A DNA stretch of 64,000 nt from a virus: IMG/VR virus record IMGVR_UViG_3300023109_003600, positions 1 to 64,000 of that record, one strand, 5' to 3'. Position 1 is the first letter of the stretch; every line of letters begins with the position of its first letter. Under the pieces are notes generated by a model that was not told where the DNA came from, did not search any database, and saw only the letters and a program-made list of their open reading frames with translations. This document shows, piece by piece, positions 1-64,000 of the stretch. Made by a program: the position numbers and the translations under genes.

Positions 1-345
1 CACTCACCTGGGGGACCTGGAGGGCCTGGAGGACACTCACCTGGAGGGCCTGGAGGACCTGGAGGAGATTCACCTGGAGGACCTGGAGGACCTGGAGGAC
101 CTTCGGGACATGGAGGACACTCACCTGGAGGACCTGGAGGGCCTGGAGGAGATTCGCCTGGAGGACCTGGAGGACCTGGAGGACCTTCGGGACATGGAGG
201 ACACTCACCTGGAGGACCTGAAGGGCCTGGAGGGCCTTCTGAACCTGGAGGACCATCTGAACCTGGAGGGCCTTCAGGCCCTGGAGGTCCTTCGGGACCT
301 GGAGGGCCTTCGGGACCTGGAGGGCCTGGGGGTCCTGGAGGGCAT
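1..345 (-). repeat. Collagen-like coding repeats (GPP/GPE/GSE) interrupted by ECPPCPE and GESPP units
   Basis: Plus strand shows recurring 9-nt units such as ggaggacct/ggagggcct; minus strand translates to [18 protein letters not shown]...[26 protein letters not shown]. Confidence 0.92.
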
Positions 346-2846
346 TCCTCACATGGAGGAGCTACTCCTTCATCGCAACAAGCAGACCTTCCAATGACTA
401 AAGCATTTCTTCCATTCTTGCCCCAATCTTCTACTTCTGCATTTTCATGTTCGTTAGCATAACTTCCGTAAACTTTACAAAGATCGCTTTCTACTAAAAC
501 TGGATCTGCAACCAAAAAATAAGCAGAATATTCTCTTACTTCGTCATTACAACCTTCGCATATTTCACTTTCGCATTCTTCACAATCTTCTTTTCCTCTT
601 GTGCAAGGAGGACTGTCATAACCTTCTTCAATTTTTCCTTTGCTATCTGTGCGAGTAGCATCAAAATAAACCCTTTGAAATCTAACTGGCAAACCTAATC
701 TCGGTGATCCTGGCCATGGGGTTGGTGGATCTCCGCCTCCTGGACCTTCATTATCGCCTTTTTGCCAATAAAGATCTAACGTGCTGAAGTTTAGCAAGTT
801 TTTAGGGGGTACTGCTTCTGGCTTGCATTGATCTTCCCAGTTGTATTCATACCCTGAACTAACAGGACTAGATCTTCCTGGCCCTCCAGAAGGAGAACCT
901 CCTCCTCCTGAAGACGGATTACCTGGGCTTCCTGGAGCAGCAAAAGGTGCTGGATCTTGACCTGAAGGAGCTGGAGTATTTACTCCTCCAGTACTAGTGG
1001 GAAATTGTGGGTCGCCAGAAGTATTAGTATTTGTTTGACCTTCTATTAAATCAATTAGCCAAGTTTTTCCTGTTGTTGTAGTCCCTCCTGAATCTACACC
1101 TGTATAAGCTCCTTGATCACTATCCTCTGTGTCTGCAAGTACGTTAGATGCGAAATTCATTCCTCGACTATCGTTTGTGTATTGCTTTCCGTTGCTTGCA
1201 AAATCAGATAAGAATGAATTTGTATTTTTGAAGTTTTTTAAACCGAATGCTGTACTACTACTTACTTGCCCAGAAACATTAGAAGAAGTTGTTCCATTAA
1301 AAAATTTAGCAATGTATTGGTCTAGCCCAGAGTTTTTGTCCCCTCTTTGATTATCAAACTGATTTTTCATCCAAAGGGTTAAGTGTTTAATACCCAAAGA
1401 TGAAACTTGCTGCTTTATTAAATAATCTAAATATCTTACTGCAATTATTCCTCCAGAGTACTCTATCGTAAAATCCCATTGTCCATCACCTACTTGTCCT
1501 GGTGAAAGCGGATTCTGTCCAGCCCACCTGCCTTGACCTTTTGGACCCACCGAATCAACAAGGGTTTGCACTGGATCTGGATAATTGGCATTTTGAAGCA
1601 TTGAGTAATTGCTTTTTAACCTACTATCTCCTCCACCTAAAAATTCTGCAAGCCCTTCATTAAACCAATTTGCATAAGTCCAATATTGATAACCATTAGG
1701 ATGAATTAATAAATCTCTTCCTAGTACATTTGCGAAGTAAGAATTTTGAGCCTGAAAAAGGTGGACTAGTTCATGTAATATTGTGTGATAAAAATCATGT
1801 TTTTTTCCTGAATTTATTTGTCTTAATGCAGAGGGCATATCTACAGCCATTTCCACTACCTGTCTACTTCCGTCCGCTCTAGACTCTGATAGTACGTATG
1901 CTAGCACTGATTGCATTTTAGGGTCATAAGCACCCATGCCGTTTGCGACAACTATAACGTCGTAAGGGTCTGTAGGGTCAGCTGTAAATCCAAAAGCATT
2001 AAACACAGCTTTTTCTGCCCCTGGAATTATGAGGTTTTGGAGTGAATCGTACATATCCGATTTTTCTTGACTCCAAGGGTTTTCTCCAGCCACATTGGTT
2101 AAGTCTGGGATTGGGCTGTTATATTTTACATTGCCGCCTTCTTTTCCGTTGATTCCAGTTATGCTATTGTTTAAATTAATTTTACAATCTATATAACCGA
2201 GCCTCGGTGCGCAACAACTATCCTCTAAAGATATATGTATATTACTATTTCTTATTCCGTCTGAGTCGAACGCTTCGTCCGTTAAGTAATCTGATAGAAA
2301 ACCTGTATACTTAAAATGCTTATGATCTTCATATGGGACCTCTACTGTTTCGCCTGTGTCAGTATCTACATTGGTTATAGGAAGTTTATTACCAGGAACT
2401 GTTGGTACATTGGGAGGTAATACAATGACGGGCCCGTTTGTAGAATCGCTTCCGCAAGGCTTTCCACCGCAGCATACTCCATCAATATTTGCCTGAGGTC
2501 CACATGTTCCATCTGAGCATTGCCAGTCATATCCATATCCAACTTCACAGTAGCCGTCCTTTGTCATTGCGCTGCCATTTGCTGCGCAAAAATATTGGCC
2601 TCCACAACATATTATTTTAGGTGGTGGTGGCGAACATTCACAATGACTCCATGGTCCGCCTGGCGGGCAGATCGCTTGAACCTTTACTTGAAATAAGGTT
2701 AAAGCCCTATTGTCATCCGCACCATTAATTTGATAACCATCTTCAACTAAAGATTGATCTACTTCAGTAAACTGAACATAAGGACGAAGAACATTAAGTT
2801 CTGTTTCGCCTTCGTCGAAGAATTGGAATGATGGGTTTTGTGCCAT
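1..2846 (-). CDS. Large multidomain protein (3' end outside window, >948 aa): Cys-rich N-terminus, flagellinolysin-like gluzincin metallopeptidase, Pro/Gly linker, Cys-rich segment, collagen-like Gly-X-Y repeats; probable virion fibre/spike
   Basis: Manual translation from ATG at 2846 ([14 protein letters not shown]...) stays open to position 1; HELVH at 1775-1761 followed by [17 protein letters not shown]; GPP repeats at 1-345. Absent from the ORF track because no stop lies in the window. Confidence 0.88.
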
Positions 2847-2878
2847 TTAAGAGATAAAGAAGAGTGCAAACTATTATA

Positions 2879-2883
2879 TACAC
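2879..2883 (-). promoter_or_regulatory. GTGTA motif (candidate phage promoter) upstream of the collagen/peptidase gene
   Basis: AAAAGTGTATATAATAG on minus strand, 32 nt before the ATG at 2846; same motif recurs before many genes. Confidence 0.5.
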
Positions 2884-2922
2884 TTTTCTCGATCCCTAAA
2901 GTCTTATTTTACATAATATAAA

Positions 2923-3741
2923 CTATTTAATTAAACCAAGTAATATTCTTGCTTCTTTAGCTGGAATATCTTCGAATGAAGACCAGTTTTTAATTTCTTC
3001 ATTTCTGTATTTATCTTCTGCCCATAAAGTTCTTAGATAGTCTTTAAAATCGTTGAAATTTGATATGCCTTTATCTCTTTCTAGGTGAGATAATAGCAGG
3101 GAATTTGGGGATAAAGTATTTGATGTTTGGGTACTTGGCGCAAATTGAGTTGAGTTTTTATCTGATTTATCTATCTCATCGTCCCCTACAATGTGAACAT
3201 TAAGGAAATTTCGAACACATCTAACGAAAGCTCTATTACAAGCAATGGTTTCTAGGAATTTAGTTGCAAAACTGCTTGTATTATTTAGTGTTGCGTTTGC
3301 CATATCTTCAAAATATATCTCTTGATTTCCTGTTTCGTAATTAGGTATAAAAGAAATTCCACAAGAAACCGCTACGTGATCTTGTTGACATTTTACAGTT
3401 TGATAGCTAATATTTGTGAATCCCCTTAGTTTTGCTAATTCTTTTATGCCTGAAAGCTTAATCAGGAGTTGATTGTCTCTCAAACCTTTGATCGACTTAG
3501 GCATAGGTTTTTTATACATATCAAAATGAGATTTATTTGGGAAGAGGTGTTCTTCTTTGATCATTGCTCTCCAGTTTATTGAGCCGTCTTCATTGAATTC
3601 GTACTGGACGTTTTTAAGTAAGCCATGCTCATCTCTTTGGTAGGCGGCTGGCCCTTGAGAATTATCTATTCCTACAGGTCCTAGTGGGCCTGATTCTCCT
3701 ACTGGACCTTTAATACCTTCTTTTTCTTTTTTGTTAGTCAT
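2923..3741 (-). CDS. Putative ssDNA-annealing protein (Rad52/Erf/Sak-like) with short N-terminal Gly-X-Y stretch
   Basis: 272 aa; ETIACNRAFVRCVRNFLNVHIVGDDEID resembles the A-x-x-RA-x-x-R...EE core of phage SSAPs; low-complexity linker and small C-terminal domain. Confidence 0.45.
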   Translation of the reverse strand: MTNKKEKEGIKGPVGESGPLGPVGIDNSQGPAAYQRDEHGLLKNVQYEFNEDGSINWRAMIKEEHLFPNKSHFDMYKKPMPKSIKGLRDNQLLIKLSGIKELAKLRGFTNISYQTVKCQQDHVAVSCGISFIPNYETGNQEIYFEDMANATLNNTSSFATKFLETIACNRAFVRCVRNFLNVHIVGDDEIDKSDKNSTQFAPSTQTSNTLSPNSLLLSHLERDKGISNFNDFKDYLRTLWAEDKYRNEEIKNWSSFEDIPAKEARILLGLIK

Positions 3742-4846
3742 TTAATTTGAAAAGTTTAAATTCTTCTAATTCGTTTGCAAATTCTTGAGTTGGTTTAATT
3801 TTTTCAAAAGATTTAGACATTGGGATATTTTCTAGCCAATTTGATTCGCTACTGTATTGTTTACCTTTTGACATAATTACTTTAGAAGATTTATAATAAA
3901 CTTCATTATTACATATAGATTTAAGAATGTCAAGGTTTTTCTTTCTATCTTCAAACTCTATAATATAGTCTATATGTTTTAACCTGATTTTCTTGAGGTT
4001 TTTTGTGTCATTTGTTATGAGTTTTACTGGTTTATTAATTGAGGATAATTCTATTAATTGTTCTTTGCTTGTTTCGTTAGATACTTCAAATATAATTGAG
4101 TGTAAATTTTTTGAGATTGTTGGGTTTAGTAGGTATTTAATATCTGGGAGTTTTTTACATTTTAAGATGCAGCTGTTGTTTGCAATTAAGTTCATTATGT
4201 TATTTATACTAAAGTGAATATCAGCTCTGATTGTTAAGAATTGTTTTGCTATTGGATGTTCTCCAAGTTTAAAATCTGGAATACATTCTATTCTTTTGTT
4301 TTCATAATTTAATCCCTTCCTGATAGGTTCTATTCGAGATAATTCAGATTTAATATTAAACTGTTTTATTATTTTTCTGCAAATTAACTCTGGGAAACAA
4401 TATATTCCTTTATTAATAGTGTTCGTTGTTTTATTATGTTTAGTTACGTGCAAGTCGTATAAATCCTCTTGATATAGAAATATGTTTTTAGTGTTTAATT
4501 GGTTTGCTATATGGCAAGCATATGGATTGTTTGTTATTAATAATTCTGAGTACCGTATTAAATTATTAAGTTGCTGTAAGGGTATTTTATTAAGCTGCTT
4601 TGCTTGGAATATTGGCACATCAGTCGGATTAATTTTAAATTGTATAAGTTCAACGTCTATTTGAGATAGATAAGGAAAGATGATAGCAGATAGTTCATCA
4701 GCGCTGTCGTAGGATTTTAACCCTTCTCTTATGTTATTTTCTATGAGTATGTATTTTTTTGCAGGGGGCGGAAAAAACCTTTCGTAAACAAAAGGAGGTT
4801 CGGGTTTTAAACCTGTTGATAGGGATAGTTTTTCTAAAATATTCAT
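3734..4846 (-). CDS. Hypothetical protein, possibly degenerate GT9-like (GT-B) glycosyltransferase
   Basis: 370 aa; LIRYSELLITNNPYACHIANQLNTKNIFLY resembles the GT9 C-terminal lobe; coupled to a GT4 gene. Confidence 0.4.
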   Translation of the reverse strand: MNILEKLSLSTGLKPEPPFVYERFFPPPAKKYILIENNIREGLKSYDSADELSAIIFPYLSQIDVELIQFKINPTDVPIFQAKQLNKIPLQQLNNLIRYSELLITNNPYACHIANQLNTKNIFLYQEDLYDLHVTKHNKTTNTINKGIYCFPELICRKIIKQFNIKSELSRIEPIRKGLNYENKRIECIPDFKLGEHPIAKQFLTIRADIHFSINNIMNLIANNSCILKCKKLPDIKYLLNPTISKNLHSIIFEVSNETSKEQLIELSSINKPVKLITNDTKNLKKIRLKHIDYIIEFEDRKKNLDILKSICNNEVYYKSSKVIMSKGKQYSSESNWLENIPMSKSFEKIKPTQEFANELEEFKLFKLND

Positions 4847-6747
4847 TAGAAGTTATTAACTTGAGATAGAATTAACTTTTCTGATTTTTCTGAAACTATA
4901 TTATCTATATTAAAGAAACACTCGAAATTATTTATTAAATCTTTACTAAGTACATTCCTATCTGGGTCTATGATGCATTCTATGTCGGTATTATTTTTTA
5001 AAATATCTTCGTAGGTTTCTGGGCAGAAGAAAATGATTTTTGAGTTTATGTATTTATTTTCTTTTTTGATTGAACTTATTAGACTTGAACCAAGCAATAC
5101 ATTGTATTCATTCTTTATAGCCTGGATTCCTATTACCTTGTTAGACTTAATTAGTTCTTTTATTTTAATTTTATTTTCTGAATTTTTGATTTCCATTGAG
5201 CATATGTCTTTAAATTTTTTAATTAATTGCTCTCTTGGAACCCCTTCTATTAGTTTCTCAAGCCAAAATTGCGCATCTTTATCGTGTTGGGTTTGGTAGA
5301 CCCCTAGCATGTTTTTATATATATCAATTACCCAATCTAGGTCATTTAATCCTTCTTTGGGTTTGTAGTTAATATTTAATTTTCTATCTGGGAAGTTGAA
5401 GTTATATTCTTTTTTAGGCATTTTGCTAATGATTTCTTCTAATTTTTTTCCTATAATTTGAGGAGAATAGTTTTTTATGATGAAATCTCTAGATTTTTTA
5501 CCTAAATTGTCTTTAGTTTTTTTATCCATCTTTAGTACTTTTGTTAAATGCCTACAAATTGAATCTGGGGATGTGCTAGCTTTTATGAATTGAGTCGTCT
5601 GCTCCCTGAATTCAGACCAGTCCAGAGCGAACCCTCCTGAGTCTGGCTTGCACATATCTGTTCCACAGCTATAGTTTGTTGATAAGGTAATTAATTCCGT
5701 GAGTTTTGCTTCCTGTATGGGTATTTCTTGCCCTCCAGATGTAAATGGGTGGCAGTATACATCCATTAAGTTATAAATTTCATTTAATTGTTTTTCTGTT
5801 GGACCGTCTTTTACAGTTATAGTACTTAAAGTTTTTTTTGATTGGCAAAATGGACAATCTTCGTTTTTTGTAGTGAACGGTTTTATAGAATATTGCTTAC
5901 AGCTTTTACAGAAGTAGGTTGTTAATACATCGTTTTGATTTATTCCGTTTTCCATCATTAAGGATGTTATGTCCCACCCTTCGTGCCAGCCAGTGTGAAG
6001 TAGTAGTTTTGGCGGTTGCTTGAATTTGTTTTTGTCTTTAAATAGTTTAAACCCTTTAAGTAGATTGGGTACGCTTTTCCTTAGTTGATTCCTGAACACA
6101 AAACCTATTATGAATTCATCTGAGAGTTGGTGGTTCGACCTTAATGATTGTTTTTTATCGTTCGATAATTTAAAGAAGTTTTTAGTCTCTACTGCGCCAT
6201 GGAGGTGTTTTGCGTGGTTAACCCCTTTATTGATTAATTCATCGCTAGCAAATGAGGCCCAAGTATAGTAATGCTCTATTTGTTTTCCGAGGTTTATAGC
6301 TTCTGGAAAAATGGGTAAACTGTCTAAGGTCGTCCATATCATGCAATTTATTTTATTCCACCAAGGTTTATTTGTTAACTCCATTAGCGCCCAGATATCT
6401 TCAGCTCCGATATATATATCTGGCTTCTCTCGTTTAATTGCTTCATCTATATTGAGTAGCCCATAAGACATTTTTTTACTAAGGTCTGGATCACTATTGT
6501 TTCTTGCAATCTCCTTGGGGTCAGAAGGACCAGAACCTATACATCTCCATGGAAGGCTCTTTAATGTTGGGTCATTTTTCTTATAGGAGTTTGCATACTC
6601 CACGATCTCATACCTTCCCGTTTCACATAAATATTTTAATATGTTTTTGCAGTTTTTTCCAAAGCCTGATAACTGTCTTGAGTGGCAACTGTGAAAGAAG
6701 ATTTTCTTCTTAGAAAGGGGCTGATTCTGCATCTGCGCTTGACTCAT
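4846..6747 (-). CDS. GT4-family (GT-B) glycosyltransferase with inserted Zn ribbon
   Basis: SGFG N-terminal motif, VFRNQLRK, YNLMDVYCHPFTSGGQEIPIQEA (E-x7-E-like); CKSC...CPFC insertion. Confidence 0.8.
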   Translation of the reverse strand: MSQAQMQNQPLSKKKIFFHSCHSRQLSGFGKNCKNILKYLCETGRYEIVEYANSYKKNDPTLKSLPWRCIGSGPSDPKEIARNNSDPDLSKKMSYGLLNIDEAIKREKPDIYIGAEDIWALMELTNKPWWNKINCMIWTTLDSLPIFPEAINLGKQIEHYYTWASFASDELINKGVNHAKHLHGAVETKNFFKLSNDKKQSLRSNHQLSDEFIIGFVFRNQLRKSVPNLLKGFKLFKDKNKFKQPPKLLLHTGWHEGWDITSLMMENGINQNDVLTTYFCKSCKQYSIKPFTTKNEDCPFCQSKKTLSTITVKDGPTEKQLNEIYNLMDVYCHPFTSGGQEIPIQEAKLTELITLSTNYSCGTDMCKPDSGGFALDWSEFREQTTQFIKASTSPDSICRHLTKVLKMDKKTKDNLGKKSRDFIIKNYSPQIIGKKLEEIISKMPKKEYNFNFPDRKLNINYKPKEGLNDLDWVIDIYKNMLGVYQTQHDKDAQFWLEKLIEGVPREQLIKKFKDICSMEIKNSENKIKIKELIKSNKVIGIQAIKNEYNVLLGSSLISSIKKENKYINSKIIFFCPETYEDILKNNTDIECIIDPDRNVLSKDLINNFECFFNIDNIVSEKSEKLILSQVNNF

Positions 6748-7294
6748 TTTTGCTGTAGTCTTGATTTTTCATTTTTTGCATTTCGACCGCGTTTCTTTCT
6801 GAAAATATTTTCTGTAAGATAAATCTCATGAACTCTAATAAACATTGTGATTCGCCTGGTTCTAGACCAATACCAAACAGTTGATTACCGTTTCTAGTAA
6901 AACTTATGGAGAATGCATCAACTGTAATCCATTTTTCCTCCCACTGCCCTGAGTCTGAATTTTTGAAAGATTTTTTTGCTTTCTTATCCCAAGGACTTAA
7001 TTTTATTACAGTTTTATCTTCTCCGAAACTATGAAACGTAGAGTATTCTTTCCTGTTTTTTATGGCATGAATAATTTCGCCACACTCAAACTCGTTAAAT
7101 TTTATAATTATATTCTTTTCTGGATTCTTTGAGTTTTGCGCGAAGTAGCCTTGTTTCTTTCCGCTGTCCCACGAATGCTGCTTAATCGCTTTAGCGTATA
7201 AAGTTGTCTGATTGTTCTTTTTATCTAACCCAGCCTGAAAGCTGAATCCGCAACCCGTATTTTTTGAGTTTGGTTTGTATAGTGATAGGCTCAT
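6710..7294 (-). CDS. Hypothetical protein, possible Whirly/PC4-like ssDNA-binding protein
   Basis: 194 aa; two beta-beta-beta-alpha-like repeats (IKFNEFECGEII; IGLEPGESQCLL) and acidic C-terminal tail ending APF. Confidence 0.4.
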   Translation of the reverse strand: MSLSLYKPNSKNTGCGFSFQAGLDKKNNQTTLYAKAIKQHSWDSGKKQGYFAQNSKNPEKNIIIKFNEFECGEIIHAIKNRKEYSTFHSFGEDKTVIKLSPWDKKAKKSFKNSDSGQWEEKWITVDAFSISFTRNGNQLFGIGLEPGESQCLLEFMRFILQKIFSERNAVEMQKMKNQDYSKNESSADAESAPF

Positions 7295-7333
7295 ACAGAT
7301 AATATTATTATGAATATATAAATCTAGTTTTTT

Positions 7334-7338
7334 GTGTA
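7334..7338 (+). promoter_or_regulatory. GTGTA motif (candidate phage promoter, near-leaderless)
   Basis: GTGTA-taatatagggt-ATG(7350). Confidence 0.55.
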
Positions 7339-7349
7339 TAATATAGGGT

Positions 7350-8387
7350 ATGAATTTAATTCAAATAAAACAAATTGACGGATTAACTACAACCTTGAAT
7401 TCTTTAGCAAAGGGGTTGTTTGATTTAGAGGAAGAAGTTTCTGGTCAGTTTGAGTGGACTAATAGAATTTATGACTACGTGGAATTAATTCCTGGTAATG
7501 GAACTGGGATTTTTGGTCATTATGCTAATTTTTATGGACCAGTTGATGGTGCTTCAGTTCAGTTTGATAACGAGTTAGATTTTGTTAATAATACGGGAGA
7601 TTTTAACAACGTTAAACTAGGTATAGAGCAAGGTAATTTTTTAGTACAGGGCAATATTTATTCAAATGAAATTCATGCAAATAAAATTTTCGCAGATATT
7701 ACTGGTAATAATGTAGAAACGAATGATATGACTTCCTATTCTTACACTTATAAGGATAGGACTACGGGTAGAACTATGGATGTGATGGAAGAGATATCTC
7801 CTGGCGTTGAGTATTATCCCGCTAGCACTAACTTTCCTGTATATATTGGTGATCAAGAATATTTATCGGTTTTTGATAACGAGGGTGCAGGGGGATACGA
7901 GTTTGATATTATCCTACCAAGTAATCCTAAAGCTGGCCAGAAAGTAATGATTAAAACAATGGGTACTGGAATTGGTCAATTTCCTAAAGGTTTAAATTCA
8001 TATCATGTTTCTCCCAGTTACGAGTTTGAAACTATTGATGGCAATAGAAATTGGTCTATAACAGGAAACTATGGTTATGTTGAGTTATTATACAATGGAG
8101 TGCTTGGTAAAGAATGGAGTTTATTGCGGGCTAGCCCAGGAATGTATGATTATAAGCATGGGGTTGAGCCAGATAAGCAATTATTAAATACTCCTTTTGA
8201 AATGTTATCCCCAAGAATAGATCACACTCTAGCACAATTTGAAATACTTAGCCAAGAATTTGCCACTCTTAGTGGGATCGTTAATCAAAACAGCTTACTT
8301 TCTGAGCAGAATAGAATCCTGAGCGAGCAGAATCAATATTTATCAGAGATTAATTCGGGACTTATATACGAAATACAAAACCCTTAA
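7350..8387 (+). CDS. Hypothetical protein, likely virion structural (acidic, beta-rich, C-terminal coiled coil)
   Basis: 345 aa; G/N/Y/T-rich composition, LSEQN repeats at C-terminus; only plus-strand gene in the left block; GTGTA upstream. Confidence 0.55.
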   Translation: MNLIQIKQIDGLTTTLNSLAKGLFDLEEEVSGQFEWTNRIYDYVELIPGNGTGIFGHYANFYGPVDGASVQFDNELDFVNNTGDFNNVKLGIEQGNFLVQGNIYSNEIHANKIFADITGNNVETNDMTSYSYTYKDRTTGRTMDVMEEISPGVEYYPASTNFPVYIGDQEYLSVFDNEGAGGYEFDIILPSNPKAGQKVMIKTMGTGIGQFPKGLNSYHVSPSYEFETIDGNRNWSITGNYGYVELLYNGVLGKEWSLLRASPGMYDYKHGVEPDKQLLNTPFEMLSPRIDHTLAQFEILSQEFATLSGIVNQNSLLSEQNRILSEQNQYLSEINSGLIYEIQNP

Positions 8388-8388
8388 C

Positions 8389-8760
8389 TTAGGGTTTAGT
8401 TTTTTCGCAGGATCCAGAGGTGATTAATGTAGAGCATTCGTCTGGATTAGAATTATCATTATAGGACTTACAGCATCCTCTAGAGAGCATTACATTCATT
8501 GTTTCTAGAGAATGGTCTAGTCTAAAATTAGTGTTCAGCATTAATTTTATTAAGAGTTTTTTCGTGCATTTTACTGAGAGAGCGTCCCATGTCTCAATAG
8601 CTTTCCTGATCGCAATAAGTTCGTATTTATCTAACTCCTCTTCTTCTAGATGAGATCCGTCGAGTAAGCTAATTATCTTATCATTGTCTTCTTCGTTATC
8701 CTCCATGAGATCCACTAAAGTTTTAGTATCTCCTGGAGCGTTTGAAATTTTATTAGCCAT
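8389..8760 (-). CDS. Hypothetical protein
   Basis: 123 aa ORF coupled to upstream gene (TAATG overlap); Cys-rich C-terminus. Confidence 0.6.
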   Translation of the reverse strand: MANKISNAPGDTKTLVDLMEDNEEDNDKIISLLDGSHLEEEELDKYELIAIRKAIETWDALSVKCTKKLLIKLMLNTNFRLDHSLETMNVMLSRGCCKSYNDNSNPDECSTLITSGSCEKTKP

Positions 8761-9152
8761 TAATCAAGTTTAATTTTTACATGTTTATTTTCAAAAACTT
8801 TTTTACCTGCATTCTTTGTTGGGTCCTGCATTCCTCCTCTAGTCTTACTGTAATCAGAATGCATTTTTTCTTTTACAGGGTCTATCCCTCCATTTTGTCT
8901 AGCTCTCATTTCTGACATTTCTGCGCTTTTGTCCATCATATCTCCAACGCTACCTTTCATATTTTTTGTTTGATTAACAAAGTCTGCATTATTCCAAGGA
9001 TCGCAAATTTTATTAGAAGAAATTTGGGATGTGCAAAAGACCCTTTTCCATTCTGTATTTCTTTCGTCTACGTAAACGTGATCTTCATTCATGGTTTGCA
9101 CAACTTCTATCACTTCTTCTGTTTCGGGATGCATATACATGTAAATTGGCAT
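8760..9152 (-). CDS. FmdB-like small protein lacking Zn-ribbon cysteines (copy 2)
   Basis: MPIYMYMHPETEEVIEVVQTM...WKRVF follows the MPxYxY...E...M...RVFS pattern of FmdB-type proteins without CxxC. Confidence 0.6.
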   Translation of the reverse strand: MPIYMYMHPETEEVIEVVQTMNEDHVYVDERNTEWKRVFCTSQISSNKICDPWNNADFVNQTKNMKGSVGDMMDKSAEMSEMRARQNGGIDPVKEKMHSDYSKTRGGMQDPTKNAGKKVFENKHVKIKLD

Positions 9153-9154
9153 AT

Positions 9155-10336
9155 CTATTTACTTTCTAATTCTTTATCTAATTTTTTATCCCAATCAACA
9201 TTTCCATTTTCATCAATATAGGGTACATAAACCTCTGTCTTGCTTTGTATTAAAGAAGCGAGGTAAAATATTAAGGCGATAATTATAAAAGTTCCGCAAG
9301 CTAACCAAGCTATATTCCTCTTAAACCAATTATCCTTAAGCTCTGGCTCTGGCTCTGGTTTAGGGTCTGGCTCTGGCTCTGGTTTAGGGTCTGGTTTAGG
9401 GTCTGGTTTAGGGTCTGGTTTTATTTCTATCAAGGTTTTAGAGTCTATTAATCCGTAACCGTAACTTGAGTCCTTACCCATTTCTCCGTAATCTACAGCA
9501 CATCTTTTTAAGTGGTTATAGATCTGTTCTGGAGTCTTGCAGTCGTTAGCCTTTCCTTGTAATTCTTGTTTTTTGTGTTTACTTAGCATTAAGGCAACCA
9601 AGCCAACAATGAACGGGCAAGCCATTGATGTACCACTTAATTTGGCATAAGATTGGTTTAGGTATGTACTTGTTATTTTTACGCCTGGCCCAGCAAAGTC
9701 TACTTCTTCGCCTTTGGAGGAGAAGTATGCAATATTTGTCTGTTCGTCGTGAGCAGAAATTGCTATTGCGTTTTTGTATTTCGCTGGATATGAAACACCT
9801 CCGTCCCCTGAATTTCCTGCTGCGCATATTACTGTCTTATTTGCTTGAGTTAGTTCATTAATAATGTCTTGAAACTTCTCAAGTCTTTTGGTGCCTCCAA
9901 GACTCATGGATATTATGTCTACATCCATGTTTAAGGCTAATTTTAGTGCAGCCATTACTGATTCGAAGTCACCGCTACCATTTTTATTTAATACTTTACA
10001 TACCGTAACATGGGCTTTTGGGGCCACGCCTGTTATTTTTCCATTTATGATTCCGTTGCAATGAGTTTGATGTCCATTTAAATCCTGATTAGTAATTTCT
10101 TTAGAGAAATTACCAGAAAAACTTGTATTACTCGCTAAGTCTTTATGATCTGGCATTCCTGTGTCTAGTACAAGGATCTTAATGCCTTCTCCTTGGGTTT
10201 GGCTCCAGTATTCTGGGATATTATATTGATCTAAGTGCCAATAGGAAGATTGGTTTTGTAAATTGTCTAATATTTCTTCTTCCCTAAAAGGGGGGAGTTT
10301 AATATTTTCTTGTAATTGCGACTTTTTAATTCTCAT
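9155..10336 (-). CDS. S8 subtilisin-like serine protease with Pro-rich linker and C-terminal membrane anchor
   Basis: VLDTG (Asp), NGHQTHC (His), AAGN (oxyanion Asn), SGTSMACP (Ser); KPDP/EPEP repeats; TM helix IAWLACGTFIIIALIFYLA. Confidence 0.92.
   Translation of the reverse strand: MRIKKSQLQENIKLPPFREEEILDNLQNQSSYWHLDQYNIPEYWSQTQGEGIKILVLDTGMPDHKDLASNTSFSGNFSKEITNQDLNGHQTHCNGIINGKITGVAPKAHVTVCKVLNKNGSGDFESVMAALKLALNMDVDIISMSLGGTKRLEKFQDIINELTQANKTVICAAGNSGDGGVSYPAKYKNAIAISAHDEQTNIAYFSSKGEEVDFAGPGVKITSTYLNQSYAKLSGTSMACPFIVGLVALMLSKHKKQELQGKANDCKTPEQIYNHLKRCAVDYGEMGKDSSYGYGLIDSKTLIEIKPDPKPDPKPDPKPEPEPDPKPEPEPELKDNWFKRNIAWLACGTFIIIALIFYLASLIQSKTEVYVPYIDENGNVDWDKKLDKELESK
9340..9420 (-). repeat. 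12-bp and 6-bp coding tandem repeats (KPDP/EP linker)
   Basis: (ggtttagggtct)n and (ggctct)n on plus strand. Confidence 0.85.
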
Positions 10337-10578
10337 TTTTTATTTTTATTTTTATTTTTATTCGCAGAATATCTTTTGCTATAAATAGTATCCCATTTTT
10401 CTTTATCTTTTTTATTCCTAAAATCCAAGCTAGTGCCTTTAATGGAGTTTGTTGGAGCGCTAAAAACCCTGTTCCACTTCAGTCCATTTTCATCTATATA
10501 AATATGCTCTTCGCTCATTGATTGTGATATTTCTATAATGGTGTTGTTTTGCGGATGTTGAAAAATGTAAGTTGGCAT
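10333..10578 (-). CDS. FmdB-like small protein lacking cysteines (copy 1)
   Basis: MPTYIFQHPQNNTIIEISQSMSEEHIYIDENGLKWNRVFS, clearly paralogous to 8760..9152. Confidence 0.7.
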   Translation of the reverse strand: MPTYIFQHPQNNTIIEISQSMSEEHIYIDENGLKWNRVFSAPTNSIKGTSLDFRNKKDKEKWDTIYSKRYSANKNKNKNKK

Positions 10579-11666
10579 TATTTTTTTCTGAAAAAGCTAA
10601 ACGCTTTCTTTATTAAATCTAGAGGTTTGAATTTTTTCTTTATCGACTGAGTTTCCTCTTCTTTCTTCGGCTCTTCTTCTAGTTCCTCTTCTGGTTCCTG
10701 TTCTTGTTCCTGTTCTTGTTTAAGATTAGTTAAAAATTTATCTGGATCTATGAATCCATAGTAATCTTGCCCACGATCTCCAAACTTTAAATCCTCGAAA
10801 CCGCTGTTCTTGAATATTTGCCACATTTCTTCGATAGTATTAAACTCGGATTCTCCGCATATTTTTATAATTTTTTTATTTTTAGAAATAAGTAGGGAGA
10901 GTGTAGCTGCCAGGAAGGGTACAGATGTTGATAGGCTTGAATACTCTAAATATTTGTTATCTGTAAACGTAGATGTTACTTGTTGGGGGGAAATTTTATT
11001 AGCCTTATAGTTAATTAAATTATTATCACTATTGAATGTTCCACAAGCTATGGAATATTTGGATGAGGCTGGGTAGCTTATATTAGAATAATCAAAACTG
11101 CCCGCACAACATAGAAAAGGTATATTTTTCTCTTTTAGTAGTTTTAATTGATTATCTACACCCGCATCAAAACTATCTGATGCTAGATTTGTTATTACAA
11201 TATCTAAGTCTAGTTCAAGACATTTACTTAATCCTCTTGCGAAATCTTCGTTTTTGATTTTCATAGGATCGACGCCTACGGATATAGGTTGAATTTGGCA
11301 TCTTGGTGCAATTCCTACCATTCCTGAATGGGAATTCTGAGAGCAGATTATACCACAATCTAAAGTTGCTAAACCGTCTTCTTCAGTGTAGCCATTTATG
11401 TCTATAACTTTCTGCGAATTAACTGGGCTAATATGATAAAGGCTTTTTTCAGATTTCCATTCTAGTATTTTGCAGGGGTTTATATCAAAATGATTAACTC
11501 CACCGACGCATATCAATCCTATTGTTACTGATTCTCCCTCTGAGATTAACCAAGAATGAGGTAGATTAGATTGTATTGCTGACCAACCTATGGTTTTTTT
11601 AACCGTATCCTTTGTGTAAGACTCAAGAGTCTGAGTAATATTTAAATCTGAACGCTCTGAAAACAT
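10578..11666 (-). CDS. Catalytically degenerate S8 subtilase paralog (pseudoprotease)
   Basis: Subtilase scaffold (W..SEGESVTIG, GMVGIAP, SYPA, YYGFID) but LICVG, GLATLD and SLSTSVP replace the LDTG, HGTH and GTSMA motifs. Confidence 0.8.
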   Translation of the reverse strand: MFSERSDLNITQTLESYTKDTVKKTIGWSAIQSNLPHSWLISEGESVTIGLICVGGVNHFDINPCKILEWKSEKSLYHISPVNSQKVIDINGYTEEDGLATLDCGIICSQNSHSGMVGIAPRCQIQPISVGVDPMKIKNEDFARGLSKCLELDLDIVITNLASDSFDAGVDNQLKLLKEKNIPFLCCAGSFDYSNISYPASSKYSIACGTFNSDNNLINYKANKISPQQVTSTFTDNKYLEYSSLSTSVPFLAATLSLLISKNKKIIKICGESEFNTIEEMWQIFKNSGFEDLKFGDRGQDYYGFIDPDKFLTNLKQEQEQEQEPEEELEEEPKKEEETQSIKKKFKPLDLIKKAFSFFRKK

Positions 11667-11668
11667 TA

Positions 11669-12754
11669 CTAATTATATATAATATCTAGTATTGATTCAA
11701 TACTTTTTTTATAATTAAACTTATTAATTAATTCCAATCCAGTGGTATTTATTTTTTTCGATTTTTCTATAGCTATATTAAATGCATTATTGATTGATTC
11801 TTTTGATATGGAGTTAAAATCTCCTTGATTAAATCCCGAGCCTTCCTTAAAAAAGATTCCATCATCAGAATTGAATGTCCCTTCTGGCTCAACTAATACA
11901 CAGTTGCTCTCATTGGCCCAGTCTTTATGACTAGTGCAGTTCGTTACACAACTCCATTTCCCTAGGCATGTAGAAGTAAACGCTGGAATATTCCAACCTT
12001 CTCCGCCGCTAAGTCCAGTTAAGTCTATGTCTATTGAGTTTATTAATGTATTTACATCGCTATTTTTAGGCAAAAAAGGTAGGAAGTTTATATTTGAATA
12101 AGTTTTACCTCCTAATGCGGAACCAATTAACTGATTAAGTTTACTTGAGTCAATAAATCTATTAATAACTGCACAAGAAAGCTGGAAATCTGGATTATTA
12201 CCAAACCTTTCTGCCCATGTTTCTAAAATTACTGATGTGTTTTTTCTTTTTTCGAATTTACCCATTAAGCCAAAATGCTTTACATTCTTGCTGAATTTTC
12301 TATCTTTAATATTGAAACATTTATCTAAACCTAAAGGAACTGCTTCGCAGTTTTTTACGCCTATGGATGAGAATAAATCTTTAGAGAATTTGCTAGAAAA
12401 AATAATCCCATCATGAAGATTGCATATATTTTTTTCGCTCAGTGTTGGTTTACTAGTTTCATGGAAGGTATATAGAAAGCTATTCTTGGATATTCTTTTT
12501 TCTGAACCATTAATATGCCAGACTTGTAGCGATGGGGTGTCTTTCTTTAAAAATTTAAACCTATTTTCGAAGGAGTTTTTCATCCAGTTCACGAAACCCT
12601 GATCTAAGTCATCATAAACATCTATATTTACTAAATCAGAAACTGGAAATAAGGATATGTTAATATCTAGTTCGTGCAGCTCCCTTAAGAATGCTACTGA
12701 TACATTTCCAATACTAGTGTCATTTATTGGTACTTGTACTATTAAGTCTTTCAT
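11669..12754 (-). CDS. GT4-like (GT-B) glycosyltransferase
   Basis: TFHET, VPLG, MGKFEKRKN, SGGEGWNIPA motifs. Confidence 0.8.
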   Translation of the reverse strand: MKDLIVQVPINDTSIGNVSVAFLRELHELDINISLFPVSDLVNIDVYDDLDQGFVNWMKNSFENRFKFLKKDTPSLQVWHINGSEKRISKNSFLYTFHETSKPTLSEKNICNLHDGIIFSSKFSKDLFSSIGVKNCEAVPLGLDKCFNIKDRKFSKNVKHFGLMGKFEKRKNTSVILETWAERFGNNPDFQLSCAVINRFIDSSKLNQLIGSALGGKTYSNINFLPFLPKNSDVNTLINSIDIDLTGLSGGEGWNIPAFTSTCLGKWSCVTNCTSHKDWANESNCVLVEPEGTFNSDDGIFFKEGSGFNQGDFNSISKESINNAFNIAIEKSKKINTTGLELINKFNYKKSIESILDIIYN

Positions 12755-13167
12755 TAAAATGGGACATCTTCCAGTCCTTCATCGTAAGACGGTTCGCTAC
12801 TTTCTTGATTGGTTTCAGTAGGAGGTTGATTGTTTTCTTTTGATTTTTTTGAGCTAGATTGGTCTGCATTTAAAAATCTTACAGCATCCCCCTTGCAGAA
12901 AAACTTTTGCCTTTTGTTTCCATCTTTATCATCCCACGAATTTATAGCCATCTTGCCTTCTACAAAAACTTGTCTTCCCTTCTTTAGATACTTACTACAA
13001 TTCTTTGCAATGTTATCCCAGTATTGTACGTCTACGTAGAAGGGGTTTTTGTCGTCCTTGCCTTGATTTATCGCGATTGATAGAATGCAAACTGCTTTAT
13101 CGTTTTGAAGTTCTTTATATTGAGGGTCTTTTGTTAGGTTCCCTATTCCTATGAATTTATTTAACAT
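12754..13167 (-). CDS. ssb: Single-stranded DNA-binding protein
   Basis: MLNKFIGIGNLTKDP...YLKKGRQVFVEG...W.DKDG; acidic tail ending EDVPF. Confidence 0.95.
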   Translation of the reverse strand: MLNKFIGIGNLTKDPQYKELQNDKAVCILSIAINQGKDDKNPFYVDVQYWDNIAKNCSKYLKKGRQVFVEGKMAINSWDDKDGNKRQKFFCKGDAVRFLNADQSSSKKSKENNQPPTETNQESSEPSYDEGLEDVPF

Positions 13168-13745
13168 TACTTTATTTTTGTTTGTAGGTTCTTGATTATT
13201 GAGTTATGTATATTTATACAACCTTGTATACTCATATCTAACTCTTTTGATATTTTTTTCCAAGGCATGAGTTTATTTTTATCTCCCTGGATGTATCTCA
13301 TTGTAAAGATTTTTTTTACTCTTGGGTCTGGATGCTTACTTATGAATTTAATAATATTCTTGTAAGCTTCCTTCCTTAGCGAAAGTTTGTGTGGTTCCTC
13401 ACTTATATCTTTATCAAAATCTTTATCGGAAGATGCTATAGATATCCTGTTTTTATTCTTATTATAAGTATTTAAGCATAGCCACTTTGCTTCATTACCT
13501 AAGTGGGTGCTGAATTTAGTACCTCTTTCCTTGTCGTATTTCATAACAGCTTTATAGATATAAAAACTCTTATCTGAAATCATGTCGTCTTTATTGCAAT
13601 AAATATTATTACAAGGTACATATTGATTAATGATATCTATAAATATGCCGCTGTGCCTATCTATGATTTCACTCATAGCGTCTGAAGAATCTTCTGTTCC
13701 AGTTTGGATCCTTTTTATTAAATCGATATCGTTAAGACTTATCAT
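13167..13745 (-). CDS. Compact sigma-70-family RNA polymerase sigma factor (regions 2 and 4)
   Basis: KAVMKYDKERGTKFSTHL (region 2); IFTMRY...PWKKISKELDMSIQGCINIH (region 4 HTH). Confidence 0.8.
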   Translation of the reverse strand: MISLNDIDLIKRIQTGTEDSSDAMSEIIDRHSGIFIDIINQYVPCNNIYCNKDDMISDKSFYIYKAVMKYDKERGTKFSTHLGNEAKWLCLNTYNKNKNRISIASSDKDFDKDISEEPHKLSLRKEAYKNIIKFISKHPDPRVKKIFTMRYIQGDKNKLMPWKKISKELDMSIQGCINIHNSIIKNLQTKIK

Positions 13746-14316
13746 CTATTTGAAGCTTACCTAAGGCTCTTGTAACTTTACTGGAAAGCTTCTTCTCTAT
13801 TAGCTCTTCGCCTACGTGATCCCATTTCACTAGGAGGTCGCACTCTGCTTTTATTAAAGGGTCATTAATTTCTTCCTGTTCGTTAGCTGGCAGAGCTCCC
13901 TCTTTCTCTATATGTACCATGACTCCTCCTTGCTTTTTAACCCATTCCACTTCATTGGGATATCTCACGTCAGTAATAAATGCTACCGCTTCTACCTGCA
14001 TTGCGGCTTTTATAGTTAGGTCTAATCTCTTAATCCAGTACTCTTCATCTACCTTCCTCATCAAGTTGGTTCCGTAAGCAACTAATAGCGGCCTAATGAG
14101 CTCTTTCTCCTTATCTATATTAGTGTAAGCTGATAACCCAGCTTTCTTTATTAATAATTGATGAAGATCAGCTTTCACGTTATCCGCAAAAGCGCATCTC
14201 ATGGCTGCTTGTTTGCTCTTGTTTAACCTCTTTGCTGAAAGCAGGCAGAAAGTATCTTTGCCAGACCTAGCAACACCCGATATACCTATTAATTTAGGAA
14301 GTTTTAGTTTTTTCAT
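13732..14316 (-). CDS. Deoxynucleoside monophosphate kinase
   Basis: IGISGVARSGKDT P-loop, AFAD, RPLLVAYGT, ITDVRYPNE. Confidence 0.88.
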   Translation of the reverse strand: MKKLKLPKLIGISGVARSGKDTFCLLSAKRLNKSKQAAMRCAFADNVKADLHQLLIKKAGLSAYTNIDKEKELIRPLLVAYGTNLMRKVDEEYWIKRLDLTIKAAMQVEAVAFITDVRYPNEVEWVKKQGGVMVHIEKEGALPANEQEEINDPLIKAECDLLVKWDHVGEELIEKKLSSKVTRALGKLQIDDKS

Positions 14317-14593
14317 TTATTAATTCTGTGAAGTTTTTGGCTGTTTCATGAAAGCCAGCGTTAGATAATATTTTGGGACAGTATATAAATTCTCTGTATT
14401 GCTCTAACTCTAATTCTTCCTCCAAGTCAGATAAACATAAAGATTCAATAACTGGTGAAATTGGTAACTGATCTCCTTGAGCTTTTACCATTTTCTCTAT
14501 AGCTAGGGTAGATGCTTCCTCTGAGTTTCTACCCCCAGAAACTACAGACCAGCCCCCACACGATATGACGTATTTCTTTTTTGGTTTTTCCAT
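14294..14593 (-). CDS. Hypothetical protein
   Basis: ORF; ATG at 14593 preferred because it follows the predicted -10 box. Confidence 0.65.
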   Translation of the reverse strand: MEKPKKKYVISCGGWSVVSGGRNSEEASTLAIEKMVKAQGDQLPISPVIESLCLSDLEEELELEQYREFIYCPKILSNAGFHETAKNFTELINEKTKTS

Positions 14594-14604
14594 ATTTAAA
14601 TTAA

Positions 14605-14633
14605 ATTTTAACATTTAAATTGAGATAAGTCAA
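14605..14633 (-). promoter_or_regulatory. Sigma70-type promoter for leftward block
   Basis: TTGACT-N17-TAAAAT on minus strand. Confidence 0.7.
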
Positions 14634-14651
14634 GTACTTTATTTCTTTTTC

Positions 14652-14677
14652 CAGACCTATTGCTTGCAATAGGTCTG
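14652..14677. repeat. Perfect 12-bp inverted repeat between divergent promoters
   Basis: CAGACCTATTGC-TT-GCAATAGGTCTG. Confidence 0.8.
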
Positions 14678-14790
14678 TTTTTATTAATTATCTATGTTTA
14701 CCTATAGCCTATATGGCGTAGTATATATCTACTAGGTGGGTAGTACTTTTTTACTTGATTGATTATCCTTAGTATGATAACTTATTAAAA

Positions 14791-15084
14791 ATGTCCTTGA
14801 AATTTATACAAGTTCCAGTTAAGATCTTAGAAGATGTAGAAAACGGCAAGTTAATACCATCAGATATACATACTTATACTTATCTAGTTAAAACTACAAT
14901 AACGAGTGGAGGAAAATTTATAATCAAAACAGAATCAGAGATAGCTAGCGAACTTATTGTGTCAAATAAGGGTAGCTCGCTCAGTAAAGTCACTAAGTCT
15001 TTAAGGAGGCTAAGGGAAGCGGGACACATAAACAGGGAAAGTTCGTTCAGGTCTTCCAAAACAACAGTTTTGACAAAAGTATGA
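14791..15084 (+). CDS. Winged-HTH DNA-binding protein (initiator/regulator-like)
   Basis: 97 aa; FIQVP...TESEIASEL...SLSKVTKSLRRLREAGHINR wHTH pattern; sigma70-like TTGATT...TATGAT upstream. Confidence 0.65.
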   Translation: MSLKFIQVPVKILEDVENGKLIPSDIHTYTYLVKTTITSGGKFIIKTESEIASELIVSNKGSSLSKVTKSLRRLREAGHINRESSFRSSKTTVLTKV

Positions 15085-15779
15085 AAGCGTCAATTATAAC
15101 TTCAGTCTATAAAGGCGAAAAATACATAAATCATTTCCTTAATGATATAACAAAACAAACAATCTTCAATCAATGCGAACTTGTTATAATTAATGCAGCC
15201 TCTCCAGAAAACGAAGAACAGTACATAAATCCTTTCTTAAGAAAATATGAGAACATAAAATACTTTAGACTTCAAGTAGACCCAGGGATTTATGCAGTAT
15301 GGAATCTAGCAATAGAAAACTCCACGTCTCCATATATCACTAATGCAAACTTAGATGATAGCAAGGCGCATTGGTGCATAGAGGAACAAGCTTTTACTCT
15401 TGATCAAAACCCAGACGTAGACTTAGTTTACGGAGAAACTTTAGAAACATTTAAAGAGCTAGAAACTTTTAACAAAAATTCCGCAACCCAGATTTTCCCC
15501 TGTTTAGATTTTTCGTTGGAAAATTTACTCAAAGTAAACTCCCCACACTCTTCGCCTATGTGGAGGAGAACTATGCACGATAAGTATGGACACTTCAACT
15601 CAACTTACAAATATTGCGGAGATTATGAAATGTGGGTAAGGGCAGCAAGACAACAATCAAAATTTAAAAAAATCAACTCTAAACTATCATTATATTATAG
15701 AAATAACGATGGACTCAGCACAAAAGAATCAAACTTAAACTCGGCCTTAAAAGAAATAGAAAAAATAAAAAATGGATAA
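15081..15779 (+). CDS. GT2-family glycosyltransferase
   Basis: SIITSVYKG, GIYAVWNLAI, NANLDD, GDYEMWVR. Confidence 0.9.
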   Translation: MKASIITSVYKGEKYINHFLNDITKQTIFNQCELVIINAASPENEEQYINPFLRKYENIKYFRLQVDPGIYAVWNLAIENSTSPYITNANLDDSKAHWCIEEQAFTLDQNPDVDLVYGETLETFKELETFNKNSATQIFPCLDFSLENLLKVNSPHSSPMWRRTMHDKYGHFNSTYKYCGDYEMWVRAARQQSKFKKINSKLSLYYRNNDGLSTKESNLNSALKEIEKIKNG

Positions 15780-16773
15780 TATACTAATCACTCACTTCAA
15801 AGTCGATAAAAACCAAACGAGAAATAATGAAATTCTTGACTGTATAAAATCTAATCTTAAGCTAAATTTTTTTGACGAAGCTCGACTTCTCATTGAAGGG
15901 GGCCTTACGCCAGAGTTTTCAAGAGAACTTAATAACACCAAAACAGACACCAAGCTAACCATAGAGTCAACCTCAAAAAGATTAACATATAAAGAAATTT
16001 TTAAAATCTGCAACCATGAACCCAATAAAACCTTTTACTTAACAAATGCTGATATTGTATTTAATAAATCCTTAAGAAAAATGTCAGACTTCGAGGAATG
16101 TCTAAATTCAGGAGTCGTACTTGCGCAACATAGGTACAACTTAATACCAGGAACAGATGATATCGTCTTCGAAAAGACCCCTCCTATTAGCGGCGAATAT
16201 TACAGCGGCTCAGCAGATGCATTCATATTTAACACGCCTATAGAATTTTCCCACGAATTTAACTTCTTTGGAGGAACATCTTATTGTGATCAGCACCTAT
16301 CCTCTCTTTTAAGTAAGTCTGGCAGGCTATGTATATCCATAAGTGATATAATTTGCGAACACAGGCATGCATCAAAAATAAACAATGACGGCACAGTACA
16401 GGATGAAGATTACAAATGCACAACGAACAACAATTGCAAAGACAACCTTACAAACGAAGACATAAAATACAACCCTATACTCGAAGCAGATGAAGTGCTC
16501 TTTATATTTAATTCATTCCAATCAATAAAAGATTCCAACCTTAAAAATTTAGAATTTTTATGTCAAACTTTCTTAAAGCACAAACACGGAACGCCTGGTT
16601 CTATAAAAAAGAACCCTGAACAAGAAATACTTTTAGAGATAAGCAAAGTAAGAAATACAAAAATTTCACCAGAAGAGTTTGCAAAAATAATACAACCCAA
16701 GCAAGCATTTAAATGGCATGGCTTCCCAAATCCAAAATTTATACTTGAAAGCATTTTTGAACATGAAAAATAA
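15772..16773 (+). CDS. Glycosyltransferase-like protein (GT-A type)
   Basis: RLTY, NADIVF, SADAFIF, CD, H-x-H motifs; glycan cluster context. Confidence 0.55.
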   Translation: MDNILITHFKVDKNQTRNNEILDCIKSNLKLNFFDEARLLIEGGLTPEFSRELNNTKTDTKLTIESTSKRLTYKEIFKICNHEPNKTFYLTNADIVFNKSLRKMSDFEECLNSGVVLAQHRYNLIPGTDDIVFEKTPPISGEYYSGSADAFIFNTPIEFSHEFNFFGGTSYCDQHLSSLLSKSGRLCISISDIICEHRHASKINNDGTVQDEDYKCTTNNNCKDNLTNEDIKYNPILEADEVLFIFNSFQSIKDSNLKNLEFLCQTFLKHKHGTPGSIKKNPEQEILLEISKVRNTKISPEEFAKIIQPKQAFKWHGFPNPKFILESIFEHEK

Positions 16774-17257
16774 AGATTTATCAGTACAAGATATTATTGA
16801 AATAAGAAGGGAAGATTTTAATCCTAACACAATACTTAAAAATGCTTATGAAAATAAAATAACAATATGCAAGCCCGATGATTATAAAATTAAAAAAGAA
16901 GGCTACAAAGATATACTTAGATACAAAAATACAACCATCCTATCAGTAACGCCTCCACCTAATTTATTACTAGGAGATTTGACAGTATTCTTTCCAAGAA
17001 TAGACAACCTCCTTCTCTTTTTTTCTATGATGAGATCAAAAGCAGTAACCCAAGAGTTATTAAAAATAGTAAACATAAAATATCTCAGTCCAGAAAAGTT
17101 CCCGTGCTCCTTTTTTATAGGTCATATGCCAGAGTTAAATATTTGGCATAATTTCAAAGAGGAATCGTTTTTAGGTTACCCCGAAAGAGAACTACACCTC
17201 AACCTTTATTGTTCTCAGAAAAAATTCAAATTCGATACGAAAGAGATAACGGAATGA
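16763..17257 (+). CDS. Hypothetical protein
   Basis: ORF overlapping neighbours; ATG 16763 preferred. Confidence 0.55.
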   Translation: MKNKDLSVQDIIEIRREDFNPNTILKNAYENKITICKPDDYKIKKEGYKDILRYKNTTILSVTPPPNLLLGDLTVFFPRIDNLLLFFSMMRSKAVTQELLKIVNIKYLSPEKFPCSFFIGHMPELNIWHNFKEESFLGYPERELHLNLYCSQKKFKFDTKEITE

Positions 17258-17916
17258 AAAGCGAAGACCCATTCTTTTTTTCTGTAGTATCGCATATAAA
17301 CGAAGACTACAAGAAGATGTTGTTTATGTTCCAGGATTCAATTAAAACGAGCGGCATCAAATTAAAACACAACCTATTAGAAACAGGAATGCAAGGAGGA
17401 GATTGGCAAAGCGAAACTTACTTAAAAAACGTCTACCAAAAACTCGTGATTACTCATACAAAACTAAAAGAAGGTAAAAGAGTAGTCTGCTCAGACGTAG
17501 ATATAATATTCTACAGAGATTTTGTCCCCTTGATCGAGAAAAACAACGATCTAGATATAATCTTTTCCGTAGACCATCAGTTTTTTTGCACAGGATTCTT
17601 TTATGTGAGGCCGACACCTGAAACGATAAAGCTCTTTGACTATACAATGCCAATTAAAAAATGGACTGGAGACCAAGGAGACCAAGGCTACATCAACTAC
17701 AAGCTTGCAGACATGCAAGATGAATTTAAAGATTTAAAAATCGGATTCATGCACCCAAGCGTCGCCCCCTACGGGAAGTATATTTTTGACGAAGAAAAAG
17801 AAATTAAAAACCCATATCTTGCGCACTTCAACTGGACCGTAGGCACTAAAGAAAAAATACAAAAAATGGAAAAATACAAAAATACCTACAGACATGAAAT
17901 ATGTACACTACAATAA
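17254..17916 (+). CDS. Nucleotide-diphospho-sugar transferase (GT77-like)
   Basis: SDVDIIFYRD, FCTGFFYVRPT, DQGYIN, AHFNWTVG..K; ATGA overlap at 17254. Confidence 0.8.
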   Translation: MKSEDPFFFSVVSHINEDYKKMLFMFQDSIKTSGIKLKHNLLETGMQGGDWQSETYLKNVYQKLVITHTKLKEGKRVVCSDVDIIFYRDFVPLIEKNNDLDIIFSVDHQFFCTGFFYVRPTPETIKLFDYTMPIKKWTGDQGDQGYINYKLADMQDEFKDLKIGFMHPSVAPYGKYIFDEEKEIKNPYLAHFNWTVGTKEKIQKMEKYKNTYRHEICTLQ

Positions 17917-18769
17917 TCGCGGGGGCTGCGGATTCGGCAACCAAATGCGTTCGTTCGCAGGGGCATTAACTTTAGCAAAGTTAACAAACAGGAAGCTGGT
18001 CGTAACAGACCAATACCTCACGACAGCATTTAAATGCCCACACATAATTTCAAATACAGACCCTATATTAAATAAAACACAAAGACAGTTCACTCCATCA
18101 GGAATCCCACATGAACAACACATGAAATCACAGGCGCTGAATGATGATTTAAATTTCCCTGAAGAAATAATAAAATGCGGAGACGGAACAGATATGGCGG
18201 GAAATTACTTAATCAAAAACCCTCATTACAAAGAAAAGTATAACAATTTATTAAAAGCAATAAATGGAAGCAGTTATTACGATTACCTAACTAAATATTT
18301 GCCCCCATCAGTTGGAGAACCTAGTAATGAACTAGCAAATCTTGCCAAAAAAAATATAGATTACGAAAACAATGAATACTTCAGCGTTCAATTCAGAGCA
18401 TTCTACGACGCTAATAATAAGTTCCTGCAACACCTTCATAATTTTTCAAACAAAATGCTAAACGTCCTCGAAGAGCAGGGAGCAAAAGAAGGAAAAATAT
18501 TCGTAACCTCAGACAGGGAAGACGTAACAGAAACGATTGCAAGTAAACTCACAAACTTTGATGTGATAAAAAGCGTATACCCATTCAGACACTCTCAAGA
18601 TTTTAGCCTAGAATCTATAGCAGACTGGCTAACAATAGCAAAATCTAAATTTTCATTTTCAACAGGAACATCCTACGCAACAACTGCAGCAGTATACACA
18701 AATAAACCTATGTATATTTTTGATGGAAAAAAAGATGGTTACATAAATAAAGTATTTTATCAATTTTAA
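17894..18769 (+). CDS. Fucosyltransferase-like protein (GT-B; NodZ/GT23/O-FucT-like)
   Basis: GFGNQM, VQFR, IFVTSD, DW...GTSYA motifs typical of GDP-fucose-using enzymes. Confidence 0.7.
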   Translation: MKYVHYNNRGGCGFGNQMRSFAGALTLAKLTNRKLVVTDQYLTTAFKCPHIISNTDPILNKTQRQFTPSGIPHEQHMKSQALNDDLNFPEEIIKCGDGTDMAGNYLIKNPHYKEKYNNLLKAINGSSYYDYLTKYLPPSVGEPSNELANLAKKNIDYENNEYFSVQFRAFYDANNKFLQHLHNFSNKMLNVLEEQGAKEGKIFVTSDREDVTETIASKLTNFDVIKSVYPFRHSQDFSLESIADWLTIAKSKFSFSTGTSYATTAAVYTNKPMYIFDGKKDGYINKVFYQF

Positions 18770-18774
18770 CCAAT

Positions 18775-19665
18775 ATGAAAATCAACGTATATAACGAAGG
18801 AAAATTTAACGCGAGCCTCAAGAGGAAAAATCCTTGGCTCAAAGATCAGTCAAGCTGGATAGAAAACCATAAATACTTTTCTGAATCAAATCTAGATTCT
18901 TCAGACTTTATTCTATACCACACGCAAGGAGGAGGAACAGTAATACCTCAACAAGTCCAAACACTAAGAGATAAATACTCCTCGAAAAAACCAATTTTAT
19001 TTATAATTATAGATGATTACCCACAAATCACACCACTAGAAGACGAAGGTAACATCTACATCACAACGGCATTCAACACAAAGTCACAAGCAAAACATCA
19101 ACACTGGGGAGCCTATCCCATGGGAAGGATACATGAAGACTGGGATAGACCAAGAAGTCTTTTAGCAAACTTTGTAGGGAGCAGCATAACTTACCCCCCT
19201 AGAAAACTTCTTAAAAACATTGAAAGTAAGAATATTAAAATAGACTTAATGGAAAAAAATTGGTGGAAAATAGAGTCCAGAGAAGAAGTTGAAAATAGAA
19301 GACAAATATTTACCCAAGCTATGCAGGAATCACTTTTTTGTCTATGCCCCAGGGGCAACGGCCCAACAAGTATTAGACTAGTAGAGTCTATACTGAAAGG
19401 CTGTATACCCGTCATGCTAGATGATTACACTAAAGTCCTAGATGATGATTTAGATTTTTGTATACGAAAGTCCATGCAAGACATACACACACTAGAAGAA
19501 GAACTATTAAGCATAGCAAACAATAAAAGAGAAATAGAAACAAGGCTCGCAAAAATGAATAATTTTGTTACATCTAAATTAGACACAAACCCCGAACAAG
19601 GCAACGAGTTAAATTACGGAGATTTTATATATAATATCTGTAAAGAATATAAAAAAAGCAAATAA
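18775..19665 (+). CDS. Exostosin-family (GT47) glycosyltransferase
   Basis: FVGS, SLFCLCPRGNGPTSIRLVESILKGCIPV. Confidence 0.85.
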   Translation: MKINVYNEGKFNASLKRKNPWLKDQSSWIENHKYFSESNLDSSDFILYHTQGGGTVIPQQVQTLRDKYSSKKPILFIIIDDYPQITPLEDEGNIYITTAFNTKSQAKHQHWGAYPMGRIHEDWDRPRSLLANFVGSSITYPPRKLLKNIESKNIKIDLMEKNWWKIESREEVENRRQIFTQAMQESLFCLCPRGNGPTSIRLVESILKGCIPVMLDDYTKVLDDDLDFCIRKSMQDIHTLEEELLSIANNKREIETRLAKMNNFVTSKLDTNPEQGNELNYGDFIYNICKEYKKSK

Positions 19666-19693
19666 TCTAAGCAGGCTTAGTGTAAAATTGCTT

Positions 19694-20293
19694 ATGACAG
19701 AACAAAACGAAACATTAACAGAGTATATTACCGCCAATAAAGAAATTCTCATCTCTAAACCATTCGCAAATCACCCCACAACAATTGGAGGTTATATTAA
19801 TGTAGGACAATCCACTAAAAACCTTATGGAATGCTCCGATATCCTTGATAAGTTCAACATTAAATACGTACCCCTGTGGGGTACTCTTTTAGGTATGTAT
19901 AGAGACGGCGCCTTAATTGCGCACGACACTGACGTAGACGTATCAATCGTACTTGACGAAGGGGATGAAAGTAAACTAATAGCAGCACTCCCCTCGTTTG
20001 AAAAAGCTGGCCTCTTACTAACAAGATATTGGAGAGAGGTTATACTTAGCCTTACTCGGGGTGGAGACTATATAGACCTCTACCTACACAGAGATGCAGG
20101 AGGTAGAAAATTCCAAGGACCAAGCTACACTCTCACAGACCCAGACTTCTCAGGCGAAAACACAATAAAATTTCAAGGTAAATCTTTTTGCATGATTCAA
20201 GACCCAGAAGCTTTCTTTAGAAAATTTTACGGTAGCGACTGGAAGACTCCTATAAAAGACTTGCACGGCTCACCAGCAAATGAAACAAGATAA
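19694..20293 (+). CDS. licD: LicD-family phosphotransferase
   Basis: GTLLGMYRDGALIAHDTDVDV, IDLY, YGSDWKTP; ATG 19694 lies 9 nt after GTGTA. Confidence 0.85.
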   Translation: MTEQNETLTEYITANKEILISKPFANHPTTIGGYINVGQSTKNLMECSDILDKFNIKYVPLWGTLLGMYRDGALIAHDTDVDVSIVLDEGDESKLIAALPSFEKAGLLLTRYWREVILSLTRGGDYIDLYLHRDAGGRKFQGPSYTLTDPDFSGENTIKFQGKSFCMIQDPEAFFRKFYGSDWKTPIKDLHGSPANETR

Positions 20294-21419
20294 ATATGAT
20301 ATAACTATTTTAGGATTCGGAATTTCATCATTTTGTTTTTTATTATATTTATACAACAATAATCTATTAAGCAAATACAATATATTAATACTCGAAAAAC
20401 ACAAAGAGCCATGCCTCAAATCCCTTGATTATAAAAATGTAAACAGCAACTCAACCCTAGGGTCCCTAATTGAACCATTTAGGGTTAATATATTCAATGA
20501 AATTATATCCCAAATAGATAAAGATCATGACTTAAATAAATATATTAACCTAAAAGCCTATAGCAAAATAATAAGATCCATAGCCAATACCTTCCTGAGG
20601 CACTTAGAAAGCCTCAACAATATAACAGTTAAATTAGACCACAATATCACTAATATTAGCCACAGTAATCATAATATCAATATTGACCAACACCAAACAA
20701 AAACTTGCATAATTAGCTTAGGAGCAGAACAAGACTTATCTTATATCCAAAGCCAAGATACAGAAAACATACTACATAATAAAACAAGTAAATGCATTTT
20801 ACCAGAAGAAATATTTAACAGAGACAATTTTAAACTCTTTAATGGAAAAAAAATTGCCATAATAGGATCATCCCACTCCAGTATATCTATAGCGGACGCT
20901 CTAATATCAAACAAAGTAAATTATGAAAAAATCTCCCTACTTTGCAGAAACAAAATTAAAGTATTTTTTGAAAGTCGTGAATCAGCCACTGAAAACGGAT
21001 TCCCCTTTAAAGAGGATGAAGTATGCACAGAGACTCAGACAGTTAACCGTTTTGATGGACTAAGGGAAAACTCTAAATATATCTACATGAACTTAAATAA
21101 GTTTCGCATAGATGAGATATGCAACAAAAAAATCTCTTGCGAGGATTATGATATTATAGTGCCCTGCTGGGGTTATCGCAAGCGAATACCAAAAATCAAC
21201 AACACAAAACACAGCGAACATATTGATAGTAATAAAAATTTCGAGTTAACAATAAAAGAAAAAGAATATAAAAACATTTTCCTTTTTGGTATCAGCTCTA
21301 AACCTAAGATTGAGATTACCCAAAAAAGCTTCACTAAAAGCGTTGATGGCGTGTGGCTGTACTATAACCTTCTCAGTGAGCAGCTTTATAAAAATATCTT
21401 AAACGGTATTAAAACTTGA
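20280..21419 (+). CDS. FAD/NAD(P)-dependent oxidoreductase
   Basis: YDITILGFGIS (FAD site), ILILEK, KIAIIGSSHS (second dinucleotide site), C-terminal IFLFGI. Confidence 0.65.
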   Translation: MKQDKYDITILGFGISSFCFLLYLYNNNLLSKYNILILEKHKEPCLKSLDYKNVNSNSTLGSLIEPFRVNIFNEIISQIDKDHDLNKYINLKAYSKIIRSIANTFLRHLESLNNITVKLDHNITNISHSNHNINIDQHQTKTCIISLGAEQDLSYIQSQDTENILHNKTSKCILPEEIFNRDNFKLFNGKKIAIIGSSHSSISIADALISNKVNYEKISLLCRNKIKVFFESRESATENGFPFKEDEVCTETQTVNRFDGLRENSKYIYMNLNKFRIDEICNKKISCEDYDIIVPCWGYRKRIPKINNTKHSEHIDSNKNFELTIKEKEYKNIFLFGISSKPKIEITQKSFTKSVDGVWLYYNLLSEQLYKNILNGIKT

Positions 21420-21444
21420 CTTTCTATATCTAATGGTTTAATAT
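21416..21444 (+). promoter_or_regulatory. Sigma70-type promoter
   Basis: TTGACT-N17-TAATAT, ATG 9 nt later. Confidence 0.6.
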
Positions 21445-21453
21445 AACAGAACT

Positions 21454-23253
21454 ATGCAAGCAATAATTTTAGCAGCAGGTCGAGGAAGCAGGTTAGGCTC
21501 ATTAACAGACTCAAACACTAAATGCATGGTTGAGGTTTGCAAAATACCCTTAATAGAGAGGTCAATAAAATCAATCCTTGACGCTGGAATTAATAAGATT
21601 ATTATCGTAGTTGGATATAAAAAAGAAGGCCTAAAGAAATATATAAAAGAAAAATTCCCCAATACAAATATTAAATTTATCTTTAATAAAGACTACTATC
21701 GAACAAACAACATATACTCACTTTTTATTGCTAGCGAAGAATTACTAAAAGATGACACCATACTATTAGAAAGCGATTTAATCTTCGACACTGACATCTT
21801 AAAAAAACTAATTTCTGATACAAGAAAAAATCTAGCTGTCGTGGATAGATATAAAAATTGGCACGACGGAACCGTAGTTAAACTAAATGCCAAACAGGAG
21901 ATTCAATCATTTATACCTAAATCCGAATTCAAATTTAAGGATTTATTGCAATACTACAAGACTGTCAATATTTATAAGTTTTCAAAAAAGTTTTCAAAAG
22001 AAAGCTACCTACCCTTCCTAAAAGCCTATTGCGAAGCTTTTGGTAGAAGCGAATATTATGAAGACGTACTACGTGTAATAGCATTAATTAAAACCAAAAG
22101 CCTAGAAGCTCTAACCCTAACAGGTCAAAGCTGGTATGAAATAGACACCCCAGAGGATAGAGAGGTCGCAGAGATTATTTTCTCAAATCCAAGTGAAAAA
22201 TACGAACTATTAACTAAAACCTACGGAGGATACTGGAGGTTTAGTAGCTTGATTGATTTTTGCTATTTAGTAAACCCCTTTTTTCCACCCTCTGAATTAA
22301 ACGATGAGATTAATTTTAATCTACCAAAACTAATTCAATCTTATCCATCTGGATCAAGCACTCAATCTAGATTGGCAGGCCAAATGTTTAACGTTGACTC
22401 TTCTCATATAGTTACAGGTAATGGCTCGGCAGAACTAATTAAACTTGCATCCAAAATTCTAAAAAAAAGATTTGGACTATACCGACCAACCTTCGACGAA
22501 TATACTTCAACATTCAAACATGCAAATATTAAACCTTTATCCACCAAAGGCTTTCGTTACGGCAAAGAGGAGATTTTAAGCCTAGCAGAAGACAATGATG
22601 GAGTCATACTAATTAACCCAGACAACCCTTCTGGTAATTTCATCCCTCATAAAGATATACTTGATATATTAAATGAATTCAAAAGTAACAATAAAACGCT
22701 TATTCTAGATGAATCATTCTTAGATTTTGCCGAAGAAGGATTTCACTCTTCCTGTTGTGATAACAAAATATTAAATAATTTTCCTAATTTAATAGTCATT
22801 AAAAGCATTGGCAAAAGCTACGGCGTGGGAGGTTTGCGGCTAGGAGTTCTGCTTAGCTCAAACACCGATCTAATAAATGAACTTAAATCACGAATCCCAA
22901 TATGGAACATTAATTCAATTGCAGAGTTTTACCTACAAATAATACTTAAATACAAGTCCGATTACATCAAAAGCTGTAAAAAACTAATCGAAACCCGTAA
23001 GTCACTACAACTCGAGCTTAACAAAATTCCTTACATTGAGTGCTATGACTCTCAAGCTAATTATTTTTTATGTAAATTAATTGGAAAAAATTCTCGCGAT
23101 TTAGCTATTAATCTCTGTGATAAACATTCCCTTTTTATAAAGGACTGTTCTCATAAGTGTAACAACAGTAAAGACCAATACATTCGTGTAGCGGTAAGAA
23201 GTCCAGAAGATAATAAAAAACTAATCAACGCATTAAAGAATTACGAAATATGA
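21454..23253 (+). CDS. Bifunctional LicC-like NTP transferase + PLP-dependent class I/II (CobD/HisC-like) enzyme
   Basis: AIILAAGRGSRL, TNNIYSL, ESD, WYEIDT; GNGSAELI, NPDNPSG, DESF, SIGKSYGVGGLRLG (PLP Lys). Confidence 0.88.
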   Translation: MQAIILAAGRGSRLGSLTDSNTKCMVEVCKIPLIERSIKSILDAGINKIIIVVGYKKEGLKKYIKEKFPNTNIKFIFNKDYYRTNNIYSLFIASEELLKDDTILLESDLIFDTDILKKLISDTRKNLAVVDRYKNWHDGTVVKLNAKQEIQSFIPKSEFKFKDLLQYYKTVNIYKFSKKFSKESYLPFLKAYCEAFGRSEYYEDVLRVIALIKTKSLEALTLTGQSWYEIDTPEDREVAEIIFSNPSEKYELLTKTYGGYWRFSSLIDFCYLVNPFFPPSELNDEINFNLPKLIQSYPSGSSTQSRLAGQMFNVDSSHIVTGNGSAELIKLASKILKKRFGLYRPTFDEYTSTFKHANIKPLSTKGFRYGKEEILSLAEDNDGVILINPDNPSGNFIPHKDILDILNEFKSNNKTLILDESFLDFAEEGFHSSCCDNKILNNFPNLIVIKSIGKSYGVGGLRLGVLLSSNTDLINELKSRIPIWNINSIAEFYLQIILKYKSDYIKSCKKLIETRKSLQLELNKIPYIECYDSQANYFLCKLIGKNSRDLAINLCDKHSLFIKDCSHKCNNSKDQYIRVAVRSPEDNKKLINALKNYEI

Positions 23254-24023
23254 CAAAAGAAAATTTACCAACCCCTCAAGCAGCACAAGCCCTGATAGAA
23301 CTATCAGAGCTTTGTGATAAAAATAATGTTTACATACTTCCTCGTAACGGGTTACTATTAGGCATAATTCGCCACAATAAATTCCTACCCAACGAGTCGC
23401 TTGATTCAGACATTATAGCTCATGAGGATGATATCGAAAAAATAAAAGAATCCAATTGGGGTTCATTTGAAATAGAAGTTCGAGATTACCTAGGAAGAGA
23501 TAAAGAAACAGCGCCTGGAAGAATTGGTAATCAATTTTTTGATGGCAACCACCCTGTATCTGGCGAAAGACATGAATATGGAAGCATATACATAAGATGC
23601 AAAGAACGAGGAATTAGCGTAGGATCAGGCTCGCTTCTATTTAATTATAAACCAGGGTACTTGTACCAGCCGTGGTGGGTGGGCGAAAAAAACTATAAGT
23701 CAGAACTTGACTTACATATATTTTATCATGAAAAATTTAACTTTAAAACTGGAGCTAAAGTATTAGGTAATACCGAGGTACCCCTCAGTCATGAATTCCT
23801 AAATATTAAAAAAGAAGATCCGCAATGGGGGAATGTAGGAAAAATGTACAAGTCATCCGATTGGTTCCCCACAAAAAAAGTGGAGTTTTACGATGGCCTT
23901 ATAAATGTTCCAGGAAACGCCGAAGAAATCCTAAAAGAAGATTACGGAGACGATTGTCTGGACGTAATGATAACAAAAAAAGAGGTAACAACATTTACTA
24001 GAGAACTTATAAACAAACAATAA
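23250..24023 (+). CDS. Divergent LicD-family protein
   Basis: NGLLLGIIRHNKFLPNESLDSDI, FP.KKVEF.....VP....IL...YGDD. Confidence 0.7.
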   Translation: MTKENLPTPQAAQALIELSELCDKNNVYILPRNGLLLGIIRHNKFLPNESLDSDIIAHEDDIEKIKESNWGSFEIEVRDYLGRDKETAPGRIGNQFFDGNHPVSGERHEYGSIYIRCKERGISVGSGSLLFNYKPGYLYQPWWVGEKNYKSELDLHIFYHEKFNFKTGAKVLGNTEVPLSHEFLNIKKEDPQWGNVGKMYKSSDWFPTKKVEFYDGLINVPGNAEEILKEDYGDDCLDVMITKKEVTTFTRELINKQ

Positions 24024-24027
24024 AACA

Positions 24028-24738
24028 ATGAGAAGTAAAAAATGGTTAGAAATTTGGGAAAAAAAAGGATCCTGCAAAAACGAGGAACAGCACGTCATAG
24101 ACGGATGGGACTTAAACAGCGAAGAAGAGTATAGAAAGATTGCATATTCCTGCCTTCTCGGTAGTGAACATATCCTATCTCAATCAAATCTAAAAATGGT
24201 TGAACTTGGTTGCGGTGCAGGAGCTTTCATTTCAGCATTAAAAAGTAAATTCCCCGACGCTCAAATTGAGGGATCAGATTATTCCAGCTCGCTAATTAAG
24301 GCAGCTCAAACAAAAACCAACGGAGTACATTTTAGTGTTTTAGACATGAACAGTTCACTTAGTCACTGGCAAAAGACATTAAGTAGCAAAACCTACGATG
24401 TTATTTTTAGTTTTGGAACTTTCTTATATCTAAGCTCCAAAGATGAGGTTATTCAAGTTTTACACAAAATGAACTCAATGCTATCGCAGGGCGGTTTAAT
24501 TATTTTAGGAGAAATAAATGACAGCGAACTCAAAAAAGAGTCTTCAGCAATAAGAGAAGAAGCATTTAAAGATCGAAAAGAAAAAAGTTCAAACGAAGAA
24601 GTTGACCACCTTTATATCTCAAGGCAACTTTTTAAAGACTTTACTACTGAAGCTGGCTTGGAATTAAAATTTTTATCCCTACCTAGTTGGTACCCAGCGA
24701 GTAGATATAGATACCATGTCGTTATTCGAAAACGATAA
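24028..24738 (+). CDS. Class I SAM-dependent methyltransferase
   Basis: VELGCGAG, GSDYS, YDVIFSFGTFLYL, L..GG.IILGEI. Confidence 0.88.
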   Translation: MRSKKWLEIWEKKGSCKNEEQHVIDGWDLNSEEEYRKIAYSCLLGSEHILSQSNLKMVELGCGAGAFISALKSKFPDAQIEGSDYSSSLIKAAQTKTNGVHFSVLDMNSSLSHWQKTLSSKTYDVIFSFGTFLYLSSKDEVIQVLHKMNSMLSQGGLIILGEINDSELKKESSAIREEAFKDRKEKSSNEEVDHLYISRQLFKDFTTEAGLELKFLSLPSWYPASRYRYHVVIRKR

Positions 24739-24907
24739 CAAATATGAACAGGGGTTTAATTACAATTGATTACTGGAGAAAAAAATCAAGGAAAGAATAG
24801 CTATAAATAAAAAAGATTTAAATAGTTAGCTTACTATAGGCTTTTTTACTTAAATCAAATCTACGAATCGAACAACATAATAAGGCTTCTGCAATTATAC
24901 ACATAAA

Positions 24908-25576
24908 ATGAATACTTGTTTTTTAATCAGTCTCATCAACGAATCGGGTGTTAGTCCGTCGGTAACAACATTCATAAATGATAAAAGTTTTCTTAATATA
25001 TGTATTGAGAAAATAAGAAAATGCAATTTCACAAATACTGTATTATTAACTAACTGCAAGCACTCGCAGCTAATAGCAGTAGAGCAGTCTATAGAATGTA
25101 CAAAAATTACAGAAACATCCATGGATAAAATCATGTACAATTCAGCAATAGATTACATGTATGAATACGGCTTTTTCATGAATTCGAATTTTCCACTAAT
25201 AGAGAACAATTCTATAATGAAATATTTAAAAAAAATACAGCTAGGCGAATTTGATTCGGGGTTTTCATCCAATTCTCACAAAGAATTACCCTTATGGAAA
25301 AATGGGCAACCAATAAATTTCTCTCTCAGCGAAAGAAATTCATTTATCCAGCAAGAATGCTCTTTAGAGAATGGCGCTTTTTACATTAGGACAAGAGACT
25401 CGATTTTATCTGCAAAAAATTTATATTCAGGTGTAATAAAAAACTTAGACATAACCTTCCAAGAATCAATAAATCACCAAAATTACTTAAGTGATATTAA
25501 AAAAACAAAAAAACAACCTATAATAGAAAACGACTTTCAAAAAATTCTTAAAAAAACATCATGGTTAAAAAAGTAA
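24908..25576 (+). CDS. Degenerate acylneuraminate cytidylyltransferase (NeuA)-like protein
   Basis: FDSGFS, LW.NGQPINF, ENGAFYI, ESIN match the C-terminal half; N-terminal ARGGSK nucleotide motif absent. Confidence 0.5.
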   Translation: MNTCFLISLINESGVSPSVTTFINDKSFLNICIEKIRKCNFTNTVLLTNCKHSQLIAVEQSIECTKITETSMDKIMYNSAIDYMYEYGFFMNSNFPLIENNSIMKYLKKIQLGEFDSGFSSNSHKELPLWKNGQPINFSLSERNSFIQQECSLENGAFYIRTRDSILSAKNLYSGVIKNLDITFQESINHQNYLSDIKKTKKQPIIENDFQKILKKTSWLKK

Positions 25577-26622
25577 AAAATATTATTATCACGGGCGTCA
25601 CAGGCCAGGACGGTAGCCATATGGCGGATTACCTACTAAACTTATTAAGGCTTGAATTAGGACAAACAGCATTCAAAATATATGGAGCAGTACGCAGGCT
25701 TAGTGTAAAAAATCACGAAAATATTTCCCACCTAGAAAATGACCCAAATTTTGAATTAATCGATATGGATCTTAATGATGCGCACAGCATTAGAGATATC
25801 ATTCTAGACATTCAGCCAGATTATTTTATTAATTTTGCAGCTCAGTCTTTTGTAGCAGGAAGCTGGAAATATCCAATTCAGACGTGGGATACAGATGCTA
25901 ATGCAGTACTACATATCCTTGAGTCAATCAGAAGGTTTTCGCCAGATTGTAGATTTTATAACGCTGGATCATCGGAAGAATTTGGAGACGTAATCACATC
26001 ACCTCAATCAGAAGATCATCCACTCAGACCTCAATCTCCTTATGGAGCAGCTAAGTGCGCAGCAAGGCATCTAGTTAGAGTGTATAGAGAATCTTACGAT
26101 CTATTTGCCATACAGGGCTGGTTATTTAACCATGAAGGAACAAGAAGAGGTTTAGATTTTGTAACTAGAAAAATTTCAGACGGAATTGCGAAAATCAAAG
26201 TGGCTATAGATAAAGGTTTAGAACCTCCTACATTAAAATTAGGAAACCTAGATGCCAGGCGAGATTGGACAGACGCAGAAGACTTTATGTCTGGAGTATG
26301 GTTGATGTTAAATAATTCAGAACCCGAAGAATATGTATTAGCCAGCGGAAAAATGCATACTGTTAGGGAATTCATTCAACATGCCCTATTTTTTGCAGAG
26401 ATCAACTACAAGAAAGAAGGCGAGGGAATTGAAGAAAAATTCTATACAGATACAGGACACTTAATCATTTCGGTAGATGAAAAATTCTACAGACCAGCAG
26501 AAGTAGACGAACTATTAGGAGACCCAACTAAAATTGAGTCAGAATTAAATTGGAAAAGAAAAACTGACTTTACTGGGTTGGTTAAAAAAATGATTGAAAA
26601 TGACGTCAGACTTCAAAGATAA
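25561..26622 (+). CDS. gmd: GDP-mannose 4,6-dehydratase
   Basis: IITGVTGQDGS, AAQSFV, SSEEFG, PQSPYGAAK, LFNHE, FVTRKI, LGNLDARRDW, YRPAEV. Confidence 0.96.
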   Translation: MVKKVKNIIITGVTGQDGSHMADYLLNLLRLELGQTAFKIYGAVRRLSVKNHENISHLENDPNFELIDMDLNDAHSIRDIILDIQPDYFINFAAQSFVAGSWKYPIQTWDTDANAVLHILESIRRFSPDCRFYNAGSSEEFGDVITSPQSEDHPLRPQSPYGAAKCAARHLVRVYRESYDLFAIQGWLFNHEGTRRGLDFVTRKISDGIAKIKVAIDKGLEPPTLKLGNLDARRDWTDAEDFMSGVWLMLNNSEPEEYVLASGKMHTVREFIQHALFFAEINYKKEGEGIEEKFYTDTGHLIISVDEKFYRPAEVDELLGDPTKIESELNWKRKTDFTGLVKKMIENDVRLQR

Positions 26623-27559
26623 AAAAGTATACATAGCTGGCCACAAAGGAATGGTTGGCAGTGCTCTACTGAGTAGACTATCATCTCAGGGCTACGAAAA
26701 TCTAGTTGTATCCGATCGAAAAAAAGTAGATCTAACTAGTCAATCCCAAACTAATGATTTCATAATACAAGAAAGACCAAATGTGGTAGTAATTTGCGCA
26801 GCAAAAGTAGGAGGAATACATGCAAATAACACCTTTAAAGGCCAATTCTTATACAATAATTTAGCTATAGCAAGTAATATAATTCACGCTTGCCATGCAG
26901 TAGGTGTGGACAAATTAATATTCCTAGGCTCTTCATGTATTTACCCTAAAGAATGCCCTCAACCAATCAAAGAAGAGTACTTGCTTACTGGCCCACTAGA
27001 AAAAACCAATGAACCATATGCTATTGCAAAAATAGCTGGCGTAAAAATGTGTGAAAGTTATTTTAGCGAGTACAATAGCAACTTTTATTCAGTTATGCCC
27101 TGCAATTTATTTGGAGAAAATGATAACTTTGATCTACAAACATCTCACGTACTACCTGCTTTAATAAGAAAAGCTCATGAAGCAAAAATTAGTAACGCTA
27201 AATCGATAGAAGTATGGGGATCTGGCACACCATTAAGAGAATTTCTATATGTCCAAGATTTAGCTCGAGCACTTCAAATGTGCATAGAACAGGTCGAAGC
27301 TAAAGATATTTACAAAAAAAATATAAGCCATATAAATATTGGTTCTGACGACGAAGTATGTATTAAGGAATTAACTGAAACAATATTTAAGGTTGTCGGT
27401 TTCAAGGGTAGTTTAAAATTCGACCCATCCAAACCAGACGGAACAATGAGAAAAAAAATGGATAATACCATAATTAAAGAATTAGGATTTAAGCAAAAAT
27501 ATTCACTAGAAGAAGCTTTACTTCGAACATATAATCATATAAAACAAAGATGGCTATAA
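26600..27559 (+). CDS. fcl: GDP-L-fucose synthase
   Basis: AGHKGMVGSA, AAKVGGIHAN, LGSSCIYP, NEPYAIAK, HVLPAL, WGSGTPLREFL, KPDG. Confidence 0.96.
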   Translation: MTSDFKDKKVYIAGHKGMVGSALLSRLSSQGYENLVVSDRKKVDLTSQSQTNDFIIQERPNVVVICAAKVGGIHANNTFKGQFLYNNLAIASNIIHACHAVGVDKLIFLGSSCIYPKECPQPIKEEYLLTGPLEKTNEPYAIAKIAGVKMCESYFSEYNSNFYSVMPCNLFGENDNFDLQTSHVLPALIRKAHEAKISNAKSIEVWGSGTPLREFLYVQDLARALQMCIEQVEAKDIYKKNISHINIGSDDEVCIKELTETIFKVVGFKGSLKFDPSKPDGTMRKKMDNTIIKELGFKQKYSLEEALLRTYNHIKQRWL

Positions 27560-27954
27560 TAGATAACTCAAATCCAAATGGCCCAATTAGACCTTGGGGA
27601 AGGTACGAAATCCTATTCGAATCAGAAACTTGCAAGGTTAAGAGAATAATTGTAAAACCTAAACAACGACTAAGTTACCAATACCATTTTAAGCGTCAAG
27701 AAGCTTGGACAATCATTAAAGGGGTTGCAACGATCACATTAAATGACGAAATCAAAGATTACCAACAGGGCACAACCGCACTAATTGCATGTAAAGATAA
27801 ACATAGAGTCGAAAATAAAGACTCTAAAAATGATTTAATTTTTATTGAGGTTCAAACAGGCACCTACTTTGGCGAAGATGATATCATCAGAATAGAGGAT
27901 GACTATAATCGACCCGAAAAGTTTCAAAGTAGAGACGACACATTATTCCTTTAG
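27550..27954 (+). CDS. Mannose-6-phosphate isomerase type II cupin domain
   Basis: RPWG, RLSYQYH, EAW, HR.EN, IEVQTGTYFGEDDIIR.EDDY. Confidence 0.9.
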   Translation: MAIIDNSNPNGPIRPWGRYEILFESETCKVKRIIVKPKQRLSYQYHFKRQEAWTIIKGVATITLNDEIKDYQQGTTALIACKDKHRVENKDSKNDLIFIEVQTGTYFGEDDIIRIEDDYNRPEKFQSRDDTLFL

Positions 27955-27979
27955 ATTCTATTAAAGTGTAGTATTAAAT

Positions 27980-29323
27980 ATGATACTATCAATAATAACA
28001 GTCATAACAGCCTTATGTATTTCCATTACGGCTGCATATTTTAGCATAATCGGCCTAGCAACCATGTTCCCTGGAGCAGAAGGAGCCATAATACTAATGG
28101 GTTCAGTGCTAGAAATAGGAAAAATCATTGCTGCGCTATGGCTTCATGGAAAATGGGACTCGTTATCCAAGGTAGTAAGATTATACCTAATAGCTTCAGT
28201 ATTCGTATTGATGTTTATAACCAGTATGGGAATATTTGGATTCTTAAGTAAAGCCTATGTCGTTCATGAAGCTAAGGCAGATAAAGAAGCCGCTAAATTA
28301 AGTCAAATAGAGAATAAAATCGAAAGGCAACAATTTATTATCGCTGACGCGCAAAAAATTATTGATTCTCGAAGAGATCAATCAGAAAACACCACAGATA
28401 AAATAGCCGTTTTCATAAAGCAAGAAGAAGAAAGAATCTCAAAATTAAATAATATCTCAAAAGAATCTATCATACAAGAAGAATCAAACATAAAGAGATG
28501 GAGAACAGAATTCCAAACATTAAATAAAAAAATATCTGACTTAGAAAGTAAAAACGGTTTATTCTCTAATAACAAAAAGAAGATAGAGGCAGAGAAAATA
28601 ATCCAAGCGCCAATAATAGAAGAATTAAATAAAAAAATATCATCAGCAGAAGACTCTATTCAGGAAATAAAAACCACAAACCAAAGCAATATAAAAGAAA
28701 TTACAGATAAAATCAAAGAACTTCAAAATTCAATCATAGAAAGAACAACAGGTCAAGGCGAAGACATTAATAAAGCTCAGCAAAAAATAGATAATGCCCA
28801 AGAAGCAATTGACAAATTATCATTAGATAAGTTTGACTATGAAAATTCATCCAGAGAACTAGAGGTTGAAGTTGGGCCAGTAAAATACATTGTAGAAATG
28901 ATAGGTGATTTTTTCGACAAAACTGTATCTCTCGGAACAGCAATAAGGTTTGTAATAATATGTTTAATCTTTGTATTCGATCCTCTAGCTGTAGTACTTA
29001 TAGTAATCTCTGTTCACGGACTAACATCCTCCTACGGAAAAATTAAAAAAGCAACAGCATTAGAACAAGAGATAGAGCGGGCAGAAGAAAAATTAAAATC
29101 TCTAGAGCTAGATTATAAAAAACACATCGATCAAGCAAGCGACTATATGACCGAGCAAAATGAAAACTTGAAATCTACGCAACATAAAGAACTTGATCAA
29201 ATCGAGAAAGATATAATCAAAAGAAAAAACAAGCTCGAACAAGAAATTAAAAAACTAAAAGAATTAAACAAAAAATCGGATACATCAAAAAAAGGTGCGG
29301 GAAGAAACCATTGGAATCAGTAA
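27980..29323 (+). CDS. Membrane protein with long coiled coil
   Basis: Three N-terminal TM helices (AAYFSIIGL, LEIGK, TSMGIFGFLSKA), heptad-rich middle, C-terminal TM FVFDPLAV; GTGTA 9 nt upstream. Confidence 0.8.
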   Translation: MILSIITVITALCISITAAYFSIIGLATMFPGAEGAIILMGSVLEIGKIIAALWLHGKWDSLSKVVRLYLIASVFVLMFITSMGIFGFLSKAYVVHEAKADKEAAKLSQIENKIERQQFIIADAQKIIDSRRDQSENTTDKIAVFIKQEEERISKLNNISKESIIQEESNIKRWRTEFQTLNKKISDLESKNGLFSNNKKKIEAEKIIQAPIIEELNKKISSAEDSIQEIKTTNQSNIKEITDKIKELQNSIIERTTGQGEDINKAQQKIDNAQEAIDKLSLDKFDYENSSRELEVEVGPVKYIVEMIGDFFDKTVSLGTAIRFVIICLIFVFDPLAVVLIVISVHGLTSSYGKIKKATALEQEIERAEEKLKSLELDYKKHIDQASDYMTEQNENLKSTQHKELDQIEKDIIKRKNKLEQEIKKLKELNKKSDTSKKGAGRNHWNQ

Positions 29324-29330
29324 TAACTTC

Positions 29331-29359
29331 TTGACATTGCGCGCAATTTACCCTATATT
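29331..29359 (+). promoter_or_regulatory. Sigma70-type promoter of recombination/replication operon (leaderless GTG start)
   Basis: TTGACA-N17-TATATT, GTG 6 nt later at 29366. Confidence 0.75.
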
Positions 29360-29365
29360 ATTAGG

Positions 29366-29695
29366 GTGAAGTTGAATAAAAAAAATATTATTACTAACCT
29401 AGTTATAGTACCCAAAGCGCAAAAAAGACCTTTTTGGGCAAGAGAAATGAAAATGCTCAACAACTTATTAATTGAGTTTAATAATGATAGCTTTTGGGAA
29501 ACTCTATCCTTCCAAACTAAATACGATAGCCTAGCATTTTTTATTTCAGAATATGGAAAAAAAATCTTAAAAAAAAGATTCAACGAGTATAATTATAAAG
29601 TACCAAATAAACCAAAACCAAAAATGGGAGACAAGGTAGGAGAGGATAAGAGCTTCGACGAACCTCCTTTAACAATAAGACAATTTTTAAAATGA
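29366..29695 (+). CDS. Hypothetical protein
   Basis: 109 aa ORF, ATGA overlap with recA. Confidence 0.7.
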   Translation: MKLNKKNIITNLVIVPKAQKRPFWAREMKMLNNLLIEFNNDSFWETLSFQTKYDSLAFFISEYGKKILKKRFNEYNYKVPNKPKPKMGDKVGEDKSFDEPPLTIRQFLK

Positions 29696-30783
29696 GCGGA
29701 ACAATAGAACTAATAGACGATTTTTTAAACGCGAAAGAAAATAAAAAATTCCACTTCAATCATCACGAAGAATTAAATTATAAGATTCCTAGTGGGAGCT
29801 TAAACTTAGACCTAGCGCTCGACGGAGGTTTGCCTGCTGGGGTTCATAGATTTACAGGGATTAACGAAGGTGGAAAAACCAGTTGCGCTATGATGTTTGC
29901 CAGAAACTTTCAAAAACTATTCCCAAAGGATGGCATGGTTGTTTACATCAGAAGTGAGGGTAGGCTCTCCCCAGAGTCGCTTAAGCGCTCAGGTATAGAC
30001 ATTAGTAAAGAAAAGTTTTTCGTGTTTGATTGTAATGTGTTCGAGAAGGTGTTTGAGTTAATTAGAATGCTTGTCTCGGAAAATAAAGATAATAAAAAAT
30101 TCTTTTTTATCATAGATAGCGTCGATGCTTTATGCAGGGAAAACGATTACCACAAACCTTTCGTAGAGAGCGAGCAAGTAGCAGGAGGAGCTTTAATTAC
30201 TTCTGTATTTTTAAAGAAAATGGTTTTACCTATCATGAAGTCAAACCACGTCATGATCTTAACCTCTCAAGTCAGGATTGAAGTATCCTCTAACCCTTAC
30301 GCATCAAGAGGTGGACCAAAAACAAAGCAAGCGGGGGGAAATGCAGTAAAGCATTATGCTAATTATATCCTAGAGTTTGAAGAAAGATATACTAATGATA
30401 TAATTTGGGAAAATCCATCTGCATCAAGAATAGATGAAAAAGGAAACCCAATAGGTCATATATGTAAAATTAAATTTAGGAAAAGTATTAACGAAAAAAC
30501 AAATGCATCAGTTAGGTACCCAATTAGATATGGCATGACAGACGGAAAGAGCATATGGGTAGAGAAAGAACTGCTTGACATGCTAAGAATATGGGGTCTG
30601 ATAGAACAAAAAGGTTCTTGGATAAACCTTGATAAAGATTTATTAGTCGCAGCTAAAGATAAAAAAATTGAACTTCCAGAAAAAATACAGGGAGAACAAA
30701 AATTAGTAAACCTTATAGAAGAAGACAATAAAGTACAAGACTTCTTGCTTAAATTTATAAATAATTTAATTTCAAGCATTTAA
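29692..30783 (+). CDS. recA: RecA/UvsX-like recombinase
   Basis: IPSGSLNLDLALDGGLP, GINEGGKT (Walker A), IIDSV (Walker B), SQVR, GGNAVKHYA. Confidence 0.9.
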   Translation: MSGTIELIDDFLNAKENKKFHFNHHEELNYKIPSGSLNLDLALDGGLPAGVHRFTGINEGGKTSCAMMFARNFQKLFPKDGMVVYIRSEGRLSPESLKRSGIDISKEKFFVFDCNVFEKVFELIRMLVSENKDNKKFFFIIDSVDALCRENDYHKPFVESEQVAGGALITSVFLKKMVLPIMKSNHVMILTSQVRIEVSSNPYASRGGPKTKQAGGNAVKHYANYILEFEERYTNDIIWENPSASRIDEKGNPIGHICKIKFRKSINEKTNASVRYPIRYGMTDGKSIWVEKELLDMLRIWGLIEQKGSWINLDKDLLVAAKDKKIELPEKIQGEQKLVNLIEEDNKVQDFLLKFINNLISSI

Positions 30784-31196
30784 TGAAGTTTAAGACTATT
30801 CATGGCGCAATAAGATCTGTTAAAAAACCTCAAAAGTATTTAATTGAATGGGAAGGAAAAAGCTTGAGCAAGTTTCAGTTTTCCGTCAAAGAGTTCTTGT
30901 ATTCATTCTGGAACTCTCATGTAGTTTTTGAGGAATTTCCAATAGCGGGAACAAAATTAAGTCTTGACTTCTTTAATGCTTCTAAGAATATAGCAATAGA
31001 AGTGCAAGGGCAACAACATACAAAATACACCCCGTTCTTTCATAATAATAACAAAGCAAATTTTATTTCTCAACTAAAAAGAGATAAAGACAAACTATTT
31101 TTCTGCGAAATCAACGATATAAAATTAATCGAAATCTATCCAGAAGACAAAATAAATAAACAACTATTTAAAAAACAAGGTGTAATATTAATATGA
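30783..31196 (+). CDS. Vsr/DUF559-like PD-(D/E)XK endonuclease
   Basis: EEFP, LDFF, AIEVQGQQH, RDKDK...C..NDI.LIEI. Confidence 0.75.
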   Translation: MKFKTIHGAIRSVKKPQKYLIEWEGKSLSKFQFSVKEFLYSFWNSHVVFEEFPIAGTKLSLDFFNASKNIAIEVQGQQHTKYTPFFHNNNKANFISQLKRDKDKLFFCEINDIKLIEIYPEDKINKQLFKKQGVILI

Positions 31197-31462
31197 GTAA
31201 AGATAATTTTGACCCAGACGAATTTGATCCAGAAAAAATTGAAGAATTTGCAATACCTACAAGCTTGCTTGAAAGGTTGTACGACTTCACAGGATCAAGC
31301 ACAAAAGACCGAGGATTTTGCTTATCATATGTAACCCAAGGCGGAGAAGTCATGGTTATACATAAAGCAGATAGCCAAATCATAGACCTAGGATTAAGAA
31401 AAGGTCTAGAAAGATACCTTATAGATTTAGAAGAAAGCGAAGGTGGGGGTCTAGAAGGTTAA
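31193..31462 (+). CDS. Hypothetical acidic protein
   Basis: 89 aa ORF; GTGTA 8 nt upstream. Confidence 0.7.
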   Translation: MSKDNFDPDEFDPEKIEEFAIPTSLLERLYDFTGSSTKDRGFCLSYVTQGGEVMVIHKADSQIIDLGLRKGLERYLIDLEESEGGGLEG

Positions 31463-31469
31463 TATACCC

Positions 31470-31498
31470 TTGACTTTTTAAGAAGTATTTGGTATATT
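31470..31498 (+). promoter_or_regulatory. Sigma70-type promoter
   Basis: TTGACT-N17-TATATT before ATG 31507. Confidence 0.7.
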
Positions 31499-31506
31499 AC
31501 TTCTTA

Positions 31507-33021
31507 ATGATATTTTCACACGAACTCGAGCAACATTTATTAGCGGGTATACTTAAATACCCAGACAGTTTTTTTCAAATATCTAATTTCATACAAGAAG
31601 ATGACTTTAGAGCTAGCGACGAAGGACTGAACAAAACAATCTTCAAGATACTAAAGCAATGTATCGAAGCTGGAGATGCGGTTGATGACATACTAATCGC
31701 CCAAAGAGTAAAGGACTTAAAGATTAGTTTCGCAAACAAGATTAATCCTACAGACTTCATAAAATCTTTATCCATGAGGAAAATATCGGAATCATCCATC
31801 GTGGACATAGCGAAAGACCTGAAAAAATTCACAGTTAGGAATGAAATACTCAATTCGGCGCTAAATGTGGCGAACTCCATGAAGAAGATAAGCACTTCTT
31901 CAACATTCGATGACATTATTGATACTGCAGATTCGAAATATAACTCCAGAATAGATTTATATTTTAGAAAAAGTCAGACTCCAGAGAATATCTTCGATAA
32001 AATGGAGCAAATAATAGAAGAGAGAGGTAATAACCCTCAGACCGAATTCGGATTAATGGGTCCACACAAGAGTATCAATAACCTATATGGGTCCCTATTA
32101 AGGCCAGGAAATATCACTGTTATAGTTTCTAGATCTGGAGTAGGGAAAACCACGTTCTGTTTGGATTACTGCACTAAGGTTTCACTCAAATATGATAACG
32201 TTCCAGTTCTTCATTTTGATAATGGAGAAATGAGCGAAGAAGAAATAATGATGAGGCAGTGCGCTGCCCTATCTGGAGTGCCAATGCATTATCTTGAGAC
32301 TGGCTCTTGGAGACAGAATCCAGAATTTGTAGATAAAGTAAGGAAAGTTTGGCCTCAAGTAAAGAATATGAAATTATATTATTACAACGTAGCAGGCCAG
32401 TCGGTCGACCAAATGATAAATACAATGCGTAGATTCTATTTTTCTAAAGTGGGCAGGGGAAATAAAATGATATTTAGTTTCGATTACATAAAAACAACAT
32501 CAGAGCAAAACAGCAACAACTTGTCGCACTGGCAGTTAGTAGGAGATATGGTAACAAAATTTAAAAATTTCATTCAAGACGAAATAGTATTTGAAGATGG
32601 TCCAGTAATAGGAATGCTCACTAGCGTCCAATCAAATAGGTTGGGTATAACCAATAATAGGAATTCAGAAAATGTTGTTGACGACGAAAGCATAGTTTCG
32701 CTTTCAGATCAAATCACTCAATTCAGCTCTCACTTATTTTCCTTAAGAAAAAAGACAATTGATGAACTAGCAGAAGATCCAGAGGGTTTTGGCACACACA
32801 AATTAATATGCTTTAAGAATAGGTTTTTAGGGGAGGACGCACAAAGAGCTTTAAACGAAGTAGAGCTTCCTGACGGAAGAAAAAAGAAGAACTATATCAA
32901 CCTAGAGCTTAATAATTTTGACATTAAAGACGTAGGAGATCTGAAGGATATGGTAGACTATCAAAATTCTAGCAATGTATCATTAGCTTCTAACGACGAA
33001 GAGTTTTCTCTCGACTTATGA
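31507..33021 (+). CDS. dnaB: Replicative DnaB-like helicase
   Basis: EQHLLAGIL N-domain; SRSGVGKT, NGEMS, FDYI, VQSNR, SDQI, KNR. Confidence 0.9.
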   Translation: MIFSHELEQHLLAGILKYPDSFFQISNFIQEDDFRASDEGLNKTIFKILKQCIEAGDAVDDILIAQRVKDLKISFANKINPTDFIKSLSMRKISESSIVDIAKDLKKFTVRNEILNSALNVANSMKKISTSSTFDDIIDTADSKYNSRIDLYFRKSQTPENIFDKMEQIIEERGNNPQTEFGLMGPHKSINNLYGSLLRPGNITVIVSRSGVGKTTFCLDYCTKVSLKYDNVPVLHFDNGEMSEEEIMMRQCAALSGVPMHYLETGSWRQNPEFVDKVRKVWPQVKNMKLYYYNVAGQSVDQMINTMRRFYFSKVGRGNKMIFSFDYIKTTSEQNSNNLSHWQLVGDMVTKFKNFIQDEIVFEDGPVIGMLTSVQSNRLGITNNRNSENVVDDESIVSLSDQITQFSSHLFSLRKKTIDELAEDPEGFGTHKLICFKNRFLGEDAQRALNEVELPDGRKKKNYINLELNNFDIKDVGDLKDMVDYQNSSNVSLASNDEEFSLDL

Positions 33022-34040
33022 GTTCAGAGAAAACAGATGTAGATTTTGAATCAATTCTTGAAACACTTGGTTATAACTTAAACGATAGGGGTGAATACTG
33101 GCAAACTTCAGCTCTCTTTAGAGATGGAGATAACCCTACAGCTATACAAATTTATAAAAACTCAGGGGTATGGAAAGATTATGTAGAAGATTCAGGTTTT
33201 TTGCCATTCTCGGCCTTAGTTAAAAAAAGCAATCATGATTTATCCCAAGAAGAGTTAAAATCCATACTCAACAACGAAGAAACCAATGAAGCATTCATTA
33301 ATAAGCAAATATCTTCTTTCTCTTTTGAAGATATTTATAGCGACCTATGTCTTAATGACCTATTACCTCATTATAAATTTTATGAATCAAAAGGAGTTTC
33401 AAAAGATTTATTACAAGAAATTAGCTCAGGGCTGGCAACCAAAGGGCAAATGTATCAGAGATATGTATTCCCAATTAGAAATGAATACAAACAGATTCAT
33501 GGTTTCGCAGGAAGAGATATGTCAAATAAAGATGGTAGACCTAAATGGAAACACGTGGGGAAAAAAAGCAATTGGATTTACCCGCATTTTAATCTAAAAA
33601 ACAAAGGCTACTCTCAAGTTTTACTAGTAGAGAGCGTGGGAGATATGTTATCAATAAAAACTAATTCGAGTCATGATTGCCTAGTGACTTTCGGCTTGGA
33701 TGTCTCTCCAGCATTAATAACTTTTTTAATTTCAATAAACCCGCAAAAGATTATTCTTTCATTCAATAATGACTCTGAGTCTTCCAGCAATAGAGGTCTG
33801 CACGGCTCAATTAAAAATTACCTCAAATTATTATCCTACTTCGATCAATCTAAAATTAAAATTTGCTTACCAACAAAAAATGACTTCGGAGACATGGACA
33901 AAGAAGACTACAATAGCTTTAATAATAAGCTCGAAAACATTTTTGATAAAGATCAAAGACCTTATATAATTAAGTACTGCAAGAACAATAGCGGTTTCTC
34001 AAAAGCGTTGCTAAATAATTTAAAAAAAACTTTAACATGA
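33018..34040 (+). CDS. dnaG: DnaG-like TOPRIM primase
   Basis: FRDGDNP, YVFPI...GFAGR, KW, LVESVGD, FNND, NDFGDM. Confidence 0.8.
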   Translation: MSSEKTDVDFESILETLGYNLNDRGEYWQTSALFRDGDNPTAIQIYKNSGVWKDYVEDSGFLPFSALVKKSNHDLSQEELKSILNNEETNEAFINKQISSFSFEDIYSDLCLNDLLPHYKFYESKGVSKDLLQEISSGLATKGQMYQRYVFPIRNEYKQIHGFAGRDMSNKDGRPKWKHVGKKSNWIYPHFNLKNKGYSQVLLVESVGDMLSIKTNSSHDCLVTFGLDVSPALITFLISINPQKIILSFNNDSESSSNRGLHGSIKNYLKLLSYFDQSKIKICLPTKNDFGDMDKEDYNSFNNKLENIFDKDQRPYIIKYCKNNSGFSKALLNNLKKTLT

Positions 34041-35092
34041 AAAAAGAAATGTCTCCACTCTCAGCGAGCAAAATTAAAACTTTACAAAGTTGTTCTTGGT
34101 CCTACTGGTGCAACTACCACTTAAAACTTCCAGACATTTCCAACGATGGAGCTTCAAGAGGAACAGTCTGTCACCAACTTTTTGAATGCTTAGGTAATCC
34201 AAGGCACAAAAAACACTATAACTCTATAATTAAAAGCGGAACAATTTGGAAGAATAAAGCGATAAGTAGATACATTAAAACTTTATCTAAGTCGCTAGAT
34301 GTAGATGATGAAGAAAATTTAACCTTAATTAACGATATGATTTTAAACGGATTAAGGTATGATTTTTTTGGAGATACAAGCAAAAAACCGTCAGAAGCAA
34401 TCTCAGAGAAATCTTTTTTAATAAAAGAAGATTCAGAAAACTTCAAGTATTCTATTAGAGGTTTTATCGATAAATTATTTTTGTATAAAAAGCAATCTCT
34501 GGCAATAATAAGAGACTTTAAAACAAGTAAAAAAGTTTTTGTAGGAAAGGATATTACCGATAACCTTCAAGCTTTAATGTATACTCTTGCTGTAAGTAAG
34601 TTGTACCCCAAAATTAAAAACAGAGACGCTGAGTTCTTATTTCTGAAATTCAACTTAGATAATGATATGCTAGGAGAAACTGGAGAAGGGGTTGTTAATA
34701 TATCAAACATTAGAGAAGCGGAACTCAAAGGTTTTGAATTTTTCTTGACTGAAATCCAGCAGGTAGTAGATAATTTTACGGAGGAAAATGCGAAATCCAA
34801 CCTTGCAGCAAAACAAGATTACCCTTCTGATGGAAGTTTTGGAGGCCCCCTATCTTGTGGATTCGCTAAAAAACCAGGGCAACTAAAGAAAGATGGAACA
34901 AAGATGTGGCACTGCCCTTATAAATTTCCGTATAATTATTTTGAATTAACTAACGAGAAAGGAGACTTAATTAAAACATCTATGGAAGAATCAAATCTTA
35001 ATGAATTAAAGAGAGACTCTGATACAATAGTTAAGAAGCACTATAAAGGCTGCCCCCATTGGACCAAACAGCAAGATGAATTTGATTTATGA
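34037..35092 (+). CDS. PD-(D/E)XK nuclease (RecB/AddB/Cas4-like, possible Fe-S)
   Basis: LSASKI...C, RGT..H, RGFIDKL, IRDFKTS, QA.MY, C-terminal cysteines (LSCG, HCPY, GCP). Confidence 0.85.
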   Translation: MKKEMSPLSASKIKTLQSCSWSYWCNYHLKLPDISNDGASRGTVCHQLFECLGNPRHKKHYNSIIKSGTIWKNKAISRYIKTLSKSLDVDDEENLTLINDMILNGLRYDFFGDTSKKPSEAISEKSFLIKEDSENFKYSIRGFIDKLFLYKKQSLAIIRDFKTSKKVFVGKDITDNLQALMYTLAVSKLYPKIKNRDAEFLFLKFNLDNDMLGETGEGVVNISNIREAELKGFEFFLTEIQQVVDNFTEENAKSNLAAKQDYPSDGSFGGPLSCGFAKKPGQLKKDGTKMWHCPYKFPYNYFELTNEKGDLIKTSMEESNLNELKRDSDTIVKKHYKGCPHWTKQQDEFDL

Positions 35093-36093
35093 AGGTTAAT
35101 ATCATAGGTTGTGGTCTTTCTGGAGTCACTGCAGCTATCAAACTAAAAGAAAAAGGTCATAAAGTAGAAATTTTTGAGACAAGAAATCATATAGGAGGAA
35201 ATTGTTACGACCATGAACTTGAAGGGGTTATGGTTCATGAGTATGGATGCCACATTTTTCACACTAGTAACGAAAAAGTATGGGAATTCGTAAATAGATA
35301 CTCTGAATTTAATAATTATGTACATAAAACACGAGCGAATACTAAAGAAGGTTTAATCTCTATACCTTTTAGCAAAAAAACAATAGATCAAATAGGTAAA
35401 GATTTAAATAGCAAAGAAATTATAGATTTAATTTTTAAAGACTATTCAGAAAGACACTGGGGAATACCTTGGGAAAACCTCCCTAAATCAATATCAGGTA
35501 GGATAGCGAATAAAAGAAATAATTATGATGATAGGTATTTTACATCAAAGTACCAAGGCATACCTATAAACGGTTATAGCTCAATGTTTAATGCCATGCT
35601 TGATGGAATTAAAGTAAATTTATCTGTAGACAGGGATGCGTGGAAAAACCTTAAAGGAGATTTAACTATCTGGACCGCACCAATATCTCAATACTTTGAC
35701 TCTCAACTAGGTGAATTACCATATCGATCCTTAAGATTTGTACATAAAAAATCAAAAAGAGATAATGATAAATTTTCTTTTGATCTCGGTGGAGTAATTA
35801 ATGAATGTAATAAAAAACCATTTAATAGAACTTCTGATTCCTCTGTGTTCTTAGATCAACGTCCTGAGTATACTATACTCACAAAAGACTACCCAGAAGA
35901 ATACGTTCCAGGAAAAAATGAGCCCATTTATCCTAAAAATTTCACAGAAGGCGCCGAGCTATATCAAAAATACAAACAGCTCGCTAAAAACAAAAAAGAT
36001 GTGATATTTCTAGGTAGATTAGCAACTTATAAATATATAGATATGCATCAAGCTATAGGCGCAGCATTACAAGTTATTAACAAAATAAATTAG
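35089..36093 (+). CDS. glf: UDP-galactopyranose mutase
   Basis: IIGCGLSG, HIGGNCYD, HEYGCHIFHT, YQGIP..GY, LPYRSL, GRLATYKYIDMHQ. Confidence 0.93.
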   Translation: MKVNIIGCGLSGVTAAIKLKEKGHKVEIFETRNHIGGNCYDHELEGVMVHEYGCHIFHTSNEKVWEFVNRYSEFNNYVHKTRANTKEGLISIPFSKKTIDQIGKDLNSKEIIDLIFKDYSERHWGIPWENLPKSISGRIANKRNNYDDRYFTSKYQGIPINGYSSMFNAMLDGIKVNLSVDRDAWKNLKGDLTIWTAPISQYFDSQLGELPYRSLRFVHKKSKRDNDKFSFDLGGVINECNKKPFNRTSDSSVFLDQRPEYTILTKDYPEEYVPGKNEPIYPKNFTEGAELYQKYKQLAKNKKDVIFLGRLATYKYIDMHQAIGAALQVINKIN

Positions 36094-36094
36094 A

Positions 36095-36125
36095 ACTTGC
36101 AGTACACAAAAATAAGTGTTATACT
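36095..36125 (+). promoter_or_regulatory. Sigma70-type promoter upstream of nrdA (GTGTA motif also at 36174-36178)
   Basis: TTGCAG-N17-TATACT with extended -10 TG. Confidence 0.55.
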
Positions 36126-36187
36126 TATTTCTTTTAACAAATTTAGCAACAAAAAACACAACACAAAATGACCGTGTACAAAGATAA

Positions 36188-38614
36188 ATGACCACCCCCA
36201 TGAACGTAAAAAAAAGAAACGGAAGATTAGAAGATTTTAATGTAGAAAAAATTAATGCATGCGCGCAAAGAGCATGCGAAGGCATAGATCACGTATCAGC
36301 TAGCGAAGTAGTTTTAGATGCCCAATTACAGTTATTTGATAAGATAAAAACTTCTGATATAGATAAAGCATTAATTCTTTCTGCTAGAGAAAAAATAGAA
36401 AAAGAACCAAATTATTCTTTCGCGGCAGCAAGCTTGCTTTTAAACACAGTATACAAGAAAGTATTTAAAGAAGGTGTTGATTCAGACACCTTTAAACTTC
36501 AATACAGAAAAAGCTTTATCCAGAATATTAAAAAACTAGTAAAAGAAGGTTTCTTAAATCCAAAATTATTAGATTACGATTTAGTTAAACTCTCAGAAGC
36601 GTTAAAAATAAGAAGAGATAAGTCTTTTAAATATCTAGGCATACAGATACTTACAGATAGATATTTTATCAGACAAAATGGAAAAATTATGGAAGCTCCA
36701 CAAAGCTTCTGGATGCGTGTATCTATGGGATTAGCTCTTAATGAAGAAAATAAAGAAGAGTGGGCGATAAAATATTACAATCTATTTAGTCAATTTTTAT
36801 ATACCTCATCAACCCCAACCCTTTTCAACAGTGGAACCACACATTCACAACTTAGTTCCTGTTATCTTAATACTTTTGATGACAGTATTGACGGTATCTT
36901 TGACGGAGCTTGGCAAGAAGCTAGAAAATCAAAGTTTGCTGGTGGTCTTGGTCTTGATGTTACCCCTTTTCGTTCTACAGGTTCTCATATTCAGGGAACT
37001 AATGGTATCTCTAGCGGTCTTGTTCCTTGGCTCAAAATATACAACGATCTCTTAGTTGCAGTTAATCAAGGAGGAAAGCGCCCAGGAGCAGGTTGTGCAT
37101 ATCTAGAACCTTGGCACTTAGACTTTGAAGACTTCTTAAACTTAAGAAGAAATACGGGGGATGATCGATTAAGATGCCACGATATGAATACAGCATCTTG
37201 GATTCCTGACGAATTCATGAGGAGAGTAAAAAACCAGCAAGATTGGTATTTCTTCGATCCAAAAGACTCAAAACTACATGATCTATTTGGCAAAGAATTC
37301 GACCATGCTTACAACGAGTTGATAGATTTAGCTGAAAATGGGCGCGTAGATAACTGGCGCAAAATACCAGCAAAAGAACTTTGGAAAAAAATGTTAAAAG
37401 TTCTCTTCGAAACCTCCCACCCTTGGAATACTTTTAAAGACCCGTGCAATATTAGATATACAAACCAACACGAAGGAGTAGTGCATAGTAGTAATCTATG
37501 CACCGAAATTACCCTCCATACAAAAGCATCAAAATATAAAGAAGGTAAAAAAATTAAAACAGGTGAGACGGCTGTCTGTAATTTAGGATCGTTAAACATA
37601 TTAAACCACCTAAAAGAAGATAATACCCTAGATTACGAAAAATTAAAATCAACAATACATACAGCGATCAGGGCTTTAGACAGCGTAGTAGACTTAAATT
37701 TTTACCCTACGGAAGAAGCTGAAAACAGCAATCTTCAGCACAGGCCAATAGGTTTAGGTCTAATGGCATTTCATGATGTCTGTCATAAAATGAACATTAA
37801 CATAGATAGCGAAGAAGCAATTCAGTTTAACGATAAACTTTTTGAATTCTATTCTTACCATGCTATTCTTGCAAGTTCTAAATTAGCAAAAGAAAAAGGT
37901 AAATACCAAACTTTTGAAGGTTCTTTATGGAGTCAAGATAAACTACCTATAGATTCTTACGCAGACTTAATGAAGTATAAGCGCAAAGATTTCGAAACAA
38001 AGACTTCGCTAGACTGGGATGTAGTTCGCAAGAGCATTGCAGAAAATGGAATGCGAAATAGTAATGTTATGGCAATCGCTCCAACAGCTACAATTGGTTA
38101 TATTAATGGAGTTGAACAAAGCATTGAACCAAACTTCTCAGTATTATTTGTATATGAAAACAAAAGTGGAAACTTTTACATCACAAACCCTCATTTCGTT
38201 CAAGATATGAAAGATGCAGGACTCTGGTCTCCTGAAGTTTCTGCCATGGTAAAAAATGCAGATGGAGATTTATCCTTGCTTGGCGAAGTAATACCAGAAA
38301 ACATTATAGATAAGTATAAAACAGCATTCGACAGAGACATGCTTAAATTAATTAAAGCAAACGGAGTTCGCCAAAAATGGATCGACCAAGCGGTAAGTTT
38401 TAATCTTTATAATAAATCTACATCCCTTAAATACTTAAATGACATATATATAGCATGCTGGGAAGAAGGATTAAAAACAACTTATTACCTAAGAAATAGA
38501 GCTGCATCTAAGGTTGAAAAATCCAACACTGATAGTTCGCCTAAAAGCAAAGAAGCTACAGCTTGCAGTATTGAGGCTATGAAAAATGGCGGCGAATGTG
38601 AGAGCTGTCAATGA
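36188..38614 (+). CDS. nrdA: Ribonucleoside-diphosphate reductase class I alpha subunit with ATP cone
   Basis: VKKRNG ATP cone, TPTLFNSG, QLSSC, NQGGKRPGA, SNLCTEI, APTA, KTTYYLR, C-terminal CESCQ. Confidence 0.97.
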   Translation: MTTPMNVKKRNGRLEDFNVEKINACAQRACEGIDHVSASEVVLDAQLQLFDKIKTSDIDKALILSAREKIEKEPNYSFAAASLLLNTVYKKVFKEGVDSDTFKLQYRKSFIQNIKKLVKEGFLNPKLLDYDLVKLSEALKIRRDKSFKYLGIQILTDRYFIRQNGKIMEAPQSFWMRVSMGLALNEENKEEWAIKYYNLFSQFLYTSSTPTLFNSGTTHSQLSSCYLNTFDDSIDGIFDGAWQEARKSKFAGGLGLDVTPFRSTGSHIQGTNGISSGLVPWLKIYNDLLVAVNQGGKRPGAGCAYLEPWHLDFEDFLNLRRNTGDDRLRCHDMNTASWIPDEFMRRVKNQQDWYFFDPKDSKLHDLFGKEFDHAYNELIDLAENGRVDNWRKIPAKELWKKMLKVLFETSHPWNTFKDPCNIRYTNQHEGVVHSSNLCTEITLHTKASKYKEGKKIKTGETAVCNLGSLNILNHLKEDNTLDYEKLKSTIHTAIRALDSVVDLNFYPTEEAENSNLQHRPIGLGLMAFHDVCHKMNINIDSEEAIQFNDKLFEFYSYHAILASSKLAKEKGKYQTFEGSLWSQDKLPIDSYADLMKYKRKDFETKTSLDWDVVRKSIAENGMRNSNVMAIAPTATIGYINGVEQSIEPNFSVLFVYENKSGNFYITNPHFVQDMKDAGLWSPEVSAMVKNADGDLSLLGEVIPENIIDKYKTAFDRDMLKLIKANGVRQKWIDQAVSFNLYNKSTSLKYLNDIYIACWEEGLKTTYYLRNRAASKVEKSNTDSSPKSKEATACSIEAMKNGGECESCQ

Positions 38615-38639
38615 GTAAAAATTCGTGTATATATAATAC

Positions 38640-38900
38640 ATGGATCTAGTCGAATTAAATAATAGAATACATTCTGCAACAAAATCAGAGTTACAATCTA
38701 ATTTATCTACATGGATAAGTAATATAAAAAGCATTCTTTCAGCAAATCGAACTGAAGACGAGCTTTATTATAAAAATCATACGGGCAGAGAATTATTTAG
38801 CAAGTTGTATAATTTCGGAATGACTTCTGAATTAACTACAATTAACGATACCTATGACGTAGGCTTTAGACCCACAACCGTAACAGGAATTAAAGTTTAA
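38640..38900 (+). CDS. Hypothetical protein between nrdA and nrdB
   Basis: 86 aa ORF; GTGTA 10 nt upstream. Confidence 0.65.
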   Translation: MDLVELNNRIHSATKSELQSNLSTWISNIKSILSANRTEDELYYKNHTGRELFSKLYNFGMTSELTTINDTYDVGFRPTTVTGIKV

Positions 38901-38952
38901 TTTTTTTTCTTGTTATTGGTCTTTAATCGTGTTATAATCGTTATATATTAAT

Positions 38953-39966
38953 ATGAAAGAAAAAACTGGTGAAATTTTAGGTAAAGAACTTGGAGGCGTT
39001 AATCAAATACTTCCCCACAAACATAAGTATGTATGGGATTTATTTTTAAAAAGCTGTGCAAACAACTGGATGCCTACAGAAATATCTATGCAAAACGATA
39101 TTAAACAATGGAAAAATAATGAAATTACAGATGATGAAAAACTACTTGTTAAACGCTGTCTCGGATTTTTTGCTGGATCTGAGTCTCTGGTTGGCAATAA
39201 TCTTTTTACTGTGGCCGCTAGATTTATTACTGACCCTGAGTGCGGTCAGTACATCATGCGTCAAGGCTTTGAGGAAAGCCTTCACAACCACACGATAGTT
39301 TATATATGTGATAGCTTAGATCTAGACGTTAAAGAGGTTTACGAAGCTTATCAAAATATTGAAAGCATAAAAGCCAAGGATGATTTCTTAATGAATATTA
39401 CGACGGACGTTAATAGACAAGGCTTTAATCATGCAACAAAAGAGGGCAAGCAAGAGCTACTAAGAAATTTTTTAACCTACTGGATTGTATGCGAAGGAAC
39501 CTTTTTCTTTAGTGGTTTTGCTATGCTTCTAGCATTAGGTCGCCAAAATAAACTTCAAGGCATTTCAGATCAAATAAAATATACATTAAGAGACGAAACA
39601 AATCATATAGCTTTTGGAACATATGTTATTAAGAAAATCATCGAACAAGATCCTTCTATATGGACTCAAAAAATGCAAGACGAGTTCGTTGAACATATTA
39701 AAAAAGCAGTAGAGCTAGAAATTGCCTATGCGCACGACGTTCTTCCTACTGGAATACTTGGATTAAATGCTGACATGTTTGTAGACTATATGCACTTTAT
39801 CGGCAATAGAAGGCTAGAATCAATTGGTTTAGATTTTAGGTTCCCAAGCGACAATAATCCATTTCCTTGGCTCGGAGAAGTAGTAGACGTTCAAGCAATG
39901 GGTAATTTTTTCGAGAGAAGAGTTAGAGAATATCAGCAGAGCGGATCTTTAGAAGACGACTTTTAA
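38953..39966 (+). CDS. nrdB: Ribonucleotide reductase beta subunit, class Ic (R2c)-type
   Basis: W.P.EI, FFAGSESLVGNN (Glu77 first ligand), EESLHNHTI (Ile at radical-Tyr site), EG..FFSGF, RDETNH, NFFERRV.EYQ; TTGTTA-N17-TATAAT upstream. Confidence 0.95.
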   Translation: MKEKTGEILGKELGGVNQILPHKHKYVWDLFLKSCANNWMPTEISMQNDIKQWKNNEITDDEKLLVKRCLGFFAGSESLVGNNLFTVAARFITDPECGQYIMRQGFEESLHNHTIVYICDSLDLDVKEVYEAYQNIESIKAKDDFLMNITTDVNRQGFNHATKEGKQELLRNFLTYWIVCEGTFFFSGFAMLLALGRQNKLQGISDQIKYTLRDETNHIAFGTYVIKKIIEQDPSIWTQKMQDEFVEHIKKAVELEIAYAHDVLPTGILGLNADMFVDYMHFIGNRRLESIGLDFRFPSDNNPFPWLGEVVDVQAMGNFFERRVREYQQSGSLEDDF

Positions 39967-40376
39967 TGAGCGCTGCGGGGGTAGTTCTAATTTCTGACAA
40001 TTTAGTTCTGTTATGTAAGAGAATTTATTTCTGGGAAGGAATAAAAGTAAGTTACGGAGGTTACTGGTCTCCTTTCGCGGGATCAATAGAAGTTGGAGAA
40101 AGTCCAGAAGAAACAGCTAGAAGAGAACTAATTGAAGAATCTGGAATCGAATTACCCATAGAAATGTTTAAATTCAAAAAAGTTATTAACACAGATATTG
40201 AGTTTCATCTTTTTGTTATTGAATTAAACTCAATCCCACAAGTTAATCTATGCCAAGAACATACAGAACAAGGAATATTTAAAATAGAATTATTACACAC
40301 TTTAGAACCTGTAGATAGACAAGTAATACAAACAATTAAAGAATTTAAAAATAGAAATTTACAAGCGCTAGTCTAG
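39966..40376 (+). CDS. NUDIX hydrolase
   Basis: GSIEVGESPEETARRELIEESG Nudix box. Confidence 0.92.
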   Translation: MSAAGVVLISDNLVLLCKRIYFWEGIKVSYGGYWSPFAGSIEVGESPEETARRELIEESGIELPIEMFKFKKVINTDIEFHLFVIELNSIPQVNLCQEHTEQGIFKIELLHTLEPVDRQVIQTIKEFKNRNLQALV

Positions 40377-40395
40377 AATATACTTTATTTTTATT

Positions 40396-41046
40396 ATGAA
40401 AACAAAAATCACTATACTTACGGCCTTTTTGGCCTTGATTTCTAACGTATGCCTGTTTGGAGCAGGAGCAGCTTCTCTGGGTTACTCCTCGGATTATGTA
40501 CGAAGAGGAGCTCTTGTTTCAGCAGAAGCTCTTCAAGCGTCTGCAGGTTATTCGGCAAGTGTTTCTGGTCTTGAGTTAAGCGGGTCCGTTTTCTCTAATC
40601 AGCCAACTGGCGTGGAAGAGGATACATATCTCATCAAAGGAGGCGCAGGAGTACAATTAGGAGAACTTCTTAACCTGTACGTCGGACTTGAGCATTTTGA
40701 AGCTCTTAATGGAGACGCAGATTTAGACGTAGCTGTAGAAGCTGGATTTAGCTCTGTTTTAAATCCTAACCTATACATTGCAAGAGATACTGACGACGAC
40801 CTTTATACTTTTGAAGGTTCCGTATCTCACGATGTCACCCTGCAAGACCTTACCGTGAGCCTTGGAGCTTTATATGGCTATACAGACCTGACAGAAACAA
40901 CGGATGAGACTTACTATGTTCTTAGCGCAGGAACATCTGTTAGCATTTCTGAATCAGCAGATATTGAGTTAACATATGACTATGTTGATTCTGATTTATC
41001 TCTTGAAGATAATGTATTTGGAATCGCTCTTAACGTAAACTTTTAA
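40396..41046 (+). CDS. Outer-membrane beta-barrel / putative porin (Gcw_chp/TorF-like)
   Basis: Signal peptide, SDYVRRG motif, alternating beta strands, C-terminal Phe (GIALNVNF). Confidence 0.75.
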   Translation: MKTKITILTAFLALISNVCLFGAGAASLGYSSDYVRRGALVSAEALQASAGYSASVSGLELSGSVFSNQPTGVEEDTYLIKGGAGVQLGELLNLYVGLEHFEALNGDADLDVAVEAGFSSVLNPNLYIARDTDDDLYTFEGSVSHDVTLQDLTVSLGALYGYTDLTETTDETYYVLSAGTSVSISESADIELTYDYVDSDLSLEDNVFGIALNVNF

Positions 41047-41064
41047 TTACTAATTAATAATATT

Positions 41065-41307
41065 ATGGAAAACATCATCAAAACACTCAAGACTGCAATT
41101 AGTGGTCTTTTCGGATTACTAGTATCAATCGTAGGCTTGCTTATTGTAGCTCAAGTCGTCTTCGGAGAAGCTGCAGGAATGAACGTCATCGGAAACCTAC
41201 AGGCAATTGTCTCTGGTTTTGTCGGTCCAGGAGCTAGCCTCGCTGGATTAGTTACCCTCTTATTAATTGTAGGGTTACTAAACAACAACTGTTGTAAAAA
41301 AGATTAA
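41065..41307 (+). CDS. Small two-helix membrane protein
   Basis: 80 aa with two long hydrophobic segments. Confidence 0.75.
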   Translation: MENIIKTLKTAISGLFGLLVSIVGLLIVAQVVFGEAAGMNVIGNLQAIVSGFVGPGASLAGLVTLLLIVGLLNNNCCKKD

Positions 41308-41322
41308 TTAAAATTTAATCAT

Positions 41323-41349
41323 AAAAAGCCGCCATTTGGCGGCTTTTTT
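41323..41349 (+). terminator. Intrinsic terminator (potentially bidirectional)
   Basis: AAAAAGCCGCC-ATTT-GGCGGCTTTTTT. Confidence 0.88.
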
Positions 41350-41366
41350 GTGTAAACATATAAGAT

Positions 41367-42185
41367 ATGGAATTAGATTTCTCACAACAGATTAAATATA
41401 TGGAATGTTACGCCTGCGAAACCGAGGGTTCAGAGGAAGTAATAACCATGGAGGCGTGGGCAGAAGAAAAAAACAAAGGTAAGTCACTAAATAAACCTTT
41501 TAGAACTTCTGGGGGACCAAAAAAGTTTTCGGTTTACGTTAAAAACGAAAAAGGTAACGTAGTCAAGGTAAACTTCGGAGACCCTAATATGTCTATAAAG
41601 CGAGACAATCCAGCAAGAAAAAAATCCTTTAGAGCTAGGCATAATTGCAGCAATCCTGGGCCAAAATGGAAGGCTAGATATTGGAGCTGCAGGATGTGGT
41701 CAGGAAAAAGCGTTAACAAGATTACAAAAGGTTCCGACATGACGGATGATGAAGTTATTACGTTCTTAGATGAATCAGAAGCAGAACTCTCAGAAAAGCA
41801 AAAAAAATTGCCACCCGCAATACAAAAAAAGATCCTAAAAAACCAAGGCAAAAACAAAAAACCCGACAACAAGAAAGAGTCAGGTAAAAAATCTGAAGAA
41901 AAAAAAGAAGAATCAGAAGCTAAGCGCGGACTATGGGATAATATAAGAGATAAGAAAAAAAGAATGGGTAAAAAATATAAAGCAGCAAAACCAGGAGATA
42001 AAGACAGGCCAGATTCTAAATCCTGGAAAAAAGCTCAAGAGAAAAAAGAAGAATCAAAAGCGGAAGAAGGATTCAAAGAGTGTAAAATGTATAATAAAGA
42101 GGGAAAAGCTTATACAGCCAAGACAAAGGCTGAGCACGATAAGATGAAAAAAATGGGGTATACAAAATCTAAACAATATAAATAA
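41367..42185 (+). CDS. Basic phage protein (DUF6321-like domain plus Lys-rich modules)
   Basis: KPFRT.GGPKKF.VYV...VNFGDPNM.IKRD.P.RKKSFRARH.C...ARYWSC..W; GLWDNIR.K; GTGTA 12 nt upstream. Confidence 0.7.
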   Translation: MELDFSQQIKYMECYACETEGSEEVITMEAWAEEKNKGKSLNKPFRTSGGPKKFSVYVKNEKGNVVKVNFGDPNMSIKRDNPARKKSFRARHNCSNPGPKWKARYWSCRMWSGKSVNKITKGSDMTDDEVITFLDESEAELSEKQKKLPPAIQKKILKNQGKNKKPDNKKESGKKSEEKKEESEAKRGLWDNIRDKKKRMGKKYKAAKPGDKDRPDSKSWKKAQEKKEESKAEEGFKECKMYNKEGKAYTAKTKAEHDKMKKMGYTKSKQYK

Positions 42186-42210
42186 CATTTAACAATAAAC
42201 CATAAAAACT

Positions 42211-42639
42211 ATGCCAAGTATTTACGATATTACAGGACTATTTCCAGGGCCAAACGGAGTTGGAACTACAGAAATCAATTCTCACCCAGCAACATTTATT
42301 AGTGGCTCAAGTAGTATTACTTTAGGCTCTAACGAATCAGGAATTTATATTCCTTTAGCAAATTTCACACATTCCCCAGAAGCCCTAAATCCATTAGAAG
42401 ATAATTATGATGTCAGATACTTGATATGGAATCTAGTAGAGCGATGCTCTGACTATATCGGATTCGAACAGCCAGAATTTAGATCTATTTCGGTAGCAGA
42501 GACAAATTTATTTACATTTCAAGGAGTAGCTGGAGATTTAAGAAGAAAAGATTATACAGTATCTTTATGGTTTAGACCCTTACAACAACTAGAATTAGAG
42601 CAAAATCTCGAATGGGATATTGGAAAAACCTACGAGTAA
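42211..42639 (+). CDS. Hypothetical protein, paralog of 62758..63144 (possible structural)
   Basis: GIYIPLA / DVRYLIWNLVE / RRKDYTVSLWF align with GIFLPLS / DHRKVAWGILE / SRRTYTISFQY. Confidence 0.65.
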   Translation: MPSIYDITGLFPGPNGVGTTEINSHPATFISGSSSITLGSNESGIYIPLANFTHSPEALNPLEDNYDVRYLIWNLVERCSDYIGFEQPEFRSISVAETNLFTFQGVAGDLRRKDYTVSLWFRPLQQLELEQNLEWDIGKTYE

Positions 42640-42961
42640 AATTGCCAAGTTGATTATAGATGCTTACCTAAGTGAGCCCCCTAGCAAAATCTATTGCTTT
42701 AGAGACTTAACATTGTATGCAAAATGCTTTGTATTTGAAAGTGTTCTATTAAAATGCAACAAAGGAACAAGAACTTTTTATAGAGACTGGTTGAAAAACT
42801 ATGGAGCATATGATTTCATAGACGATCTAATTTTATTAGAAGAAAAGGAATACGGATTTACGATAGGCAATCAAGGATGCAATATTAATACGAAAAGTAT
42901 AGACTATAATAATTTATCGTGCTTAATTTCTTCAATCAAGAATTGTAAAAATAAATTTTAA
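42620..42961 (+). CDS. Hypothetical protein
   Basis: 113 aa ORF with TTG start filling the gap; start uncertain. Confidence 0.5.
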   Translation: MEKPTSKIAKLIIDAYLSEPPSKIYCFRDLTLYAKCFVFESVLLKCNKGTRTFYRDWLKNYGAYDFIDDLILLEEKEYGFTIGNQGCNINTKSIDYNNLSCLISSIKNCKNKF

Positions 42962-42975
42962 CACATATAATATAT

Positions 42976-45426
42976 GTGAACCATACAAAACAATTAGCTG
43001 TATTCGATCCCTGTACCGACTTTGAACATAAGAATGGAGATTTGCACAAGCTCCTAGAAAGCTACTTATCAATAGTTCCCTCTCAAGATTTTAAATTTGA
43101 CTGGTTTTTCTGTTTCAACAAGGGTCCAATTGAAAATTATGAAGATTTATTAATTTATGAATCTCACCCAAATATAAATAAAATTTACTTAATTGATGAA
43201 AAAATACCCGAAGAGGAAGATGTATATATACGTCAACACTTAATTAAATTTGAAAAAGGTTCAATAAAATATAAAGAATCAGAAAAACCAGAAAACCTAC
43301 CTATACTCGGAGGTGCTTCTGGGCCAAATTTAGGTTTCTACAGAGCAATAGATTTAATCTTTAACAATCATGATCACGAGTTCTTTTTTATGGTTGAGCA
43401 CGACAGTCATCCAATAAAAAAACATTGGTTTGACTACATGATTGAATACATTAATAAAGAAAAATTTTTAATAGCTGGAAGTAAATATAAAGGGCACCAG
43501 CCATGGCACTACGTATTAAATTACAAAGACCACCTAAATGGAATTGCAATTTATAAAAACGATAAAATGCTAATAGACTTCGTTAAAGAGTGCGAGAATT
43601 ATAACGAAAGATCAATAGATGAAAAAAATTGGTGCATAAATTTTGACATACTTTTGAGCGAATTTTCTAAAACAAACCAAGGAAAGAACATTATTAAACA
43701 TGATTCTCCTTTTTTGAATACTGATTTCATTACAAACATTAGTGACCCAAATGATTACCACATATCCCACGAAGACCTATTGAGGCATCATCCCAACACA
43801 ATTATAATTCATCAAAAAGAATATAAAGAACTAGAGTCATTCAGAGAAAGGTACCAAGCTGGAGAATTTAATTATCTTACTGATAAAAAAAGAATGGACA
43901 AATCTTGTATGTTCCTATTAAGACAACCAAGAACTGCAGGAAATTGGCTCATTAAATCTATTACATCAACACTATCAATAGAAAACAACCCAATAAACCT
44001 TGAGTACCCTATACCTTACTGCTTAAAAATAAAACTCCCTCAAGAAGAAGAAGGATCTTTTATAACTTGCGACTTTTTCTTTTTGTCTAAAAAATTAATT
44101 AAAAACTTTAAGAGAGGGTTTAAAAAAACAAAAGCAACCATAGAAGCAAAAGATTTTAAAACTGTATATAAAGATATTAAGCATTTCATCAGGCCAATAT
44201 TGATTAGTAACGACCCATTTGACTACAATAGTAACGCAAGATCAATCTTAAGTTACTTTAATGATTTTGATTACAACTTAGATTGCTATACTGTTTTAAG
44301 GAATCCATTCGACAAGACAAAATCTCTATATACAGAAAACTTAAAATCTGGAACGAATTCAAAAGATTCATTTATAGATTTCTTAAACTCCAACAAGATT
44401 CCAGACAGTTTCATAATTCGCTCTCTAACAAACCTAAAGCTATCAGAAGAGGTGGAGTTTTTTCACTATGAAGAAGCTTTACAAATCTTGAAACAGTTTG
44501 ATGTTTTCGACTTATCTCAAGCAAACGATATGTTGATACATAGTTTTAATAAAACCTTTAATTTAGATTACGAAACAAGAGACTTTCATATAGATAATTC
44601 TTACGCATTAAACTCTCAGCATTTAGTTACGCTACAAGAGGAAGATTTAAAAAATTACAAATACAAATTAAACAATTCGATCAATATGTTAGAATTCATT
44701 AAAGGAAGAACCTTCTTTGACCAATTAACTTATGATAGTTTAATAAAACAAACAGAAGATATAAGCTTTTTTTATAAAAACAAGTCGGTTAAAAACAATT
44801 TGTTTGATTTTGAACTTGCAAAAAGAGACCTAACTATTGCAACATTTATTCCTGCTCACAATCAAAGCAAAAAGCTTTTAGATGATTGGCGGACTTCTTG
44901 GCTGGCAAAAGGATTCAAAATATCAATAGGTTCGGAAGAAGAAATAAAGAATTCACAACTTTTATCAACTATTAAACATAATTTTCTCGAAGAGCTTTGT
45001 GCTGGCAGGGAAATCTTAGGCGAAGAACTAGAATCATTCAAAAAGCTTGTATTTATTGCAGAGCTAAACACCAAAGAACCTTTATATTTTTCAGATATTT
45101 ACCTTCTCAATAAATCCTTTGAACTGTGGGAGCCAGATTCTATTTTTCACCTAATGAATAAATCTTTATTTTCTTTTTTTAGCTCAAACTCTAGCCAAGC
45201 TCGAAATCTTATAGAGCTTTTATTAACTAAGAAGCATAAAATAAAAAATCTAACAGCATCAAATAAAAATTTTATGTTTACATTAAGCAACGTATGCAAT
45301 ATTTTAATTGACGACTTAAGAATTACAAGTTGGATAAGAACTACAGACCTTGATACCTTAAATCTTAATTTTATAAACGATGTAAGATCGACCCTCAATC
45401 AAGCGGACCACCAAATTGATAATTAA
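42976..45426 (+). CDS. Multidomain protein: GT-A-like domain + sulfotransferase domain + further GT-like domain
   Basis: SGPN..F, EHD, IAGSKYKG, HLNGIAIY; LRQPRTAG (5'-PSB-like) and LRNPFDKTKSLY (3'-PB-like); C-terminal WRTSW...GF...SD. Confidence 0.7.
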   Translation: MNHTKQLAVFDPCTDFEHKNGDLHKLLESYLSIVPSQDFKFDWFFCFNKGPIENYEDLLIYESHPNINKIYLIDEKIPEEEDVYIRQHLIKFEKGSIKYKESEKPENLPILGGASGPNLGFYRAIDLIFNNHDHEFFFMVEHDSHPIKKHWFDYMIEYINKEKFLIAGSKYKGHQPWHYVLNYKDHLNGIAIYKNDKMLIDFVKECENYNERSIDEKNWCINFDILLSEFSKTNQGKNIIKHDSPFLNTDFITNISDPNDYHISHEDLLRHHPNTIIIHQKEYKELESFRERYQAGEFNYLTDKKRMDKSCMFLLRQPRTAGNWLIKSITSTLSIENNPINLEYPIPYCLKIKLPQEEEGSFITCDFFFLSKKLIKNFKRGFKKTKATIEAKDFKTVYKDIKHFIRPILISNDPFDYNSNARSILSYFNDFDYNLDCYTVLRNPFDKTKSLYTENLKSGTNSKDSFIDFLNSNKIPDSFIIRSLTNLKLSEEVEFFHYEEALQILKQFDVFDLSQANDMLIHSFNKTFNLDYETRDFHIDNSYALNSQHLVTLQEEDLKNYKYKLNNSINMLEFIKGRTFFDQLTYDSLIKQTEDISFFYKNKSVKNNLFDFELAKRDLTIATFIPAHNQSKKLLDDWRTSWLAKGFKISIGSEEEIKNSQLLSTIKHNFLEELCAGREILGEELESFKKLVFIAELNTKEPLYFSDIYLLNKSFELWEPDSIFHLMNKSLFSFFSSNSSQARNLIELLLTKKHKIKNLTASNKNFMFTLSNVCNILIDDLRITSWIRTTDLDTLNLNFINDVRSTLNQADHQIDN

Positions 45427-46099
45427 ACATACGAATGTCTTGCTGGAATTTATCTTCTACAATTTCCTTAGTCTGCTTATCGTAATATAACCAATAAGGT
45501 TTCAATATCTTTTGTTTTATTTTTTGAGTTTGATTAACTGTAGGTATTTTATAATCCTGATCAATTTCAAGTATACGAAAAACCTTTTTAAGATCTTCTT
45601 CAAAATTTTCAAACCGACCAAGAAAATCTACAGATATTTTTTTTTGGGAGTTGCAGACAAACTGCCATTGAGGGGCAACATGATTCCTCCAACTGCACTT
45701 GAAATTTTTCAATATATACTCGTTAAAAGTTCTAGGAATTCTTCTTATATTTCCCCTACAACCGCAGCCACTATTTTTTTTAACATATAGATATTCACTA
45801 ACCATTCTATCCCACGGATTTCTCACGAATGCGAATTTAAAGTAAGAGCTTAAGTCAGCAATATTTCTATAGGAAGCGATCTCATTAAGGGTAAAATGCT
45901 GAGTCCATTTTTTGTCAAGGCTGTGAATTTTTTCTCTTTCTTTTTTTAAATCAAAGTTCTCATCATTAAAATCTTCAAAATAATTACCCAGCAATACATT
46001 TTCTACAGAACCTCCCCCTGTCTTAGGAACATGAATAAAAATTACATTTTTTTTGTTTAAATTATTGAGTATCACTTTGAAAATATTTGCCCAAGTCAT
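45395..46099 (-). CDS. Sulfotransferase family 2 (carbohydrate sulfotransferase-like)
   Basis: IFIHVPKTGGGS, FAFVRNPWDRMVSEY, H..PQ, DFLGRFENFEED, DI..FNY.F. Confidence 0.92.
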   Translation of the reverse strand: MTWANIFKVILNNLNKKNVIFIHVPKTGGGSVENVLLGNYFEDFNDENFDLKKEREKIHSLDKKWTQHFTLNEIASYRNIADLSSYFKFAFVRNPWDRMVSEYLYVKKNSGCGCRGNIRRIPRTFNEYILKNFKCSWRNHVAPQWQFVCNSQKKISVDFLGRFENFEEDLKKVFRILEIDQDYKIPTVNQTQKIKQKILKPYWLYYDKQTKEIVEDKFQQDIRMFNYQFGGPLD

Positions 46100-46110
46100 A
46101 TTATAGCATA

Positions 46111-47784
46111 ATGATTAAAAATCTAATTACAGTGGTTTGCGCAACAAGCCCTCATAGATTTAATGAAAATAATTCTATGATTTTATTTAATTACTCTGTA
46201 ATAAAAACGTCTCAATTCAAAGACTGCAGGTTCATTATATGTGCAGATGGAATTAACCCTAAATCAGACTTCAATTTAGACCATAAAAAGTCTTGGTACT
46301 ATGAGTACCTAGATTCCCTGGACGATGATCTACCAGAAGCAGAGATAATAAAATCAGATAATCATATAGGTCTAACAAAAAACTATCTACAAGCGTGGGA
46401 TAACAAAAAGGTTACGACACCATTTGTTCTATTAATCAATCATGATACTGTTTTTACAGATAAAATATTAAATATAAATATCCTAGATTTGCTTAAAAAT
46501 TTCCCAAACTTCGTAAACATTTTAATGTTTCCAAGGTTAACTAAAGACGATATGAATACTGAATGGTGGAGAAACATACCAATTCAGAGCCACAAAGATT
46601 ATAAAAGCGGTAGCTCTTGGGACGAATGTAGAATTTCTTTTGGGAATCAAGATAATTGCTGTATCACTAAAACTGATAAGTTTCAAAGTTTAGTTAATGA
46701 TTTCTATCAGCCAGAAATTACTCACTTCCTGGAAGACTCCATTCAGGCTGAATTGTTAAAAATTTCAGAGAACGATATTAAGTCTTGGGAAAAATTTGGA
46801 GGTTGTATCTTTCCCTGTAGAAACAATATTCATCTAGATGGACAAAGCAAAGCTGGCCCATGGAGACAAGAAAATTGTAGAGGAGGAGAAAATGTTTGGT
46901 CTGACGGAAAATTCAGACAACAAGACGAAAAACTTTTTCAAGACTTATTTAAAATAAACAAAAACCTACAATCAATATATCACAGTTTTTTAAAAAATTT
47001 ATTGCAAGATTATAAAGAAAAATGCATGGAAGAATTCAGAGGTTTAATCTCTACGGCTTCTCACATATTAGACCTTAGAAACTTTTTATACAAAGACTTG
47101 TCTGTAAACGAGCATGCGAACGCCTCAAGAGGGCTATTGCCATTACAGGAATCCGAATTACTATTTCATTTAAAAACTCAACCATTTAAGTCTGAGATTT
47201 TCTGGGAAGATAATAGAGAAGGTAAAGTGGATAACTCAAATCTCATATTAAAAATCACAGCAAACCCCAACACTAAAGAAGAAAGAATAATTCAAAATGG
47301 GGGGCACCCAAAAGGTTCTTGCGAGATTAATATGGAAAACCTAGGTATACAACCAACAGATTTATTAAAAATTAACATCCTTGAATTCTCTGGAAGAAAC
47401 CCAACCCAATCACCTGACATATTTGAAAATGAATTTAATCTGTCTTTTTGCGAGTTTACTAAAGATAAAATATTATTATCTGCAGGAGCATTAGAGAAAG
47501 AAAATGAGGAGGTAACACTAAATGTTAAAAAAAATAACGGATCAAACATTAACTATGAAAAAGTTAACGGAATTTACGAGATTAAATTATCAGAACTCAA
47601 AGATTGTTCAAGTATTATAGGGTTCTTTTGCACAAAAGACGCAAATGAAAATTATAAAACATCTTGGACTTTTGAGTGCGAGCCTTTTTCAGGAAACCCA
47701 AAATATTTAAACAACCTAAGGAATGCATACGATTCTTTTGTAAATTATTCCTTCGAAGATATTAAAGATGAATCATCAAAATAA
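46111..47784 (+). CDS. GT-A-like protein with unknown C-terminal domains
   Basis: ITVVCATSP, IICADG, TPFVLLINHD, HLDG; ATG 46111 preferred over TTG 46087. Confidence 0.55.
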   Translation: MIKNLITVVCATSPHRFNENNSMILFNYSVIKTSQFKDCRFIICADGINPKSDFNLDHKKSWYYEYLDSLDDDLPEAEIIKSDNHIGLTKNYLQAWDNKKVTTPFVLLINHDTVFTDKILNINILDLLKNFPNFVNILMFPRLTKDDMNTEWWRNIPIQSHKDYKSGSSWDECRISFGNQDNCCITKTDKFQSLVNDFYQPEITHFLEDSIQAELLKISENDIKSWEKFGGCIFPCRNNIHLDGQSKAGPWRQENCRGGENVWSDGKFRQQDEKLFQDLFKINKNLQSIYHSFLKNLLQDYKEKCMEEFRGLISTASHILDLRNFLYKDLSVNEHANASRGLLPLQESELLFHLKTQPFKSEIFWEDNREGKVDNSNLILKITANPNTKEERIIQNGGHPKGSCEINMENLGIQPTDLLKINILEFSGRNPTQSPDIFENEFNLSFCEFTKDKILLSAGALEKENEEVTLNVKKNNGSNINYEKVNGIYEIKLSELKDCSSIIGFFCTKDANENYKTSWTFECEPFSGNPKYLNNLRNAYDSFVNYSFEDIKDESSK

Positions 47785-48676
47785 CTTTGCGCTAGTTTAC
47801 TTAGTAACACACAAAGAATATACAAGTGGTCGTATATCAGAATCTATTCAAAAACTCTTCTTAGAAAAAAAACCTAGTAGAGATAGCAGTTTTACTATAT
47901 ATTTTATTTTTAATAATTTTTTTCATTTCGACACGTCTGAATTATCAGAGCTAGTACCAAAAGATATTTCTCACAAGATAAGGTTTCATTTTTTAAAAAT
48001 AGACAGCAAAGATGACGGATACTCCAGCAGGGGGAAATCAGAAGCGATTAGTAATTTAGGATTAAGCGCAGGACCTAACGCCTTATTTTTTGGAGCTGTA
48101 AATTTCATGAAGAAACTTCCACATGATTATTTTTTAATTCTAGAAACAGATGTTTTGCCACTTAAGAAATATTGGTTAGATGGATTGGTTTCATTCTCAA
48201 AATCGAATAACTTCTTAATAGCGGGCAGTACATACAAAGGTTTAAATCTTTATTGCTCAGAAACGAAGTGGGAACACATTAATGGAGTAGCAATATATCA
48301 AAACAATAAATTACTTCACAATCTAATAAAGTCTGTAAAAATTTATCTAATTAAAAAAATTGCAGAAAAAAGAATGCGAGCAAATAATATGGGAGAAAAG
48401 TCATGGAGTTTAGTCAATAAACCTAGCCAGGTTCAAGACTGGTTTAAAAAGCAAAATAATAATAAAAAAAGAAACTCTCTAATTATGAATTATGATGTAG
48501 CAATCTACAAGTATTGCAAAGAAATAGGTCCAGACCTCTTCTCGCTACAGAATACAAAAAACAAAATCATAGATACCGATCTAGTTTTAGATCTATCATT
48601 ATCAGTAGATAAAAAAACTTCTATCTCGGATGTCAAAAAAAGATTTCCTAAAGGTTTAATATGTCACAAAAAATAA
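47768..48676 (+). CDS. GT-A-like protein paralogous to N-terminal domain of 42976..45426
   Basis: SAGPNALFF, ETD, IAGSTYKG, HINGVAIY, NYDVAI. Confidence 0.65.
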   Translation: MNHQNNFALVYLVTHKEYTSGRISESIQKLFLEKKPSRDSSFTIYFIFNNFFHFDTSELSELVPKDISHKIRFHFLKIDSKDDGYSSRGKSEAISNLGLSAGPNALFFGAVNFMKKLPHDYFLILETDVLPLKKYWLDGLVSFSKSNNFLIAGSTYKGLNLYCSETKWEHINGVAIYQNNKLLHNLIKSVKIYLIKKIAEKRMRANNMGEKSWSLVNKPSQVQDWFKKQNNNKKRNSLIMNYDVAIYKYCKEIGPDLFSLQNTKNKIIDTDLVLDLSLSVDKKTSISDVKKRFPKGLICHKK

Positions 48677-49557
48677 CAGCAACAAGAACAGACCAGTTAG
48701 GAATGCAAGTATATTCAAGAATATACGCAATGGCTTATTGTCAATTAAACAATCTAGACTACATACATACCCCACTGCCAAAAAAATATTCGCATTTTGA
48801 AGACTTTTTCAATTTAGGATTTGATAAACGCTCGCGAAAACAGGACGAAGAAGGAGTTTTAGATATAGGAGAATCGGTTATACCATCTTTTTTAGCAAGA
48901 AATTCTGGAGCCTTCCGATCTATAAAATTTGATAAAACCTTTTTGGCGAAATTAAGGTATAAATATTATATGGGAGAAAAAGAAAATTCGAAAAGCTTCT
49001 CTTCAACAAAGGGTATTAAGGCATGCATACATATACGAAAATGCGCAAAAGAAAGAAGTAAAAAAAACCCACATAAAAAACATTTAATAACTAAGTCTGG
49101 AATAACTGAAAGAGCTCAAGAGAAAGCTATGTGGGGCATCAGAGAACCTCCATCTGCTTTTATGCCTGCATGTTTTAGAAAGTTAAATAAAATTAAGGCA
49201 GATAGAATCAATGTAAATATCTATTCAAATGAAGAGCTTGACTTAGATTTTAGCGATGAACTATTTCAAGATCCAAAATTCCAAATATGTACTCATTATG
49301 ACACAAAAATTGAACACGTGATACACGATCTAATATCTTGTGATATTTTATTCAGATATGGAGTCTCTTCTTTTAGCGGGATTTGCAGTATATACAATAG
49401 AAACCTTTCTGTTTTTGCCTTACCTCCAGGAAAAAGATATTTATCAAATTCCTACATCAGTGACAATTGTTGCTACATGCAAGCTCCTATAAAATTTCAA
49501 GAGCTACCAACATTCGACGAGGTTGCTTTAGATAATTTTTTGTGTAATCAAGTTTAA
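48661..49557 (+). CDS. Fucosyltransferase-like (GT-B) protein
   Basis: RTDQLG.Q, YIHTP, IHIRK, IYS, DLI.CDIL...SSFS. Confidence 0.6.
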   Translation: MSQKITATRTDQLGMQVYSRIYAMAYCQLNNLDYIHTPLPKKYSHFEDFFNLGFDKRSRKQDEEGVLDIGESVIPSFLARNSGAFRSIKFDKTFLAKLRYKYYMGEKENSKSFSSTKGIKACIHIRKCAKERSKKNPHKKHLITKSGITERAQEKAMWGIREPPSAFMPACFRKLNKIKADRINVNIYSNEELDLDFSDELFQDPKFQICTHYDTKIEHVIHDLISCDILFRYGVSSFSGICSIYNRNLSVFALPPGKRYLSNSYISDNCCYMQAPIKFQELPTFDEVALDNFLCNQV

Positions 49558-49781
49558 TGCTAAACACGAAACAAAAAAACGCCATAGAAAATCTTTTAAT
49601 TATAGCAGATTATATAAAAGAACATTCTATTTATAGTGGAGAAATGAAAACAATCATTGATAAGTCGATAGAGCATGCAGAACAACTTATAGGTAGGCAG
49701 GTAAACCCAAAAGAAGAGAACGACTCTAAAGATTCTGTGGCAAAAATTATTTTAGACAAGTTTAATTCGGATAATCCTTGA
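49557..49781 (+). CDS. Hypothetical protein
   Basis: 74 aa ORF; GTGTA 10 nt upstream. Confidence 0.55.
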   Translation: MLNTKQKNAIENLLIIADYIKEHSIYSGEMKTIIDKSIEHAEQLIGRQVNPKEENDSKDSVAKIILDKFNSDNP

Positions 49782-49806
49782 CAAAATATGGGTCTCATGA
49801 TACGAT
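49778..49806 (+). promoter_or_regulatory. Sigma70-type promoter of polymerase operon
   Basis: TTGACA-N17-TACGAT. Confidence 0.7.
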
Positions 49807-49815
49807 ATGTATCAT

Positions 49816-50550
49816 ATGATTCCTTTATTTAAATCTCACTATAGTATTGGCAAAAGCATCCTTAGGCTAGGTGGAGGACAAGGTATATTCGACATAGCAA
49901 AAGATTTAAATTTAAAAAAAGTAGTGCTAGTAGAAGATAGCTTAACAGGATTCCTTGAAACCGCAAAAGTCAGCAAGGAGTATAAAATAGACTTTATATT
50001 TGGGTTAAGAATCTCCTTATGCGAATCAGATCTTTCGGCAGAAACAAATGATTGTCATAAAATTATAGTTTTTGCAAAAAACGGAGAAGGTTGCAAGCTA
50101 TTAAATAAGATCTACACAAAAGCTTTCTCTAATGGCAATCAAAGTATTTTAATCAAAGATCTAAAAAAACTATGGAATGAAAAATTATTAAAACTTTCAA
50201 TCCCTTTTTATGATTCTTTTATTTTTAACAATACATTATTATTTTCAAAATGCATGCCCTCTTTTGATTTTACAGAACCCACTTTTTTCTTAGAAGAAAA
50301 CGGATTACCATTTGATAACATCATCAAAGAAGAGGTTAAAGAATTTTGCAAAAAACAAAGCATGAAAATGGAAAACGCTAAAACAATTTACTACACAAAA
50401 AGAGAAGACTTCTCAGCTTTTCAAACTTATAAACTAATATGTAATAGGTCAGGATGGAGGGCAAAATCGACTTCGCTAGAGTGCCCGAACCTAGACCACT
50501 TCGGCAGCCAAGATTTCTGCGTAGAGAGCTTTGAACTTGCAACATTATAA
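49816..50550 (+). CDS. Stand-alone PHP domain of DNA polymerase III alpha (likely metal-less)
   Basis: PLFKSHYSIGKSIL, LVEDSLTGF, FIFGLR, IIVFAKN.EG..LL.KI.T; ATG 49807 is an alternative start. Confidence 0.8.
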   Translation: MIPLFKSHYSIGKSILRLGGGQGIFDIAKDLNLKKVVLVEDSLTGFLETAKVSKEYKIDFIFGLRISLCESDLSAETNDCHKIIVFAKNGEGCKLLNKIYTKAFSNGNQSILIKDLKKLWNEKLLKLSIPFYDSFIFNNTLLFSKCMPSFDFTEPTFFLEENGLPFDNIIKEEVKEFCKKQSMKMENAKTIYYTKREDFSAFQTYKLICNRSGWRAKSTSLECPNLDHFGSQDFCVESFELATL

Positions 50551-50555
50551 AAAAA

Positions 50556-51197
50556 ATGAACAATAACTTATTAAGATTCAACTCTCAACAAAAATATATT
50601 ATATTTGATTACGAAACCTGTAATTTAAATCTTGGTAGTACAGAAAATAAACCTTGGCAACTTTCATTTATCGTAGCTTCTAATAATAAAATTCACGAAA
50701 CTCATGATTACTATTTGCGCTGGGAAGACTTAAATATTTCTAAAGATGCTGCGAAGATTACTGGTTTCTCAAAATCAAAATACGACAAGCTTGCTGTATG
50801 CCCCAGAAAAGCTTTAGATCACTTTGAATCTTTCTTATATAATAAAAATTATATTCCAGTGGGCCACAACATATTAGGCTTTGATGTTTACATTCATAAT
50901 ATACATAGAAAACTCTTAAACAAGAAACCTGATTACAGCTATATCAATAGAGCTATAGATACAAATTGCCTAGCCAAGGGAATTGCTAAACAATTAACTA
51001 AGCCTCAAAGCAAAAGCACAATTGCTTGGCAGTATAGCTTAAATCAAATCATAGAAAGGGGGCTAAAAACAAGTTTGCAAATGTGTGCGAAAAAATACAA
51101 GATAGATTTTGACCCAACTAAGCTTCATGATGCACTGTATGATATTAAAATTAATCACCAAGTACTTAACAAACAGTTATGGGAGGTAGAAGTATGA
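50556..51197 (+). CDS. DEDDh 3'-5' exonuclease (DnaQ/epsilon-like)
   Basis: IFDYET (ExoI), GHNILGFD (ExoII), IDT, HDALYD (ExoIII). Confidence 0.9.
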   Translation: MNNNLLRFNSQQKYIIFDYETCNLNLGSTENKPWQLSFIVASNNKIHETHDYYLRWEDLNISKDAAKITGFSKSKYDKLAVCPRKALDHFESFLYNKNYIPVGHNILGFDVYIHNIHRKLLNKKPDYSYINRAIDTNCLAKGIAKQLTKPQSKSTIAWQYSLNQIIERGLKTSLQMCAKKYKIDFDPTKLHDALYDIKINHQVLNKQLWEVEV

Positions 51198-53749
51198 GTT
51201 TCCTTGAAGAATTTGAAACGTATAAGGATTTTTCTCCTCCTGGAGTACGTTTACCAGAAATCATAATTGAAAAAGAGAGGTATAAATCTTTAGGCCTCAA
51301 AGAAGACTCAACCAATTTTCAATTTTTAACTTCGCTATGCTCAGCAGGCTTAAAGGATAAAGCTATAGATGCCAATAAGCTTAAATTATATAAATCAAGA
51401 GTAAAAGAAGAATTACTGATCCTTAAAGATTTAGGTTTTATTGATTACATTTTACTCAACTGGGATGTTCTTAATTTTTGTCATGAAAATAACATACCTA
51501 CTGGCCCAGGAAGAGGTTCTGCAGCAGGTAGTTTGGTTTTATATTTAATAAGGGTGACGCAAGTAGACCCAATAAAAAACGATTTGTTTTTTGAGAGATT
51601 TGTATCAAAAAGCAGAGCCAAGAAAACAGAACACAATGGAATCACCTATTTAGACGGAAGTTTACTAGCGGATGTAGATAATGATATCGCATACGAACAT
51701 AGACAAACAGTAATAAAATATATCGAAGATAAATATCCAGCAAGGACATGTAAAATTCTAACACTAAATACCTTAAGCTCTAAATTATGCATCAAGGAGT
51801 GCGGCAAACTAGTAGGTAATTTAACAGAGCAAGAGGTGAACGAAGTAAGCGATTTTATTCCGAAGAAATTTGGCAAAGTTCTTTCAATAGATGAATCAAT
51901 AATTGAAAGTGAAAAATTTAAAGATTGGTCAGAAAAAAATAATAATATTATTAACATAGCTAGAAAAATTCACGGTTTAAACAAAAATACTGGAGTACAT
52001 CCGAGCGGAATAGCAATATCTCATCAAAAACTTGAAGACATTTGCCCGCTACAAACTAATTCAGAAGGAGATGTGATAAGCGGTTATGATATGAATTGGG
52101 TTGCAGAATTAACAGTTAAGTTTGATATTCTTGGTCTAAGAACCTTAAGTGTAATATATAACACTTGTAAGTCTTTAGGGATTGATCCCCAAGATATAAA
52201 AATGGATGATAAAATCATTTATGATAGCCTGCAAGACCTAATTTCCCCACAAGGAATTTTTCAAATTGAAGCTGACACAGACTTTAGAGTATGCAAAAAA
52301 ATCAAACCAAGGAATCTTGAAGAGCTTAGCGCAGTAATTGCCATAGCAAGACCTGGAGCTCTTGATTTTTTAAGTAATTATACTGACTACAGGGAGACAG
52401 GTCAAAGTCAAAGTGTGCATCAAGTATTTGATGAAATCCTTCAAACAACAGCAGGAATACCATTATATCAAGAACAGCTTATGCAAATGGCCGTTAAGAT
52501 CGGTTTTACCTTAGACGAATCAGAGCAGTTGCGTAGAATTGTAGGAAAGAAAAAGACAGAATTAATGCCAGAATGGCAAGAAAAAATTAAAGACAAGATA
52601 AAAGAAAATAACTTGCCCGCAGAAGCAGGAGAAATCCTATGGAGGGTGGCGGAAGATAGCGCGAATTATTCGTTTAACAAGTCGCACAGTATTAGTTATG
52701 CAATTCTTTCTGCTTGGACAGTTTACTTAAAATTCAAACATCCCCAAGAATTTTTCTTATCTTTACTTAAAATGAGCAAATTTGAACCATCCCCTCAAGA
52801 AGAGATTAATAAAGTTAGTCAAGAGCTATCTAGATTTAAATTCTCCCTACTACCTCCTGATTTAGCTAGGTCTGATATAGACTTTTCTATAGAAGGAAAA
52901 GATATTAGATTTGGATTAAACAGCATAAAAGGGGTTAGTGAAAAATCCTTTAAATCCTTACAAAGCTTTCGAGATTCAGACACCCCTAATAAATATGATA
53001 TTTTTATTGCGGCAAAACAGGCTGGTTTAAATATAGGAGCGCTCTCATCTTTAATTCAAGCAGGAGCCCTATCTAGCTATAAAACAAATAGATCGCTACT
53101 GGTCTTAGAGGCTCAATCATTTAATTTATTAACAGAGAGGGAGAAGCGAAACTTTTATCAATTAGGGGAAAAATATAACTTTAGTTTGCTCAAGGCTATT
53201 TCAGACGCTAAAAAAGGAATACTTATGTCGGACGATGGCAAGAGGCTAATGACAGAAAAGCGATTCCAGACATTTAAGAAAAAGTTTGATTCTTATAAAA
53301 AAATCTACGACAAGAATAAATCTCACGAGCTCTTTGCGAACTGGTACTTTGAGAATAAACTATTAGGTTATTCCTACACATGTAAGCTAAACTCAATATT
53401 TAAGTCTAACAATCACACCATAAAAGACACTCAAGATTTTAGAGAGCTAGCTAAAGATCAGTCAGATGTCTTTGTTGGAACTGTTTTTGATATTATTAAA
53501 AGAAAATCCAGAAACGGAAATGAATATATTAAAGCTACAATTATAGACGAAGTAGGATCAATGGATATTATGATGGGTGACTTTGGCAACAGAAAAGCTT
53601 TATCAAAATACACAGAATCAGGAGGAATTATTCCTCAAAAAGGAAATATTATAACAACAACAGGTAGAAAAGGAGACGACATTTTATTCGCAAACAATAT
53701 AAATATACTAGATCACAAAATTTATATGAAACTCAGTGATATAGATTAG
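51194..53749 (+). CDS. dnaE: DNA polymerase III alpha catalytic subunit lacking PHP domain
   Basis: GPGRGSAAGSLV, LFFERF, ADVDND, GVHPSG, KFDILGL, IFQ, RPG, YQEQLM, YSFNKSH, IRFGL..IKG, C-terminal OB; ATGA overlap at 51194. Confidence 0.95.
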   Translation: MSFLEEFETYKDFSPPGVRLPEIIIEKERYKSLGLKEDSTNFQFLTSLCSAGLKDKAIDANKLKLYKSRVKEELLILKDLGFIDYILLNWDVLNFCHENNIPTGPGRGSAAGSLVLYLIRVTQVDPIKNDLFFERFVSKSRAKKTEHNGITYLDGSLLADVDNDIAYEHRQTVIKYIEDKYPARTCKILTLNTLSSKLCIKECGKLVGNLTEQEVNEVSDFIPKKFGKVLSIDESIIESEKFKDWSEKNNNIINIARKIHGLNKNTGVHPSGIAISHQKLEDICPLQTNSEGDVISGYDMNWVAELTVKFDILGLRTLSVIYNTCKSLGIDPQDIKMDDKIIYDSLQDLISPQGIFQIEADTDFRVCKKIKPRNLEELSAVIAIARPGALDFLSNYTDYRETGQSQSVHQVFDEILQTTAGIPLYQEQLMQMAVKIGFTLDESEQLRRIVGKKKTELMPEWQEKIKDKIKENNLPAEAGEILWRVAEDSANYSFNKSHSISYAILSAWTVYLKFKHPQEFFLSLLKMSKFEPSPQEEINKVSQELSRFKFSLLPPDLARSDIDFSIEGKDIRFGLNSIKGVSEKSFKSLQSFRDSDTPNKYDIFIAAKQAGLNIGALSSLIQAGALSSYKTNRSLLVLEAQSFNLLTEREKRNFYQLGEKYNFSLLKAISDAKKGILMSDDGKRLMTEKRFQTFKKKFDSYKKIYDKNKSHELFANWYFENKLLGYSYTCKLNSIFKSNNHTIKDTQDFRELAKDQSDVFVGTVFDIIKRKSRNGNEYIKATIIDEVGSMDIMMGDFGNRKALSKYTESGGIIPQKGNIITTTGRKGDDILFANNINILDHKIYMKLSDID

Positions 53750-53760
53750 TGTATCTCATT

Positions 53761-56202
53761 ATGAATATGGAACTTAAACCCAACTTTACACCCCGAGCGC
53801 AAGAAGTTATTGCAGCTTCAAGAAAGCTAGCTTTAAACTATAATAAAAGAGTAGTTAACGAAGAACATTTATTTCTTGCTTTAGCGAAAGTAGATACTCA
53901 ATCGCTAGAAACTCTCTTTTCGGCATTTGATCTAGAAAGAAAAAATCTTATACTTTTTATATCCAAAAAGCTTAAAAAAAATACATCAGCGCCAACAAAA
54001 AAAAATTACTTCTCAGGAGAATTTAAATCAATCCTAGGGGGAGCGGTATTAGAAGCCGAAAAACACGAGCATGACTACATAGGAGTACAACATATACTAC
54101 TTTCAGTGTTCAAAAAACAAGACAATACAATTTGTCTTTTTTTTATAGAAAACGGAATCAGTGTCGAGTCATGCATATTAACAATTAGATCTCAATTTTT
54201 AATTAGTTCTTCTTCTGAAACTTTAGAGTCTAGCAGGCTATCCTCAGAATCAAATTATATCCCTAAAATAGAAGAAGAATATAAAGAAGGTCTAAAGTCT
54301 AATTTCTTTCATTGCATGAACACAAAAGCAATGCAAGGAAAATATGACGAAGTTATTGGTAGAGATCAAGAAATTAAAGATATTTCGGAAGTATTATGCA
54401 GGAGAAGTAAAAATAATCCTATACTCCTAGGGGATGCAGGAGTTGGAAAAACTGCAGTTGTAGAAGGTTTATCTCAAAAAATAGTAGAAGGTTCTGTAAC
54501 AGAATTTCTGTACAAAAAAAGAATTTATTCGCTAGATATGGCAAGCATGATTGCTGGCACAAAATATAGAGGGCAATTTGAAGAAAGGCTCAAAAATACT
54601 ATGGAAGAAATCCAGAAAGATAAAGACGCGATTATTTTTATAGACGAAATTCACTCAATTGTAGGCGCGGGAAGCGCTGAGGGAACTATGGACGCAGCAA
54701 ATATACTAAAACCAATGCTAGCAAGGGGCGATATCATGTGCATAGGAGCGACCACGCAAGAAGAATACAGAAAAACTATATTAAAAGATGGAGCATTAGA
54801 TAGAAGATTTCAACCGATCCATATTAAAGAGCCAACGCCTTCGGAATGTAAAGAAATATTAAACGGTCTCAAAGAAAAATATGAATCATTTCATCAAGTT
54901 AAGTATGAGGAAAATGTTGTAGAAAATTCCATCAAACTGTCCTCAAGGTTTATCTTAGATAGACAGCTTCCAGATAAAGCCATAGACTTACTAGATCAAG
55001 CTGGATCCAAAGCTAAAATTTCAGCATTTAAGCGTCCTGAAGAAGCGTTACAAATAGAAGAAGAGTTAAACGGTCTATACGAAATAGAGTCTACTTCTAG
55101 CGAACCTAATGTAATTATGAAGAAAAGAGATGCCTTAATGAAAAAATATCAAAATATAATTGAAGGTTGGGCAGAACAATCCACTTTAAAGAAAATTTTT
55201 GTAACAAATAAAGAATTATTTCAAGTAGTATCCCAAAAAACTGGGGTACCTATCGAAGATATCTCGAGCTCTGATACAGACAAATTTCTAAATTTAGAAA
55301 ACTCCTTAAAAAATGTCATCATCGGCCAAGACCCAGCAATTGAATCTATTTCAGAAACACTTATAAGGAACAAAGCAGGCTTAAGGGATGAACAAAAGCC
55401 TATAGGTAGTTTTTTATTTTTGGGTAGTAGCGGTGTAGGTAAAACTTACCTAGCAAAACAGGTGGCGAGTTTAGCGTTCGGAGACTCTAGTGATTTAATA
55501 CATATAGATATGTCAGAGTTTTCAGAGCAAGCTTCAACGGCTAAATTTGTAGGGGCATCGCCAGGATATATAGGTTTTGAGTCATCTGGAGCAATTACAG
55601 AAAGAGTAAGAAAGAAACCTTATTCAGTTTTATTGTTTGATGAGGTAGAAAAAGCTCACGAAGACGTGACGAACTTGCTACTACAGATACTAGAAGAAGG
55701 TAGGCTAACAGATAGTTCAGGAAGAACAATTTCCTTTAGAAATGTAATCGTAATCATAACAGGAAATATTGGGTCAAATTTCATGCAAAAGAATAATTCA
55801 GTAGGATTTATGCCTTCAAATTCGGAAGAAGACATTAATCAAAAGGTTATCGCAGAAGCAAGAAAAAAACTAAAACCAGAGCTCATCAATAGGATAGAGT
55901 CTATAATAAACTTCAAGAATTTCGAAGAAGCTCATTTGAAAAAAATCTCTGGACTGGAATTAGAAAAAAGCATGTCAAGAATAGAGGGCTCTATGGATAA
56001 AATTAATATAAAACCTTCGGTTTTTTCTTACATTGCTCAAAAAGCGCTAGAGCTCAATGATGGAGCGAGGCCAATCAAAAATATAATTAAAAAAGAAGTA
56101 GAGAACCCTTTGGCAAAATTAATTCTTCAAAACAAATCCTACGAGTCTAAAACACTAAGTATATCCGTAGTAAAAAATTGCATAAAAGTTTTATTGACTT
56201 AG
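53761..56202 (+). CDS. clpC: ClpC-type AAA+ unfoldase
   Basis: NFTPRAQ Clp N-domain; GDAGVGKT, IDEIH, LPDKAIDLLD; short middle coiled coil; GSSGVGKT, FDEVEKAH; VGF ClpP-docking loop. ATG 53767 is an alternative start. Confidence 0.92.
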   Translation: MNMELKPNFTPRAQEVIAASRKLALNYNKRVVNEEHLFLALAKVDTQSLETLFSAFDLERKNLILFISKKLKKNTSAPTKKNYFSGEFKSILGGAVLEAEKHEHDYIGVQHILLSVFKKQDNTICLFFIENGISVESCILTIRSQFLISSSSETLESSRLSSESNYIPKIEEEYKEGLKSNFFHCMNTKAMQGKYDEVIGRDQEIKDISEVLCRRSKNNPILLGDAGVGKTAVVEGLSQKIVEGSVTEFLYKKRIYSLDMASMIAGTKYRGQFEERLKNTMEEIQKDKDAIIFIDEIHSIVGAGSAEGTMDAANILKPMLARGDIMCIGATTQEEYRKTILKDGALDRRFQPIHIKEPTPSECKEILNGLKEKYESFHQVKYEENVVENSIKLSSRFILDRQLPDKAIDLLDQAGSKAKISAFKRPEEALQIEEELNGLYEIESTSSEPNVIMKKRDALMKKYQNIIEGWAEQSTLKKIFVTNKELFQVVSQKTGVPIEDISSSDTDKFLNLENSLKNVIIGQDPAIESISETLIRNKAGLRDEQKPIGSFLFLGSSGVGKTYLAKQVASLAFGDSSDLIHIDMSEFSEQASTAKFVGASPGYIGFESSGAITERVRKKPYSVLLFDEVEKAHEDVTNLLLQILEEGRLTDSSGRTISFRNVIVIITGNIGSNFMQKNNSVGFMPSNSEEDINQKVIAEARKKLKPELINRIESIINFKNFEEAHLKKISGLELEKSMSRIEGSMDKINIKPSVFSYIAQKALELNDGARPIKNIIKKEVENPLAKLILQNKSYESKTLSISVVKNCIKVLLT

Positions 56203-56222
56203 CGCGTATATAGGTGTACTAT
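56194..56222 (+). promoter_or_regulatory. Promoter of tmRNA (sigma70-type, overlapping a GTGTA motif)
   Basis: TTGACT-N17-TACTAT; GTGTA at 56214-56218. Confidence 0.6.
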
Positions 56223-56246
56223 ACTTATAGTTCTTTAACAGTTTAT

Positions 56247-56680
56247 GGGGGTGTTCTGGATTCGACTGAAGTTGAATTCTAACACCGCAAGAGGGAGATT
56301 GCACTACGGCTCCCCCATCAATGTGCAAAAGCTTTACATGGCTCTAAAAAACATGTTAGAGCTCTCGGCTTCAAAAATCGTATCGCTGCAAAGCGCTTCG
56401 GTTATAAGAGCCGTAAGCTCGCCCTAGCAGCATAGGCTGCTAGCCTCTTACTTCTTGACGCAGATACAGAGGTAAAGAGGTCATCAATCTGCAAAACAGA
56501 AAAAGTTTATCTGTATCAAAAACTGTACCGCTGAGTATTCGGAGGCCCTAGTTCTAGGTGAATAATTGAAACAGAGGGTTGGATGTTAATATCAAAACCA
56601 TAAAAAAAATTAACTATACTTGTAGACGTGTTAGCTTGAAGGCTATCAGGACGCGGGTTCAACTCCCGCCACCTCCACCA
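56247..56680 (+). ncRNA. ssrA: tmRNA (one-piece, 434 nt)
   Basis: 5' GGGGGTG pairs with CACCTCC-A-CCA with G3:U Ala determinant; GGATTCGAC D-like loop; T arm GCGGG-TTCAACT-CCCGC; pk1 GGGAG/TTGCAC...CTCCC/GTGCAA; tag ORF ending LALAA-TAG inside hairpin CTAGCAGC-ATAG-GCTGCTAG. Confidence 0.96.
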
Positions 56681-56721
56681 TTTTTTAATCATAAAACCAC
56701 AAACAAGTGGTATTATATAAT

Positions 56722-59004
56722 ATGAAAATATTATTTACCATAATTTTTATTGCTGCATCAAGCCTTGCAGGCGCAACCGTACCGACCCTCTTCTTCCAAG
56801 ACGGCAGATCCTTGGAAGCTAATATCATTGAAGCAAATTTCACACACGCCTTGATTGAAAGACGAAGAGATTTGCAGCGCTTTAGAATTGCGATCAACTC
56901 TTTAACAGAAGATAATCAAGCGTTTATAAAAAATAATTTTACACCCAGTCACCAAGCTTTACCCAAATTTAAAAAACCCTTAAACGAAAAAGATCTGCTT
57001 AGTCACTCTAGATATATAGATACTTTAATCGAAAGAAAACTTAGATCATATAATCTACAGCCAAACAAAGAAGCGGAAGACGAAGTTTTTCTGCGAAGAA
57101 CCTATCTTAAGATTATAGGCAGAACACCCTCCCTTTTAGAAGTTAAAGGGTTTGAAGAAAATAGAAGCAAAAACAAAAGGCGAGAGCTTATAGATTCTCT
57201 TTTAGGTAGCGAGGGTTATGTTAGCCATTGGTTTAATTTTTGGGCAGATATTTTAAGAATAAAAGATAGATTAAACAATAGAGTATCAGGCATACCTTAT
57301 AAAAATTATGTCAAGAAGTTTGTATCCAACAATCAACCTTATGACGAATGGGTAAGGGAATTGCTTTCTTCTTCTGGGCCTCTATGGAAAGAAGGTAGCG
57401 AAGGAGTAAGTTATTTTGCAAGAGATGTCAATATGCCTCTTGATAACATGTCAAACACTGTTAGAATTTTCTTAGGAACAAGTCTGGAATGCGCGCAATG
57501 CCATGATCATCCTTTTGACAGATGGACGCAAAAACAGTTTTATGAAATGGCTGCATTTACAAGCGGGTCAACAAATCTTAGGAGAAAAAACGTACCAAAC
57601 TTGGGCAAATTCAATCAATTAGTCCGTGAAGAACAGAAAAGGTTAGAGCAAGAAGGAGATCCAAATAAATCTAGAAGATTAAGGGATGCATCACGATCAG
57701 TGCAAGACATCCTACAAACAGGATTAGATAGTTTAGGTTCGGGAAAAATTAATTTACCGAAAGATTATCAATATGATAATGCGAAACCAAATGAGCAACT
57801 ATCAGGCAAAACTATTTTTGGATTAGATGTAGAGATTAAAACTAAAGCTCCAGAATCAGGCACTAGAGAAATCTACGCCAACTGGTTAGCTTCAGAATCT
57901 AACCCTAGATTTACAGCGGTAATAGTTAATAGACTATGGAAGGAAGTTTTTGGGTTGGCATTAATTGAGCCGCTAGATAATATGTTTGATGACACGATAC
58001 CTACAGATATAAAACTACAGCTACACCTCGAAAAAGTTATGATTGCCTTAAATTATGATTTAAAAGAATTTTTAAGAATATTATATAATACAAAAACTTT
58101 TCAGAGAGCTTCTGTTATTAGAGATGTTATACCGCGAGATGAAAAAGATACAGTCATGCCTATAGAAGTAAAGTGGATTATAGCGGGGCCAAATACTGAA
58201 AAGCAATCTCAAAATGCTGTACCATTCTTCTACCAAGGGCCTTTAGTTGAAAGGATGAGTGGCGAACAAATTTGGGACTCTTTAGTTAATTTAACTTTTA
58301 ATAATATAGATTCAAGAAAATTACAGCAGAACACAAAAGGATATGAAGACTTCGATAGATTCTCAAGCATGACTGGAGAAGAGCTTTTTGAAAATATTAT
58401 GAATAAACTCAACAACAAAGAAAATGCAGGGTCAAAAATAGCGACAAAATTTACAGAACCTATTAATACAGAATGCCCTATAAAACCAGGCAGGGAAATC
58501 GACCCAACCTTATTAGCCTTAAATGAAGATGGTCAGACAGTAGCGTTTTGTTGTGAATCTTGCCTAGACAAATTCAAATCTCAAAAGAAACAAAAAAAAG
58601 ATGACTACAAACAAAACTACACTAAGGACAGGAATTCAGTCAGGGCGTCCGAACTAAGCTCTCCAGCACCCATAGGGCACCTCATAAGGGAGTTTGGCGG
58701 CTCAGACAGAGAACAGATAGAAAACTCGCACAAACAAGCTTCAGCAACCCAAGTACTTAATTTATTAAATGGTTTTGTAGAAACAAGGTTATTAAAAAAC
58801 AAAAATTCAGAGATAGTAAAGCAAATCAAATCACAAAAAAATTTAGAAGACAAAATTAAAGTTGCGTTCAAATCAATCCTAAATAGAGAAGCTTCAATAT
58901 CAGAATTAAAATTATTTAAATCGTCACTTAAACAGGGTAAAGAGGTATATAAAGAGATAGTATGGACGCTGGTAAACAGTCACGAATTTATATTTATTAA
59001 ATAA
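56722..59004 (+). CDS. PVC-type DUF1549 (PSCyt2) / DUF1553 (PSD1) protein with signal peptide, SHD1-like N-domain and YHS-like insert
   Basis: FLRR.YL.IIGR.P, W..FWAD.LR, FLG..LECAQCHDHPFDRWTQ..FY..AAF, VNRLW...FG, LVNS.EF; CP...VAFCCESC..KF insert. Confidence 0.9.
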   Translation: MKILFTIIFIAASSLAGATVPTLFFQDGRSLEANIIEANFTHALIERRRDLQRFRIAINSLTEDNQAFIKNNFTPSHQALPKFKKPLNEKDLLSHSRYIDTLIERKLRSYNLQPNKEAEDEVFLRRTYLKIIGRTPSLLEVKGFEENRSKNKRRELIDSLLGSEGYVSHWFNFWADILRIKDRLNNRVSGIPYKNYVKKFVSNNQPYDEWVRELLSSSGPLWKEGSEGVSYFARDVNMPLDNMSNTVRIFLGTSLECAQCHDHPFDRWTQKQFYEMAAFTSGSTNLRRKNVPNLGKFNQLVREEQKRLEQEGDPNKSRRLRDASRSVQDILQTGLDSLGSGKINLPKDYQYDNAKPNEQLSGKTIFGLDVEIKTKAPESGTREIYANWLASESNPRFTAVIVNRLWKEVFGLALIEPLDNMFDDTIPTDIKLQLHLEKVMIALNYDLKEFLRILYNTKTFQRASVIRDVIPRDEKDTVMPIEVKWIIAGPNTEKQSQNAVPFFYQGPLVERMSGEQIWDSLVNLTFNNIDSRKLQQNTKGYEDFDRFSSMTGEELFENIMNKLNNKENAGSKIATKFTEPINTECPIKPGREIDPTLLALNEDGQTVAFCCESCLDKFKSQKKQKKDDYKQNYTKDRNSVRASELSSPAPIGHLIREFGGSDREQIENSHKQASATQVLNLLNGFVETRLLKNKNSEIVKQIKSQKNLEDKIKVAFKSILNREASISELKLFKSSLKQGKEVYKEIVWTLVNSHEFIFIK

Positions 59005-59016
59005 AAAAAAAGAAAA

Positions 59017-60300
59017 ATGAACATAAACGAATTAGGAAGAAGAGAATTTATAGCTCAAGCAGCAAAAAGTTGCTTGGGAGTAGGCTTGATGCCAATGGCA
59101 GGAGCTTATATACATAATAGCGTCGAGGCACTACAGCCAGGAGTTAGACCAGCAACAGCCCGTCATGTTATATATTTAAATATGGCAGGAGCAATGTCAC
59201 ACCTAGACACCTTTGGTCCAAAACCAGAAGTCCCAGATATTCAAGGTCCGACAAAATCAATCGCAACTACAGCAGATGGAATTCTATTATCGGAAAACTT
59301 ACCGAATACTGCGCAGTTTATGCATAAAGCTTCCGTCATTAAAACTATGGTATCTAGCCAGGGAGCGCACGAACAAGCTAGCTATCTCATGCACACTAGC
59401 TATCTCAAGAGAGGTACAATTGTTCATCCTACTTTTGGAAGTTGGGTTTCAAAGCTGGCAGGCTCAATCAATACTACCGTACCTGCAAATATTAAAATTG
59501 GAGGTGGAGGAGGAGGAGCTGGTTTTCTTGAATCAAAATATGGTGCTCTGCCAATAAATAATCCTCGCTCTGGTTTGGCTAATAGTAAAATGGCTTCTTA
59601 TTTAGATTTAGAAACCTTTCAAGGCAGAATTTCTTTGGCAGAGAAATTAAATCAAAACTTTTCTACAGATTTTCAATTAAAACAAGTAAGAGCTTATTCT
59701 GATTTATACAGGGATGCAGTTAAGCTAATGAATAGCGATGACTTAAATGCTTTTGATATAACTAAAGAGTCGCAGCAAACAAGCGAACTTTATGGTGCTA
59801 CTAATTTTGGGCAAGGTTGCCTTTTAGCAAGAAGGTTAGTTGAAAATGGCGTTCGTTACGTTGAAGTTACAAGAGGTGGATGGGATACGCATGATAATAA
59901 CTTTGAAAGAGTTGCGGCAAATTGCGCGGATATTGATCAAGCTTTAAGCGGTTTGCTTTACGATTTAGATAGACGAGGACTTTTAAGCGAAACGCTTGTA
60001 GTGTTGACTTCTGAATTTGGAAGGACTCCAAACATCAACGGTAGAGACGGAAGAGATCATTGGCCATATTGCTTTACGGCTTTTATGGCGGGAGGAGGAA
60101 TCAAAGAAGGCTTCTCTTACGGAGAAAGTGACAAGGCAGGTCGAAGCCCAGTGGAAGGAAAAGGCATTAAGCCAGAAGACTTAAATGCTACTATAGCATA
60201 CGCCTTAGGGTTGTCAATAAATAGTCAGCAGTACTCCCCCTCAGGAAGACCTTTTACGATAGCGAATAAGGGAGAACCTTTACTTGACGTTATTTCTTAA
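59017..60300 (+). CDS. DUF1501 family protein with Tat signal
   Basis: GRREFI twin-Arg, LNMAGAMSHLDTF, FGQGCLLARRLVE.GVRYV, GGWDTH, SEFGRTP, GRDHWP, AGGGI. Confidence 0.92.
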   Translation: MNINELGRREFIAQAAKSCLGVGLMPMAGAYIHNSVEALQPGVRPATARHVIYLNMAGAMSHLDTFGPKPEVPDIQGPTKSIATTADGILLSENLPNTAQFMHKASVIKTMVSSQGAHEQASYLMHTSYLKRGTIVHPTFGSWVSKLAGSINTTVPANIKIGGGGGGAGFLESKYGALPINNPRSGLANSKMASYLDLETFQGRISLAEKLNQNFSTDFQLKQVRAYSDLYRDAVKLMNSDDLNAFDITKESQQTSELYGATNFGQGCLLARRLVENGVRYVEVTRGGWDTHDNNFERVAANCADIDQALSGLLYDLDRRGLLSETLVVLTSEFGRTPNINGRDGRDHWPYCFTAFMAGGGIKEGFSYGESDKAGRSPVEGKGIKPEDLNATIAYALGLSINSQQYSPSGRPFTIANKGEPLLDVIS

Positions 60301-60311
60301 CTTATAATTAT

Positions 60312-61118
60312 TCATTCTGGGCGCTTACCCAAAGGTTTCCCATCTTGACCAATTTGCCCATCTCTAATTTTTGTAGCAGAGACTTCTTGCAATTCTTTAC
60401 TTAGTTCCAATTGTTCGATATTGTAACCAACACCTCTTCCATAAAATACGTCCATAATATTTGGAAGCTCTACGACTTTAATTTTATTTCCAAACTCGAT
60501 ACAAGCAGAATGTATCTCTGCTTTTACCTTTTCAAAATTGTAGGGATTACTATCATTAATTCCACCAACATCTCTTAATGCTATGCAACACTGACCTGTT
60601 CTTTTTATGGCTTCGGCAACAAGACTCTTGTGTCCAATGTGGAATGGTTGGTATCTACCTATTAGTAGTGCGGTAGGCGCCTGATTATCCCACACTTCGC
60701 TTTCGTTTAATTTTTCAATAACTTTATCGACCCACTCTTCTGGAGTTCCATCAGTAAGTCTTACATCATAATTCATAGGACTTTCAAACAATTTGTTCGT
60801 ATCTTCGTATCTACCCTCCAAGATTCTATCTACCCAAATTACAAAATCTGCATTAAAAGATTCTCTTGTTTTTTGAGTTGGGCAGATAAAGTCTGCGATA
60901 ACATAACACCCTCCCATTTTCGCCCAATCACAAAGTTTGCCCATTCTCTTGGCATGAGACAATCTATCTTCAGGAGAAAAACCAAGTTCAGAATATATAT
61001 CTTGCCTAACAGCATCAGCATTAAACCATGCAGCTTGCAATTTTGGAACGAGCTTTTCAGCTAAAGTTGTCTTGCCAGAACCTGGCAGACCCATAATTAA
61101 TATTTTTCTTTTCGTCAT
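60312..61118 (-). CDS. APS-kinase (CysC)-like domain fused to HIGH-motif nucleotidyltransferase
   Basis: IMGLPGSGKTTLA, NADAVR, LGFSPEDR, ADFICP; IGRYQPFHIGH, SATKIR; ATG 61118 lies 10 nt after GTGTA. Confidence 0.85.
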   Translation of the reverse strand: MTKRKILIMGLPGSGKTTLAEKLVPKLQAAWFNADAVRQDIYSELGFSPEDRLSHAKRMGKLCDWAKMGGCYVIADFICPTQKTRESFNADFVIWVDRILEGRYEDTNKLFESPMNYDVRLTDGTPEEWVDKVIEKLNESEVWDNQAPTALLIGRYQPFHIGHKSLVAEAIKRTGQCCIALRDVGGINDSNPYNFEKVKAEIHSACIEFGNKIKVVELPNIMDVFYGRGVGYNIEQLELSKELQEVSATKIRDGQIGQDGKPLGKRPE

Positions 61119-61150
61119 AACCCTATTATACACTTTTATTTTTTTTATCC

Positions 61151-61179
61151 TTGACTTATTTTTTTAAAAATAGTAATAT
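61151..61179 (+). promoter_or_regulatory. Sigma70-type promoter
   Basis: TTGACT-N17-TAATAT. Confidence 0.6.
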
Positions 61180-61192
61180 ATACTTATATCAA

Positions 61193-61729
61193 ATGAATTT
61201 ACTAGAAAACACAAAAACATATTTAGTAGGACACATGCAATATCTTAGCGGAAGAAATTGGCGCGAAGAAATAACAGGGCAATTAAGCTCCTTAAATATA
61301 ACATGTTTTGATCCATACAAAAAACCATTCATGAAAGATGTTGAAGAAGACGAAGCCTCTAGGCTTGAAATGGAAACATGGATGAAGACCAAACAGTATG
61401 ATCGAGTTACGGATAGAATGAAAACCGTAAGAGCATACGACCTAAACTTAGTTGATCGTTCAGATTTTATTATTGCCCATCTTGTTCCAGATGTAGCTTC
61501 GTGGGGCAGTGCAGAAGAAATAGTTACAGCAGTACGAATGAAAAAACCTATTTTTATTAGCATGGAAGGTGGAAAGTCAAAGACACCTTTATGGATGCTA
61601 GGAATGCTACCTCATAAATATATTTATAATAGTCTTGACGAAGTAGTAGAAATGTTGTATGCTATAGACAATGGAAACAAACCGATAGATTCAGATAGGT
61701 GGAGATTACTACAGAAACAATTCAGATAA
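61193..61729 (+). CDS. Nucleoside 2-deoxyribosyltransferase-like / nucleotide N-glycosidase
   Basis: TYLVGHM, WRE, FDPY, DL..VDRSD.IIA, SWGSAEE, KP. Confidence 0.75.
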   Translation: MNLLENTKTYLVGHMQYLSGRNWREEITGQLSSLNITCFDPYKKPFMKDVEEDEASRLEMETWMKTKQYDRVTDRMKTVRAYDLNLVDRSDFIIAHLVPDVASWGSAEEIVTAVRMKKPIFISMEGGKSKTPLWMLGMLPHKYIYNSLDEVVEMLYAIDNGNKPIDSDRWRLLQKQFR

Positions 61730-61740
61730 TATAGAAAACA

Positions 61741-61815
61741 ATGACACTAGATTTAATATTATTCATAATTTTTAGTTACTTATTTTACCAAGTTATAGAA
61801 AAAGGAAGATTTTAA
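61741..61815 (+). CDS. Putative 24-aa membrane peptide
   Basis: MTLDLILFIIFSYLFYQVIEKGRF fills the gap and stops 1 nt before the next ATG. Confidence 0.45.
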   Translation: MTLDLILFIIFSYLFYQVIEKGRF

Positions 61816-61816
61816 T

Positions 61817-62194
61817 ATGAGCGAAGACAAAAACAATAAAAATAAAAACCCCCTCGAGGGAGCAACAAGAATGGGAGATTCCTTTACTCCCACTCCAGAT
61901 CAACTTAACGCCTTATTGGGAGACGCGATGGGAACTCAAAGAGCAGCCCTACCAACGCAACAATACCTACAGTCAATATTCAATCAGTATGTAGGATTAC
62001 GAGAGCAAAGTTTGGCAGACTTGTCTATGCTATTGCAACATGGAGTTGGAGTTGGAGATCATGCTGATGTAGGAGCAACAATCAAACAGAAAATTGAAGA
62101 GGCTGAGAAATACGACTCTTTAGTTTCTGCAATGGACAAGTGGTTCGCGGCAGGACAAGCGGCAGAACAATTCAAACAAGCAAAGCAAGAGTGA
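61817..62194 (+). CDS. Hypothetical protein
   Basis: 125 aa; GVGVGDH motif in helical C-half. Confidence 0.7.
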   Translation: MSEDKNNKNKNPLEGATRMGDSFTPTPDQLNALLGDAMGTQRAALPTQQYLQSIFNQYVGLREQSLADLSMLLQHGVGVGDHADVGATIKQKIEEAEKYDSLVSAMDKWFAAGQAAEQFKQAKQE

Positions 62195-62361
62195 GGGGTA
62201 AGGCATGCAAGAGGTTAAAAACTTTATTTAACCCAAAAGAAGGAGACGAAACAAGTAAAAAAGCTTATCGACTAGCAAAAAAACAATACAAATCATTTAA
62301 CGAAGACGAAAAAAAATCATTTATTAAAAATCTAGAAATTATTCACAATTCAAAACAATAA
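62191..62361 (+). CDS. Small basic hypothetical protein
   Basis: GTGA overlap start; MRGKACKRLK...KKAYRLAKKQY. Confidence 0.55.
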   Translation: MRGKACKRLKTLFNPKEGDETSKKAYRLAKKQYKSFNEDEKKSFIKNLEIIHNSKQ

Positions 62362-62366
62362 AAACT

Positions 62367-62681
62367 ATGGAAAACGAAAATAATCAAACAAACGATTGGA
62401 AAGAACGCGAAATTGGAGCTCTCTGGAGACGCAGTGGCAAAAGTCAAAAGTATCTATCTGGATACATTAGAACTGGAGACGAGCTAGACCCGCAAGAAGT
62501 CAGGCTAGTAGTATTTAGTAATAAGTACAAGAGCGAAAACGAAAAAGCTCCAGATTTTGTAGTCTACAGGTCCGAACCTGCGCAAAAACAAGAAACGGTT
62601 GAAGCAAAATCTTCAAACAAAGCTCCAGCAAAAGCTGAAGAAGATGATTTAGAGCAAGAGCTAGAAGAATTATTAAAATAA
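62367..62681 (+). CDS. DUF736-like protein with acidic tail
   Basis: EIGALW......YLSG.I...VVF.N......KAPDF.VY. Confidence 0.7.
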   Translation: MENENNQTNDWKEREIGALWRRSGKSQKYLSGYIRTGDELDPQEVRLVVFSNKYKSENEKAPDFVVYRSEPAQKQETVEAKSSNKAPAKAEEDDLEQELEELLK

Positions 62682-62757
62682 TTAAAAGAAATCTAGAAAA
62701 TCTTTTTTTTCTGTGTAATATTGGTTAACTACATTTTAACATTTAACTTTATATATT

Positions 62758-63144
62758 ATGGCAGGCAGAGATTTCGACATTCATCCATCAGGCGTTTTTG
62801 GCGCAGATTATTCAGTATTAACTGGCAGCACACCTTTTACCCCACCAGCAGATGGAATATTTTTACCTCTATCAACGCTAGTGGGTCAATCTGGAGCTCC
62901 AACCGACCACGAGCTTACTAAAGCAGAAGCGGGAGTAGACCACAGAAAAGTAGCTTGGGGCATACTCGAAGCATATTATGCTCATATGTCAGAATTAGAT
63001 GTTGATAGCGCAATAGATAACTTTACTGTTACTAGAGGAGCTTTATCTTTTACTGGAGAAGCATCAAGTCGTAGAACTTATACCATTAGTTTTCAATATG
63101 GTGTGGGATCTATGGATATTGGTGACGAAACTGCAGCTCCTTAA
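62758..63144 (+). CDS. Hypothetical protein, paralog of 42211..42639 (possible structural)
   Basis: 128 aa; GTGTA at 62713-62717; shared motifs with 42211 product. Confidence 0.7.
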   Translation: MAGRDFDIHPSGVFGADYSVLTGSTPFTPPADGIFLPLSTLVGQSGAPTDHELTKAEAGVDHRKVAWGILEAYYAHMSELDVDSAIDNFTVTRGALSFTGEASSRRTYTISFQYGVGSMDIGDETAAP

Positions 63145-63512
63145 TGGAAGTCGAATACGGGCTAATTACTAGCTCGGCGGTACCAGAACAGCTGAGAGCG
63201 TCTAAGTCCTTTATGGAGGTAGACAAAAATCAGTGGTACGATTTAGTGGATTATGCAAAAAGTCTCGACCCAACCAAAGAGTCTGAAAAAGTTATGGTTT
63301 TAGTTGTTGCGCATGGAACTCCCGAAGAAGAAGCGGCAGAGCAAAAACGTCTTGAAAAAGAAGCGGCAGAAGTAGCAAGGTTAAAAGCTGAAGAACAGAA
63401 AAACATCCAACAAAAACAATCTGAACAAGAAAAACAAGAATCGGAGCAGAGGGAACAATCTAGGCTCAGAGCTCGATCAAAAGAAATACTCAATGCCTTA
63501 TACGGAAGATAA
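63144..63512 (+). CDS. Hypothetical protein with E/Q/K-rich coiled coil
   Basis: 122 aa; TAATG coupling. Confidence 0.65.
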   Translation: MEVEYGLITSSAVPEQLRASKSFMEVDKNQWYDLVDYAKSLDPTKESEKVMVLVVAHGTPEEEAAEQKRLEKEAAEVARLKAEEQKNIQQKQSEQEKQESEQREQSRLRARSKEILNALYGR

Positions 63513-63810
63513 GCAGTCGGTAATACACAAAGCTAATTTCATTATTAAAGCATGTAAGCTTTTAAAAACCGAGTTGCACTGTGATTTTATAGAAGAGCCC
63601 ATATTTCACTGTGTTATATATAACACAAGAGGTGATATGGCAAGTATATCGCAAGATCATAATTTATTTGAATCGGCAAAGTATGCCCCCGAGTGGTCAG
63701 AATCAATGACGAATTGGGCAAAAGAAGAAGGCTTCTCTGAATCACAGATTAAAACTCAAAACCTTATGCATACAGCAACCTTAAATGAAATCTGCGCGCT
63801 TTTAACATGA
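63493..63810 (+). CDS. Hypothetical protein
   Basis: 105 aa ORF overlapping neighbours. Confidence 0.6.
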   Translation: MPYTEDKQSVIHKANFIIKACKLLKTELHCDFIEEPIFHCVIYNTRGDMASISQDHNLFESAKYAPEWSESMTNWAKEEGFSESQIKTQNLMHTATLNEICALLT

Positions 63811-64000
63811 TCGAAAAAGGAAAAAATTTACAGTTTTATTCTTGGGTAAGAGAAGGTGAGTCAATTACTGTTGTGGGAACAAGGCTTCCAGAAAAACCCT
63901 TAACGTTTTCTTTTTTTTTAGGTAAAGAACAATTAAACGATACAGACAGCTCGATTGTCACAGACTTTGTAACAGAATTAAAAGAATCAATGTCAAAAAC
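63807..64000 (+). CDS. Hypothetical protein (runs off window)
   Basis: ATGA overlap; MIEKGKNLQFYSWVREGESITVVG... open to 64000. Confidence 0.6.
   Translation, partial: MIEKGKNLQFYSWVREGESITVVGTRLPEKPLTFSFFLGKEQLNDTDSSIVTDFVTELKESMSK

Follow-up and report, generated by a model that had tools for sequence, protein, structure and literature searches.

Background

Peptide tags encoded by tmRNAs are short degrons, and the portion that precedes their final residues is believed to be there for host adaptors. Red-lineage plastids encode clpC beside ssrA. The E. coli tag is ANDENYALAA (PMC2481249), and a much longer ssrA tag, recognized by the Lon protease, occurs in Mycoplasma and Mesoplasma (Gur and Sauer 2008, as cited in the review PMC8138137). 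A long template is also known from the chloroplast tmRNA of Odontella sinensis, whose MLD reaches up to 126 nt (PMC1168896). Among viruses, tmRNAs have been reported in the mycobacteriophage Bxz1 group and Bacillus phage G (PMC4131195), in Melnitz and the pelagimyophages (PMC9004378), and in huge phages (PMC7162821); these surveys relied on ARAGORN, and the portions of the reports available to us describe long charged tags for none of these phages. Likewise, full-text literature searches (including the available text of PMC4383926 and PMC8403727) turned up neither polycationic tmRNA tags nor the phage family considered below, though supplementary tables such as Table S1 of PMC9004378, which lists phage tmRNAs, might contain related tags.

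Here we analyze a tmRNA locus in a window of 64,000 nucleotides, which comprises positions 1 to 64,000 of a 121.6-kb viral record (IMG/VR IMGVR_UViG_3300023109_003600) from a large uncultured marine phage. A preliminary description, made from the letters and their open reading frames, had proposed that this locus encodes a tmRNA with an unusually long and basic tag.

Identification of the phage tmRNA

A search with the Rfam covariance model RF00023 recovered positions 56247-56680 on the plus strand with a score of 102.6 bits (gathering score 47, E 5.9e-39). The alignment spans model positions 1-374 of 374, which establishes the proposed gene as a full-length one-piece tmRNA. The features of the locus are:

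53749-56202, plus strand: ClpC-type double-ring AAA+ unfoldase, 817 aa (Pfam, PDB match)
56194-56222, plus strand: promoter-like site TTGACT-17 nt-TACTAT (consensus scan, 9 of 12 matches)
56230-56246, plus strand: conserved 5' leader GTTCTTTaAaAnTTTAT, immediately 5' of the mature 5' end (family consensus, n=49)
56247-56680, plus strand: one-piece tmRNA gene, 434 nt (RF00023, full model)
56247-56253, plus strand: 5' strand of the acceptor stem, GGGGGUG, pairing with CACCUCC at 56670-56676 (sequence, Rfam alignment)
56293-56327, plus strand: pseudoknot 1 (PK1), two 5-bp helices (alignment of 11 sequences)
56335-56339, plus strand: frame-setting context UACAU, with U at -5 and A at -4 (sequence; kept in the family)
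56340-56432, plus strand: tag frame of 31 codons, GSKKHVRALGFKNRIAAKRFGYKSRKLALAA (translation, Rfam alignment, pN/pS, indels)
56341-56347 and 56356-56362, plus strand: 7-bp hairpin GCTCTAA/TTAGAGC (present here, not conserved)
56424-56443, plus strand: helix 5, CUAGCAGC-AUAG-GCUGCUAG, enclosing the stop codon (Rfam alignment)
56433-56435, plus strand: stop codon UAG in the helix 5 loop (translation, Rfam alignment)
56649-56680, plus strand: T-arm, 3' acceptor strand and encoded CCA end (Rfam alignment; near-invariant in the family)
56681-56686, plus strand: T-run immediately 3' of the CCA (sequence; TTTT follows CCA in the family consensus)

The tRNA-like domain has a 7-bp acceptor stem with a G3:U pair, which is the alanine identity element, together with a T-arm and an encoded 3' ACCA. 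Across an alignment of 11 sequences all 10 pairs of PK1 are maintained (100% of cells paired, with three pairs changed on both sides), and helix 5 retains 76% of its cells paired with two pairs changed on both sides; for pseudoknots 2-4 the Rfam alignment contains several non-canonical pairs and an insertion of 33 nt. Upstream of the gene, the promoter-like site is weak evidence for a promoter, as such consensus sites are not enriched relative to shuffled sequences, and a TGTAxxCTAT-like element lies at a similar distance in related loci. The 5' leader, in which most columns are at least 80% conserved over the 49 family members, may act as a processing or leader element.

Exact copies of this tmRNA are present in seawater metatranscriptomes, with matches from three studies. 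A 460-nt contig of run X1 matches 56255-56678 (424 nt) without a difference and has adapter-like loose ends on both sides, while tmRNA contigs of 365 nt in run X2 and 199 nt in run X4 show one and no difference respectively; such contigs show that the sequence occurs in RNA libraries but are no proof of its transcription, its ends or its strand. In four runs no contig covered 55900-56232, the 3' end of the unfoldase gene, or 56714-56750, which says nothing about their transcription, and 56759-57000 was covered in X1 only, by a contig of depth 5.6. Runs X3 and X5-X20 shared only a small proportion of sequence words with the locus and are not counted as evidence of habitat.

The tag reading frame is long, basic and under selection

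Translation of 56340-56435, including the stop, yields a peptide of 31 residues with six lysines, four arginines, one histidine and no aspartate or glutamate (net charge +10); the length and the counts of lysine, arginine and acidic residues are those that had been read from the sequence. The frame is unusually long for a tmRNA and terminates with hydrophobic residues (KLALAA) before the UAG in the loop of helix 5. In the Rfam alignment the resume codon of the model falls on GGC 56340-56342, the codon originally chosen on account of the UA at -5/-4, and the pentanucleotide UAYAU precedes the tag in 45 of the 49 family tmRNAs, with related contexts in the other four. The positions equivalent to U(-5) and A(-4) in E. 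coli tmRNA, U85 and A86, have a described functional role (PMC2481249). The 3' strand of PK1 ends at tmRNA position 81 and the resume codon begins at 94, a spacing of 12 nt that corrects the 11 nt first given.

The preliminary description had named codon-level conservation across related phage tmRNAs as a check. Among nine distinct 31-residue relatives pN/pS is 0.19 in the tag frame as against 1.13 and 2.27 in the shifted frames, and the variable sites of the basic tag are distributed 8/4/18 over the three codon positions. As pN/pS is low only in the tag frame, the frame is more than a chance opening; the basic tag is under purifying selection at the level of the peptide. We consider it very probable that the gene specifies a genuine tagging tmRNA with a long basic tag. 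The hairpin noted at the start of the tag does exist in this sequence. However, it is not a conserved element: only one of the 11 sequences has it complete, one of its pairs is found in 1/11 relatives and another in 6/11, and none shows a compensatory change.

An origin of the 31-residue tag by internal tandem duplication was considered and rejected, since 753 of 5000 codon-shuffled sequences do as well as its best 24-nt self-match at offset 33. The motif GFK[NS]R occurs twice in the tag, 11 residues apart.

A viral tmRNA family with three tag classes

Starting from 68 pattern-matched viral stretches and the loci collected earlier, 76 matches were obtained, of which 70 are full-length and collapse to 49 distinct viral tmRNAs on one scaffold. 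The phage tmRNA is 70-97% identical to the other 48. The commonest tags, in 29 of the 49, are 19-21 residues long and mildly basic, while 11 carry tags of 31-33 residues with a net charge of +10 to +12 and nine carry acidic tags of 34-40 residues with a net charge of -9 to -11. On these sequences the 31-residue tag is best viewed as the extended extreme of the common 19-21-residue form. This modifies the initial proposal that the adaptor-binding part of a standard tag had been replaced by a basic peptide: the long, basic and selected body is confirmed, and is unlike the 11-residue tags of the only candidate host lineage, but replacement is too simple a description. The acidic sister tags are also under purifying selection (pN/pS 0.22).

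A blastn search of INPHARED (50,697 records) with the tmRNA gave no match, and tblastn with DnaE and ClpC gave distant matches only, at no more than 39% identity; the family therefore has no cultured relative in that collection. ARAGORN returns no call for the tmRNA at 56247-56680 and misses 23 of the 49 family members, about half, which implies that phage tmRNAs are under-counted in surveys based on this program.

A ClpC-type unfoldase adjacent to the tmRNA

The gene immediately upstream ends 45 nt before the tmRNA on the same strand. Its product contains Clp_N, AAA, AAA_2, AAA_lid_9 and ClpB_D2-small domains, that is, a Clp_N domain, two AAA+ modules and a D2-small domain. Its best PDB match is ClpC of Bacillus subtilis, aligned as a single stretch over residues 12-803 with 629 bits. 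The middle domain is short and ClpC-like, as the alignment to ClpC structures is uninterrupted whereas that to ClpB/Hsp104 falls into two stretches. A VGF tripeptide in D2 aligns with the VGF of ClpC at the ClpP-docking loop, and a tripeptide of the form [VILFM]GF is kept in all 14 phage ClpC homologues; IGF/IGL loops dock unfoldases on ClpP, and assembly of ClpC needs an adaptor or substrate (PMC8138137). The protein scores below the NCBIfam equivalog cut-offs (743.5 versus 1232 for ClpB, 697 versus 993 for ClpA, with no ClpC model ranked), and for this reason we call it ClpC-type rather than an orthologue.

Such an unfoldase is encoded in 14 of 18 family records, including all five complete genomes, the other four records being 24-79% complete. 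It lies within 2.8 kb upstream of the tmRNA on the same strand in 10 of the 49 loci (within 400 nt in six), and these include all three tag classes. Adjacency is the rarer arrangement, seen in 4 of the 31 loci whose upstream flank is long enough. ClpC belongs to the core genes of the whole family, whether the tag is short, basic or acidic, and hence cannot by itself account for the basic extension in particular. A pattern search for ClpC in viral contigs gave 32 matches, none of which was confirmed; this reflects a limit of the method, because other searches found 13 homologues.

Known partners are absent from the records searched. SmpB was found in none of two sets of five phage records (10 in all), and ClpP in none of the five complete genomes, with only sub-threshold matches in two of five other records. 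MecA, ClpS and SspB were each absent from eight records and a McsB-type kinase from five. Two neighbors of the tmRNA recur, one of them nucleoside 2-deoxyribosyltransferase-like (about 179 aa) and the other, of about 107 aa, with no assigned function; neither resembles a known adaptor. The suggestion that the tag offers sites for arginine phosphorylation is consequently not supported: besides the missing kinase, only one of the two TEH-type motifs of the ClpC N-domain, which are phospho-arginine sites, keeps its glutamate in the alignment with B. subtilis ClpC.

We also considered electrostatic co-evolution between the ClpC N-domain and the tag and rejected it, as the net charge of this domain does not track tag class (+4, +3, +7, -7 and -10 with basic tags; +4, -1, -1 and -3 with acidic tags; +2, -1, -6, -6 and -12 with short tags). 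A complex prediction for the N-domain (residues 1-150) with the tag returned no answer, with a score of 0.00 against a mark of 0.32 and no folded controls, and weighs neither way.

Proposed function and alternatives

A tag three times the usual length, with at least 10 positive charges maintained under selection, and an equally long negative tag in its relatives together imply a specific role of the tag body for the phage. The explanation we favor, to which we give an even chance as a whole, is a working phage tmRNA whose selected basic tag body redirects recognition. After infection its own promoter would drive transcription of the RNA, and processing would bring it to about 434 nt. The host alanyl-tRNA synthetase would charge it with alanine by virtue of the G3:U pair, and host SmpB and EF-Tu, the phage itself lacking SmpB, would deliver it to stalled ribosomes. 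Translation would then resume at GGC 56340, set by the UACAU 12 nt past PK1, and end at the UAG, such that each rescued nascent chain would terminate in alanine followed by GSKKHVRALGFKNRIAAKRFGYKSRKLALAA. The C-terminal LALAA is the canonical degron of the ClpP pathway, through which tagged products would be destroyed. The 25-residue polycationic body, as a lineage-specific and selected extension of the usual 19-21-residue tag, would most likely change which factors recognize the tagged proteins, moving them away from the host's tag-adaptor logic.

That the basic body selects a protease or adaptor, much as the preliminary description envisaged, we place just short of an even chance. The candidate reader is the ClpC-type unfoldase encoded upstream: tagged proteins might be steered to this adaptor-less enzyme in its complex with ClpP of the host, where the tail, being long, disordered and charged, would serve as an engagement or activating segment. 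This identification of the partner is distinctly doubtful. It is conceivable, if more doubtful still, that a widespread lineage of large marine phages runs its own branch of trans-translation, with one scaffold and interchangeable charged tag cassettes (+12 to -11, 31-40 aa) as phage-specific degrons orthogonal to the host tag-adaptor system; read by the phage ClpC on host ClpP, these would let the phage decide the fate of polypeptides from ribosomes stalled during host shut-off.

Alternatively, the tail might confer on tagged host fragments a new property from which the phage profits, making them decoys that saturate or inhibit ClpXP or Lon, or causing them to bind nucleic acid, ribosomes or membrane, with the acidic tag doing the converse. 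The extreme opposite charges on near-identical scaffolds, with both tag classes under comparable constraint, would fit such a role. The acidic tag is moreover a significant candidate for an amphipathic helix, its hydrophobic moment being reached by only 21 of 2000 shuffles, and thus looks like a binding module rather than a mere spacer; some acidic tags also end in MVA or PMAA instead of LAA. The ALAA degron noted from the start is nonetheless retained in essentially all 40 non-acidic tags (A in 40, L in 37, A in 39 and A in 40 at the last four positions), which argues that degradation matters. Furthermore, the basic tag is not amphipathic, contrary to what was first supposed, its helical moment being equalled by 1112 of 2000 shuffles. 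We regard this alternative as unlikely.

A simpler possibility is that the additional tmRNA merely frees ribosomes during decay of host mRNA, the tag being irrelevant drift on a long MLD. Where phages are known to depend on tmRNA, rescue is required and the tag is not (PMC2481249), phage tmRNAs are thought to "maintain the hijacked machinery" (PMC9004378), and a single scaffold family here displays a wide diversity of tag classes. Drift is nevertheless at odds with the strong purifying selection on the peptide, confined to the tag frame, and with 11 distinct tmRNAs keeping 31-33 residues at +10 to +12, so that we consider rescue alone improbable.

Translation might instead resume at a downstream in-frame codon, leaving the first residues out of the tag. 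Within the basic clade pN/pS is 0.96 for codons 1-7 alone, as against 0.13, 0.15 and 0.06 for codons 8-15, 16-25 and 26-31, and for acidic-clade tmRNAs ARAGORN favors a start further downstream, at an Ala codon, with a tag of 21 residues. As the strong coding signal begins only at codon 8, the exact start at GGC rests on other evidence. This comprises the UAYAU context, which together with a following GGN codon is common to all tag classes at the same distance from PK1; the Rfam alignment; the indels in related loci L003 and L027, which keep the tag frame; codons 1-9 over 27 family tags, where pN/pS is 0.47 in frame against 1.10 and 1.33; and ARAGORN, whose independent calls agree on start and tag for 7 of 11 tmRNAs of the basic clade. 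The short tag that the preliminary description named as a possible refutation did not materialize, since the search for a resume context further downstream found none, and even a tag beginning at codon 8 would have 24 residues and a net charge of +8. A truncated tag is accordingly very improbable.

Finally, the gene could have been picked up from a host whose own tag it copies; phage tmRNAs often resemble those of the host lineage (PMC9004378). Among contigs of 185,579 species-representative genomes 16 stretches matched and two were confirmed, but no tmRNA of a cellular genome carries this tag: the first of the two lies on a 47-kb phage-like contig that was binned into a MAG titled Halobacteriovorax, and the second is a chance match without a tmRNA. 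The 47-kb contig shares about 20 ORFs with the phage, and the rest are giant proteins without Pfam matches except one Laminin_G_3 (six tested), on which grounds we take it for phage sequence that was binned with the MAG rather than for a prophage junction. The same MAG has a normal 366-nt tmRNA with an 11-residue tag on a contig of more than 1 Mb, as do all three congeners (native tags of 11 aa in 4/4 genomes). In a wider Bdellovibrionota sample the 27 tags called from 30 loci are of 8-11 residues with a net charge of -2 to +2. This binned contig is the only link to a host, and a DUF1501 neighbor points elsewhere, its look-alikes being mostly from Planctomycetota. A Lysobacterales MAG (L018) was rejected as a cellular carrier: its 11-residue identity includes 10 residues forced by the search pattern, the site is intergenic, and no Rfam tmRNA is detected there even at E up to 1. 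A host outside the species representatives could have a similar tag, but with the phage scaffold only 44-49% identical to tmRNAs of the MAG's genus, the family spread over 68 viral contigs and no like tag in the cellular genomes scanned, copying from a host is the least probable of these alternatives.

Comparison with known systems

Here a virus lineage has selected charged tags as well as its own ClpC-type unfoldase, but neither ClpP nor SmpB. If tag and unfoldase cooperate, a virus would for the first time be seen to take over the axis linking trans-translation to proteolysis, and this would offer a natural pair of orthogonal degron-unfoldase modules, comparable to the useful Mesoplasma tag/Lon pair.

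With the bacterial one-piece tmRNA (ssrA, RF00023) the phage RNA shares the G3:U pair and CCA end, PK1, the U and A at -5/-4, the stop codon in the helix 5 loop, a C-terminal ALAA and putative downstream pseudoknots. It differs in a tag of 31 rather than about 10 residues, in a net charge of +10 where bacterial tags are acidic or neutral, and in its occurrence in a genome without SmpB. At 434 nt it lies above the maximum of 425 nt in the 2005 survey, which includes 30 sequences with a glycine resume codon such as that found here (PMC1168896). Like the earlier phage tmRNAs it is a phage-borne ssrA, and such RNAs have been suggested to keep translation going or to mark host proteins. However, the Melnitz-type tmRNAs are two-piece (PMC9004378), and the huge phages also carry SmpB (PMC7162821).

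The unfoldase resembles B. subtilis ClpC/MecB (PDB 3J3S and others) in its end-to-end alignment, two AAA+ rings, N-domain, short middle domain and VGF. It is about 38-39% identical to phage and Firmicute ClpC-like matches, and unlike B. subtilis ClpC it occurs in records without MecA, McsB, ClpS or ClpP and has glutamate in only one TEH-type motif. As the algal plastid tmRNAs show, a tmRNA can function with an MLD of about 100 nt or longer; they are organellar and have an unrelated scaffold. The best precedent for a long tag with a new reader is that of Mycoplasma and Mesoplasma, where, according to the review cited above, a much longer tag likewise goes with a changed protease. In that case the change came after a reduced cell had lost ClpXP, whereas here a virus adds a ClpC-type unfoldase of its own; the tag sequences are unrelated, and the charge bias is new.

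The tmRNA gene and its tag

RF00023 is the sole RNA family matched by Rfam within the 64-kb window, and the match covers the complete model (102.6 bits, gathering cut-off 47; E 5.9e-39; model positions 1-374 of 374). Every sequence-level test classes its product as a tmRNA, with PK2-4 judged from the alignment. The gene and the elements next to it are:

53749-56202 (+): ClpC-type unfoldase gene, ending 45 nt upstream of the tmRNA
Upstream of the tmRNA: promoter-like site TTGACT-17-TACTAT (sequence scan)
Immediately 5' of the mature RNA: family-conserved leader of 17 nt (family consensus)
56247-56680 (+): tmRNA
Directly after CCA: T-run (family consensus)

The acceptor stem has a G3:U pair, the alanine identity element, and CCA is encoded in the gene. 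Owing to an insertion in the distal pseudoknot region the RNA reaches 434 nt, exceeding the 425 nt of the longest tmRNA in a 2005 survey. An insertion of 20-35 nt (window ~56549-56581; columns ~299-334 of tmRNA alignments A1/A3) is present in this tmRNA and some relatives and missing from the 398-nt members. The source IMG/VR viral record (121,649 bp, G+C 33.5%, CheckV completeness 90%), whose opening 64 kb make up the window, encodes a DnaB-like helicase, UvsX-like recombinase, ribonucleotide reductase, DnaE, clamp loader and RIIA/RIIB, and this gene content is consistent with a large lytic phage; no tRNA gene and no second tmRNA were found in the record.

Translation of 56340-56435 yields GSKKHVRALGFKNRIAAKRFGYKSRKLALAA followed by a stop, which is the 31-residue, Lys/Arg-rich and Asp/Glu-free tag that the preliminary description had proposed (6 Lys, 4 Arg, 1 His, 0 Asp, 0 Glu). 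In the Rfam alignment the resume codon of the model coincides with GGC 56340, and the preceding bases, UACAU, provide the UA at -5/-4; the codon placement stands, with the distance from pseudoknot 1 (PK1) corrected from 11 to 12 nt. Together with the UAG stop in the helix 5 loop (56424-56443), the G3:U pair and the CCA, these features confirm the original observation. The equivalents of the -5/-4 bases in E. coli, U85 and A86, set the tag frame (PMC2481249). The glycine resume codon is unremarkable; such codons occur in 30 sequences of an earlier survey, and lengths of 48-126 nt are on record for the mRNA-like domain (MLD) carrying the tag frame (PMC1168896).

A family of viral tmRNAs with three tag classes

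A query with the gene's first 20 nt retrieved 10 viral contigs, nine with an Rfam tmRNA, seven of these on the window's scaffold. This generic 5' end also drew in unrelated contigs, one with a group I intron beside a tRNA (L009:10748-10987) and another with an ordinary tmRNA of Firmicute type next to a Listeria rli28 sRNA (L005:6867-7054). A conserved-scaffold pattern gave 68 viral stretches, and an alignment profile 76 matches, 70 of them full length, representing 49 distinct tmRNA sequences. The short class (29/49) has tags of 19-21 aa with net charge -1 to +7, such as GNKSRIKAYSPQSESLALAA, GNKNRVKAFGLKAKKLALAA and GKNLSRVESFAPKSEVFALAA. The basic long class (11/49; tags of 31-33 aa, net +10 to +12) includes the window, the 97% identical L019 and one 33-aa variant, and the acidic class (9/49) has tags of 34-40 aa with net charge -9 to -11, such as GEGYDSIEELLEAAREEYDNLVQFEQAEELEMVA. 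Basic long and short tags agree in their opening dozen residues (G-[NKA]-K-x-R-[VI]-[KR]-A...) and closing five (LALAA), so the basic long tag is not an isolated case but a family trait carried to its lengthened extreme. The acidic tags, found on the same scaffold (loci L002, L006, L008, L061, L065, L073, L093, L096 and L101), mostly end in MVA in place of LAA; they are under purifying selection (pN/pS 0.22), and the acidic tag is a significant amphipathic-helix candidate (21/2000 shuffles). The same test did not bear out the basic amphipathic peptide suggested in the preliminary description (1112/2000 shuffles).

A scaffold tree built with the tag masked requires six changes to place the three classes versus a minimum of two, and single origins are compatible with the well-supported branches. 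The MLD thus acts like a module far more variable than the scaffold. Short-tag members include five 100% complete records of 194-214 kb, and the long-tag records, 73-90% complete, extend to 100-122 kb. ARAGORN at default settings, the other detection tool named in the preliminary description, recovered 26 of the 49 Rfam-positive family tmRNAs and missed 23, the window's copy among them. Surveys of phage tmRNAs that rely on this tool would find too few members of the family. For several short-tag members its call is out of frame, and for the acidic tags it begins further downstream at an Ala codon, which leaves 21 aa.

In 11 sequences of the basic clade, 100% of PK1 cells are paired and three PK1 pairs differ on both sides; helix 5 reaches 76%, with two pairs of that kind. 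The structure as a whole scores above each of 500 column shuffles and every slid control. The GCTCTAA/TTAGAGC hairpin noted earlier at the start of the tag is complete in the window alone, with one pair in 1/11 sequences, another in 6/11 and no compensatory changes, and we regard it as incidental.

Selection on the reading frame

Across five basic-tag sequences the variable sites number 8, 4 and 18 at codon positions 1, 2 and 3, and 11 of 33 codon columns show purely synonymous changes. Nine distinct tags of 31 codons give a pN/pS of 0.19 when read in frame versus 1.13 and 2.27 in the shifted frames; in these basic-tag comparisons the +1 frame is open and begins with GCU, yet has no such purifying signal. 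Segment by segment, the ratio is 0.96 for codons 1-7, 0.13 for 8-15, 0.15 for 16-25 and 0.06 for 26-31, the low values strongly supporting translation from codon 8 onward. Within the first seven codons the exact start is most probably GGC 56340, as supported by the conserved context (UAYAU immediately 5' of a GGN codon in 45/49 family tmRNAs, with related contexts in the other four), the Rfam alignment, frame-keeping indels in two relatives (L003 and L027), the pN/pS of codons 1-9 over 27 tags (0.47 in frame versus 1.10 and 1.33), and ARAGORN, which gives the identical start and tag in 7/11 basic-clade tmRNAs.

Presence in RNA libraries

At least 16 metatranscriptomic runs share words with the stretch, and four seawater runs from four studies were compared with it at contig level. 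Run X1 has a 460-nt contig matching 56255-56678 with no differences, its loose ends on both sides resembling sequencing adapter; X2 contributes a contig of 365 nt (56256-56620, one difference), X4 one of 199 nt without differences, and X5 several close variants. Contigs of this kind leave transcription, strand and ends unproven, and DNA can carry over into RNA libraries, so these matches are a good hint, not proof, that sea water contains the tmRNA as a discrete and abundant RNA.

The phage Clp machinery

An 800-820-aa Hsp100 protein is encoded in 14 of 18 family records, including all five complete genomes; the four without it are 24-79% complete. The window's copy aligns with B. subtilis ClpC in one stretch (629 bits) versus two pieces with ClpB or Hsp104, its VGF aligns with the ClpC VGF, and the phi-G-F tripeptide is conserved in 14/14 phage homologues. 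Because the window's protein scores below the NCBIfam equivalog cut-offs, we name it ClpC-type, not an orthologue. Loops of the phi-G-F kind dock unfoldases on ClpP, and ClpC assembly needs an adaptor or substrate (PMC8138137). This unfoldase with its conserved loop is a core gene of the phage group (complete genomes G014-G018). It lies within 2.8 kb upstream of the tmRNA on the same strand at 10/49 loci, and within 400 nt at 6/49, across all three tag classes, with direct adjacency at 4 of 31 loci having enough flank. SmpB was detected in none of 10 records searched, five of them complete; ClpP in none of the five complete genomes, two other records giving sub-threshold matches only (ORFs of ~245 aa); MecA, ClpS and SspB each in none of eight; and a McsB-type kinase in none of five. 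Within G014-G018 themselves, ClpP, MecA, ClpS, SspB and McsB all came back negative.

Other neighbors of family tmRNAs are an unknown ~107-aa protein (19 loci, often 19-226 nt upstream, e.g. L063:6967-7296) and a nucleoside 2-deoxyribosyltransferase-like protein of ~179 aa (17 loci, e.g. L003:2983-3546). In the window, 60312-61133 (-) encodes a 273-aa ORF with an N-terminal APS-kinase-like P-loop and a weak cytidylyltransferase-like match.

Functional implications

Either shown or read straight from the sequence are a complete tmRNA, an alanine-identity stem, a 31-codon frame under peptide selection, a canonical ALAA end and occurrence in RNA libraries; that the gene yields a genuine tagging tmRNA bearing the 31-residue tag is very probable. 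Host AlaRS, SmpB and EF-Tu would bring it to stalled ribosomes, which should be plentiful while a lytic phage degrades host mRNA, and nascent chains would gain Ala plus 31 residues before passing to a ClpP protease. As the basic body is selected, something must read it, and there is close to an even chance that it selects a protease or adaptor. By economy the likeliest reader would be the phage's adaptor-less ClpC-type unfoldase acting on host ClpP, for which a long, disordered, charged tail could serve as an engagement or activation segment. This identification is doubtful, since ClpC accompanies all tag classes and the charge of its N-domain does not track tag charge. A gain-of-function or decoy tag is rather unlikely. 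That the RNA serves ribosome rescue only, with the peptide itself immaterial, is less likely again, given the selected body. A shorter tag from a downstream start, for which the weak constraint on codons 1-7 leaves some room, is highly improbable in view of the contrast over codons 1-9.

Host affinities

A back-translated scan with the tag alignment over one genome for each of 185,579 species matched 16 stretches, two of which were confirmed. One is a 47-kb contig, in a MAG titled Halobacteriovorax, that bears a family tmRNA and ~20 ORFs common with the phage, the remainder encoding giant proteins nearly devoid of Pfam matches; we interpret it as a phage contig placed in the bin. The other was rejected as a cellular bearer of the tag, being a chance match forced by the pattern, with the tmRNA absent. 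The MAG's own tmRNA (366 nt, on a contig of >1 Mb) encodes ANNDFAPAMAA, a type found in 3/3 other genus members. The MAG (G010, 4.9 Mb) has three tmRNAs, the genus type on C14, the phage type on C24 (the 47-kb contig) and one with a 13-aa tag on C25, an indication that two or more genomes are mixed in the bin. As the background of one phylum, tmRNAs were found in 54 of 61 sampled Bdellovibrionota genomes, with tags of 8-11 aa and net charge -2 to +2 (ARAGORN, 27 of 30 loci returned). The preliminary description had allowed for a host tag likewise long and basic; the scan revealed no cellular bearer. A copy of a host tmRNA is the least probable of these readings, the window's tmRNA being only 44-49% identical to those of that MAG's genus.

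Directly downstream of the tmRNA, 56707-60300 (+) encodes a 765-aa DUF1549/DUF1553 (PSCyt2/PSD1) protein and a 427-aa DUF1501 protein (360 bits), whose Atlas look-alikes are mostly from Planctomycetota. Such pairs are typical of cellular genomes; here the two genes may have an auxiliary role and may point to the host.

Comparison with known systems

A search of full article texts returned no description of a polycationic tmRNA tag, of a single scaffold with cassettes from +12 to -11, or of a lineage-wide pairing of tmRNA with phage ClpC without ClpP and SmpB. Phage tmRNAs as such are already known (PMC4131195, PMC9004378, PMC7162821). Long tags are likewise known elsewhere, in plastid MLDs and in Mycoplasma, where the long tag marks a change of protease (PMC8138137) and furnishes a precedent for a long tag marking a new one.
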